DNA of 64,000 bases from Malacoraja senta (taxonomy: Eukaryota), in contig CM075991.1 in assembly GCA_038087875.1 (NCBI GenBank), positions 6,448,001 through 6,512,000 of the forward strand. Reading direction: 5' to 3'. The notes under the pieces were generated by a model that worked only from the letters and a program-made list of their open reading frames with translations, was not told where the DNA came from and searched no databases. The position numbers and the translations under genes were made by a program. Numbering within the stretch: position 1 is the stretch's first letter; the number at the start of each line of letters is the position of its first letter. Below, one piece after another: positions 1-64,000 of the stretch.

Positions 1-242
1 AATTTGTCTAGCTTCCTACCTTTAGGACACTCCTTAAGAATATATCACTGTTGACCAAGCATTTTTGTCATCAGTTAATATCTCCTGGCTTGTTACAGTA
101 TTACATTATATCTGGGAACATTCCTCTGAAGTTCCTCAGGATGTTCTTGCTTTAGTAAAGGTGCTATTTCAATGGGAGTTATTGCTAAACTACACTCAAT
201 AATGGGAAGCATCATTTCAACACATGGCATGGTGGAGCAACA

Positions 243-612
243 TTTAATGTAGACACAAGGAACTGTAGATGCTGGAATCTTGAGCAAAAGACAAAGTGCT
301 GGAGTAGCTCAGTTGGTTAGCATCTGTGGTGGACATGGATAGGTGGCATTTTGGGGCGGTATCATTTTTCAGACTGAATCTAGTGGTGGGGGGGCTGGGG
401 GAGCTGGAAAGGTGATGTGGGCGTTACAAAGCCTGGCAAGTGATAGGTGGATATGGGTGAGGGAGGTTTGATAGGCAGGGGGGTGGAGCAGGTGACAAAG
501 GTGAGAGATGAAAATTCTGAAGAGTGGGTCCCAACCAAAAATATTGTCCATCCATATCCCCCAACAGATGCTGCCGGACCCACTGAGTTACTCCAGCACT
601 TTGTATTTTGCC
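243..612. mobile_element. Penelope-like terminal repeat with inverted partial copy
   Basis: gtagacacaaggaactgtagatgctgg ... ctgagttactccagcactttg; same family as 55599-55920. Confidence 0.7.
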
Positions 613-2765
613 ACTTAATGTGGATGGTCCTGGACTTTCCAAAAACCTTTTCATGAAGCCAACATTTCTTTAGAATTCCCTTCTGAAAAACCCTTTTCTT
701 CTCTCCCTCACTCAGACCTTTCTAAAGACTCAGGTTTGAGCAGGCTTTCATTTCACTTTCAATTATCACGAACATTCCCAGTTGCAAGAAGGTTGGGGTT
801 ACGTTTTCAGTGTTAAAGGGGCTGCCTAGGTACAAGGTGTTGGTATTGTGATTTCCCCTGTAAGTAGCTACTCCTTCAATGCAAGCATTACTCCTCGAGT
901 TCGCCCCGCGTTAAGTTGCTTCGGTTTGTCATATATCTGACATAGACCCTTTTACATGCGGGTGCAAACGCTGTTTGTGCATGAAATGAGGGAGCAAGGG
1001 AGAAACTCACGGGAGGCTTTACAGCTTGGCATGAGTGTGGAACTTCAATAGCATAACGTCGTTATTTAAAGCAAGGAAACAAATGGAAAAAATTATACCA
1101 CTGGGAATGTTACTGAGAGGTTTAACAGTGTGTGATGTTTAAGTATGTAACAGTTTATGCCTTCTACCACAAGAGCACTGGTTTAGCATTACCAATGGTA
1201 CCAATACCAATAGCTACCAATAGTACCAATGGTCACCATTTTCTTGCAAGTATTGATTCGTTACCTGTGACGTGCTCTGAGATGCTTCTGATGGACACAA
1301 TAAGGTTGAGTTTGAAAAGAACAAAAGACTTGCATTTGTATAGTGCACTTACAGTCACTGTTTGTGATGTGCATTCACTAGTAGCACAAAGGCAATGGAG
1401 CAAGCAATTGCAATATTGCTCCACAACACAGGATCATAATAGCATTGTAGCAAGCATCCATTAGCATTTACAAGGGTCAATTAGTCTAAAGTGCAGGAAA
1501 TTTTGTGAAACTGCATTCCACTTCGGAAAATAATGCATTTCTCTGAACTATTGCTTAACTAAAAGTTATACCAAAATGTTTTAAAAATGCAATGTATCCA
1601 ATGCCTGCACTGTATCAACTTGATGCTGAAGCGATATTACTGCTCTCGTACCTGTAGTGCCGCAGTTTGTTAAAGTACAAGTGGAGGGAGAGGCGGAAGG
1701 AGGGGGAAGGGGAGTTAAGTCATTATCAGCTACGAGCATAGGTTGGACTCTTGAGAACGATTAAGAGGTTCATTAAAAGAGGCTTTCAAGTTGATGAAGG
1801 ATTTGAGAGAGGAAATGGAGAAGGATTGTTTCTATTGATGAATGAGTCAATAGCCAGTTGCCATAAACTTATCAATGACCAGTAGAGTGGTGATGAAATG
1901 CTTTTCCCCTATTGCCAGGATATGCAATGTCCTACCTGAAAACGTGGTGAAAGTTGACACCATGGATAATTTTCGGAAGGAAGGAAAGAAATAGGAGAGA
2001 AACTTACAGAGTAAGAGTGATGAAATAATGTATGAGATTAAGGATAATTTATCTTCGAAAGAGCCAGCACAATCACAATGAGCACTCGGTCTCACAGTGA
2101 GATACAGGGTTCGATGGTTGTCTCCATCTTTGACCATTCTTGTTTTTTGGAAGTTGTTGTCACTGAGAATGATCAGTTTTTCAAAGTTATTGCTAATATA
2201 TGGTGGTCTGATGCTGTTTTGGTCTTCGGATTGCAGTCCTTTAGGTACAGAGACAGTTGTCCAGTACTTCCAGACATATAGGGGGACAAGTTTATCTCTG
2301 ATCACCATTACTAAATGTTTGTGGGATTTAAAATGCCATCAGTATTCACCTCCCAAATCTTCAGTTCCATTGACTTCAATCAGAAGTGCTTTTCCAACTC
2401 TCAAGGATGATCGGCCAAACAATTAAATGGAGATTATATTGAATAACATTCTAATTCCAGGTCACTTACAGGCCACATTACCTATTAAAGCCTCAAGTAT
2501 TCTGGTGGATATATATGCCACATAGCATGTAATCTAGTTAACTGCACACACGTATGATTGAAAGTTAAACTGACCTTTTGAAATCTATTAGAATTTATCC
2601 CTAGACTTGTGATGTGTTTTAATTTATTAAATGACTGACTCCTCAGTCTACTTATTCTTTGACTATTGATGGACACAAAATGCTGGAGTAACTCAGCAGG
2701 TCAGGCAGCATCTCTGGAAAAATGATTGAATGAACTCCACAGATGCTGTCTGTCCCACTGAGTTA

Positions 2766-3554
2766 AGGGGCTGTCCCACTGCAACGACCTAATCTGCGAG
2801 TTTAGACGAGTTTGCCCTTGACTCAAACTCGCAGCATGGTCGACACGTGGTCCTAGGAGGTCCTATCAGGTCACTGGAACTCTCCTTCATGCCCGAATAC
2901 TCGCGGCCTCAGCTAGGTCGCGGAAAATCTTTCAGCATGTTGAAAATTTTTCCGCGAGTAAAATTTGGTCGGCATGGTTCTTTTTGACTCCTAGTGCAGT
3001 GGAGTGGGGTCGCTATGTAGTTACAGGCAGTCGAGGGCAGCCGTAGGCAATCTCCTTCACTGACCGGGCATTTTGATTGGCTCATTGGAGTTTTCAGGAC
3101 CAGGGAAAACCAACCGGTAGGTTAAATGTCCGCTAAACTTTATTATACGTTGTCTGACTTCTTAAAAGTGTCTACACTCCTTCACCCCACCCTTCTCCCC
3201 CCCCTTCTCCCCCTCCCTTCCCCCCTTCTCCCCTCCTTCTCCCCCCTCCTCTTCCCCTTCTCTCCCCTTCTCTCACCTCCCCCCCTCTCCGTGCTCTCTA
3301 AAGGACTTACCTTACACTGTGCAGCCATCTTTAACCTTCCTCTTCACGCGGGTGTGAATTTCAAACAGCGCTCCCCCGCTTTCCCGGGCCCCCGCCTTTG
3401 CGATTTATTTGTGTGTGCAGTCGGTCGATCCAGCTCGCGGTTTCAACGCGGACGGTCGATCCAGCTCGAGGTTTTCCAGGCGTGCCCTCGAGCTTGAATT
3501 TCGAAGACACTCTTCTTAACTCGTGGATTAGGTCGCCGCAGTGGGACAGCCCTT
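2766..3554. mobile_element. Harbinger/PIF-type MITE, long subfamily (~790 bp)
   Basis: TIR aggggctgtcccactgc..gacctaatc / gattaggtcgccgcagtgggacagccctt; TWA flanks; splits a Penelope repeat at gag-tta-ctc. Confidence 0.75.
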
Positions 3555-4540
3555 TAACTCCAGCACTTTGTGTTATAAACCAGCATCTGTAATTCCTTCC
3601 TACATATTTGACGATTGTTGTGCACCCATTTCTGCACAGCAAGTTCACAATACTTTTCCCTTCACGGGAGAGCTGCTTCTTTCTATCTCCAAGGAGCCAC
3701 ACTAGAAGCTTACTATATCCATTATGGTGTCTTTACCGTTACTGGGAGATTATACACTGATTGCTCACATCATTCTCTACTAATTATGTTATATTGCAAA
3801 TATTGCACTGACAACATCAATATTGACTAAATGTTCAACATCATTGATTGCCAGTATGAAGAGTCTAGACTACGTTTAAATACCAGTTTTTGTTATTACA
3901 ACCCCTGAGATTGTCCACAGTAGCAATAGGCAATTAATATTATTGTGTAGCTTCCTGCCTGGCAGGGTGCCTTCAAAATTATGATTGTTACCTCGTGGCT
4001 TTGGATCAAACACTTCTTAATAAACGGACAGATTTATCATTGCTCACTACATTTGTTGTTCATTAAGCCATATTGCTGTCCAGCTTGTTCTTATTTATGA
4101 TACAGCAGACCAATGCTTTTATATTATTGTCCAACTCGTGGAGTTCTATTAACTACTCCTGCCCATTGTCCTTAAGTAGTCTAGCATTAGATGTGAAGAA
4201 GGGTCTCGACCCGAAACATCGCCTATTCCTTCGCTCCATAGATGCTGCCTCACCCGCTGAGTTTCTCCAGCATTTTTGTCTATCTTCGATTTTTCCAGCA
4301 TCTGCAGTTCCTTCTTAAACATTAGATACGGGATTTATATGTTTAGAGTTACATACAGCATGGAAACAGACCCTTCGGCCCAGCGAGTCTGCGCCGACCA
4401 TCGATCACCCGTACACTAGTTCGATGTTAGACCAGAGAGTGCAGGGCAGTCAGATGGAGACAAGGTGGGGGGGTCATAGCCTAAGTTCTAATATTTACTT
4501 TGATGTAGGTGAAGATTCATTATCACCTTTTTATTATTAA

Positions 4541-4778
4541 AGGGCCAGTCCCACTTTCACGACCTAATTCACGACCTTTTTTACTCGTGGACATTTTTCA
4601 TCATGCTAGAAAAAACGCACCGACCTGCTTGATGCCACGAGTACCTACGACTAGCATCACGGCCTGCTATGACCTACCTACGACCTCCTACGACCTTGTG
4701 ACAACCATGCTGCGAGTATGAGTCAAGGGCAAACTCAGCAGAGGTCGTGAATTAGGTTGTGAAAGTGGGACAGGCCCT
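4541..4778. mobile_element. Harbinger/PIF-type MITE, subfamily A
   Basis: ~36-bp TIR agggcc(a/t)gtcccactttcacgacctaattcacgacc; TAA duplicated on both sides. Confidence 0.8.
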
Positions 4779-4825
4779 TAAGTATTTTCAATAAAGAAAA
4801 TGGGTCATTCAGCCCAACAGTTCTA

Positions 4826-5094
4826 GGTTTAGAGATATAGTGTAGCAGAAGGCCCTTTGGACCATCAAACACTAGTTCTATGTACCACACACTAGGGGAC
4901 ATTTACAGTAGCCAATTAACCTACAAACCTGTACGTCTTTGGAGTGTGGGAGGAAACCAGAGCACCCGGAGGTAACCGGTGCAGTCACAGGGTGAAAGTA
5001 CAAACTCCATACAGTCAGCGGCCATGGTTAGGATCGAACCCGGGTCTCTGACGCTGTAAGGCAGCAACTCTATCGCTGTGCCACCGTACTGCCC
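4826..5094 (-). mobile_element. HE1-like tRNA-derived (V-)SINE
   Basis: A/B-box head, ggtttcctcccacactccaaagacg core, gggcc..ctgtatctctaaac tail. Confidence 0.85.
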
Positions 5095-5890
5095 TGAATC
5101 TCTTTAAGAATCTCACTATTTCAGGGCATCCCAAAACACTTGAGAACAACAAATAAATTCAGAATTTAGCCATTGCTGTAAAGTAGGAAACATAGCAGCC
5201 AATTCAAATAGTGCCACAAACGGTAATGCATGTCTGTTACTCAATAAGACTATGGCTGATCTTTTATCACTGTGCTCCTTTCCCGTATTAACCTTTCTCA
5301 ATTCCCTTCATATCCAAACATCTGCCTCTCTCTGGGTTGTTTTAGTCTTAATGACTATGCCTTCCTAACCCTCTTTAGTTTAGTTTAGAGATACAGTGCG
5401 GAAACATGCCCTTCGAACTACCGAGTCCGCGCCGACCAGCGATCCCCGCACATTAACACCAACCTACACACACTAGGGACTATTTACAATTATACCAAGC
5501 CAAGTAACTGACAAACCTGTACGTCTTTGGAGTGCCGGAGGAAACCAGAGCACCTGGAGGTAACCCATCCCTGTGTGGGAGATTCTAAAAGTTGACTGAG
5601 GAAAGATACTTTCTCCATCTTGAATGCCTTTTCTGTTTGAGACTGAATCCTGGTTATAGATGCCCAGCCAAGGGGATATTATTCTCCTTGCAGCTACCCT
5701 GTCAATGCTTCTCAATATTTCTGTTTCAATATGCTTATGTTGTGTGTCATAAGATATTTCATGCCTGCCTAACGTCTTGGCTTAACACCTGAATCAAAGA
5801 GGCAGTGCTTCTGACTATGTATCACTGCTTCAATATGACGATGAGTTTTTGTAATCACAAGTTGGACTTGAATTCACCGCCTTTCTGGTT

Positions 5891-6186
5891 AGGGCGACAC
5901 AGTACCTCAGCGGTAGAGCCTTACAGCACCAGAGACCTGGGTTCGATCCTGACTACGGGTGCTTGCCTGTACAGAGTATCTACATTCTCCCTGGGTTTTC
6001 CCTGAGAGCTTTGGTTTCCTCCCACACTCCAAAGACGTACGGGTTTATAGGCTAATTGGCCTGGTATAAAAATGGAACATTGTCCCAAGAGTGTGTAGGA
6101 TGGTGTTAATGTGTGAATATTGCTGGACGGCACGGACTCAGTGGGCCGAAGGGCCTGTTCTGCGGTGTATCTCTAAACTAAATTAA
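5891..6186 (+). mobile_element. HE1-like SINE
   Basis: B box ggttcgatcc; (ctaaa)n tail. Confidence 0.85.
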
Positions 6187-8621
6187 ACAAGAGTATTTCC
6201 TATCATCTGGGGCTGACTCTTTTGAAAGCTCCCCTGATGTTTCCAGGTCAGAAACCTGTCTGCTCTCTGTTTGAAGGAGATGAATTCTTGTCCCAAAGAG
6301 CCTCCAGAATTGCAGGACCATAAATATCTCAGAGCAGTAATTCAGCCTGTTCCATTTCACAACAGCTCTGCTGTAGCTATCATTTGCAGTGACATCTTCG
6401 AACTCTGCAAGCCAACGGATCGTACAATTGCTGTTAATCTCTCTAACCATGGACTGTGCAATGCTAACATTTCAGACGCATTTGTTTCTTTCCAAAAATA
6501 TCCAACTTGGAAGCCTCAGGATTTCAGCTGGAGTAGATAGGAAAATGCTTGAGATCATCGACTGGCAAGGCAGCATCTGTGGAGAAGAAAAACAGAGTCG
6601 ACATGTCATGTCTTTGGTTAGGGATTGTCCTAATGTCACTTCCTACAAGAACACAATGGTCTGATTAACCCACTGTAGGTTAACAATGTTCTAGGTTGAA
6701 AAGGCAATAATTTTTCTGTGCCAAAGGATAAGATTCTATGAGCCATCTATGTGCCACAATTCTGAGTAATACATTGGGAATGAAGTGTGGCAGTATATTT
6801 CTGAGTATCTCAGCGGGTCAGGCAGCATCTCTGTGGAAAAGGAATAGGTGATGTTTTAGGTTAAGACCGTCATTAGACTATTCCTTTCCTCCAGAGATGC
6901 TGCCTGATCCGCTGAGTTACTCCAGCATTTTGTGTCTACCTTCGGTGTAAACCAGCATCTGCAGTTCCTTATTACACAGTATAGTTCTGAGCATTAGTCA
7001 AATTTGGCCTTGATTCTCTTGACACCAATCATGGAATTAAAATGAATTAAGGCATAATTTCCATGCCTTCAGCACCCAATCGAATCTGATACACTCCCAA
7101 TATAATGTTGAAGTATTTGGCATGGTGGAAAGTTAAATAGAGGCTCAGGTGGACACAAAAGAACCCATGATAACATTAATGCAGCAATTCACCCATCATC
7201 CAACACAATATTTAACCTTAAACTACATCAGGGAAAAGGATTGGTTTATTTCAGTTTAGTTTATTGTCACGTGTACTGAGGTACAGTGAAAAGCTTTTGT
7301 TGCGTGCTAGCCCGTCTGCATGACAAGGGAATAACGTTTAGTGCAAGGTAAAGCCACCAAAGTCCGATCAAGGATGGTCACCAATGAGGTAGATTGTAGT
7401 CCACTTCATTAGTGACCCTCGGACTATCCTTGATTGGACTTTGCTGGCTTTACCTTGCACTAACCCTTATATCCATATAAATGGATACCATACCGTTACC
7501 TTATTGCTCCTTCTGGGGCTTTGTATAGCAATGTTTCTCAGTGATTACTCTAGAAACTTAATTTATTGCCTGTGAAATATCTGGTTACAGCCAGAAATTT
7601 GAGCAATTATTTTCTCTGCACATTTTTGGGAGGTGTACACAGTGAATGTGAAAAGACCAAATTGGTGACCTGATTCTGCGTATTTTAAGTTTAAAAGCTA
7701 CCGAGGCCGAAGTCAGGGTTCAGAGAGATACTGTACATTCCAAAGCTGCATCAAAGAGGGAGCAATGAATCTGGCAAGAAGGCAGAGACTGTGGTTGGGG
7801 CCCTGAGACTCTGATTTCTGGCCTGACTCGCTGGAACTAGATCCCATTTAAAAATTCCACAAACTTTTGGAACTTGATTTATTTTCATTTAAAGTCAAGC
7901 AAGTAGAGAATAAGTGGTTTGCCACATGTGAGTGGGGGGGGGGGGGGGGGGGGACCAGAATAAGAATGGAGACAATTTTTGACCCACATATAATGCTTGG
8001 AAGGTTCAATTACATTGGACTTTCTTCACATAATACTTCACAGTGGTAGAGAATACATTGTGTATTGAATGGCCAAGAATGCATGCGTTCAAGACCAACG
8101 ACAGCAGCATTCTTATTATAAACATTCTGGAAGTGCTCAACAGTGTGGAGAGAGGAAAGTAGGTGGATGTTTGAGCCAGAAATATGATACGATACAATAC
8201 GATATGATAGAACCTTATTTATCCCACGAGGGAAATTGATCTACCAACAGTCACAAAACACAAGATGCATGAAACATGAAATTAAAGTGACGTGTGGAAA
8301 GGATTGGGGATGTGCAAAGAAAGATTTGGGGAGGTGGGGGGGGGGGGTGGGGGGGGGGTGGGGGGGGGGGAGAGGAGCGGGGAAGGAATGGGAGTCAGTC
8401 GACCCAATGACAGAAGGGGGAGGAGTTGTACAGTTGGAAGAACTGATATTTTAGCAAGGAAAAGGAAGGAAGGAGTTCAGAAGAAAAGAGCTGGTCGACA
8501 ATTGGGTAAAAGTCACAAGCGATTAAATAATAAAATGAATGATGGTGCAGTGGAAAAGGAGGTTTTAGTGGAAGGAGAAAGGAACTAGAAATGTATGTAA
8601 CAAGCTGAAATTTAAAACCGA

Positions 8622-9080
8622 TCGCTTGGGTAGCTTACAACCCAACCAAATGAACATTGAATACTGCAATTTTAAGTTACCTCTAACAACAAAACCCCTT
8701 CCTCTCATGCCCCAAATAGATTTGCATCTATTCCCCCCTCTCCCACCTCCTACATTCCCTCCTCTGGCTTCACAATCTACACCTCTTCTATCCTTTTGTC
8801 TCTAACTTTCTATTTTTTAAAATCTCTGGCCTTTGTCCAGCCATCTACCTATCAAACCCTCTTGGCCTATGTTTGCCTATTGTCTATCTGCCATGCTTTG
8901 CCCTGCATCTCCTCTCTTCTAGCTTTCTCCCCCCCCCCTCCCACCCCCTACATTTAATCTGAAGAAGGGTCATGATCTGAAATGTCACCATGTTCTCCAG
9001 GCATGTTGTCTGACCTGCTTGAATTACTCCACCACTTTGTGTCTTCTTTCATAAACCAGCATCTGCAGTTCCTTGTTTCC
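8622..9080 (+). mobile_element. Penelope-like element 3' fragment, older
   Basis: RLGSLQPNQMNIEYCNFK remnant, pyrimidine-rich UTR, degenerate ctgaagaagggtc..gaaatgtc, and the ataaaccagcatctgcagttcc end. Confidence 0.75.
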
Positions 9081-9895
9081 ACTGTTGAATTCAACGTTGT
9101 GTCTGGAAAGCTATATGGTGGCAACCTGAGGGATGTGCTGGTATTTGAGAACAGTTTAGAGGGAGAGAGTTTGGGTTTAGTTTATTGCCGCATGTACCGA
9201 GCGAGGTACAGTGAAAAGCTTTTGTTGCGTGCTAACCAGTCAGTGGAAATACAAAACATGATTACAATCGAGCCATTCCAGTGTACAGACACACGATAAA
9301 GGGAAAAACGTGAATAACATTTAGTGCCAGATAAAGCAAGTGGGAAGGGAGAAAGAGAAAGAGAGAAAAGATTTTTCATCTAATCTGAATGTTGCCTTGA
9401 AGGCAGCTTGAGTGGATTATTGCTCCACTGTCTTTTGGGCTTCTGTTATTAGTTTGTAGTTCCCACCTTCCCACTACCAAGCTGCTACTGAGCCCGGAGA
9501 TTGGGAGATTGGTAGGACGCAGATTATGGGGTAAGAACGGAGAATCCCACAAGGTTTCCAAGTTCGGTGGGCTTGCAGGAAGAGCGCTCACATGGAGTCC
9601 ATTTCTTCATTCACGTTTTCAAAGAGAATGCACTTTGTGGTTCCTTATTTCTCCGAACTTTAGCTGGCCACAATCCACATCAGATGGTTGGAATCCACAA
9701 GAGAGAGCGCATCTGTGCCTTCAAAAAGTATCTCAGATCATTTTTGCCAATGGCCATGTGGAACAGGGTGGGAGGAGATTCAGAAAGTGTGTGTCTGGGC
9801 TAGACATGCAAAGGAATGCACTCCAACTCCATTTATGATTCAACCTCAGCCCTTCGTAGATATTCAAAGCTTTTCCTGCATTTGGATTTTGACCT

Positions 9896-10188
9896 TTAGC
9901 ATGGAAGCAGGCCCTTCGGGCCAACCTAGTTCGCACTGACTAGTGATCACCTGTAACACTAGCAATACCCCACACACTAGGGACAATTTACAATTTGTCC
10001 AAAGCCAATTAACCTTTAAACCTGCACGTCTTTGTAGTGTGGGAGGAAACCAGAGCACCCAGAGAAAACCCACGCAGTCACAGGGAAAATGTGCAAACTC
10101 CGTAAAGACAGCACCGGTCGTCGGGATCGAACCCGGGTCTCTGGCGCTGTAAGGCAGCAACTGTATCGCTGCGCCACCTTGCCGCCCC
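9896..10188 (-). mobile_element. HE1-like SINE
   Basis: Full-length match to the other copies. Confidence 0.85.
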
Positions 10189-10327
10189 TGGATTTGTTTC
10201 CATCAGCACCAAACAACCCTGGTGAGATCTGTGGACTTCCCAGGTCACACATTTCTTAATTTGTCGTTTCTTCATCTTATCGAGTCCACACACAAGATTA
10301 GAAGTTGCTCAGCCAGAGATGAACACA

Positions 10328-10438
10328 CTTCTCGGCATCTGCATGCAATGGTGTCTGTCTTGTCGCTTCTTGTGCTTCTTGTGTTGGAAAGATTGTGTTG
10401 TGTTGGAAAGGTTGGTGGAAACAGGGCCGCGACGTGAA
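10328..10438 (-). mobile_element. 5'-truncated short element of a different family carrying the 3' half of an HDV/CPEB3-like ribozyme
   Basis: Minus strand UUCACGU CGC GGCCCU GU UUCCA CCAA CCUUUCC, then a purine-rich body ending GCCGAGAAG. The 5' strands of P1, P2 and P3 are absent. Confidence 0.55.
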
Positions 10439-11040
10439 TTGTCGCAACTGAAGGAAAATTGAGCTGATAACTCACCATTCACTCTTTCTCACCCCATATC
10501 ATTTTCGTATAAATAATAAGCCAGCAGAGGATTTCTAGGTGGTGATGTAACAAATTACCCCTGTGCTGAGAAAGAGGATGTGGGCTTGTGCTGTGATTCA
10601 TTCGCATTTCCTGCCCCTGGCTGGGTTGCGGGATGATAAATGCATATTGAATTGAGTTGTTCCTCAAAGGAAAAGGGAGTTAATCAGAGAGGAAATCAAG
10701 CAGACCCATTCACCCACATTTCTTTGAAGATCATTTTTTGTCCAGAACTTCTAACTCTCTTCATTACCTTCAGGATTTTTTTGTTTGCGTGTGTCTTATT
10801 GGGTCATCAGTCACTTAAAAAATAAAGAATGAGATTAACATGATGAAAGCAAGAACACTAGATGGTCATCTGTGAAAATATCAAAGTAAGAAGCCCAAGT
10901 AGATAGTCCATCTGGAATTTTGAATGGCCTACTTACTTTATCATGGTCCCCCTTGTTGTTTGTCTGAGCAAGCTCCTACAACCACATACCGTAATAATGA
11001 CCTATCTGCTTTAGTGATATCAATTGGGGAATAAGTATTG

Positions 11041-11660
11041 GAAACATAGAAACCAGGTGCAGAAGTAGGCCATTCGGCCCTACGATATGATCATGGCTGA
11101 TCATCCAAAATCAGTACCCCGTTCCTGCTTTCTCCCCTTATCCCTTGATTCCGTTGGCCCTAAGAGCTATGTCTAAAGGCCTGCCCCACTTGGCCGTCAT
11201 TTGCGTGTAACTTACACTACATCATTTACGTGTCAAGTTGCACGACGCGCGCGTCGTGACTCGCACGTGATGCGCGCATGGTGCGCGGTGACATAGGCAG
11301 TGACGCGCGGCCGCATGCGGCGTTGCAGGATTTTGTGATGTACAAAATCTTTGCGCGCCATCTGCGTGACGCGCAAAAGACGGCCAAGTGGGACAGGCCC
11401 TTTACTCTCTCTTGAAAACATCCAGTGAATTGTTCTCCACTGCCTTCTGTGGCAGAGAATTCCACAGATTCACAACTCTCGGGATTTTTCCTGCATCTAG
11501 CCTGTCCAAATCCCTTAAGAATCTTATATGTTTCTATAAGATCCCCTCTCTTCCTAAATTCCAGTGAATATAAACCCAGTCGACCCATTCTTCATCATAT
11601 GTCAGTCCCGCCATCCCGAGAATTAACCTGGTGAACCTACGCTGCATTCCCTCAATAGCA
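11041..11660 (-). mobile_element. CR1-clade LINE 3' fragment split by a MITE
   Basis: ORF 11226..11588 begins MGRLGLYSLEFRKRGDLIETYKILKG; gaaacatagaaa tail. Confidence 0.85.
11177..11401. mobile_element. Harbinger/PIF-type MITE, CpG-rich subfamily B
   Basis: TIR aggcctgccccacttggccgtc / gacggccaagtgggacaggccct; interrupts a CR1 remnant. Confidence 0.8.
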
Positions 11661-12925
11661 AGTATTGGCCTGGGATACCTGAGACAGTCCCCGTGCTATG
11701 CTAGAGAAAGGTGTTAAGTGATTACGTGTGTATCTGGAAGAGGATTTAAGAGTCCAGTACAACATCTCAACTTCTCACTGAAGTATCGTCCCAGGTTTTA
11801 TACCATCATAATTCTTAAGTTCGCGTCATAGAGTCATACAAAGTGCAAACAGGCTCTTCAGCCCAACTTGCCCACGCCGACCAACATGCCTCATTGACGT
11901 TAGTCCCACCTGCCCATACTTGCCTTATATCCCTCTAAAGTCCGTGTACCTGTTCAAATGTTGTCCTGAAATCAAAGGCAAGGAATCGACCCTCGGAACT
12001 GGCACCTCAACAAATCTTAGAGAGTATGCAGTTTTAATGTTTGTCATCTCTCTGTCCCATTGTCCTCTGGTTGTTACTTGTTATGCATGAACATTTACCT
12101 CATACATGGGCTCAAATTATTGACGAGACAATGATTGAAGTGTCAGATGATACATGATTTTGAAGTTATTTGGTGTATGGATTTTGCATACATGGCCATG
12201 CAAAACTTGTAAAAGTACCAGATGCAGGCTAGGGACACTTTTAACTGTTGTTAACTTTTTCTATTTTTCTTCCTCCTTCATTTCAAAACGGGCTGGATGC
12301 TGGGGTTCCTTTTTTTGACCTTATCCATCACCTTGTTTGGTCATTTCTTCCACTTGACTCCTTTTTAGGCTGATTGATAATTCCAAGCATCCCTGTAGAA
12401 CAGAAAGCCCCTCTCTCTTGTTTGGCATTTTGATACTCTCAGAAACAGTCTTCCACTGATTTTCGCAACCAAACAACTGTTCTGTCTCGAGCATCCAACA
12501 AGAGGAAAGAGGAAAGATGTCTGGACTTGAATAGTGCAGCTACATTGTCTTTGAACAAGGCCCCCATTAACATGACCATTTGCAGCTGGCTCCATTAAAC
12601 TTCAATAAATCAGATGCAGGCTCATTGCCCCACAATGCCCATATGTTGAGTGAAGAAAGTGTGGATTGTTCTAAATTTGGAAATAATTAATATGGCAGAG
12701 GATTTTGTCTTTTAATTCTTTTCAAGACCATGAAGCGAAATATAGAATTGAAGTTGGTTAAAATCCAACCAAAGACTGGAGCCTTATATTTATTTTTCAC
12801 TTGATTTATTAATGTTCATTAAAGATCAAAAAGAAGGCACAATCTTTACAAGATCATTTACTTTCCAATAGAAATTTGTTCGCTGCAGCTTCATCGGACA
12901 GATACAGAGATGGGCAGAAGTTAAT

Positions 12926-13217
12926 ACGGTGGCGCAGCGCCAGAGACGTGTGTTCGATCCTGACTCTGGGTGCTGTCTGTACGGAGCTTGTACATTCTCC
13001 CCGTGACCTGCGTGGGTTTTCTTTGGGATCTCCGATTTCCTCCCATATTCCATAGACGTACAGGTTTGTAGGTTAATTGGCTTGGTATAATTGTAAATTT
13101 TCCCTAGAGTGTGTCTAGGTTAACGTTATTGTGCGGGGATTGCTGGTTGGCCCGGTCTCGGTGAGCCGAAGGGCCGGTTTCCATGCTGTATCTCTAAACT
13201 AAGCTAAACTAAACTAA
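12926..13217 (+). mobile_element. HE1-like SINE
   Basis: cggtggcgcagcg head, (ctaaa)n tail. Confidence 0.85.
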
Positions 13218-13588
13218 GGTGGACAAAAATGCTGTAGAAACTCAGTGGGTGAGGCAACATCTATGGAGCAAAGGAAATAGGCAATGTTTCGGGCCGGAAC
13301 TCTTCTTCAGACCCATAGATGCTGCCTCACCCGCTGAGTTCCTCCAGCATTTTTTGTTTACCTTCAATTTCCCAGCATCTGCAGTTCCTTCTTAAACATT
13401 TTGTCTACTCCGCTGCAAAATCTCCTCAAGGTATGCCTACTTTGAAGAAGTTCTCCTCCTCCCTCCGAAGAGTCTGAAGAAGGGTTTCGGCCCGAAACGT
13501 TGCCTATTTCTTTCGCTCCATAGATGCTGCCTCACCCGCTGAGTTTCTCCAGCATTTTTGTCTACCTTCGCAGTTCTTTCTTAAACAT
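13217..13588. mobile_element. Penelope-like terminal repeats (one inverted, two direct), inserted in an HE1 tail
   Basis: Repeated catagatgctgcctcacccgctgagt units; intact sense-strand hammerhead core at 13474-13501. Confidence 0.8.
13474..13501 (+). ncRNA. Minimal type I hammerhead ribozyme core (Penelope-associated)
   Basis: CUGAAGA A GGG-UUUCGG-CCC GAAA CG UU. Confidence 0.65.
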
Positions 13589-14060
13589 AAACTAAACTAA
13601 GAACATGTTACTCCATGAGAGGTGCTAAGCAGTGCATAGAGGTTGGTATTACATTTTACCTGGATTTTTATATATAGAGAGAGCAATGAAGCTATCTGGC
13701 ATGGATTTTGGGAAGATCCGTTCGGTAAGGACCAATTTTAGAAAAGAGTTCTTCATTTCCATTCAGAGAACTGAGGAGAACAATTTGCCTAAATGTTTCA
13801 GATATGATTATTGATGCCAAGTTATTTTGGTGTGTCTTGATGGCGACTCCAGAATTTAGCATGCCTAATTAAACTAAATCAGCTAAACATTCATTTACTG
13901 TGTTGTATTGGAATCCATATGCAGAAAGGGCTGAAAAGTTTTTTTAGACCAAATGAAGAAGACATGACCAGCCAGACTGTATTAATCCTCATTTTCTGAT
14001 TGATAGATGTAATTATCTGGATAGTTTATTTTTGGGGGTTATAAATATACCCAATTAGAT

Positions 14061-14200
14061 CTTCTTCTTCTTGTGTATGGCGTGCACAGCCTAAAGTTGC
14101 AGGACAACTTGTTCTATTTGATCTTATTTGATTGTGCACGCTGGGTTGATTGCATTCATCGAAACAGGGTGGACCATGTGAAGCTTGCAATCTTCCACCC
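14061..14200 (-). mobile_element. Second copy of the HDV-ribozyme-headed retroposon, core decayed
   Basis: Flanked by (accc)aattagat direct repeats at 14049-60 and 14197-208. Minus strand GGGUGG AA GAUUGCA AGC UUCACAU GGU CCACCCU GU UUCGA UGAA UGCAAUC, ending in a (GAA)n tail. Confidence 0.85.
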
Positions 14201-15484
14201 AATTAGATGTTTGAGTGGAAGCACTTGAGCGACTTGTGTGTGAATATAGTCGAATAAAATAACCATTGAATCGAACATGTTTGATATTCATGCTTTAATG
14301 GCGTCAAACGTCAGAGTATTTAAACACGTTGTGAGATTTCCAGAAATACTAGAGGGTTAAGTCGCCAATATATTATGAATAGAGTCATACTGCATGAAAA
14401 CAGACCCCTCGGCCAAACTCAACCACACTGACCAGGATGCTCCTTCTAAGCTAGTCCCATTTGCCCAGGTTTGGCCCATATCCCTGATGGTAAAGGAGCA
14501 AGGAACACATTATGCAACGGTCAAGATGAACTGATGCCTTGCAGAGTGTTGGCTAAGGATGCTTGCTTGACAGGGTAAATGTTGGGAAGTTTTCACTGGT
14601 GGAAGGGTCTTGTATAAGGAGACACAATTGTAAGATAAAGGGCTAATGATTTAAAACTGAGGTATGCAGAAAGTTGTTCTCACAGAGGGTGACAAATCTC
14701 TGGAATTCTCTGTCCTGGTTGGATCATTGGAAATATTTAAAGGGGAGGTGGATAAAAATATTATAGATAGTGCAACTGAGGGGTGAAATGGCGCAGAAGA
14801 TGACTTGAGGCCAGTGTAGATCAACGACGATCATATTAAATGGTGGGGCAGGATTGAAGGCACTGATGTCCTACTCCTGTTCCTACATCTGTTCCTGTGT
14901 CTCGTGTTTCTTTGTGTCATCTGAGTGTCCTGGACAATATGTATCCCTCAGCCAACTTCACTATATAAGAATCAAAAGCAGAAAACACTTGGAAACATTC
15001 AGCAGGCCATCCGACATCAGTGGAAAGAAACACGTTTAATATTTCAGGTCGAAGACATTCGGATCTGCTGAGTGTTTCCAACATTTTCTGTTCTTATTTT
15101 AGCTTTTTTCCAGTTTAAAAAAATAAAATTTCATTCACCATTTGAGAGATCATCTGGTCGTGATCAGAGTGCTGTTTGTGGGAGTTCGCTCTGTATACAT
15201 TGGCTGCTGCATTTCCAACATTTCTTCAGAGAAAACATTGGCGACCACATCATTCATTGGCATTGGGGCAGTCTGAAAGGGGCATGAATTATGCTACATA
15301 GAAACGTAATCTTTTGTTTAATTTATCAAAATGACCTCCACCATTAAATGGTAATTGTAACTGCTCCAGTCATGAAATATGAGCGCACGGGCTTTATAAG
15401 AATACAGATGATCAAAATTCCATTACTTTTAATTGTTCCCGGTAACTTTTATGCAGTGACCATCTTGCATTTCAAAGCTTGTAA

Positions 15485-15709
15485 AGGGCCTGTCCCACTT
15501 GGCTGCCATTTGCGCGTCACGCAGATGGCGCGCGAAGATTTTGTACATCACAAAATCCTGCAACGCCGCGCCTCACTGGCTATGTCATCACGCACCATGC
15601 GCGCGTAATGTGCGCCTAATGCATCACGCGCGTCACGTCGCGCGCATCGTGACGCGTAAATGATGTCGCGTAAATTACGCGCAAATGACGGCCAAGTGGG
15701 ACAGGCCCT
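15485..15709. mobile_element. Harbinger/PIF-type MITE, subfamily B (opposite orientation to 11177)
   Basis: Same TIR; TAA duplicated. Confidence 0.8.
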
Positions 15710-15894
15710 TAACTTATTAACACACAAATAAAACGTTCCCCTGATTCCATTCTCCATCTAAAGAACCCTATTGAAAACCAATCTTCCGATCACTCCTTTT
15801 CAGACCACTATTTAATTGAAGAATTGCACATTCTAGTCTGCCTTTTAAAAGATAAATATTTTGAAGCTACCCTGTAGTTATTATATTTTTAAAA

Positions 15895-16176
15895 GTTTAG
15901 TTTAGAGATACTGCACGGAAACAGGTCCTTTGTCCCACTGAGCCCGCACCGGCCAGCGCTCCCTGCACATTAACACTATCCTGCACATCAGGGACAATTT
16001 TACACTTATACCAAGCCAATTAACCTACAAACCTGCATATATTTGGAGTGCGGGGAATACCCACACAGGTCACTGGGAGAACGTACAGACTCCGTACAGA
16101 CAGCATCCGTAGTCAGGATTGAATCTGAGTCTCTGGCGCTGTAAGGCAGCAACTCTACCACTGCGCCACCGTGCCG
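15895..16176 (-). mobile_element. HE1-like SINE
   Basis: Same head, core and tail as the other copies. Confidence 0.85.
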
Positions 16177-16231
16177 ACCAAATTTTAAATATCATAAATT
16201 TGCGCTGGTTCTTCTTCTTAAACTTGATGAG

Positions 16232-17430
16232 CATGCAGAGAGTTGTGGATGTAGCCCAGTCGATCACACAGACCAGACTCCCCAACATTGACTCCATCTA
16301 CCCTTCATGCTGCCTTGGGAAAGCAGCGAGCATAATCAAAGACCTTTCCCACCCTTGTTATTCCTTCTTCTTCCCAGTTCCGTCAGGCAGAAGATAAAGA
16401 ATCTTGAAAGCACGCACCACCACACGCGGGAACAGCCTCTTCCCCTCTGTTATCAGGCTTCTGTATTGTCCTTCCATTAGCTAGGGTACAGTTCTGATTC
16501 TCCAACCTACCTCTTTAGTTTAGTTTAGTACATTGTCATGTTTACCGAGGTAAAGTGAAAATCTTTTTGTTGTATGCTAAGCAGTCAGCAAAAAACTGAT
16601 ACATTATTATAATCAATCTGTCCACAGTGCACAGATACATGGCAAAGGACTAACGTTTAGTGCAAGATAAAGTCCAGTAAAGTCCAATTAAAGATAATAC
16701 GAGGGTCTTCAATGAGATAGATAGTAGCTCAGGACGGCTCTCTACTTCTTGGCAGACAACATTGCGGACATTGGACTTTTCCACAATGTTGCGAATTATA
16801 TTCTGCATGTTATCTTTCTCTTCACTCTCCCTATTGTACTTGAGTTTGGCCTGATTGTATTCATGGGCCGCTTAACCGGGGGGGGGGGAGGGGGTGGGGG
16901 GGCTGCGAGACATGCTTCATAACCCGAAATTATCCGGCCCGCTGGCGTCTTTTTCTCTTCTTCTGAGGACCACCAGCATCCAGAATCTCAGAACAAGCGC
17001 ACGTGGCAGAAACCGATTGCCCCCCAAAACCCTCCCTCCGCTCCGCTCAATGGGCGATCACAGCGCGGTTCACAGTCGAGATATGGGGCAATGAATGAAG
17101 AGTGAGTCAGTCCCGAAAGGGAGGGAGAGTCGGCCCGGGGGCGGGGGGGGGAGGGATGGGGGATATATCCCCCCACTTTTTGAGTTGGGGGATGGCCTGT
17201 ATTATCCCTCAGTTTTTGGAGGTCGAGGAACAACAACAAATAATAATTGTGCCATCCTCCCACACCCTCTTCCCTCTCGGTCGCTCCGCTCCCTCACCGG
17301 ATACCCCCGAGGCCGGTGATCAGTGATCGCTCAGCCCCCCAACATTCAAAAACGTTCTGCGGCCCCTGGTATTATCTAATTTATAGCATATACACAAAGC
17401 TTTTCACTGTACCTTGGTAAATCTAAACCT
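16232..17430 (+). mobile_element. Rex1-like LINE 3' fragment containing an inverted Rex1-like UTR (about 16515-16750) and a GC-rich insert
   Basis: End of ORF 16119..16397 QRVVDVAQSITQTRLPNIDSIY..IIKDLSHP..PSGRR; tail aaagcttttcactgtacc. Confidence 0.7.
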
Positions 17431-18223
17431 ATATTGATCAGGACTATGTAGGAGTTTGCCGAGTTTGTTCTTCTTTTCTTTCCTAAGCCTTTTCAATAGT
17501 TTCTCCAAATTGGTTGGCCACCGGCCAAGACTCCAGATTTGTTGGGCAACTGTTGAGACTCCCAAATCTTTTTCAGTTACATGTTTAAATATTGTCAGTA
17601 ACACTCACAACGTGTTTCCAATTTTTATGTTTGCCGCATTGTCCTCTAAACACAATTCATTGTTCGTTTTATTATTCATTTAAAAAAAATTATTATCCAT
17701 AACAAAGTTCTCACCCCAAAGTGGGAAAAAAAAACCCGAATTGAATGATGGTTTTCATATTGAATCTGATTTAGAACTCTCTTTGAGCTCCTGGGACACA
17801 ACATCAAAGAATGAAATAGGGTTGTCGGTCCAAAACAAATGCATAAGCCAGGAGACACAAGCGACTGCAGATGCTGTAATCTTGAGCAGAGCCATATCTC
17901 TCTGGCTGAAGTCTTGTTGACCATTGCTGACAAGATTGTATTTCTTACAGAAAGTCTTAATTCTACTCCTAATCAGTTCCATTATTTATTAGTAGACACA
18001 AAATGCTGGACAGGCAGCATCTCGGGAGAGAAGGAATGGGTGACATTTCGGGTTGAGACCTTTCTTCATTGACTGTTTGAACATGAGAGAAGTAACTGGC
18101 TTTATAGATAAATTAGTTTTACTTATTTAGAACTTTCCAATGTTTCTAAGAATGAAAAAAATGTCAAAAAATGTAATTCTTTAAGCATGAAACTTTAACT
18201 GGTAATTTGGTTTTCACTTTCAG

Positions 18224-18295
18224 ATCTGGGAGCGTTCAACATCACTGGAGTGAAATTTTTTACTTTGTGAATCACCTTGCCCACAAGTTCATCAG
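18224..18295 (+). CDS. ANTXR1: ANTXR1 coding exon 2 (72 nt): [K]SGSVQHHWSEIFYFVNHLAHKFI[S]; carries the SxS of the MIDAS DxSxS motif
   Basis: Acceptor ttttcactttcag, donor gtaaat. Translation matches recalled vertebrate ANTXR1 [25 protein letters not shown]; phase joins exon 3. Confidence 0.96.
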
Positions 18296-18357
18296 GTAAA
18301 TATCCTCTTGTAATTCTCCAAGGAAACGTGGCCTGAAAGAAGTCTACTTTTCCCGGG

Positions 18358-18685
18358 CCAGGGGCCACAGTCTCAGAACCAGGAGCCACAGTCTTAGAAT
18401 AAAGGGGAGGCCATTTAAGACTGAGGTGAGAAAAAAACGTTTTCACCCAGAGAGTTGTGAATTTGTGGAATTCCCTGCCACAGAGGGCAGTGGAGGCCAA
18501 ATTACTGGATGGATTTAAGAGGGAGTTAGATAGAGCTCTAGGGGCTAGTGGAATCAAGGGATATGGGGAGAAGGCAGGCACGGGTTATTGATAGGGGACG
18601 ATCAGCCATGATCACAATGAATGGCGGTGCTGGCTCGAAGGGCCGAATGGCCTCATCCTGCACTTATTTTCTATGTTTCTATGTT
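18358..18685 (+). mobile_element. CR1-clade LINE 3' fragment about 60 nt downstream of exon 2
   Basis: ggccacagtcttagaataaagggg..tttcacccagagagttgtgaatttgtggaattcc; (tttctatg)n tail. Confidence 0.85.
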
Positions 18686-19569
18686 TTTTCCTTCTGCGTA
18701 GGAAGGAACTGCAGACGATGGTTTACATTGAAGAAAGACACTAAATGCTGGAGGAATGGCAGTGTGAAGAAGGGTCTCGACCCAAAACATCGCCTATTTC
18801 TTTTCGACAGTGACACTGCCTGACCCGCTGTGTTAGTCCAGCATTTTGCGCCACTTTTCCTTCTGGTGCGCAACAGTTATGCAATCTCTAAAATGCGCCT
18901 TTGACCACTAACCTGGAAAAGACGGCATGTTTATAAAAAACATTTATAATTAATTGCCCTTAGTAATTAATTACCAATTATTGCTCGTCGCTAACTGCCC
19001 TTGAGAAGATGGTGGTGAGGCGCCATCTTGAACATCAGCAGCCCTCCTGGTGAAGATGTTCCACAGCGCCATTTTAAGGAGCAAGTTCTCGAAATTGGAT
19101 TGATGAAGGAATGGCAGTATATTTCCAAATTAGAATGATGTGTGACTTGATGGATTACTTCCTGGTATTTCAGTGGGAACAAATATCAAGAGGAAAAAAA
19201 CATTGGAAAGGGTCACTGGGTCCTTTAAGCCTGCTCTGCCATTCATATGATCATGGTTGATCTTCCCACTCAATACCACATTGCCACATCCTGGACATGT
19301 CCTTTAACATTTTAGAAACTATCTTTCTCCTTCATAAAAATGGAGGAGAATCTGTTACTTGCCTTCTATAGTTCTGTGGTAAAGAATTCCATAGGTTTAC
19401 GTCCTCTGTGTAAAAATAGTCTCCACATTTCAGTCTTAAATGTCCCTGATGTGTCGGAGGAAACTGCAGATGCTGGATTACACCCAAGATAGATACAAAA
19501 TGTTGGAGTAACTCAAAAGGCCAGGCAGCATCTCTGGTGAAAAGGAAAGGGTGACATATCAGGTCAGGC

Positions 19570-19597
19570 CTGAAGAAGGGTCTCGACCCGAAACGTC
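19570..19597 (+). ncRNA. Minimal type I hammerhead ribozyme core (Penelope-associated)
   Basis: CUGAAGA A GGGU-CUCG-ACCC GAAA CG UC, inside a Penelope fragment (19452-19659) flanked by a 16-bp repeat ttaaatgtccctgatg. Confidence 0.65.
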
Positions 19598-20142
19598 ACC
19601 CCTTTTTATCCAGAGATGCTGCCTGACCCAATGAGTTACTCCAGCATTTTGTGTCTATTTTAAATGTCCCTGATGCCTGGTTCTAAACCCTTCAGCTACG
19701 AAAAACATCCTCCCTCCATCCAGTCTGTCAGAGTTTTATAAGTTTCATCGAAATTTCCTCTCGGTCTTTTAAATTCTTGTGAATACAGACTGAGCAAAGC
19801 CAAAACCACCTTATACCACGGTCATGCCATTCCAGGAACAGTTGTTACACTGCATGGCAGTTTTAACTTTAAACCAGGAAATCCAGAGAACAAACCGTAC
19901 TCCAGATGCAGTCCCACAGGCCCTACATAATTGTCGATAATTGTTTTAGAATAATGGGCTGTCAAGAGTGTATTGTTTATTTAATGTGGCTACAATGTCA
20001 ATTTCTACTCCAAGAAACAAAAGAAATTCATCTTCACCCATGAACCAAGTACATTCTACAGTGTGAGCATATTGTGCTCTGGTTTTTAAATTGAGTTCCG
20101 ATATAATTGAACATCAAAAGTAGAGTAGTTTATATATGGCAT

Positions 20143-20462
20143 AGTTTAGTATAAAGATACAACATGGGATCAGGCACTTTGGCCCATTGGATCCATGCTG
20201 ACCATCAATCACCTATTCACACTAGTTCTATGTTATCCACCTTTACTCATCCACTCCCTACACATTAGGGGCAATTTTTTTACAGTGGCCAATTAGCTTC
20301 AGAAACCCTCACGTGTTTGGGATGCGGGAGGAAGCCGGAGCACCCGGAGGAAATCCACGCGTTCACGGGGAGAACGTGCAAACTCCACACAACCAGGACC
20401 CGAGGTCAGGATTGAAACTGGATCTCTGGCGCTGTGAGGCAGCAGCTCTACCAGCTGCACCA
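20143..20462 (-). mobile_element. HE1-like SINE
   Basis: Same head, core and tail as the other copies. Confidence 0.8.
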
Positions 20463-20566
20463 ATATACATTGCATGTTTGACCCATTTGACTGAAGATTT
20501 ATTTCCACTCCAACTCTTTAGTGTTTCGTGCAGCAAACAAAATGATTTCCACATTTGCCTTTGTAG

Positions 20567-20713
<147 letters not shown>

Positions 20714-21303
20714 TGAGTGATGCCCAAATAATTCAGTGTTTACCTGGCATTGTGAAATGCAATAGGCCATGATGCCTGTGTAGGGTTTCTACAAGAGTTA
20801 GACACAAGGAACTGCTGATGCTGGTTTACCAAAAAAAGGACACAAAGTGCTGGAGTAACTCAATGGATCAGGCAGCATCTCTGCAGGACATGGATAAGCA
20901 ACATTTTGGGTCAGGACCCTTCATCAGTCTGAAGAAGGATTCTGCATTGCAGCCCAGACTATCACACAAACCAACCTCCCTTCCTTTGACTTCATTTGCA
21001 CCTCACACTGCCTCGGCAAGCCCACCAGCATTATGAAGGACGAGTCGCACCCCGGCCACTCCCTCTTCTCCCCTCTCCCATCGAGCAAATCTTTGATCGG
21101 GCGTTACTGCACTAAATGGTATTCATGTTATTCCCTTTATCATATATCTGTGCACTGTGGTTGGCTCATTTGTAATCATGTATTGTCTTTCCGCTGACTG
21201 GTTAGCGCACAACAAAAGCTTTTCACTATACCCATGACAATAAACTAAATACAAACCTTGCTTGTTTATGTCCTCCAGAGACACAGCCTGACCCGCTGAC
21301 TTA

Positions 21304-21528
21304 AGGGCCTGTCCCACTTTCACGACCTAATTCACGCCCTTTTTTATTCGTGGACATTTTTCATCAGGCTAGAAAAACGCCCCGACCTACTTGATGCCAT
21401 GAGTTCCTACGACTAGCATCATGGCCTGTTACGACCTACCTACGACCTCGTGACGACCATGCTGCGAGTATGTCAAGGGAAAACTCGGCAGAGGTCGTGA
21501 ATTAGGTCGTGAAAGTGGGACAGGCCCT
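21304..21528. mobile_element. Harbinger/PIF-type MITE, subfamily A
   Basis: Homologous to 4541-4778; TTA duplicated; inserted in a Penelope repeat. Confidence 0.8.
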
Positions 21529-22335
21529 TTACTCCAGCATTTTGTGTCTTTTTTTTTGACAAGAATTACACATTTTCTTTGCTAATCTCCACTGACACTC
21601 CTGTTTTGTTTTCTGCTTCAGGATTTTTTCCCTTTAATATGCTTCCACTATCCTTCTTGCCCGGGTTTTCCAGCAAACAACACCTCTTCATTGCACCTCT
21701 GGTTCTTTAACCATTTTTGTTAAATTTACGCTAACGTTATGTGTACAAAACCTCAGAGAACGCAACTGCAGAATGATCCTTGCACACTAGTTACGGGAAC
21801 ATTTAGCACGTGGCAAAATTGCTTTTCACTGTACCTCGGTGCACATGACAATAAACAAAACCAAAGATGATTGGGACAGGGGTATTCTGGATAGAGGGTA
21901 CCCGACATCCAGCCCTTTCTCGGAGGTTCGAGTGGTCATCGATGACCTGCTAACCTACATTAGAATAGAGTATGCAATCATATTAAGCATGCCTGCTCAT
22001 TCCATTTAGACATTGTGACTGCCACAGTGGTGGGTTGGTGAAGTAGTCTGAATCAAATGAATTTTATGGGAGAGTTGTAGAGGGTTGGCATTTCATGGAT
22101 TAACTCTCGACAGTAGCAACATTCATGGGCAGGATCATAATTTATTCTATGCACTGTCCAAGCTCCTCTCCCTCTGTAATATCCCCCCCCTGCCTGTACT
22201 AATCAGTTCCAGCCACACGGCTGCCAACATTCCCGAGGCTTGGATACACGCAGCTGTCCAACATGTGGATCCGGCTTTGAGTGGCAAACAGGCCTGCAGA
22301 TGATGCATTAAAAATGTCTCATCTCTTTAGACTAT

Positions 22336-22621
22336 TAGATTTGAGAGGTGCGGAAACAGGCCCTTCGGCCGACTCAGTCCGCGCCGACCAGCGATCACCA
22401 TGCACAGTAGCACGATCTTACACATGAGAGACAATTTACGACTTTACTGAAACCAGTTAACTTACAACCATGTAGATCTTTAGAGGGTGGGAGGAGTCAG
22501 GGGCACCTGGAGAAAACCCGCGCTGTCACAGGGAGAACATACAGACTCCATAGACAGGATTAAATCCCAGGTCTCTGGCGCTGTAAGGCAGCAACTCTAC
22601 CGCTGCGCCACTGTGCCGCCC
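22336..22621 (-). mobile_element. HE1-like SINE
   Basis: Same head, core and tail as the other copies. Confidence 0.8.
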
Positions 22622-23066
22622 TCGATTATAACAACTCATGCGGTCAGAGAACTATTTCATTGTTTTTAAATGACTCTGTTAACATTCCACTTACAAACAG
22701 TTGAGGTATTTTCAAATAATAAGTCAAGAATCATGTACTCAATTCTTTTATGTATCGACAACAAAACAATTAAAATTTTACTTGCAGCAGGATAACAGAC
22801 CTATAAATGCAGTACACACAGATAATATATAATATTTAAAACAATAAGTAGCCTGATAATTGTAATGCTCGTGCAAAATTGCTAGTGTAAATTGTCACCA
22901 GTGTGTAAGGCGTGGATGTGAAAGTGGGGTAACATAGAACTAGTGTGAATGGGTGACCATTGGTCAGCGCATACTCACTGGGTCGAAGGGCCTGTTTCCA
23001 TGCTAGACAAAAATGCTGGAGAAACTCAGCGGGTGCAGCAGCATCTATGGAGCGAAGGAAATAGGC

Positions 23067-23094
23067 AACGTTTCGGGCCGAAACCCTTCTTCAG
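23067..23094 (-). ncRNA. Minimal hammerhead core (Penelope-associated)
   Basis: Reverse complement CUGAAGAAGGGUUUCGGCCCGAAACGUU. Confidence 0.6.
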
Positions 23095-24232
23095 ATTATA
23101 TCACTAAACTAAATTAAACTAAACTAAACTAATCGCCCAGACTCAGTGGTAAGTCCAAGTTGCAAAGCAAGAGGTGAGTTTGGCAACTTTTGTACTTTAA
23201 ATTGTAATGCACAGGCGCGAGTCCAGAATACGTGACTTACATCATTTGCATCCAGCCAGTGCTTCTCTACAAAGCTGCTGGCTGTGCATCGATGTGATGC
23301 AGCCCAGTGATAAAATAACCTCTGAATATTTAGTCACGCAGTATGCAGAATAAGTAGATGAAGGGAATTTGTCTTCTGTTAACATATGATCACCAGCAAA
23401 TTAACAGTAAGAACTTCCCAGGGATAAGACATTGTATAAGACATGGGATATCATACAGTAGGAGCATTCCACTTAAACCAAACGATAGAAGTTATTCTCA
23501 GTCAAGCACTCTGCAATATTTAATATGCTAACGTCCTCCCCACAATAAACCAGCATCTGCAGTTCCTTCCTACACATGCTAATGTTCTGGCAATTTAAAG
23601 ATTTACTAAGAGCTGATGAGGTATTTCTAGGACATAGAAACAAGAAAAAACATCTGTATTTAATAATATCGGATTGACACAAACCAGAATTATGTGTTAA
23701 AATAAAAATCAACTTGCAAGTAAAATATATTTTTCAAAGGAATACATTTACCAACATCACAGGATAGCTTTTATTCAAATGAGATTTAAACTCAGAATTA
23801 TCCTTTAACACTTTAAGTTGCTAATGACAGGATAGGTTGAGTTGGGCTTTAAACTTATTCCAGCTGAAAAGATGGTTAATTGGCTTTCACGAGCAGCCGC
23901 TGGCAGGAAGTTGCTAATTACCCATCAAAAGACGAGAGCACTCCGGCTTTTATTGGTCCCTTCTTCTGTGAGACCCCCACAAGCAACGTCTGTAGAACAA
24001 AGCTGCTTCCCAGTCCAGCCGTGTAGAAGCCAGCCTGGTGGTTTCCTGATGGCATTTGCTGGCCCTTTGAAAGCCTTAATGTGCAGATGCAGTAAACATC
24101 TTCAATCGTCAACCACTCAACTCCCCCCCACCAGATATTTTCCAATATCAGGATGTAGCCTTGTGTATAGACACAAAAAGCTGGAGTAACTCAGCGGGGA
24201 CTCAGGCAGCATCTCTGGGAGAAGGAAAGGGT

Positions 24233-24260
24233 GACGTTTCGGGTCGAGACCCTTCGTCAG
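24233..24260 (-). ncRNA. Minimal hammerhead core (Penelope-associated)
   Basis: Reverse complement CUGACGAAGGGUCUCGACCCGAAACGUC. Confidence 0.6.
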
Positions 24261-25044
24261 ATTGTCTTGTGTAGGTTGCTTTGGCTAAATGCTTTAGTGT
24301 TACACCAACAGAGTGCTGTGGAAGTAGGGTCCTGGCTTGAAACGTCATCCACCCATGTTCTCCAGGGGTGCTGCCTGACCCGCTGAGTTACTCCAGCACT
24401 TTGTGTCTTTTTTAGCATGCTGTACCTTGCTGCAGTGTTGGAAAGCTATATATTGGCATAGGGATTTCACCAGTCCAAAGAATGCATATACAGAAGGCAT
24501 TCACTAAAATCAACATTGTATCTATATCATAAAAATAAGTACCGAACATAGTGCCTCACACTACACCACATGTTCTAACTGTCCCTGGTGCTGAGACTAG
24601 CCCTGTATCTCCTTTCCTGCGGAGTCAGGGGATATGGGGAGAAGGCAGGAACGGGGTACTGATTGGGGATGATCAGCCATGATCACATTGAATGGCGGTG
24701 CTGGCTCGAAGGGCCAAATGGCCTATTCCTGCACCTATTGTCTATTGTCTATTGGTTCCTGATTCCATGTCTAGCTTTACCTGACGTGGACATAAATGCT
24801 GCCTTCTGTCCTCTCCTAGGTGATGCTGGCCTGTCCTCTTCCTTCATCTGCTAAACCATCTCTTTACCTCCTCTCTTAATTTGCTCTTGGTCGCTGTAAT
24901 CATTGATAGCTATCTTCTTCAGTGTTGCCAAAGCCTAATCTGGAGCTTACAACCTCCAGGTGTAATGCCTTCTCTGCAGCCGTATTCTGAGGTGTGAATC
25001 TCCACACATTGGCACCTTGCACCAACCTGTGCAATGTTCTGTTC

Positions 25045-25350
25045 AGTTTAGTTTAGTTTCAAGATATAGCACAGAAACAGGCCCATCGGCCCACCGAGTC
25101 TGGGCCGACCAGCGATCCCTGTACACTAGCACTATCCTATACACTGGGGACAATTTACAATTTTTTACCAAAGCCAAATTAACTTACAAACCTGTACATC
25201 TTTGGAGTGTGGGAGGAAGCTGGAGCTCCCGGAGAAAACCCACGTGGTCACGTGGAGAACGTACAAACTCCATACAGACAGCACCCCTAGTCGGGGTTGA
25301 AGCCGAGTCTATGGCACTGTAAGGCAGCAACTCTACCGCTGTGCCACTGT
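25045..25350 (-). mobile_element. HE1-like SINE
   Basis: Same head, core and tail as the other copies. Confidence 0.85.
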
Positions 25351-26149
25351 ATCACTACCACAGCCATATTCTACTGAATTGAATCAAATGTGTTGCTTTT
25401 CTATGTGCAATGGGTTAGGTGTGATTATTAATAATCTTACACAAAACTGACAAAAATATAAGGTTTGAAAATGGCTTTTGCAGTTCTTGGATATGGCTTA
25501 TATTTTTGTCATTTTTCATTGTGTCTGGTCTGTAGCAAGTTGATATACTTGGGATCCGAGTGATAAAGATCCTCATATGTGAAGAATGTCAGTTGCTGTA
25601 ATGGAGTTCGTCAGGCAAACGGGGGAGGTTGGGTTGGCTTTAGCGGAAGGAACCCTTCTCCTGACTTACAGGGATTGGATTTGGAGTTTGATTGGAAATA
25701 AAAAGGGGGAAAGTCTGCACTAACAACAGATGGCGAGGTCAGTGCTCCAGGGATAGTAACTAACCTTGGAATTATTTTCAATCTCTGCACAATTCCTGCG
25801 GGACCCATGAAGACGGGAGAATCATGTGCAGGATATACGCAGGATTTGTTTAAGGGCGACCAGCAACAATGGGGCTTTGTTTTTACATCGGGAATGTGTA
25901 GCTTGTATTTGAATGGAAAATCCCCCAGCTATAACAAGTCATGCATTTTGACCATTGTCCATCATAACCATTGGAATTAGTCAGAGAGCCAGCAGTAAAA
26001 TTCAGGGTAAAGAGACCAGTGTCAGCGCAAAACTGCAAGAGCAATTTTGTAAAGTAATTGAGTCTGGCTTTGCCAAATTATGATTTTTATTTTCCTTTTG
26101 GATCCATCTTTCTGAGTTATTATAGCATTGTCACTGGATTTACCAGCAA

Positions 26150-26718
26150 TTTGTCCAGGACCACCCATATTGAAGCAATGGCTAAGATAGCACACCAATG
26201 CCTCTACTTAATTAGAAGGCTTAGGAAGTTCGGCATGCTCCCAATATTTGGGATGCATCAAAGCTTGGTTTGAGAACTGCTCCATCCAAGACCGCAATAA
26301 ATTGCAGAGAATTGTGGACACAGCCCAGACCATCACACAAACTAACCTCCCTTCCATTGACTCCATTTACACCTCACGTTGTCTCGGCAAGGCCACCAGC
26401 ATAATCAGGGACGGGTCTCACCCTAGCCACTTCCTCGTCTCCCCTCTCCTATCAGGCAAAACGCACACTTCCAGATTCAGGGACAGTTTCTTCCCAGCTA
26501 TGATCAGACAACTGAACCATTCTACCAACAACTAGGGAGCAGTCCTGAGCTACTAACTACCTCATATTGGACATTACTGCACATTATCTTACACTAAACA
26601 TTATATCTGTACACTGTGGATGGCTCGATTGTAATCATGTATTGTATTTCTGCTGATTGGTTAGCACGCCACAAAAACCTCTTCACAGTACATGTAAATG
26701 TAACAAGAAACTAAACTA
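26150..26718 (+). mobile_element. Rex1/Babar-like LINE 3' fragment
   Basis: ORFs KIAHQCLYLIRRLRKFG and DRNKLQRIVDTAQTITQTNLPSIDSIYTSRCLGKATSIIRDGSHPSH..RFRDSFFP, followed by a 3' UTR. Confidence 0.8.
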
Positions 26719-27070
26719 TACTAAAGAGTGTCCATCATTGGATTCAAATCACATACAGACAGGTCCTACTAAATCTGGTATTGAAAGGAAAGCTAATCTA
26801 GGCAACTATGAAACTGGTAGATTCTCATTTGAAACTTAATTGGTTCAACGATGTCCTGGCTGATACATAGAAACTTAGAAAATAGGTGCAGGAGGAGGCC
26901 ATTCAGCCCTTCGAGCCAGCACCGCCATTCATTGTGATCATGGCTGATCGTCCCCAATCAATAACCCGTGGCTAACCATTGTGTCCGACACGTAACTCCT
27001 TCTTGAGTTCAGTGGCCAAGTAGGATGGATTTGATTGATAAATCTAGCCCGTGACCAAATAAATGACCAT

Positions 27071-27376
27071 GAGCGGCACGGTGGCGCAGCGGTAGAGTTG
27101 CTGCCCTCCAGCACCATAGACCAGGGTTTGATCCTGAATACGAGTACTGTCTGTATGGTGCTTGTATGTTCTCCCCGTGACCTGCATGGGTTTTCTCTGG
27201 GATCCCCGGTCTCCTCCCACACTCCAAAGACGGACAGATTTGTAAACTAATTGGCTTGGTAAAAATTGTAAGTTGTCCCTAGAGTGTGTAGGATAGTGTT
27301 AGTGCACAGGGATTGCTGGTCGGCACGGACTAGGTGGGCCGAAGGGCCTGTTTCCGCGCTGTATCTTTAAGCTAAA
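27071..27376 (+). mobile_element. HE1-like SINE
   Basis: gcggcacggtggcgcagcggtagagttgctgcc head. Confidence 0.85.
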
Positions 27377-28626
27377 CAAAAAGTTCAGACTGTATTTCCT
27401 GAGATTTACATTGAGTGGGTGATATGATTGTAGTATTCGGGTTTATAAAGAGAACTGTTGGAAAATGTAGGGAAATTATATTTGCAAGTTGGCTAATCTG
27501 GATTGAGAGGTGTTGTCTAAAGGTTGTGGGCAGGTTGTTCAGGCATGAAGCAGGAATTAATTTCAACACACAGAGAGGGTCAGAAATTTAGAATACTTTC
27601 CACAAGTCATGATTGATGTTGAGTTATTTGTTAGTAAAATCAGAGCTTCATAGATTTTTATGTGAATGTCAGAAGGTAAGTGGTAAAGGTGAACATGTGA
27701 AGTCGGGTCACAGGCTTTCCATAATCTTGTTAAAGGCAGGGCGTCTTTGAGGAGCTAAAGGCTTCTCCAACAAATGTTCGTATTGAAGGGATTACACAGA
27801 AGCAGAGGACTGAGGCCAACGTGCCGGCTGAAAAGTGTAAAAATTAAGTAGTCGTTGTAAAATAATGCAGAACAAATCAGTAAATAACAAGCTAGAGAGG
27901 TGACACAGCATGGGCTCACATGGTGTCCCGAGATTGGAACTAAAGCAGAAAATGTTGGAATCATTCACCAGTTCAGGTAGCGCCTATGGAAAGAGAAAGA
28001 TAATTAACTTTTCAGGTCAAGGAACCTTCGACAGACTGGGATCTTGTCCCAGATTTCAAACCTAACCTCGTTTGCGTCTCACTCCTGGTCAAGTCGATGC
28101 AGTCATTAGCCATATCATAGAGTGTAGAACGTGGTCAGACTCCACAAAATTCCTTCTAGTTCCCATGGTGTCTAATTGCAAAGCCTGGCTTCCCTGTTTC
28201 CCAAAGGAGCACTTCTTCTTGTCGGCTTCAGCAGTGTCTTGCACCTGGAGTCCTGGCTCTTTGCTGAACAGACCAACCCCAACGAAAAAAAAGCCTCAGT
28301 TCTCAGACAGCTGGATTCTCTGAAGCGGAACTGGTTTCATAAGAGATCTAACCAATGGTTCAACTCTTACTACAAAGAGCCAGAACATTTCAAGGCTGCT
28401 ATTATGTTTGGAAATCCAGCCCAGCCAGACTTTTGAGCCTATGATGTAATTTATTTCTCATTGACTTGCCAAAATTAGCTGGCACCATTTGGCTTTTGAC
28501 CCTCCTTTGCTGAAGGATTACTTATTCAGCCAAGAAAATCTCTTCTATCAGTTTGTAGCTGAACAGGTTTTGTTCGCCTTCTTCATGAGATGAAGAAGTT
28601 TCCTCCATTTTCATCTTCTTCTTCAT

Positions 28627-29172
28627 ATAAGACTTTGGTTAGGCTGCATTTGGAGTATTGCATGCAGTTTTGGTCGCCCCGTGACAGGAAGGCTTTGGCG
28701 AATGTGCAGAGGAGGTTTACCAGAGTGTTATCTGGATTAGAGGATCTCAACTTCAAGGTTGGATAAACTTGGATTGTCTTCTCTGGAATGTCAGGGGTTG
28801 AGGGGAGATTGATAGAAGTATCTGACATTATGGGAGGCATAGATCGGGTAGACAGTCAGAACGCTTTTCCCAGGGTGAAAATGTCCAACACTAGAGGACA
28901 TAGCTATAAGCTGGGAGGGAAACATTTAATGCAGATGTGTGGGGCAAGTTTTATACACAGAGTGTGATTGAGGCTTGGAATGCAATGTTAGGGGTGGTGG
29001 AGGCAGGAACAATAGTGGCGTATAAGAGGCTTTTAGATAGGCACATGGAAGTGCTAGGAAAAGAAGGATATGGACCATGTTCAGGCAGATGAAATCAGTT
29101 TAACTTGCATCATGTTTGACACAAACATTGTGGGCTGGACGGGTCTATTTCCATGCTGTACTGTTCTATGTT
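28627..29172 (+). mobile_element. Degenerate CR1-clade LINE 3' fragment
   Basis: tataagactttggttaggctgcatttggagtattgcatgcagttttgg (LVRxHLEYC-like) through the ctgtactgttctatgttc tail. Confidence 0.85.
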
Positions 29173-30550
29173 CCATGGTAAAAGATAACCAAGGAGTATT
29201 GGTATTGGCGCTTCCTTAACAAGGGTTGCGTATAGGATCATATAGTTACTGCTGATGGCTATGGACAACCTGGGAAACAAAAATGACCTAAGAAGCAATA
29301 TTGGTTAATATTTCCTGACAACTTGCTGATGTTGCGAACTGCTTGTTTTGACGACATACCACCAACAATTTGTTAGTTTGTTCATGATTTTATTTAACTT
29401 GTGTTCTGCTGACAACGCTGACATTGTGAGTGAATGAAACAACCCACTGGGGAACTCCGTGGGTCAGGTAGCATCAGGTAGCATGGACTCAGTGGGCTGA
29501 AGGGCCTGTTACTCGGCTGTATTTGTACGGTAACCTAAATGAGCAGACACCATTATTGGACAGGGGTAATTTCGGCTGAAATGCCATCCGTCCAGTTCCC
29601 TCCACAAATGCTGCCCGACCCATCACATTCCTCCAGCATTGTTTTTTGATCAAGAATCCAGCATCTGAAGTCTTTTGTGTCTCCGTTTTACTGATATTGT
29701 GAAGGTTGTTCTTCAAGATCTTGTCTGGATGAGCCCAGACACTGAGAAGTTTATGGAATAGACTCCTGTCTGTTACAGGCTCTGACACCTCAGTTGGATA
29801 CAAATCGGAGTCCAAAATCATACGTGAATGTTGGGTTGTATGTGTGTGGTGTGCTTATGTCTCATATTCTGGTCCCAAGCAATTATAAAGCACCAGATAG
29901 ATGCAAGCTTAACATAAATGTCTATTTTATATACATGCCTATAATGTACACATGTGGCGTGCTTGTACTTAACATGTGTGCACTTTCTGTGTATGTCTCA
30001 GTTTCATGGTCCTTAAATGTACTAACTACTGTATGCCATTGGCGATGTACCCATCTCCACTTTTTGGGTGGACCTCATGGTAACACCTTCAAGTACCCAT
30101 ATGTATTAAAATGATAAAATTGGGTTAACTTAGAGCTGTTAATGTTAGCATGTTTCAGCTGTAGGATTCATGTTTCTCCACATATATATATATTTTTAAA
30201 CTTTATCTTCCTCAATGTACATAGAACAAAGGACAATGAAAATATTGACAAGCGCATGAAAAATCCTTGGGCTCACGTATAATGCCATTATTCCATGGGA
30301 ATTGCGGACTGAGGAATTTATTGTTTTAAAAGCCATCAGTTTAAGCTAATGCCTTGAGAATGAAATCTTTGGGAATTTCTTCTAATCTGTTATTTCAGGG
30401 ATGCCATTGAGACGCTGTCAAAATACCCAGAGTTGCATGCAGCTAGCAGAGTGAACACATACAATGATAACCATTTATTCCAGGCTATAAGATCAATTGG
30501 TTGTGACTAATAACATTTAATTTGTGTAATTGTGCTTGGCTTTACAAAAG

Positions 30551-30632
30551 GGAACGAATACGCAAGGGACTGGAGGAGTTACAAATGGTGCAGCCAGGAG
30601 GAGATACCTACATGCACGAAGGCTTTGAACGG
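30551..30632 (+). CDS. ANTXR1: ANTXR1 coding exon 4 (82 nt): [27 protein letters not shown]; contains the MIDAS Thr
   Basis: Acceptor ttacaaaag, donor gtacag. GGDTYMHEG motif of ANTXR vWA domains; frame continuous with exons 3 and 5. Confidence 0.96.
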
Positions 30633-30812
30633 GTACAGTCTGCATTGAGCTTTGCTATTTGGAATTGTCAATATTATTCCTAGAAAACAGTATTTCCTGT
30701 CGGGAAATTCTACCCAATCTTGAAGTGGACCTTGTGGTGGTACTCGTTCCTCATCATTATAGAGTTTAATTTCCTGAAATCTTCTGCATCATATAAAAAG
30801 TTGGAACGTTAT

Positions 30813-31090
30813 GGTGTTGCTGCCTTGCAGCGCCAGAGACCCGGGTTCAATCCAGACTATGTGCTGTCTGTACAGAGTTTGTTCGTCCCTGTGACCGCGT
30901 GGGTTTTCTCCGGGTGTTCCGGTTTCCTCCCACAATCCAAGGATGTCCAGATTGTGGGTTAACTGACCTTGGTACAATTGTAACTTCTCCCTAGTGTGTA
31001 GGATAGTGCCAGTGTGCAGGGTGATCGCTGGTTAGTGTGGACTCAGTGGGCCGAAGGGCCTGTTTCCGCGTTGTTTCTCTAAAGTCTAAA
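30813..31090 (+). mobile_element. HE1-like SINE
   Basis: Same core and tail as the other copies. Confidence 0.8.
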
Positions 31091-31591
31091 TTCTAAAGTA
31101 TGTGCCTTTTGATCCTGAAACCTATTGCAGCTTTCACAATAGCCCTTTATTCGGAAATAATGGATAACGGAGAAGAGACAATAAGAACAGCGATCTTGGC
31201 GCATTTCTCAATGTTAGAGCTAAATTCATCTTCAGTTTGGGATTTAACAAAGTTACAGCTCCCGCCATTCTTGTGGTCATGCTACCACCAGGTCTGCTGC
31301 TTAGATTATTAGCCAGGTGTACCCGACTGTCCATCAGTCTGTAGAACACATGTACACACACACCCACAATGTGCAAAAGTGGCTCCTAAACACTGTATGA
31401 GAACAGTTCCATGGTGTATGTCCATGGACCACATCCCATCGACTTCACTTCTTGGGAAAGTGATTAATCTTGAAAGAACACCAATATGGTGTTCATTGGC
31501 AAAAATTGAGTTTGCATAGGTTCACAAGTATTTTCTTTCCATTCTGATCTTCTGTTGACCCTACTAATTTCACCATCTTGTTTTTTTTCAG

Positions 31592-31625
31592 GCAAGTGAG
31601 CAAATCTACTACTCAAGTACTGAAG
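31592..31625 (+). CDS. ANTXR1: ANTXR1 coding exon 5 (34 nt): ASEQIYYSSTE[G]
   Basis: Acceptor ttttttttcag, donor gtaaga. ASEQIYY matches ANTXR1. Confidence 0.95.
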
Positions 31626-32394
31626 GTAAGACCAGTTTCTCTGTTGGCATTCTTATTCTACACATGAGAATATTATTGAATAAAGACACAAATGCTGGAG
31701 TAACTCAGCGGGTCAGGCATCTCTAGAGAACATGAGATGCTGCCTGCCCTGCTGAGTTACTCCAGCACTTTGTGTCTATTCTTGTCTACTAGAATCTGCA
31801 TTTCCTTGTATCTACAATCTCACTGTACATATTGAATCAATTATTGTCACACTAGGGCATGTTGGTTGGCGTGGACAAGTTGGGCCAAAGGGCCTGTTTC
31901 CACACTGCACTGTGACTACGACATTATGGATCAGACTTGATAGTGAGCCATCAACCATGTCCTAGGTTCCAGTTGACCTACCTGAAAGATCAAGTAATCT
32001 GCCATTGAAGATTGATGTCGTTCTGAATATCATTTGGCAATCTGATCCTCGAGCAATATTAACTTAAAGAGAACCATCTACCAAACCTCCCCCCAAAAGG
32101 AGAGTAATTTGAACAATAGCCAGACCACAGCTTGAGCCTGTTGCAAAGCTGACTGTCGGTAGCAATGTGTGCAGCAGAATCACGTTAAGCACTATTGGAT
32201 GCTTTGCCATTCCCTAAGGAAATAGGTTGCAGATTTTACCAGTCAACGATTTCCAGAAGGCTTAAGTAATCCAAAGGTTAAAGCAAAAGAATGACTCTTC
32301 GATCTCGGCAGCTAAACGTGACCTTACATTTTTGTTTTGCACTTGACATGCCAGATAGGATTCGAAAAGTAACTGAGTACATTTCACTGCACAG

Positions 32395-32474
32395 GTTACA
32401 GGACGGCCAGTGTCATTATCGCTCTGACAGATGGCGAGCTGATGGAGAACCTTTTTTATTACGCGGAGCAAGAG
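32395..32474 (+). CDS. ANTXR1: ANTXR1 coding exon 6 (80 nt): [26 protein letters not shown]; contains the MIDAS Asp (LTDG)
   Basis: Acceptor cactgcacag, donor gtaagg. [15 protein letters not shown] matches ANTXR1. Confidence 0.97.
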
Positions 32475-33663
32475 GTAAGGAAGCTGTCAGACTCGGTGAG
32501 CAGGAGCTGATTGTGATGCATAGCGTTCTCCACTCTCCATCGGAGGCCTGCCAAGGAACTACGTGGAATTTTTAAAAAGAAACACGTGCGCTGAGATTGG
32601 GTCAAGGTACAAGCTGCACATGCCGGATAATCAAAGCAGTGCTGCTGGAATCTGCACATTTGCAAAGGAAATGACTCCATGGAGAGGGATATCTCTGATA
32701 CACGCACAGTCTTTCGGCCAAAGTAGGCGAATCGAGAACCAGAGGGCAAGGTGAGGGGAGGAAAGATTTAATAGGAACTTGAGGGGTAACATTTTTACAC
32801 AAAGGGTGGTGGGTGTATGGAACGAGCTGCCAGAGGAGGTAGTTGAGGCAGGTACTATCGTTTAAGAAGCATTTGGACAGGTACATGGATAGGACAGGTT
32901 TGGAAGGATTTGGCCCCATCCAGGCCTTTCACTATTCACTACGTTTCAATGAGGTTCCCCCTCATCCTTCTAAACTCCAGCAAGTTCAGGCCCAGTGCGT
33001 TCAAATGTCTATTCTATTGAATTTTTTCTTAACCCTGAAGTTGTGCATCAGCTCAATCCTTGACTTTTTGCCGAGATAAGGGGTCCAGTTTTAATTCACT
33101 GATTTTTCACATTTGGAATTTATGTAATTCAACATTTGTAACATTTTTAGCGCTGTATGCAACAGTGATAGTTGAGACATCTGCCATCAAAGATGATAAC
33201 TGATTAATTTATGGAAAACAATTGATAGAGGACATAAATTTAGAGTGAGAGGGGAAAGTTTTAATACGAATCTGAGGGACAACTTTTTCACACAGGGGGT
33301 GGTGGGTAGATAGAACGAGCTGCCAGAGGAGGTAGTTGAGGCAGATACTATAACAACATTTTAAAGACATTTGGACAAGTATATGGACAGGAAATGTTTA
33401 GATGGATATGGGACCAACGTGAATATGTGAGACTGGTGTAGATGGGGCATCTTGGTCGGCATGGGCAAGTTGGGCAGAAGGGCCAGTTTCTGTGTTATAT
33501 GACTAATTGAGAGGTGAAGGGAGTATTATCATTTCAATATGGTGTAGAACTCCAGAAGGAAAGAGGAATTAAGAGATTGTTACAATGTTCTTAGAACAAT
33601 GCTTAATTGCTTTCAATTATAATAGTCCTATCTTATCCTAGTAGACACCAATCACAGTATTAA

Positions 33664-33942
33664 GGGTGGCACAGTGGCGCAGCGGTAGAGTTGCTGCCTT
33701 ACAGCGCCAGAGACCTGGGTTCGATCCTGACAGCATGCTAACGGGTGCTATATGTACAGAATTTGTACATTCTCCCTGTGACCACGTGGGTTTTCTCTGG
33801 CTGCTCTGCTTTCCTCCCTCCTACCAAAGACGTGCAGGTTTGTAGGTTAATTGGCTTCTGTAAATTGTAGGATAGAACCGGTCGGCATGGACTCGGTGGG
33901 CCGAAGGGCCTGATTCCACGCTGTATCTCTAACTAAACTGAA
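33664..33942 (+). mobile_element. HE1-like SINE
   Basis: Same head, core and tail as the other copies. Confidence 0.85.
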
Positions 33943-33947
33943 CCTTA

Positions 33948-34320
33948 AGACTTGCATTTACAGAATACCATTAATTTTCTTTTCATCCTATACCACTTTC
34001 CTGCAAATGGATTGCAGTCACTGCTACAAAAATGTAGGAAATGCAGCAGCCATTTTGGCAAGAGCAAGCTCTCACAGATGACTGTCTGCTAATGACCAGA
34101 CCATCTGTTCGGAGGGATGTTGACTGAGGGATAAGTTTTGTTCAGGACATCAGGAGTAACTCTCCTGCATTTTTTTTCAAATAATGTAATGGAATCTGAA
34201 TCTTCTGAAAGAAAGCCTCATCCCACAAAAAGGTGGCATCTCTGACAATGCAGCAAACCATGAATTACCGGACTAGATTTTTGTACTGAGGTTCTTGAAT
34301 GGGATTTAATCTTTGGTGTA
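33948..34320 (-). mobile_element. Ancient DeuSINE (SacSINE1/AmnSINE-like) remnant
   Basis: cttgcattta..gtaggaaatgcagcagccattttg..ggtggcatctctgacaatgcagca resembles the recalled Deu-SINE reverse strand; a similar piece lies near 15150-15310 (+). Confidence 0.5.
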
Positions 34321-36233
34321 AAGGTAAAAGTGCGACACTGCATGTAAACAGATAGGAATGTGGCTTTCCGGCACCCTTGGTTCCAGAACCTTTCTAGATT
34401 ATCCGCTTTACGGAACTACAGAGATCATGGCCTTGGGAGGCCGAGATACCGGCCGCAAAGTCAGCTACAAAAGTTGGCTATGGGAACAGATCAGCCGGCT
34501 CCAGCTGGGACAGTAGATCAAGAGCCCCAGTCACAGGGGGCAAATCCGAAGATCGGTGCGGAAGTCCGAGTGTGGTTGAGATTGGCTGCCTCACCCAGCC
34601 GAGGTGCTCCATTTTCGGGGGGACCTCCAAGGATTTTGCAGACAGCTTGTGAGCAACTCATTGTTGAGATTTTGAACTAAAGTGGATAACTTCAAAGATA
34701 TGTAGATAAAATATGCTGGAGTAACTCAGCGGGTCTGGCGGCATCTCTGGAGAAAATGGATTGGTGACGTTTTGAATCGGGTCCCTTCTTTAGATTTATT
34801 TGGATAACTTCAATCCTGCCACATTATTGTGCATTTGCCAATTTCTTGCATATGTAATCATTTTGTCTATATTTCGTTGAAACCTGTTTCATCCTCTTCC
34901 CTACTCACAATCCTATCTGCTCAGAATGGCACTTTGGATACTTCTGAAGAAGCAAAAAATGCTGTTTCTTATGTGGCATGCCCCTCCACATATCCACAAT
35001 GTGGAACTCTGCAACAGATGGCTGTGGAGGCCAAGTCAGTGGACCGTCAGTGGATATTTTTAAGGCAGAGATAGACAAATTCTTGATTAGAACAGGTGTC
35101 AATTGTTATTGGGAGAAGGCAGGAAAATGGGATTAGGAGGCAGAGATCATCCATGATTGAATGGCGGAGTGGACTCGATGGGCCGAATGGCCTAATTCTA
35201 CTCCTATAACTTGTGAACTTGTGGATCTATCAACTCCTGTAAAAAATAAACCCTGTCTCTACACACTTTCTTTCTCTCTCTATCTATCTGCCTCTCGATT
35301 TCTTTCCTCTCCATTGTATTCTTCCTTCAGACGTATTTTCCCTTGGCACCACCACACCCTGCATTGAACTTCTCCACCGTTCAACCCTGTGCAGACCTTC
35401 CCTTTAGTTCTCTCAGGCCCTCACCATTTCTCTCCAACTCAACACTTAATGAAAGCACAACATTTGTCAGGGGGTTTTGGGACCTGCTTCAGATGTCCAG
35501 AACTTTTGGGATGTGGCGGTCCCTTGATATTTTCCTTGCCAGATAATACATCTGGCAATCAAACACCGTGATTAGTCAAGTAAATAGTTACTTAATAAAA
35601 GTTATACAACAGGCCATCTCAAATGTGTACATAAAAACGCAAAATCTTAAGTCCACAAGTTCACAACTTATAGACATGTATAATTAGGCCATTCGGCCAT
35701 CGAGTCTGCCATTCTGATCTCTGATGGCTGATCTCTGCCTCCTAATCCCATTTTCCTGCCTTCTCCCCATAACCCCTGACACCTCTACTCATCAGGAATC
35801 TATCTCTGCCTTAAATATATTTATTGACTTGGCTTCCACAGCCTTCTGTGGCAATTAATTTCATAGATTCAACGCCCTCCGACTAAAGTTTTCCTGATTT
35901 TTGTGCAGAATGTACGTTCCATTTTAATGTACAGTACATGCTTGAGTTGGCCTTTTCTATATCCGTCATAAAATAATTTACTTAATTCACTAGTCACAGT
36001 ATTTAATTTCCAGATGTTTTAGCTGGCAAGCAAAACATGAAGAAATTTGCCACAACCCAAAAATAATGGGCCGCTTAGCCAGCTCCCAAATCCCTAACAG
36101 GTTTGCTGGTGCCTTGAGCATTTTGCATGGCTGAATCATCAGCCTCATGAAACATTCCTCTAACATTGTGTATCAAATGATGGTCTAAATGCATGGGAGC
36201 AGCAGAAATTACTCCTGTACAGCAGTAGCGCAA

Positions 36234-36515
36234 GGGGTGGCACAGTGGTGGCAGCGGTAGAGCTGCTGCCTTACAGAGACCCGGGTTCCATCCTCATTAC
36301 GGCTCCTGTCTGTTTGGAGTTTGTACGTTCTCTCCCCGTGACCACATGAGTTTTTTTCCCCAATGGCTCCTGTTTCCTCCCACAATCCAAAGACGTGCAG
36401 GCTTGTAGGTTGTGGCTTCTGACATTGATCCTAGTATGTAGGATAGAACTATTGTATGGGTGATCACTGGTCAGCATGGATCCTGTGGGCCGAAGGGCCT
36501 GTTTACATGCTGTAG
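36234..36515 (+). mobile_element. HE1-like SINE
   Basis: Same head, core and tail as the other copies. Confidence 0.8.
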
Positions 36516-36881
36516 CTATAGATCAAGGAGGGGAACTGCCTATTAATGACTGGGTTCATAAATGCATTTTATTTCCATTCATCCTGCACTCTATAGTCAT
36601 AGGAGTATTATCTGGGACTTTCTAGCAAGTGATAAATAATTGCAGCATTTCATCTATAATAATAATTGAACAGCAAGAGAGAAGGGAAATTAATCATATC
36701 AGTTATGTTTGGATTGCAGAAGAAATGAGAAACTGGAGATTGCAATTTTTTTAAATAGCTAGTGAAAGTTTAATTGATTTAACTACATTTATTCAGAACA
36801 TTGCTACTGATAATAAAGTTCTGTGAGGTTGTGTCAACCTTAGAGCAGCTGGTCTATACTAGGGAAAACTGCAGCAGACAA

Positions 36882-37215
36882 GGGCAGCAGTGGCAGAGCG
36901 GTAGAGTTGCTGCCTTACAGTGCCAGAGACCTACGTTTGATCCTGACTACGGGTGCTGTCTGTTCGGAGTTTGTACGTTCTCCCCGTGACCTGCGTGGGT
37001 TTTCTCCGAGATCTTCGGTTTCCTCCCACACTCCAAAAATGTACAGGTTTGCAAGCTAATTGGCCCGGTAAAAACTGTAAATTGTCCCTAGTGTGTGTAC
37101 GATAGTGTTAGTGTGTGGGGATCGCTGGTCGGCACAGACTCTGTGGGTCGAAAAGCCTGTTTCTGTGCTGTATCTCTAAACTAAACTAAACTTAAACTAA
37201 GTTACTAAACTAAAC
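36882..37215 (+). mobile_element. HE1-like SINE
   Basis: Same head and core; long (ctaaa)n tail. Confidence 0.85.
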
Positions 37216-37371
37216 TTAGTTGCAAATATAGACACAAAGTGCTGGAGTTACTCAACAGGTGAGGCAGCCTGACCTGTTGAGTTCCTCCAGCACTTTGTTT
37301 CTATCTTTGGTATGAACCAGCATCTGCAGTTCCTTGTTTCTATAAGAGCTGCAAGAATAAGGTCATAGGGT

Positions 37372-37690
37372 CTCCCTCCTAACCCCATTCTCCTGCCTTC
37401 GCCCCATAACCTCTGACACCCGTACTGATCAAGAATCTATCTATCTCTGCCTTAAAAATATCCATTGATGGCCTCCACAGCCTTCTGTGGCAGAATTCAC
37501 AGATTCACCACACTCTTACTAAAGACATTTCTCCTCATCTCCTTCCTAAAAGAACGTCCTTTAATTCTGAGGCTATGACCTCTAGTCCTAGACACTCCCA
37601 CGAGTGGGAACATCCTCTCCACATCCACTCTATCCAAGCCTTTCACTATTCTATATGTTTCAATGAGGTCCCCCCTCATTCTTCTAAACT
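37372..37690 (-). mobile_element. CR1-clade LINE 3' fragment
   Basis: ORF 37497..37679 MRGDLIETYRIVKGLDRVDVERMFPLVGVSRTRGHSL. Confidence 0.85.
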
Positions 37691-37938
37691 CTGGGGATAC
37701 TGAAGATACCAGTACATCTGCCCTCAGTAACCTCAGCTGGACTACTGGAGCCTATAAGCCACTATAATTCCCATTCTGCAAGCAAAATCAATGGATGGCA
37801 TCCCGCAGTAAGGAACAAAAAAATCTGCAATGATTTCGCTATCCTGGACTTGCAGTCGGAAAGTATGGCACCAAATGTACACTCCAACATTTTACTTCCA
37901 ACCTTAACTCTCCCTATCGGTGAGATTATACATATATA

Positions 37939-38196
37939 AGGCCTGTCCCACTCGGCGATTTTTTTCGGCGATTTTTTCGGCGACTGCCGGCGTCTAATCA
38001 GTGTCGCCAAAAGATTTTGAACATTTCAAAATCCAGCGGAAATAAAAAAAATGCTGCGACACTTGAAAAAACACTGCGCGTCATACGTCATCACGCCGCA
38101 TCTCCGCTGCATCAGGCCTAAACATTTTCGGTGACCTGATACGTTAGTCAATGATGCCAGCAGTCGCTGAAAAAATCGCCAAGTGGGACAGGCCCT
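37939..38196. mobile_element. Harbinger/PIF-type MITE, subfamily C
   Basis: TIR aggcctgtcccactcggcgattttt / aaaaatcgccaagtgggacaggccct. Confidence 0.75.
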
Positions 38197-38892
38197 ATAG
38201 GACATAGAAAGGTACAGCACATGAACAGCTCCTTTGGCCTGAGATGTCAAAGTCGAACATAATGCCTACTTAAAATAATCCCTTCTGCCTGCATGTGGTC
38301 CATATCCCCTCCATTCCCAAGTCTCAACATTCTTCCTGCAGTGGGGTGTCTAGAACCGTGCACAAACCTCCACACGCAGCCTAACTAAACTCTATAAAAC
38401 TGCAATGTGACTCTCTGTCCTTTATACTCAATGTCCCTGCGATTTTCCTTTGGAAAGACGTTACTCTCTTGACATTCTGGTAACATATTGTGTTTTCTTT
38501 CAATTTTGTTGCAATTCTCTCTTGCGTCATTCAAAAGCTCCCAAGTCTGTCAAATGCCCGATTTAATTTGTTATTTATTTGACAACTGCGCCGATTCAAC
38601 TCCGCGGCAGGAGGTGAAGTTCTTTGTACATGTTCCATAAACCGGCGATCCCAGGGTGAATTTAGCCCATGAATTGAATGTTTTCCTTGGTTGACCCTTG
38701 GTCAGCTGGGCAGGCTAGAGATCACATCATTCCAGGGAAGCGGATGCTTGGTTGAATGTTGCAATGACATTTATGAGCCAAGGGTACTCATCCATCATAA
38801 TTCATCACTTCTCAGCATGAGTGTGTTTTCACTGTTGTTGGATCTCTTCTGAATTCTGTTGTTGCCTTGAGAATGGCAGCCGTTTCCATTTC

Positions 38893-39600
38893 TTAGTTTA
38901 GTTTAGAGATACAGCTCGGAAACAGGCCCTTCAGCCCACGGAGTCTCCGCCGACCTGCACATTAACACTACCCTTACACACACTGGAGACAACTTTTACA
39001 TTTACACCAAGGCAATTAACCTGCAAACCAGTACGTTTTTGGAGTGTCGGAGGAAAATGAAGATCTCAGAGTTAAGCCACGCAGGTCACTTGGAGAATGG
39101 CCATGTTGGCGCAGCGGTAGAATTGCTGCCTTACAATGCTTGCAGCGCCAGAGACCCAGGTTCAGTGTTGTCTGTACGGAGTTTGTACGTTCTCCCTGTG
39201 CCCGCATGGGTTTTCTCTGAGATCTTCGGTTTCCTCCCACATTCCAAAGACGTACAGGTTTGCAGGTTAATTGGATTGGTGTATGTGTAAATTGTGGAAA
39301 CAGGCCCTTCGACCCACCGAGTCCGCACCGACCAGCAATCCACCACATTAACACTACCCTACACACACTAGAGATAACTTACACTTATACCAATTGACCT
39401 ACAAACCTGCACGTCTTTGGAGTGTGGGTGGAAACCGAAGATCTCGGAGAAAACCCATACGGTCACTGGGAAAATTAACCTGCCAATCTGTACCTCTTTG
39501 GGACGTGGAGGAAACTGGAGCACCCGAGGGAAACCCGACTGGCCACAGGGAGAGGGGCGAACGCCACACATTCTTACTGGGAATCGTAAAGCTGTAGAGA
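38893..39600. mobile_element. Cluster of HE1-like SINE pieces in alternating orientation (-, +, -)
   Basis: Minus copy about 38893-39091, plus copy about 39105-39295, minus pieces about 39296-39600. Confidence 0.75.
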
Positions 39601-40379
39601 GCAGACAAACTGCTAGCTAATTACTGCCCTTAAGTTTAAGATTTAAAAATCCTTAGATTGTAACTGAAAGAAAAGACTGAGAGAGTCCCTATTTTAAATC
39701 CCTGGAATAGAATGGAAATTAAAAGTTAGTTTTAATTTTAGAGCAGTGAGTTCTTGGGAACAACCCAGAGCAGCAACACGTTTTCTACCTGTGTGCTCGA
39801 TTCCTCCAACATCCAACGATGTACTGGTTGCAAGTTATTTTTTTTAACCGTAGGTTACCCCTAGAGTAGATGCCTCATAGAGGGATTGGACACGAGTTGA
39901 TGGGCTTGATAGAAAGACGTGAGTGGGAAACAGATTGGGGGAAATGGAATTTTTGAGATCCAGCATAGACTCAGTGGGCAGAATGGCCTCTTTCTATGTC
40001 ATATGAGAACTATGAGGAAGTGGGCACAAGTAGTAGGCTTTCAATTTAAGAGATGGGAAAAATCCAGTTTTAAACGTTTAATAAAAATGAGTAGGATTAC
40101 AGGCCAATAATTAAGTGAAGAGATCCAGTGTAGATGGGGCATGTTGGTCCATGTGGGTGAGTTGGGCCAAAGGGCCTGTTTCTACACTGTTTGATTGTAT
40201 GATTCTAATTGCCGGTGCAAAATTAATATTCCTTTAGGGAGTGCTGTGTGCTATTTGAAGACCATGTAATCCCAATCATGCATAATTGGGGCAAAGAATA
40301 ATCAAGTTGCTGTTAAACTATTTGCCTGCATGTATCTGCACGTTGACTTATAACTCCCCTCCAATCTCTCTTTCCCCAG

Positions 40380-40448
40380 GCTAACCGGTCTCGAAATCTC
40401 GGGGCAACAGTCTACTGCGTTGGTGTCAAAGATTTCAATGAAACCCAG
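40380..40448 (+). CDS. ANTXR1: ANTXR1 coding exon 7 (69 nt): [23 protein letters not shown]
   Basis: Acceptor ctctttccccag, donor gtgcgt. Two N-glycosylation sequons (NRS, NET) as in ANTXR1. Confidence 0.97.
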
Positions 40449-41319
40449 GTGCGTTTGGACACAATTACCTCCTAACCTAAAGGCGAAAAGTTATATCAAT
40501 GAAACCGAGCAGGATCATGCATGCACTCAATGAATGAATAGGATCAGAAAGATTTGAAGCAGATTGTGGTTTTAATCTTCAGGTTTGAGGCTAGATTTGA
40601 AAGTGGCATTATCTAATTTTGAGAATCATTGGGAATGATTATATTATATTATATTAATCATTGGTATTATAGATCATAGCTATTAGTGACATAAAATACT
40701 TAATTATTAATCAACAACTTGAGTTGGTATTTTTGTCGTTACATTGCTCCACACAGCACACTGGATTAAAGTAGACAGAATTGATCAAAATATCAATAAT
40801 GTTATTAAACAATTGTATCCATGCATGGTATTATCTGATTTGATTGGTTCGAATGCAAAACCGAGCTTTTCACTTTACCTCGCTACATGTGACAGTAATA
40901 ATCCTAAACCTCAAAAAAGTTTGTTTTAAACAAAATTGATACTGTATAATCAAACCTCCAATTAATAATAATATTGAGTATACAGAAAAATCCATTTACA
41001 GCTTTCGCTTTCACATTGAAATCCTAATTTGGAATCCAATCTCCAAACAATTTGCAACAGACAATAATATTGATTTATAAAGTTATTAGAGATGTGAATC
41101 ATCTTGCTGCTGAACACTAGGATCAAACATTCCAATGATTCCTAACATTCAAGCATCACGTTTAGCCAAAAGTTGAAGCATGATTCTCTAGTGACTGGCC
41201 ATCTATTTTTCAATATTAAAAATGCCCCTTAATAGCTTGTCATCCACTACTCCTGCTAAGAGTAGGTTGATGAGACTGTTGCTCTATTCGCCTTTAATAT
41301 CTTTCATGTTCTTAATCTA

Positions 41320-41780
41320 TTGAACAAGTTAGGTCTTTATTCTTTGGAGCGCAGAAGGTTAAGAGGGGACTTGATAGAGGTCTTTAAAATTATGAGCGGG
41401 TTAGACAGAGTGGACGTGGATAAGCTTTTCCCATTGAGAGCAGGGAAGATTCAAACAAGGGGACATGACTTGAGAATTAAGGGACAGAAGTTTAGGGGGA
41501 ACATTAGGGGGAACTTCTTTACTCAGAGAGTGGTAGCTGTGTGGAATGAGCTTCCAGTGGAAGTGGTGGAGGCAGGTTCGATGTTATCCTTTAAAAATAG
41601 ATTGGATGGGTATATGGACGGGAAAGGAATGGAGGGTTATGGTCTGAGTGCAGGTAGATGGGACTAGGGGGAAGTATTTATTTTTAATTAAAAAAAATTT
41701 AAAAAAATTAAAAAATGTTCGGCACGGACTTGAAGGGCCGAGATGGCCTGTTTCCGTGCTGTTATGGTTATATGGTTATA
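41320..41780 (+). mobile_element. CR1-clade LINE 3' fragment with open ORF2 end
   Basis: ORF 41320..41667 LGLYSLERRRLRGDLIEVFKI..NFFTQRVVAVWNELP; 3' UTR gggccgagatggcctgtttccgtgctgt resembles the HE1 tail. Confidence 0.9.
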
Positions 41781-41967
41781 ACAGACTAATAACCATAATC
41801 AGCCTATAGAAAAGTCCCAACCCAGAAAAGTTACCTATCCATGTTCTCCCAGCATGCTGCCTGACCCGCTGAGTTACTCCAGCACTTTGTGCCATTTGTT
41901 TTGGATTAACCTGTTTGTAGATAAACATATCAACATTGTTGAGATCTGCCACCACTTAAATAATTGA

Positions 41968-42147
41968 AGAGTCTGTCCCACTTGGGCGTCATTTGTACAT
42001 CATTTACGCGTCACAACGCACGCACGTTGCGTGGTGACATAGGCAGTGGCGCGCGGTTGCGCGCGCCGCCTCAGGATTCTGGGATGTACAAAATCTTCGC
42101 GCGCCATCTGCGTGATGCACAAATGACGCCCAAGTGGGACAGGCCCT
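41968..42147. mobile_element. Harbinger/PIF-type MITE, subfamily B
   Basis: TIR ..tgtcccacttgggcgtcatttg / caaatgacgcccaagtgggacaggccct. Confidence 0.75.
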
Positions 42148-43145
42148 TAAATTCACCACTTTCTCTTGGTGATGCAAATAGCCCCACACCGCTGGAACGT
42201 GAGAAAACTTCCCTCATTAAATCCAAGGGATTGCCTGTCTACAACAACAAGGGCACGCAGCCAGAAAGCTGTGTGAGGAGTGGGTGTGGGAAAGGCACAG
42301 AGCCAGTAATGCCACAGCCTTGTAGACACAAGAGACTGCAGATGCTGGAATCTGGGGCATAAAGAACGAAAACTGCTGGAGAAACTCAATAGGTGAAGCA
42401 GCATCTGTGGAGGCAGAAGGATGGTCTACATTTTGGCCTACAACCCTGCATGATGGCAGATGGTCTCGAACAACAAACATTCTGATGGGGGAAACTCAAT
42501 GGGTCAAAGGGCGTCTGTGTGGGGGGGGGAAGGAATGGTGGAGGTTTCAGGTCAAAACCCTGCAGCGAGAAAGGAATTATCCATATTTTGATCCCAAACC
42601 TTCAATGACTCCGTTTCCCCTCAGTTGCTTGTCGACCGACTGATTTCCTCCAGCAGATTAATTGTTGTGTTGGAAGGAACTGCAGATGCTGGTTTAAACC
42701 GAAGATAGACACAAAAAAACAGGAGTAACTCAGCGGGACAGGCAGCATTTCTGGAGAGAAGGAATGGTGACGTTTCAGGTTGAGACCCTTCTTCAATTGT
42801 TGTTCCAGATTCCAGCATCTGAAGTTTCTTCTATCTCATGGTCAGCCTAATTCTCTGATTTAAGGTAGACACAAAATGCTGGAGTAACTCAGCGGGTCAG
42901 GCAGCATCTCTGAAGAGAAGGAACCGTTGACTTACTCCAGCATTTTGTGTCTACCTTCGATTTAAACCAGCACCTGCAGTTCTTTCATACTAATTCTCTG
43001 ACTTGTTGCTCTCCTCGCCTATCAAGGTGGTGTCCGACCTTAGGGTCACCACCGAGCATTCAGATTAATCTGACTTTAACATAGATGCCAACCAGTTCTT
43101 ATGAGTAAGAAGCTCCACGTGGAGTTCTACTGAAGAGTTCATCAG

Positions 43146-43420
43146 TGGGCGCAGCGGTAGAGTTGCTGCCTTACAGCGCCAGAAACCCAGGTTCGATCCT
43201 GACCACTGTTGCTGTCTGTGCGGAGTTTGTACATTCTCCCTGTGGCTGTGTGCGTTGTCTCTGGGTGATCCGGTTTCCTCCTACACTCCAAAGACGTGCA
43301 GGTTTGTAGGTTAATTGGCTTCTGTAAATTGGCCCCAGTGTGTAGGATGCGAAATTGGGATAAGACGGAACGAGTGTGTGAATGATCTTGGTCAATGCGG
43401 ACTAGTTGGGTCGAAGGGTC
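43146..43420 (+). mobile_element. HE1-like SINE
   Basis: Same head and core as the other copies. Confidence 0.8.
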
Positions 43421-44353
43421 TGCTCTCTTAAAAAAGGCTGCATCTCTTAAAAATCTAATTCAGTTTGCTCAACCCAAAGTTGATTTCTGCAAGACGCTTT
43501 CACAAAACATCTCTTAAGTCAAGTACCGTCTGGCAAACTCTGCATCAAGTGAACTGTTGAAGTGAAGAGAATATTACATTTGTGAAGTCAGCAGGGTGCT
43601 CAGTTGGCTGGAACAGACGCATACTCCAGAAGGACGTTGGCAAGGAGTTAGCATGGCACATAATCCCTGATGGTGGGAAGTCCTTGTGTCTGGCATTGAA
43701 TATTCTTTCCAATAGCCTTTGCCAACATTGCTTACATCAACCAGTGCAAAAAAAAAGATATGAAAACAGATTACAGCATCAGGCAGCAGTATAGATTTGG
43801 AACTTGTTCACTTCTTTCCCCTGCCATATAAATACATTTAAGCCAGGGTGTCGTAACTTTACTTTTGCATATTAACATAAAACTGAATTTCGGGTGTCGA
43901 CCGGAAATATCACCCATTCCTTTTCTCCAGAGATGCTGCCTGACCCGCTGAGTTACTCAGGCACTTTGTGTCTATCAACTGAATTTAAGGTCATAAGTGA
44001 TGGGAGCAGCATTAGGCCATTCAGCCCATCAAGTCTACTCCACCATTCAATCATGGCCGATCTATCTCTCCCTCCTAACCCCATTCTCCTGCCTTCTCCC
44101 CATAGCCCCTGACACCCGCACTAATCAAGAATCTATCTATCTCTGCCTTAAAAAAAATATCTATTGGCCTCCACAGCCTAGGTTAAAATACATATTTTCT
44201 AACTTCATAATGCCTCAAAATGTTGCTGCTCAGTGCTGTTGAATAATTTATTTCATGTTTTATTTCTCTCACCGATCCACCCCCCACCTTTTTCCCAACC
44301 CCCTCCACCTCTACCCCTCTCCCGGCCTCTGCTCCAACCCCCGATCGCTGCAG

Positions 44354-44434
44354 CTGGCACGCATTGCAGACAGCAAGGACCACGTCTTCCCCGTAAACGA
44401 TGGCTTCACTGCCCTCCAGGGCATCATCGACTCG
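44354..44434 (+). CDS. ANTXR1: ANTXR1 coding exon 8 (81 nt): [27 protein letters not shown]
   Basis: Acceptor cgctgcag, donor gtaagt. Peptide also visible inside ORF 44255..44449. Confidence 0.97.
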
Positions 44435-44816
44435 GTAAGTGCCGTGTGACGTGTCCGCGGGTTACGGTGATTGACGTCCCGGGGTCGTGAGTAGTGGATT
44501 GCATGCAGCTGCTTCCAATTACCTCGCTGGGAGCTGGGCCCAGGCCGAGCCAGTCTGCACCAGATGGTGGAAACTGTAAACTGCGAGGGGTTGGGACCAA
44601 GGGACTGCATTTTCTACACCGAGCAAGGCTGAGGCACCGAAGAGGCATTAAAGTCCAATTTTGTACTGACAAAATAACTGCAAGCAACATTGCCTGAATA
44701 GCTGTGGGGCAAAGGTGATGATGACAATGACTAACAAATTGTCAGTTTTTTTTACAAATATCGGGACTGGTCTAAAATCCTGGCTATCAGATTACCTAAG
44801 GCCAGCTTTAAATTTG

Positions 44817-45117
44817 GGGCGGCACGGTGGCGCAGCAGTTGAGTTGCTGCCCTACAGCGACAGTTCGATCCTGACTACGGGTGCTGTCTGCATGGAATTT
44901 GTACGGTCTTCCCGAGGCCGCTTGGGTTTTGTCCGGGTGCTCCGGTTTCCTCCCACACTCCGAAGACGTACGGATGTGTAGGTTAATTGGCTTCGATAAG
45001 AATTGCAAATTGTCCCTAGTTGTGCGGGACAGTGCTAGCATACGGGGTGATAGCTGGTCAGCGCGGACCTGGTGGGCTGAAGGGCCTGTTTCTGTTTCTA
45101 AACTAAACTAAGCTAAA
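44817..45117 (+). mobile_element. HE1-like SINE
   Basis: Same head, core and tail as the other copies. Confidence 0.85.
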
Positions 45118-46147
45118 TTTAATCATTATTATCATGGCGATAATATTGACCATAACTGGAACATTTTTTTAAAGAGTGTTCCTTTGTATTAATTTTCACA
45201 AAGGAAAGAAGAGAATTTGTCAGTGTATTTTGCACAGTTGCAGTGAGCACACAGTGTGGAATACAGAGCAGCAATGTGGAAAGCTCAGACGTTGGATTGA
45301 AGACAGAGTCAAATTAGTGAGCGGAAATTTGGGTCTGAACCCAAGAAGAACGTCACTAGTCTAAGGGCAGGTTCTGGCTCGGTGCCATAGTAACCACTCA
45401 CACTAGGCCCAAGAGTATGATAACGGTGGCAGAAATCTTGGCAAAAAGCCGCAGAAATCATGTATCGGTGAAATGGTACTTAAAAAAAAAAAAAATTAGC
45501 TACGGTCATTTGGTTTTGTAGCGGATTGTCACAGCATTTACAAGGAATGCAGGGGAAACATTGGAGTTTCTGTTCAATGTTGACATTGACAGGAATGGGG
45601 ATAATTTACTGAAAGTTACTGCACATACAACATGTGAGGCAGGATAATAAAAGTCCTTGGCAATGACTTAACATTTGTTCTCCTGCCGAATGGTTTGATT
45701 TCAAATATAAAAAAACAGGAATGCATAAAAAATGCATCAAGTATGCGCATTAAATAAAATGCCCGATTTACTCTGGGAGGTAAAGCAAATAACAGATATA
45801 GTTATCTGCATTAAACTGCATGAAGCCATATCTCGCTATATCATCGTCTATATCTCTTGTCTCCCTTTCCCCTGACTCTCAGTCTGAAGAAGGGCCTCGA
45901 CCCGAAGTGTCACCTACTCCTTTTCTCCAGAGATGCTGTCTGACCTGCTGAGTTACTCCAGCTTTTTGTGTCTATCTTTGGTGTCATGGGTTAGTGTGAC
46001 CTTGGATTGTGTAGGTCAATGATAGAGGCCAGTGTACTCCGAGTGATGCTGGCCATTGTGGATTGGTGTGACCTGGCTAGTTTGGACATGAGCGAGTCTG
46101 GTCATTGACTGTCTGAGTCAAGTGTGCATCAGTGAAACTGTTACTAT

Positions 46148-46441
46148 TTAGACTTTAGAGATACAGCATGGAAACAGGCCCCTCGGCCCACCGAGGCCGC
46201 GCCGACCAGCGATCACCCCTTACACTAGCACCATCCTACACACTAGGGACAATTTACAATTTACAGAAGCCAATTAATGTACAAACCTGCATGTCTTTGT
46301 GGTGTGGGAGGAAACTGGAGCACCCAGAGAAAACCCATGTGGTCACAGGGAGAATGTACAAAATCTGTACAGACAGCACCCATAGTCAGGATCGAACCCA
46401 GGTCTCTGGCACTGCAAGGCAGCAACTCTACTCCTGTGCCA
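46148..46441 (-). mobile_element. HE1-like SINE
   Basis: Same head, core and tail as the other copies. Confidence 0.85.
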
Positions 46442-46759
46442 CATGTGCTATCGTTGGATCTAAGTGACCCATGTCATTTCTGGATTTGAATGATCTTGGC
46501 TAATACAGCTGCCTTCCAATACACCAGAACCAAAAGTCTAAGAGCATTGAAAAATTATTGTAAGAACCTCTGCTGTTCTCTCCCCATCCCTTTAAAAACA
46601 ATATTTTATCTGGACTGAGCAAAATATCCAATTTTAAAGATTCTCAACAGCTCAAGGAACCTCTATCCATGTTCATTATTTGCAACACTTCTTTAATGTT
46701 AGAGGCTATATCTTCCCTCTCTTCCATGAGTGCAGAAACATAGCACTCATTTAGAACTG

Positions 46760-47421
46760 CAGTGAAGAAAGCTAATGGCATGTTGGCCTTCACAGCGAGA
46801 GGATTTTTGTTTTGGAGCAAGGAGGTCCTACTGCAGTTGTACAGGGCCCTGGTGAGGCCGCACCTGGAGTATTGTGTGCAATTTTGGTCTCCTAATTTGA
46901 GGAAGGACATTATTGCTATTGAGGGAGTGCAGCGTAGGTTCACCAGGTTAATTCCCGGGATGGCGGGACTGACATATGATGAAAGAATGGGACGACTGGG
47001 CATGTATTCACTGGAATTTAGAAGGATGAGAAGGGATCTTGTAGAAACATATAAAATTCTTAAATGATTGGACAGTCTAGATGCAGGAAAAAATGTCCCG
47101 ATGATGGGAGAGTCCAGAACCAGGGGTCACAGTTTAAGAATAAAGGGTAGGCCATTTAGGACTGAGATGAGTAAAAACTTTTTCACCCAGAGAATTGTGG
47201 ATCTGTGGAATTCTCTGCCAAAGAAGGCAATGGAGCCCAAGTCACTGGATGTTTTTAAGAGAGAGTTAGATTTAGCTCTTAGGGCTAACGGAATCAAGGG
47301 ATATGTGGAAAAACCAAGAATGGGGTACTGATTTTGGATGATCAGCCATGATCATATTGAATGCGGTGCTGGCTCAAAGGGCCAAATAGCCAACTTCTGC
47401 GCCTATTTTCTATGTTTCTAT
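46760..47421 (+). mobile_element. 5'-truncated CR1-clade (HER1-like) LINE: RT C-terminus and 3' UTR
   Basis: ORFs 46762..47067 (LYRALVRPHLEYCVQFWSP..VQRRFTRLIPG) and 47068..47331 (TRGHSLR..NFFTQRIVDLWNSLP); (tttctatg)n tail. Confidence 0.92.
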
Positions 47422-47904
47422 ACAACACTTTACTTCCTTAATATTAGAGGCTATATCATCCCTCTCTTCCCTGAGGACAGAACATAGCACTTATTTAGTA
47501 TATGACTATTTTTACAGCCCATACTTAGGATATTATCTTGGTTTCCAAGGCACTATTTCCTTTTTTCTTTCATCTGTGAAAGAATATCTAAGATTTTTTA
47601 ACATTATTTGCCAATATTTTTCATGCTTTGCCTTCCTATTAATCCGATTTCTACACCTGCTATACTCATTCAGGCTTTCACAGTAAGTGTGATAAGCTTG
47701 CATTTTTTGCTTGATCCTGCCCTATGTGTTCCTTGAACTCATGACTTTGGTTTTGGGGGGGTTCTCTAGAATTTGGAGCTTCCCCTTTTTAGGCGAGACA
47801 GGTTTGTCGAATGCCTTCCACTGCCACCATATTGATTTTACTTTCAAATGGACAATTCCATTCTAATTTTGCAAAATCATATCTTAGCTGTATAAACTTT
47901 TATT

Positions 47905-48219
47905 TCAGTTTGTTTTTAGTTTTTAGAGATACAGTGCAGAAACAGGCCTCTTGGCCCACCAAGTACGGGCCAACCAGCAATCCCAACACATTAACACTAT
48001 CCTACACACACTGGGGTCAATTTACAGTTATACCAAGCCAATTAACCTACAAACCAGTTGTCTTTGGAGTGTGGGAGGAAACTGAAGATCTTGGAGAAAA
48101 CCCATGCGGTCACGGGGAGAATGTACAAACTCCGTACAGACAGCACCCATAGTCGGGATCAAACCTGGGCCTCTGGCGCTGTAAGGCAGCAGCTCTCATG
48201 CTGAGCCACCGTACCACCC
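47905..48219 (-). mobile_element. HE1-like SINE
   Basis: Same head, core and tail as the other copies. Confidence 0.85.
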
Positions 48220-49186
48220 GTCTATCTGTTCTTTTCATGAGAGGAACAGATTGGGTAGTTGTACATGGTCTTTTACCCTGAATAGAGGGATCAAGAACCA
48301 GAGGTCATGGGCTTATGGTAAGGGGGGAAAGATTAAATAGGTACCCGAGGGGCACCTTTTTTACACTAAGGGTGGTAGGTACATGGAACGAGCTACCAAA
48401 GGAGGTAGCTGAGGCTGGTATTATCGCAACGTTTAAAAAACATTTGGACAGGTACATGATTAGAGTAGGTTTAGAGGGATATTGGCCAAACGCAGGCAGG
48501 TGGGACAAGTGTAGATGGGGCATGTTCGTCATGGGGAGGTCGAGCCGAAGGGCCTGTTTCCACGCTCTATGACACTATGGGGATGATCAGCCATGATCAC
48601 ATTGAATGGCGGTGCTGGCTCGAAGGGCTGAATGGCCTACTCCTACACCTATTGTCTATTGTCTATTGTCTATTGACCCAATGAATCTGCTAAATCTAGT
48701 TGAATTATAATCATTATCTCCATCCTTTCCACTTCCCCACGTTTTTCTCACAAACCTAAGTCTGGTACCAGCTCCTCTCCCATGGATCTTGCTACTTAAT
48801 TCTGGGTCTGAATAGTAATGGTTCTCAGTAACATTGGACCTTCTGAACTCCAGAGGAACTCCAGAGAAGTGCTGGAGTAACCCAGCGGGTCAGGCAGCAT
48901 CTCAGGAGAAAAAGAATAGGTGACGTTTCGGGTCGAGATCTTTCTACAGACCCAAAATGTCACCTATTCCTTTTCTCCAGAGATTCTGCCAGACCTGCTG
49001 AATTACCCTGAATTATCTTTGGTGTAAAGCAGCAACTGCAGTTCCTTCCTACACACTTTATACTAAGAGGTTTCCTTCTAACGTAACAATTCTATCCCCT
49101 GCAACTATCAGGGACTCCCCAAAATAAGCAGCTATTGTACTGATCTCACAGGAGTATCTGGACCATTGAATCTAAAACAAAAGAAT

Positions 49187-49411
49187 TAAGGTAGACAAAA
49201 GTGCTGGAAAAACTCAGCGGGTGCAGCAGCATCTATGGAGTGAAGGAAATAGGCAACGTTTCGGGCCGAAACCCTTCTTCAGACAAAGAAGGGGTTTGGC
49301 CCGAAACGTTGCCTATTTCCTTCGCTCCATAGATGCTGCTGCACCCGCTGAGTTTCTCCAGCACTTTTGTCTACCTTAGATTTTCCAGCATCTGCAGTTC
49401 CTTCTTAAACA
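49187..49411. mobile_element. Penelope-like inverted terminal repeat forming a fold-back with ~90-bp arms; minus-strand hammerhead core at 49255-49282
   Basis: taaggtagacaaaagtgctgg ... ccagcacttttgtctacctta arms are near-perfect reverse complements. Confidence 0.8.
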
Positions 49412-50189
49412 AAATAATTAAGGTTTGATGTTCACATAGGTTCTGACTGATTTTTACAATTACACTCTTGGTTATAACATCATAACATTGCCTCAAACTT
49501 GCCCTTTACAATTGGATGGCTGAGACCCGGCGGTACGTTAAAGTGGGATGAAATTGAAGATGTAGCTGGATTATTTCCCATTCATTGAATAACAACCTGA
49601 TCTGAGATAATTTCATGGGTTCCTTGTGTCCCCAGCTATAGCATTCTTGCAAAAAACTGGCTCTTCACTCAAGCTTACAGGAATGCACATTGAACTCATT
49701 TATCCATATCTTTCCTGTTATTACCAAAATGTTTTCCTAGCTTGGGTGGTGAAAGGGAAGAGGTAACAGCAGGTCACAACAGGTCACATTCAATGTGTTC
49801 CCTGCTGGGAAATGGGGCAGTTCAGGCCAGTTTGGATGGACGTCCTTTCAATCAGCCAAATTCTAGAGTGCATAAGAAATGAGCCAAGCAATCTAACACT
49901 AATTGGGCATCAATCCACAGTGGAACACTGCCCATTATATACATTGTTATATTGAGACAGTGTTGCTAGATGTTCATGATGTGTTAGTGCATTGAAATTA
50001 TTTCCGCTGGATGAGAGGTTAGGACTCATTTTGGAGCTCTTCAACCGAAGGAGCGTTACACTTTGTTCAGCATGCCACATTGAAGCTTCCTGATGCTAGC
50101 AAAGTGTAACCAAAATGGAAACATGTTGCATTTGTCAGTGGCACCATCTAACAGCCCTATTGATGGTAGCTGAATCACTGAATTGGTAA

Positions 50190-50490
50190 AGGGAAACACA
50201 GTGGCACAGCAGTAGAGTTGCACCCTTACGGTGCCAAACACCTGGGTTCGATCCTAACTACGGGTGCGGTCTGTACATGATTGGTACGTTCTCCCTGTGA
50301 CTGTATCGGTTTCCTCCGGGTGTTAAGGTTTCCTCCCACACTCTAAAGACATCCAGATTTGTAGGTTCATTGGCTTCAGTAAAATTGTAAATGATCCTTA
50401 GTGTAGAGGATAGTGCTAGTGTCCAGGATGATCACTGGATCGACAAGGACTCCGTCAGCCGAAGTGCCTGTTTCCACGCGGTATCTCTTA
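50190..50490 (+). mobile_element. HE1-like SINE
   Basis: Same head, core and tail as the other copies. Confidence 0.8.
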
Positions 50491-51781
50491 CATCTAAGGT
50501 CTAATTTCAAATCCCTTGCCAGCTCCTTCCTGCCTCCTCCAGCCCAGTGAGATATGAGCTTTATCAAATCTGCTTTCTTTCTTACTTTGAATGGACAGTT
50601 ATTGAGCTGCTGAAGTGCTAAATTCTGCAATCACTCTCCCAATGGCAAGAAAAGTTTGAGCCCTTGCGGGACCAGAATTGGACAGACACAATTATCTCAG
50701 AAGGTAATGGCGCTGCAAGTGATTTAAGGATGGGTGTGACCACGGAAAGATTTGAAGAACGGGATGAGAAATTGAGATGTTAAAACATGCTGTTACAGTT
50801 GAGAGATTGGGAACAGATGCTGGATTCGCATTGATGCCCAATTCTAGTGGAAATAAATATTAATAAGTAACTAAATCTTCCATCTCATGATAATGATCTA
50901 GCAAACTTCATATCCTACAAGTTATCTAGTGATAAGAATGTGTAGTGTTTACAGAACATTATTTGCATCAGCACATTCCTCCAGAATTACTAGTGATGAG
51001 GATGTTTTGCTCCTGATGATCCATCTGCGATTTTTGGATGAGGTAAAATATTAAGGCAGAGCTGCAACAATTTGAACATTCTTGGCATGGGCCAAAACAA
51101 ATCACACTGGTGAAATCATGACCTGGCTCTCCATACAGCAAATCTTGACTGACATAAGCCTTCCCTTGGAACTTGTGTCCCAGTTCTTCAACAAGTCAAT
51201 TTTTCATCAAATAACATTTACAGAATGCTGCAAACACCAGCAAGCATAGGAAGAATAGGGTGAAACACAGCAAACAGAAAATTAAATTGCCAAAATCTTG
51301 ACGTTTTTCTGATGGAGTATACACAACATAACTGCTCAGGGTTGTCCAATTCGGTCAAATGTGTTTATTTTATTTCAAACAACCTCCAGAGTAACCTCCA
51401 CTGTATGTGCCTCTGATGCTGCTGCAAGCAAGATTTTCATTGTTATCACACCGTCCCCAGCCAACAATGGGCCATTGTGGGCTCCACCCTTCCTGAGATC
51501 ATCTGTTGCCGGCCCCGATTTGTTCCGGCTTTTTCTCACCTTCAGTTTATTTCCTGACCCCACCACCCATGCTTTCAGTCTGAATAAAGGTCCCAACCCG
51601 AAACGTTACCTATTCCAGTTCTCCAAAGATGCTGCCTGACCCACTGAGCTACTCCAGGATTTTGTGTTAATCGTTGGTATAAACCAGCATCTGCAGTTCC
51701 TTCCTACGCATTTTGCCATAGTATTGAGGAATTGAGGAATTGGCAAAGGAACAAATGTACCTTAAGAGTCACTTGTGTGTT

Positions 51782-54700
51782 AATAGTAAGATTAAACGAG
51801 AACTTACCTAAGTTTGAAGTTTGATCTTTATTTTATGAGGAGTTACGTTGGTGATTACGTGAAGAACCCCGCCAGTGCGCCTGCGCGTCAATCTTCGAAG
51901 CAGCGGTGTGAAATCACAAAAAACAACAAGTGAAGTAATATAGTATCATAATAAAACGAGTAATACTAGAACTTCCATCTGACCTTTATGATAGAGGGTT
52001 GGGTCGTGGTGGGCACGTAATCACCAACGCAACTCCTCATAAAATAAAGATCAAACTTCAAACTTAGGTAAGTTCTCGTTTAATCTTACTATTTTACTTC
52101 GGAGTCACGTGAGTGACTACGTGAAGATTTTAAAGCTTTGTGATTTCATGCCGTAGATCAATCCCGGCTTCTCACTGCATTGATTGACTCAGAATGAGAA
52201 TAATCAATAATGCATTAATAATAACATTTGTACCACAAATGCAGTAATTTATTTATTTGAATACAAGAATTAACAGTATCCCCTTTAACCCAGGGAAATT
52301 TAAGCAGAACTTAATATAGTATCTGCAAACAGCCCCGTATTGGCAATAGGCCGATGGTAAAAGTGTTGAAACACCAACTTATTAGATCACCCGGCGGCTG
52401 TGAAAATATGGTCGACGGGACGTCCTTCGCCCTGGTCGTCAATGTTGCTGCTAAACTGAATGGAATGCAAAACCATCAATGTTCACACCTGCAGCAACCA
52501 AAACTTGTTTTTAACCATCTTAAAATAGTCTGAACTGACACTATCTTGTATGGTTTTTCGTGAATGATAAACAATCTTGTTTTCATATTTCATAAGACCT
52601 TTGTAGCCTCAATGTATTGCAACAAATATGTCTTAACATATAGACATGGATCCATAGAATATGCTAATAAAACACTCTTGAATCCTATCACACCTGATCC
52701 TACTTCATTTGAGTAGTTCATAAAATGTAAAACATAACATAATCCTGAGGTACTTCTGTGAATCTGTAACTTTGCAATGTTACAAGTGCCATAAACATGA
52801 GTACCTTCATGCTGAACTTGGCCAAATCAGAATCGTACCAAGACTCCTTTGCTGAAGTAGCTTAAAACAATTCTATATTCCAGATTCCCACCTAGGTTTA
52901 GAAGGTCTGGAATTAAAATTCCTTTCATTAATCTGGAAATAAAAGAACGAGACTCAACAGGATGTCTTTCCAACCTCATCAAATAAAACCGAGGAATAAT
53001 ATACTTCTGTGTGAATAAATCGCACTATACCTCAACCCATTAAATAGAGGTCAATCCAAGATATTTGAGACATGTGCCGTACAACATTCCATATTCTTTT
53101 ATACACAGAAATGTTTTCCCCTCATTCTTTACCTAATGGGAAAGCAGTATTTACAGTCACAAATCAGATTCACAAATGTACTGCTTTTGAATACTCTTCC
53201 GCCAGACTGCTGTAAATATGACCACAGCATGCCCAGACAATCCTCTTTTTTAACCCTGCATCTATACAGGCATATGACGGATGTTACTCTCCAATTATCG
53301 AATACACCAGTAACTTCCTTCTTTTGGGAACATTTATCAGAAACTGTGTCGTAAATTTCAATATCAAAGGGAACCATGGCTGCTTAGACCCGTCTGGTAC
53401 CAACCCAGAGGCAGCATACTGCTTCGTTTTAAGCAGACACCGATTTATGAGACAGGATGAAGTAAAATGCATATAACAACATACCATCCTAATATAGCGA
53501 GAAACATCCATCGCTACTGTCTCCCGATGTAGTCCCATAACGCATATCTCTGTAACTGGTGATTGAGTCTGGATGGAAACAAGTCATATCTGGCTTCCCA
53601 AATCTGACTATTATATCATTAAAACATTTTAAGGTTAAACATCCATTCTTTGTTATCATGGAAATTCCACCCATACAATTAATACATGCCATTGCTGTAG
53701 TGTTGTTAATTTGAAACTGAACATGCAAATTAGTTGTATTTAACAACAAGCTTGTAGCTCATAAGCCTTCCAATAGACTTTAAAACGTCAATTCTCCATG
53801 TCTGTAAATTAATACTTCTTCCATATTCCATGTCCACAGATGGATACCTTTTCAGTGGCACCAATCCTAGTACACTGATATAAGTCTGTTAAGACCATGG
53901 AAGTCTGTTCAATCCGTATCTTGCTTGAACTACTGAAGACATGTTAAATCCACTACTGCAATCAAAAGCAGCATTTGTTGTTTAATTGCATGGCCTATCA
54001 AAAATGGCCATCATGCATCTTAGTGTTTTTTCTTTTTGCAGTCTGCAGCTGCTGGTAGTCCAATGGCCCATATTGTATTACTGGTAATAACACTAATTCT
54101 CCTAACAAACTGGCCACCTGTCTTAATTGAAGATTGTTGCTTTTACAACTGCTTAATACAATCATCAATTAGCTTTACCCTTTACCCTGGGTAAATTACT
54201 ACCTTTTCAATTGAATCAAATAATCAATTGTTGTAAGTATCGTTAACTTAATTTCTCTCTGGATGAATTAAACCCAACTTTCAAAAGTGGTTTGAATAAT
54301 TTGAGAGAGATAACTCACGAATTCTCTTGTTCGTCCTAATTAGGACATCATCCAGTTAAGCCATCCACATCTGTCCTTGGACTCTAATTAGCCGCAAAAT
54401 TGGTTTTACCAATTTAGTGAATTTCTAGGGACTGAAGTCAACCCGTTAGACAGAACTTTGAATTGCCATAATTGTTCCTTTAGATAATTTATCTTATAAA
54501 TGAACAAACATTAAGTAATATACATCTTTCAGATCTATAAGTGCCATAAAACATCTTTTTTGAAATAAATTGTTTGGCAGTCTCAAATTCTCTATTTTGA
54601 AGTGTCTATACTTCACAAAATTTTAAAGACTTGTCAGATCTAAAATACTCCTCACCTTTTTAGGTTGAGAAATTTTAAACACAATTTGGTGGTTTTGATA

Positions 54701-55257
54701 AACCGACCTTTCAATTACTTGTTTCTAAACAAGTTTTCAATTCAGCTTGAACCTCCATCAATTATTTTTATGTGAAATTGGAGTGTTCTGCTTGGAACAT
54801 GCTGGATGGCAAATCAGTATTTGAATCGAATCAATTAGAAACCTTTCTATAATACTCAGAATAATAACTGACGTAATTTGCTTCCAATATATGGCTGTTT
54901 TTGCCTTAATATGTTCCCATAAGAACCAGGTCCACCTACCTCCTTTGTCATCTGAGTGACCTGTGGTCCCTGGCTCCTGGCAGGCAAAACCCACGCTTTT
55001 TCATTTTCCTGCTGCAGGACATCAACTGAGTACCTGCTTCAATGGTCGATTTGCTCCTGATGTCGGTCCAGGATTTTGTATGATGTCTGAAAGGATACGT
55101 CCTCTTTGCAGACTTGACGACCATTGATGTTGTGATCAACTTTGCTGTTTTTGCCTCATTATCCAACTCTTTCCCACGATTCATGAAGAATAAGTTGAAT
55201 GACTGCACATTGCTGGGCTTTACAGAGTTGCTGCAACTCACGTGACTCCGAAGTAAA
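51782..55257 (-). mobile_element. Degenerate DIRS1-like tyrosine-recombinase retrotransposon (gag end, RT, RNase H, methyltransferase-like, YR, ICR, terminal repeat)
   Basis: Minus-strand remnants: RT ILDLTSL*NFVKYRHFKIE, FMALIDLKDVYY, WQFKVLSNGLTSVPR, *LDD; RNase H NNTTAMACINCMGG; MT-like CLINRCL..QPWFP; YR FHSV..AAG*..FQHFYHRPI. ICR 52014-52114 is complementary to both termini (51782-51861 and 55236-55257). Confidence 0.9.
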
Positions 55258-55598
55258 TTTGGTCTTCATTAATAAATGTTGAACAACATGCCATACTCTT
55301 CAGAAAGCCCATCCAAAATCGCAGTGTATTTATGAACAAAACGATGTTATGTAATTCCAGTCACACTTTTACACTGGAGATCCTGGCCTCATTCTCCTTG
55401 CAAAGTTCAAAGTGATGGCCAAATATTTCTGGGAGGATGGGAGTAACTTTATTCCAAGGTGTGATGAATGAACTGGAACTTTATACCTATAATGGGTGAT
55501 AAAACATAGTGACTCTGGGCTTTCAAAGGGAAATTAATAGCCTTTTACAGTATATAGAGTGAAATAGGGTAAGACAGGGTGAATGCACATATTCTTTA

Positions 55599-55920
55599 TG
55601 TTTAAGAAGGAACTGCAGATGCTGGAAAATCGAAGGTAGACAAAAGTGCTGGAGAAACTCAGCGGGTGCGGCAGCATATATGGAGCGAAGGAAATAGGCA
55701 ACGTTTCGGGCCGAAACCCTTCTTCAGACTGATGTAGGGTAGGGGGTGTGGGGAGAAGAAAGGAGAAAGGAAGAGTAGGAGCCAGAGGGCTGAGGGAGAG
55801 TTGAGAAGGGGAGGAGACAGCAAGGGCTACCGGAAATTGGAGAAGTCAATGTTCATGCCGCTAGGGTGCAAACTACCCAAGCGGAATATGAGGTGCTGCT
55901 CCTCCAATTTCCGGTGGTGC
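55599..55920 (-). mobile_element. Penelope-like element 3' fragment: GIY-YIG endonuclease C-terminus, 3' UTR and hammerhead-bearing terminal repeat
   Basis: 55919-55827 on the minus strand translates HHRKLEEQHLIFRLGSLHPSGMNIDFSNFR*, followed by a pyrimidine tract and CUGAAGA-AGGGUUUCGGCCC-GAAACGUU. Confidence 0.85.
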
Positions 55921-55980
55921 TTTATTCTTATTCTTTAATTTGGAGTGGGGAATCCAGCGTACAGGTCATAGATTTAATAT

Positions 55981-56120
55981 CCGCTTCTTCTTGCGTATGG
56001 CGTGCACAGCCTAAAGTTGTTGGTCAACTTGTTCTATTTGATCTATTTGTTTGTGCATGCCGGGTTGATTGCATTAGTCACAACAGGGTGGACCACATGA
56101 AGGCTGCAATCTCCCACCCC
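55981..56120 (-). mobile_element. ~140-nt ribozyme-headed short retroposon (HDV-like head, 3' stem-loop, (GAA)n tail), copy with intact predicted core
   Basis: Homologous to 14061-14200. Imperfect 11-bp duplication agatttaatat (55970-80) / agacttaagat (56121-31); interrupts a CR1 remnant. Confidence 0.85.
56067..56120 (-). ncRNA. Minimal (P4-less) HDV/CPEB3-like self-cleaving ribozyme, predicted
   Basis: Minus strand reads GGGGUGG GA GAUUGCA GCC UUCAUGU GGU CCACCCU GU UGUGA CUAA UGCAAUC: P1 7 bp with G1.U wobble, P2 7 bp, P3 3 bp, L3, and C-U-A-A in J4/2. Confidence 0.8.
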
Positions 56121-57025
56121 AGACTTAAGATGAGAGGGGAAAAAAATATATTAGGGACCTGAGAAATGATATTTTCACATAGAGGATAGTGTGTGGGTGG
56201 ATGCGAGCTGCCAGAGGAAGTAGTTGAGGCAGGTATAATAACAACATTTAAAAGTAATTTGGACGGATACATCGATCGTGAAGGTCTAGAGTAACATGGG
56301 CCAAACACGAGTAAATGGGACTAGCTAGATGGTGCATCTTTGTCAGCAAGGGCGAGTTGGACCAAAGGGCCTGTTTCCATGCTGAATGACTTTATGACTC
56401 TGCAAGTAAACCACTTAGGGCATATAGATGGAAGCTTTTGCAACCGGTAGCTGGTCTGGAGCTGAGAGATGTGACCGGAAATCAGAGGCAGTTGAGGAAA
56501 AATATGTTCATGTTGCGGAAATGGGGGGATTGTCTAGCCACAAAGAGCAGTTAATGCCAGCAAGAATTACTCTTTTTAGTCTGAGTGCTGTAGGTCTTGC
56601 TGGCGAAGGGTCTAAAGAGATATGGTGCCAAGGCAGGTGGATGGTGTTAGAATAAATATCGGACATGACCTTCACCAGAGATGGAGCAGGTCCAAGGAGC
56701 TGAATCAACTCCTTATCATTTACTTTCACCATGGGGGGAAGTAATGAAGTCCGAGCCTTCCTATTGATGCTATCATCGTTTAATCGGGTCCAGAAATTCT
56801 TTTCAGGTATTCCTTTCCCATAAACTAAATCACAATGTTTTTAAGACTCTGTGTTCCAAAAAGTTTAAATCTTGAATATTTGAAAAGGATAAGCATTTTT
56901 TGTAACTTTTCAGTAAAGATGCACATGGTAAAGCTTAGGAGTAATTGCACCTCTCCAGCTTAGGGCAAGGAGGGGAAAGCATTGCATGATTGCTGATTTT
57001 TTGCATCTTTCTCCCCAATGAACAG

Positions 57026-57086
57026 ATCCTCAAGAAGTCTTGCATCGAGATCCTGGCAGCTGAGCCGTCAAGCATCTGTGCAGGAG
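57026..57086 (+). CDS. ANTXR1: ANTXR1 coding exon 9 (61 nt): ILKKSCIEILAAEPSSICAG[E]
   Basis: Acceptor aatgaacag, donor gtaagt. End of the vWA domain (KSC) and start of the Ig-like region. Confidence 0.97.
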
Positions 57087-57887
57087 GTAAGTGCGTAATG
57101 CCAACATCAAACACATTCGATATTTTGATTTCTCGGGGTTATTGAATCCACTCCAGTAAAAGCACGCAGCCTGGCGGTTTCCTTTCCTCATTCATTTTCA
57201 TATTGCAAGAAAATTTCGTAGGTGCTGAGATTAAGTTTTTCATTCATTCTTAGTTATTCCGTGCTCATTGCCTGTGATCAGCCTATGAGTCAGTTACAGG
57301 ATAAATGTGACATAAAGGTATAACTTTCATGTGGTGAAATGAGGTAGAGACATTCCTGCAAATGTCTCACATTTTCTCTTGAAGTAGTAGATGTTCTTTT
57401 TGCCCTGTTTCCATGCTGCATCTCCAAACTATCTGTAAACTCGAAACACATTGCTCAATAGAGCAGTAGAAATAAATTCTGCAGGACAGGTCCTTCCCAG
57501 GTTACAAACACTGTAAGGCAGCAACTCTACCGCTGCCCCGTACATATGAAGAGCATTTGGGATATTGGCGGGATGGATTGGCCGAGCGCTATGGGCCTGT
57601 GGCATCTTCTGCCAAGTGGGAATGGGGCATTTGTCCATGCCTTCTCTCCCCACCAGCAGCCCAACAATCAAGGACTGAGTGAAGCAGAGCAGAGGTGGGA
57701 GCTTTGAGCAGTCTCCCTCGCTCACTCGCTGAAACAGTGAGGACAGCTGCAGCCATCCTTCTCATGCCTGCTCGCTCTCCAGTCACTGCTGTCTCTGCGA
57801 ATGTCTCCCACCACTGCTTTATTCATTTCCGGAATGCCTGCGTAACCCGGGGACTTCCCCTAGATTTCAAATGGGAATTGGACACAT

Positions 57888-58185
57888 TGGGTGACACAGT
57901 GGCACACCTGCTGCCTCACAACCCCAGAGATCTAGGTTCGATCCTGACCTCGGGTGAAGTTTGCATGATCTCCCTGTGACCTCGTGGGTTTCCTCCAGAT
58001 GCACCGGTTTCCTCCCACATTCTAAAGATGTATGGGTTTGCTAATTAATTGGCCTCTGTAAAATGTCTTTCGTGTGGAGGGAGTGGATACGAAAGTGGAA
58101 TTAATGTGAATGGGTGATCGTTGGTCAGAATGGACTTGGTGGACCAAAGGACTTGTTTCCATGTTGTATCTCGAAACGGAATTAA
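57888..58185 (+). mobile_element. HE1-like SINE
   Basis: Same head, core and tail as the other copies. Confidence 0.8.
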
Positions 58186-58364
58186 ATTTGGAGTGACATC
58201 TGGCAGGTTAATGATGAAAGAGTAGATATGGGAGGTACTGGAATGGTACTGAAAGAAACAGGCATTATTATTGTAGATTTATATTTATTTTTGATATGGA
58301 TATATATATATATTATGCCTTTTGTTTCTCCATATCAGAAGATGGCCGTACCTATTGTCATTTT

Positions 58365-58670
58365 TAGTTTAGCTTAGAGATACACCATGGAAACAGGCCC
58401 TTCGACCCACTGTGTCCACATCGACCAGCGATGCCCGCACACTAATACTATCCCACACACACTAGGGACAATTTACATTTACACCAAGCCAATTAACCTA
58501 CAAACCTGTACGTCTTTGGAGTGTGGGAGGGAATCGAAGATCTCGGAGAAAGCCCACGTGGTCACGGGGAGAACCTGCAAACTCCGTATAGACAGCACCC
58601 GTAGTTGGGATCGAATCTGAGTCACTGGCGCTGTAATGGCAGCAACTCTACCACTGCGCTACCGTGCCTG
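58365..58670 (-). mobile_element. HE1-like SINE, partly tandem-duplicated
   Basis: Same head, core and tail as the other copies. Confidence 0.85.
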
Positions 58671-58915
58671 CCATGTTGCATGAATTAAGTGAACAATTTA
58701 CATTTACACCAAGCCAATTAACCTAGAAACCTGTACGTCTTTGGAGTGTGGGAGGGAATCGAAGATCTCGGAGAAAGCCCACGTGGTCACGGGGAGAACC
58801 TGCAAACTCCGTATAGACAGCACCCGTAGTCGGGATCGAATCTGAGTCACTGGCGCTGTAATGGCAGCAACTCTACCACTGCGCTACCGTGCCTGCCATG
58901 TTGCATGAATTAAGT
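58468..58915. repeat. 225-bp-period tandem duplication
   Basis: 58468-58690 versus 58693-58915; only two substitutions seen. Confidence 0.92.
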
Positions 58916-59857
58916 TTGAACAATAGAACATTACAACACTGGAGGCCTTTCAGCCCATTTAGTGTGTGCCGGGTCTTTCGAAGATCAATCTATTTTGTTC
59001 CGTATCTCTGCTCCTTCCCGAATTCCCAGCAATTGTTTTCTACTTAAAGTGTTTAGAAGAACTATTAAAACGATTTATCAGCCGATGGAGACTTTCCCGA
59101 AAGTAGTCCTCAGAATACATCGGTTGGGGACTGATCCTCATTAAAAGGTTACTTCAAAAGAAAAACACTGAGTTACACGATTGCTATCAGGGGTTGGAGC
59201 ATAAAATGTCAAATATTAATGAATCTTCCTTTGAGTCTACACTCCGACACAAACTTGGTTGTGAGAGTCGGCAGATTTTCAGAACGCCTGGGATGAATTC
59301 AGTTTGCAATATTTTGTATAAAATGGAACATTTCCAACTGTACTTGTGGGATTTAGCTGTAAAATGTGCTTATGGCCATGAATTTTTGTCATGATAACTT
59401 ACGTTTTTTTTCTTTTAAACTTTGGCATCCAACACCACAATTGAGATTATAACGAGCTGACTGTCTCGTAAACCTCTTCCTTTGTTTAAAGTGATGGTGT
59501 CCAAGAATTTTGTGTGCAGCTTTCGAAGTGTTTGTTTCTTTTTATCCTAACAATGCATACCCTAAATCATATGGTATCATTCACTCATCACCTTTTGCTT
59601 ATGTATTCATACAATTTGGCTGAATGACAAGCTTTGATAATGCCCTTGTAAAAGAATCTTGGGACATATTAATTCATTTCTTAGTTGTTTGTGGTATCTT
59701 GCTCATATTTTCCTACCCAACAAATGACTGCAAATTAGTTAACTGGATACATTTGCGAAATAGGAACTGTATTAACTTCTGTTATCGTCAACACTGCAAA
59801 GGGCCCCTTTCAGCCACCTGCATCCATGCCTTGATTCATATCGTGCCTCCATACATA

Positions 59858-60162
59858 CTCTTGCCCAGAGTAGGGGAATCGAGAACCAGAGAGCATAGTT
59901 TTAAGATTAAGGGGGGAAGATTTTATAGGAATCTGAGGGGTAACCTTTTCACACAAAGGGTGGGTGTATGGAACGAGCTGCTGGAGGAGGTGGTTGAGGC
60001 AGGGACTATCGTAACGTTTAAGAAGCAATTAGACAGGTTTAGATAGATTGGATCGAACCGGTTTAGAGGGATATGGGCCAATGGGACTTGTGTAGATGAG
60101 ACATATTGGTCGGTGTAGGCAAGTTGGGACGAAGGTCTTGTTTCCATGCTATATGACTATGA
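59858..60162 (+). mobile_element. CR1-clade LINE 3' fragment (similar remnants near 32700-32915, 33228-33505, 35002-35222, 48235-48575, 55550-56400)
   Basis: End of ORF 59624..60046: LLPRVGESRTREHSFKI..NLFTQRVGVWNEL. Confidence 0.8.
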
Positions 60163-61973
60163 CTAAACTAATCACATTTGTCTGCATCTGTGCTTTTCCT
60201 ATCCAAGTAACTGTGCAAGGGCCTTTTAAGTGTTGTACTTGTATTTCTACTACCTCCTCTGGCAGCTCATTCCAGATAACCACCATCCTCTTGTCCCTCA
60301 GCTCTTTAATGTTGTCCCTCTCACCCTCAACCTGTACCCTCTAGTTCAATATTCCTTTGTCCTGGGTAAATCTAGCCATCATCTATATCTCTCGTAATTT
60401 TAGGAATCTCTATATGGTCAAGAAGAAGGGTCTTGACCCGAAACATCACCCATTCCTTCTGTCCAGAGATGCTGCCTGTCCCGCTGAGTTACTCCAGCAT
60501 TTTGTGTTTAAATAGTGGAGAAGGTTGCTTGTGGTGACGTTGGTAGCTTGAAGAATAAGGGTGGTAGGACTGATTGAGAAGGAACCAGCTACAATGTCTG
60601 TATTACTCTGGCAAATTATCTTTGATTATACAGTCTGTGCTGTGAACATATGAACCTACCACAGGCTCTTGTCCTAAATATCTCAGTCGTATACAATTAC
60701 AGTTGTGTAATTATCCTGGAAAATGAGGCTTTGTAGCACATCGAAAAACATTCCTTTTATTGCAGCCTCTTGTTGCAAGCATGTAAACCAACAATTTTAC
60801 TGACCAAAAATCAGATTTTACGGACAAAACTAGCAGGCTCACTGAAATGTTTTCAAATCACTTGGTGTATAATAACCGTGTAATTGCCGATTTTAGAATG
60901 GCTTCTTTCTTTACACAGATTATCACACAGCTAAAAGTGTAATAGACACTCCACAGGGACATCTTCCACCCACTTTGAGAGACTCCCTGTTCCTTAATTA
61001 CTCTCTAAATGCCTGAACACACAAGTTTGTAATTGAGATACCACTGTCCCTGTGTGCTTACATCATTATTGAACAATGCTCACTTTTCATATCCTATTAT
61101 GCTCTAGCCTTCCCACCCTTATACTAAGTAGAGGTTTCCAATGGTGAGGTCAAAACCTGATTCATATCCAAATTCTTTTTTGTTTTTTACCAGTGCAAAG
61201 GTCAAGTGGATAAAGAATAGAGCAATAGATGTAGATTAGTTAAGGTTTCAGAACTCGGTGTCCATAAATCAAAATGATCACCAACATTTAATATTTGAAG
61301 AAATTTAATCCACCAACTGCAACATCATACCATTTGGGTGGTGTTAGTCCTGAAGAATGCAGTGCAAGTGTGAATTGGTAATGAATGTCCGAACCTCTTC
61401 AGCAAAATGGCAAGTTCCATAGTTGGATTAGCTCATCTCACCTGAGGCATCAGTGGAGCCACTACTGGAAGGATATGGAGAACAGTGGAGCCAAAGCATG
61501 AACGATTTCAAAATATAGTCATACAGATATAAACAGGCCCTTCAACCCATCTCGTCTATGCCAACCAAAATGCCCCATCTAATGTAGCCCCATCTACCTG
61601 CATTTGGCCCAAATCCCTCGTGACCTTTCCCTATCCATGTACCTGTCCAAACTTTCATATGTCCTATATTTCATTGTATGAACTCTATGAAGCTTTAGTT
61701 TGTCCACTTTAAGAGGACAGTCACAGATCCGATCATCATACTGCAGGAGGAGCGATCACCAAAATAAACCTGACCAGCAAGGTTTAATCGCAGAGGCTAA
61801 AAAGGTGACCTGTACATTTTACAAAACAATAATGAAAAAAATGGGGACCCGTCATCATTAAATAGCAGGAAGAGAGGGTGAAGAAGGGGACAAAGCTGAT
61901 TTTGGGGGGTGTCGGGAGTATTGCAGAATTACAATAAGAAGGAGGTAGATAAAATAAATACAATAATAAGGAG

Positions 61974-62113
61974 TTTAAGAAGGAACTGCAGATGCTGGAA
62001 AATCGAAGGTAGACAAAAGTGCTGGAGAAACTCAGCGGGTGCAGCAGCATCTATGGAGCGAAGGAAATAGATGCTGCTGCACCTGCTGAGCTTCTCCAGC
62101 ACTTTTGTCTACC
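61974..62113. mobile_element. Penelope-like fold-back fragment with 15-bp target-site duplication
   Basis: tacaataataaggag at 61959-73 and 62114-28. Confidence 0.8.
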
Positions 62114-62447
62114 TACAATAATAAGGAGAGTATGTCAAGTGTAGGATTACCTTCTTTGCAACAGGAGATACTGAGAGAAGATTTAGTTGAGCTCTACCAG
62201 ACATGGGATAGTTCTTTGATTCTAGTTCTCGTTCGATAAGTTCTATGTTTCTGTGGTATTTATGATATTAGGTTCTAAGCTGAGAGATATCACACCAGCT
62301 GCAGGAGATTCAGAGCTGGCCATAAAGAGGCTTAGCAAACCATCCAGATGAATCACAGCCAGATCATGTCATACCGACTGAAGCCAAAGCATTTGATTAC
62401 TAATCATCGTTGCTATTCTAATGATTATTTTTTTTTCTTACTCTTAG

Positions 62448-62546
62448 AATCGTTTGAAGTTGTCGTGAGAGGGAATGGATTTTCCCATGCTCGTAGCGTG
62501 GATAAAGTTCTCTGCAGCTTCAAAATTAATGAAACTATAACTCTCA
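62448..62546 (+). CDS. ANTXR1: ANTXR1 coding exon 10 (99 nt): [32 protein letters not shown]
   Basis: Acceptor cttactcttag, donor gtaagt. Peptide visible inside ORF 62348..62554; matches the ANTXR1 Ig-like stalk. Confidence 0.97.
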
Positions 62547-63741
62547 GTAAGTGATACCTGAGATGCCGTGATATTTTCTTGACAAAGATGATTTGCAGGT
62601 TTAACTGCAGAGAAGTACTTCATTCAGCTTTTTTGTTTAACGGTGAGGTAGGCAACAAAGAACAAACAAGAGACTTGGCAGTGGAATGGTAGGAAACTAG
62701 TTACCTCTCAAGGCACCGTAAGATTGTTTATAACCATGCCAGTTTATAATCAGCTATCACAAAATCCTGATGGGGTTCGACAGGGTGGATACAGGGAGAA
62801 TGTTTTAGTTGGCTGAGGAATCTAGAACCCAAGGTCACAGTCGCAGAATAAGAGGATGGTCATTTAGGGCTGAGATGGAGAGAGATTTCTTCATGGTGGC
62901 GAATCTTTAGCATGTTCTACCCCCCGGGATTCCAGCTGCTGTGGAGTCTCATTCATTGATAGATTTCTGGATATCAGTTTAGTTTATTGTCACATGCACT
63001 GAAGTACAGTGAAAAGCTTTTGTTGCGTGCCAACCAGTCAGCAGAAAGACAAAAACATAATTACAACCTGGCTATTTGCAGTGTATAGATACATGATAAG
63101 GGAATCAAATGGGATAAGGGAATCTCCCCCTTTTTGGGGATGTAGAGGAAACCAGAGCACCCGGATGAAAACCAAGTGGTCACAGGGAGAACATGCAAAC
63201 TCTACACAGATAGCACGAGGTCAGGATTGAACTTGGGTCTCTCTGAGGCAGCGGAACTACACATTCTTCCACTGTGCTGCTCCATTAATAATGTCCATTA
63301 ATGAAGCAAATAGGCAGATATACTCCCAAATTGACATCTGCGTACATGTTTGTACAAAGTTGGTTACCTCAACTCCCTGAATGCATTTACTCTGGTTTGA
63401 AAGCACAAACATTTCTAGCGTTCAGGACCTTTGAGGTTTGAGGCCCCTGATGTTGCTTTTTTGTAATTATGGAAAAAGCTGATCAGCGCTGTAGAGAAAT
63501 ACAATGATTCAAACAAAACTAAAAACCTTGCCACTGGAGGCCCATCAAGAAATGTCCAGCAGGATCAAAACTGAACTCTCACTCTGTTTCCTGTGAAACA
63601 TGCCTCAAGTTTGTGCAAATGCTTCCCCCTGAACATGTTCCAGTGCTGAATTTGGTGAGTGAGATCTAAAAGTTGAAACGTGATTCGTGGCTGTCTCAGC
63701 CTGCATGTACATTGCTGATTCTGATCAGCAGATTATAATCA

Positions 63742-63987
63742 TTTAGTTCAGTTCAGTTCAGTTTACTTTACTGTCACGTGTACCGAGGTACAGTGAAAAG
63801 CTTTGATTGCGTGCTAACCAGTCAGCGGAAAGACAATACATGATTACAATCCAGCCATTGACAGTGTATAGATACATGATAAGGGAATAACGTTTAGTGC
63901 AAGATAAAGCCAGCAAAGGTCCGATCAAAAATAGTCCGAGGGTCACCAATGAGGTAGATAGTGGTTCAGGACTGCTCTCTAGTTGTA
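63742..63987 (-). mobile_element. Rex1-like 3' UTR (similar copies near 7248-7400, 9175-9335, 21125-21250, 62977-63100)
   Basis: tgtcacgtgtaccgaggtacagtgaaaagc..; homologous to the UTR that follows the Rex1 ORF end at 26590-26718. Confidence 0.7.
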
Positions 63988-64000
63988 GAAACATAGAAAA

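Follow-up and report, generated by a model that had tools for sequence, protein, structure and literature searches.

We analysed a 64,000-nt stretch of DNA from Malacoraja senta (hereafter the window) and found that a 137-nt minus-strand repeat copy within it belongs to a family of mini elements that originated by internal deletion of a LINE, share both ends with that LINE and were inserted by target priming with 11-12 bp target duplications. The mini element is probably a SIDE (i.e. a bipartite non-autonomous LINE) of a Vingi-type LINE, freed by a predicted P4-less self-cleavage 5' of its first base, G1, and mobilised in trans. Under this mechanism, a copy would be transcribed passively as part of a host transcript, and its first 54 nt would fold as a nested P4-less double pseudoknot and cut the RNA just 5' of G1, with C44 and a Mg2+ bound at U20.G25 taking part; every RNA would then have the same 5' end. 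The LINE protein, acting in trans, would bind the LINE-derived 3' end, perhaps helped by a 10-bp stem formed between the 5'- and the 3'-derived parts, nick targets between a pyrimidine and an A, prime on the (AAG)n tail and copy through to G1.

The features of the window are as follows, element positions being obtained as 56121 minus the window coordinate:

55984..56120, minus strand: whole mini element, 137 nt, a mutated repeat copy
56067..56120, minus strand: predicted P4-less HDV/CPEB3-like ribozyme fold, element positions 1-54; predicted cut between 56121 and 56120
56114..56120, minus strand: P1 5' strand, G1 pairing with U36 (descriptor match)
56105..56111, minus strand: P2 5' strand, preceded by a 2-nt J1/2 (descriptor match)
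56092..56104, minus strand: P3 (3 bp) and L3; here A17G gives a G.U pair, and C24U is present
within 56092..56104, minus strand: L3 residues U20, U21, C22, A23, G25 and U26, with the numbering of the CPEB3 residues in the part of PMC4836649 consulted
56085..56091, minus strand: P1 3' strand (descriptor match)
56078..56084, minus strand: J1/4 (G37-U38, with a possible G37-C22 pair), then the P4 remnant of 5 nt, which is mutated at positions 40-41 in this copy
56074..56077, minus strand: J4/2, reading CUAA in this copy and CGAA in the major subfamily; its first base, the putative catalytic C44, is 56077
56067..56073, minus strand: P2 3' strand (descriptor match)
56041..56120, minus strand: segment equivalent to nt 1-80 of the parent's 5' UTR (comparison with the LINE)
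56028..56040, minus strand: 13-nt filler at the deletion junction, whose last bases lengthen the inner hairpin
55984..56027, minus strand: segment equivalent to the last 44 nt of the LINE, i.e. ORF end, short 3' UTR and (AAG)3 tail
56013-56011, minus strand: probable TAG stop of the LINE ORF, from alignment with the C-terminus of protein P0001
56052..56061, minus strand: outer stem 5' arm, LINE 5' UTR-derived (predicted fold)
55999..56008, minus strand: outer stem 3' arm, LINE 3' UTR-derived (predicted fold)
56121..56131, minus strand: upstream copy of the target duplication, abutting G1, degenerate, 11 bp
55970..55980, minus strand: downstream copy of the target duplication, matching the upstream copy at 9/11 positions
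14061..14200 (about), minus strand: second, older and more decayed family copy, flanked by a target duplication of its own; 87.6% to the first

A preliminary description of this DNA had proposed an HDV/CPEB3-like head, and all the helix strands that it named were present on the minus strand from 56120 onwards, with P4 cut down to a 5-nt remnant within 56078..56084. Measured against the reference copy L006, the window copy carries 7 differences in its 137 positions, of which four fall in the head (A17G, C24U and two in the P4 remnant). The family carries ACC/GGU in P3, UUCACGU in L3 and UUCGA as remnant; the GCC, UUCAUGU and UGUGA of the window copy are correct for this copy and not family-typical. 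The copy belongs, like L006, to a minor subfamily and keeps all 18 pairs and C44, and its four head mutations may make cleavage slower. Three extra bases separate its last AAG from the downstream target duplication, and the 13-nt filler may have arisen by local duplication. In the 3' half, folding predicted the stem enclosing an inner hairpin that had been described, with a z score of -2.4 in the window copy (-2.6, -2.4 and -1.2 in three copies); z scores of the whole element were -0.69 (window copy, 140 nt) and -0.23, the pseudoknot lying outside the folding model. Neither tRNA A/B boxes nor a tRNA gene were found in the element, in agreement with the preliminary description, so that it does not qualify as a tRNA-headed SINE.

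The copy number of the family is at least 5,430, as given by exact matches of a 19-base tail motif in the 1.94-Gb genome, where the reversed motif had 0 matches; a first genome search had returned 2,622 candidate loci. For a sample chosen by the tail alone, the first 60 of the 5,430 tail-motif matches were taken; they all lie at the beginning of contig C1, and two pairs among them are apparent duplicates. The 5' start fell at positions 1-3 in 50 of these 60 copies (G1 in 41, G2 in 8 and G3 in 1); of the remaining ten, three have an internal deletion downstream of a head, two are pieces of the LINE 3' end and five are apparently 5'-truncated copies. A target duplication, usually of 11 bp, was present in 47/60. 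Starts at G1 were also found in 28 of 30 loci picked by the 3' half alone (top-scoring loci, partly overlapping the first search). Among score-biased loci, target duplications flanked 66/76 full-length copies vs 20/377 mismatched controls; 44 of the 66 were 11-12 bp long, 50/66 had A as first base and 53/66 were preceded by a pyrimidine. When a stricter rule was applied, the duplication abutted G1 exactly in 57/64 cases, 36/57 ending in T. An element start at T(-1) was considered and rejected, as the base before G1 belonged to the duplication in 57/64 and was not T in 21/57.

One copy (L032) was truncated at position 40 and carried a target duplication. Variable duplications, tail repeats and occasional 5' truncation were thus all found, as expected of target-primed insertion, and the 5' ends at G1 together with the target duplications argue for target-primed reverse transcription of an RNA starting at G1. 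The stacking of 5' ends foreseen in the preliminary description gave a pile-up at G1 in the copies sampled, and its placing of the element boundary at this base is upheld by the DNA ends of the tail-picked copies and by the duplications abutting G1. Its view of the element as a non-autonomous retroposon whose 5' end is the G1 of an HDV/CPEB3-like fold also stands. The target duplication that it saw at this edge in the window does abut G1, and is degenerate (9/11). At two further loci (G000:C2:91495600-91495629 and G000:C8:36531400-36531429), the sequence before the stem 5' arm was the reverse complement of the element 3' end, which suggests a rearrangement at the stem in both.

The head of the element looks like a putative HDV/CPEB3-like self-cleaving ribozyme without P4. 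A strict HDV-like descriptor, composed after the element had been seen, had its sole window match at 56120-56067 and 0 matches in 30 Markov controls of 64 kb. The match is a nested double pseudoknot (7-bp P1, P2, 3-bp P3 and 7-nt L3) with a G1.U wobble, U20.G25, a P1.1 pair C22-G37 and, in J4/2, the catalytic-type C followed by N-R-A. The same residue numbers, i.e. G1.U36, U20.G25, C22, A23, G37 and U38, are given for CPEB3 in the part of PMC4836649 consulted. All 18 pairs plus C44, R46 and A47 were kept in 31 of 50 unbiased heads, and in 46/93 of a biased set. Common non-CpG head variants lay at positions 8 (linker), 32 (U-A to U.G) and 45 (the variable J4/2 base), and were all structure-neutral. 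No double-sided changes were detected inside the family, one-sided changes at position 32 being the only ones; the family itself is young. The Rfam search, which had been put forward as a check, gave no match above cut-off: no HDV family matched at the window copy, and L006 matched RF02682 exactly over positions 1-54 with 17.5 bits (E 0.33) against a cut-off of 44. Nor did the HDV-type families RF02682 and RF00622 match at three further loci (L251, L253 and L269).

Comparison with longer elements of the same genome showed that the mini element is made of LINE bases 1-80, 13 filler bases and the last 44 LINE bases, which include the ORF stop codon; it holds both LINE ends only and no ORF, as a bipartite non-autonomous LINE does. 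The LINE was reached with a search pattern excluding the head, which retrieved mostly mini copies with small indels plus a junction variant leading to the LINE. The junction-variant pattern had 90 matches, the first 30 of which comprised 22 short deletion forms, 7 running into a longer element and 1 ambiguous. The 22 belong to two more deletion forms with different junctions (13/30 and 9/30 of the loci, L111-L140), and the bipartite form therefore arose or was trimmed repeatedly. A nearly full LINE copy (L141) is about 3.1 kb long, frameshifted, with a single ORF, and shows the order head, 5' UTR of about 100 nt, APE endonuclease, RT and C-terminal Cys/His motif. A domain scan of four L141 frames and three full-length homologs detected endonuclease (PF14529/PF03372) and RT (PF00078) domains and no RNase H. 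At least 120 LINE homologs were retrieved, mostly proteins near 1,000 aa, the best of those listed being 72% identical; the named LINE homologs among the matches listed came from arthropods and a tunicate, and none of the 120 listed was a named Vingi sequence.

Vingi elements are described, in the part of PMC13708176 consulted, as compact, with a single ORF coding for an APE endonuclease then an RT, and without RNase H. As a single-ORF APE and RT LINE without RNase H, the parent LINE fits this description and would be of Vingi type rather than RTE, an assignment made by domain architecture rather than RT tree. A LINE of autonomous type sharing head and tail, which the preliminary description had recommended looking for, is present in the same genome, in broken copies; that the element borrows a LINE is in line with this, its make-up from the two ends of that LINE having been overlooked. 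Near-full-length LINE copies with both ends and short target duplications were recovered at three loci (L309-L311), the LINE 5' coding region had only 30 matches in the genome, and the longest open frame in ten further LINE regions was 387 aa. Every LINE copy examined was broken, which makes it likely that the mini-element family has stopped spreading, although the fold is preserved in most heads.

The ends of the LINE copies were surveyed separately. Five of 15 LINE 5' ends (the survey including L121, L133, L146, L153 and L171) started at positions 1-3 and 9/15 at positions 5-12, without the P1 5' strand, the corresponding figure for the mini elements being 50/60 at 1-3. In many LINE copies the head is joined to an inverted 3' end, as in twin-priming products; this was flagged at 8/15 distinct 5' ends (such copies include L112, L116, L133, L138, L153, L157, L158, L166 and L167), and the 10-bp complementarity of the two LINE ends may favour such inverted joining. 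At L141:3660-4510, the LINE 3' end is interrupted by about 750 bases of other sequence, after which a portion of the tail occurs three times in tandem. No LINE relatives were found in viral contigs.

The preliminary description had guessed at an RTE-clade partner, and a conventional or RTE-driven SINE whose ribozyme-like head arose by chance would have a similar appearance: RTE partners, too, would account for a microsatellite tail and for 11-12 bp duplications with A as first base (PMC6007223), and T was enriched at -12 (32/66). At -10, where the upstream T-stretch of RTE was looked for, T occurred in only 13/66. The genome does contain an RTE-like LINE family bearing DUF6451 (772 candidates, 150 scored, 20 loci read, L091-L110), which ends in (AAGT)n and is nearly devoid of a 3' UTR. 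The mini-element tail was not shared by any of these 20 loci, one of which holds an unrelated inserted mini copy; this different tail rules the family out as partner, and the RTE guess fails. Moreover, both element ends map to a non-RTE LINE, whose single ORF codes for APE and RT with neither RNase H nor a DUF6451 match, and the descriptor was silent on all controls. We regard such a SINE as very improbable, and retain the Vingi-type LINE as parent.

Heads outside this genome were surveyed at 77 metagenome loci of related LINEs, most of which lack the 5' end. The strict descriptor had no match in these 77 loci, and a relaxed version, which matched 2/17 upstream regions vs 2/17 reverse-strand controls, does not count as evidence by itself. 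An intermediate descriptor, tuned after the relaxed scan, gave 2 matches in 322 kb (L246 and L186) and 0 in 20 control sets. Each lies in sense orientation, no more than about 190 nt upstream of the ORF match. The 17 helix pairs are intact in both, with 6 double-sided changes in L246 and 9 in L186. Covariation of P1, P2 and P3, suggested earlier as a check, is thus seen across families, on two outside families, and not inside the family. Both heads keep G1, U20, C22, G25, G37 and the J4/2 C, L186 having C36; their P4 region is 23-28 nt long, vs 5 nt in the mini-element family, and they match the Rfam CPEB3 family (RF00622) below cut-off (E 0.019 and 1.7). A MAFFT alignment of the heads placed the helices out of register and was not used. 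Decayed heads of the L246 type were also observed upstream of related ORFs at six loci (L183, L195, L208, L219, L221 and L226), and L172, at about 410-490 upstream of a related LINE ORF, shows by eye a P2-like pair near that of the family and an HDV-type loop, with no clear P1.

RNA 5' ends were sought in four RNA runs compared with L006; they come from 'organism A', by species label, which may differ from the species of the window, and near-identical sequence was listed for eight organisms. In one single-cell run (X21), 1,783 reads continue past G1 into an adapter consensus (agreement 0.73), which we take to be the template-switch oligo, including its own three G beyond the four of the element. 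With this adapter as the consensus directly past G1, a subset of RNAs in this run starts at G1. Strand invasion has been described as an artefact (PMC12797766); at the G run of the element it would not be expected to leave three additional G. Depth in X21 was 3-8 times higher on the strand of the element, and poly(T) ends, which may stem from internal priming, occurred at the tail. In the bulk runs X23 and X24, 1,050 and 826 reads, respectively, cross G1 into mixed flanks (agreement 0.43 and 0.40), with both strands equal and no bias, which indicates that many copies are transcribed within host RNAs; the molecule-end table for the bulk runs was empty. Template switching favours capped and G-starting RNAs (PMC6885630), with the cap mark in only about 15% of reads (PMC6280765). 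As it takes capped and uncapped ends and favours G, the reads with the adapter at G1 fit cleavage and a start site alike.

The head could accordingly be mainly an internal promoter starting at G1, in which case the pseudoknot would shield the RNA or bind the LINE protein, with minor or absent cleavage. The 77-nt head of the sister Ingi clade (Pr77) is both a promoter and a ribozyme (in the part of PMC4035085 consulted), the adapter-at-G1 reads and the 3-8 fold strand bias of X21 suit a start site too, and many bulk reads pass G1 uncut. This reading leaves unaccounted for the preservation of the CPEB3 catalytic residues (G1.U36, U20.G25, C22-G37 and the first J4/2 C), six of which positions (G1, U20, C22, G25, G37 and the J4/2 C) are kept in L246 and L186; tRNA boxes are absent and, as a weak point, the adapter consensus has no extra G. 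We consider it unlikely. The promoter and ribozyme roles of one head do not exclude each other.

A ribozyme that was inherited and is now dead, crippled by the loss of P4, with sharp 5' ends due to the context of a master copy or to the LINE enzyme, is in our view improbable. The shortening of the P4 region from 23-28 nt in relatives to 5 nt and the frequent lack of the P1 5' strand at LINE 5' ends speak for it, as does the possibility that G37-U38 and A43-C44, which flank UUCG, pair and hide the catalytic C. Against it, phage P4-less ribozymes cleave in vitro (in the part of bioRxiv 10.1101/2023.06.13.544163 consulted), subfamily changes avoid the core and RNA ends occur at G1. Self-cleavage of the P4-less head remains our preferred reading; points that speak against it are the Rfam scores under cut-off, the lack of double-sided changes inside this young family, the bulk reads passing through G1 equally on the two strands and the mere 5/15 LINE 5' ends at positions 1-3.

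Elements of this kind are already known, i.e. R2 SIDEs, NARTc and RIME; the comparisons below refer to the parts of the cited sources that were consulted. The R2 SIDEs and R2/R1 hybrid SIDEs of Drosophila likewise combine a 5' HDV-like ribozyme with a LINE 3' end, an internal deletion and no ORF, and R2 SIDEs are released from a co-transcript and mobilised in trans, as proposed here for the mini element (PMC3414825). Whereas R2 SIDEs are rare, site-specific in 28S rDNA and headed by the R2 ribozyme (PMC3414825), the mini element is dispersed in at least 5,430 copies, has an APE-type parent and a head without P4. NARTc and RIME are likewise truncated APE-LINE derivatives with a 5' HDV-like hallmark, dispersed within host transcripts; L1Tc, however, encodes RNase H, unlike the parent of the mini element, and the NARTc/RIME head (Pr77) has 77 nt, a P4 and a demonstrated promoter (PMC4035085), whereas the mini head has 54 nt and an animal host. 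Derivatives of Vingi-1_EE, compared by description only, are also bipartite (5' plus 3'), their source being a compact single-ORF LINE of APE type that lacks RNase H (PMC5786205).

As for the head, the mammalian CPEB3 ribozyme (RF00622) shares the numbering of G1.U36, U20, U21, C22, A23, G25, U26, G37 and U38; it has a P4 hairpin and catalytic C57 and is a conserved intronic element (PMC4836649, consulted in part), where the mini head has the putative C44. The mini family has no RF00622 match, the two related LINE heads matching below cut-off. Minimal HDV-like or theta ribozymes likewise lack P4 and have C first in J4/2, and differ in occurring in gut phages, often behind tRNAs, and not in an animal retroposon; a search for minimal ribozymes found them in phages, plus 12 in bacteria, and none for human, mouse and protist genomes (bioRxiv 10.1101/2023.06.13.544163, as far as consulted). 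HDV-like ribozymes have been noted in some SINEs and in lamprey, according to the parts of PMC6765202 and PMC8256844 seen. In Kojima 2018 (PMC5786205, consulted in part), Vingi is among the clades with bipartite derivatives and not among the six with ribozymes. The literature covered, which included PMC13708176 and PMC5786205 in part, held no link between Vingi and ribozymes, and neither this family nor a Vingi parent nor a P4-less ribozyme in an animal element was reported in it; as Repbase, Dfam, Ruminski 2011, Webb 2009 and Kojima 2011 were outside its scope, prior cataloguing of the family is quite possible.

A broader claim, to which we give slightly less than even chances, would be that the head is an undescribed active 54-nt P4-less HDV-like animal ribozyme, with about 3,000 or more intact copies (31/50 intact heads applied to at least 5,430) cutting host transcripts in vivo and releasing a discrete small RNA, and that Vingi-type LINEs form a further clade with a 5' ribozyme. 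P4-less HDV-like ribozymes, so far from metagenomes and phages, would then reach an animal genome in thousands of copies missed by Rfam scoring, and Vingi-type LINEs would join the clades whose 5' ends are made by a ribozyme, in keeping with the question why few clades make bipartite elements (PMC5786205, part consulted). Sense copies in introns or UTRs could cut host RNAs. For the 54-nt putative ribozyme, a mutational series is already available in the natural variants. Work is under way to use Vingi proteins for RNA-based gene insertion, the donors carrying native UTRs on either side (PMC13708176, part consulted), and a natural 137-nt passenger may indicate how little cis sequence a Vingi-type enzyme needs. 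A further idea, improbable in our opinion, is that mammals owe their CPEB3 ribozyme to the domestication of a head from a LINE of this type; it draws on the core numbering common to both and on the listing of a Vingi trace in the human genome (PMC5753468).

Elsewhere in the window, another repeat with a GA-rich stretch adjoins the element at 55600-55940, similar sequence being present in many loci. Short open frames were also observed at 41266-41667 (plus strand), 59624-60046 (plus strand) and 11226-11591 (minus strand), which presumably resemble the C-terminal end of CR1-type LINE proteins.
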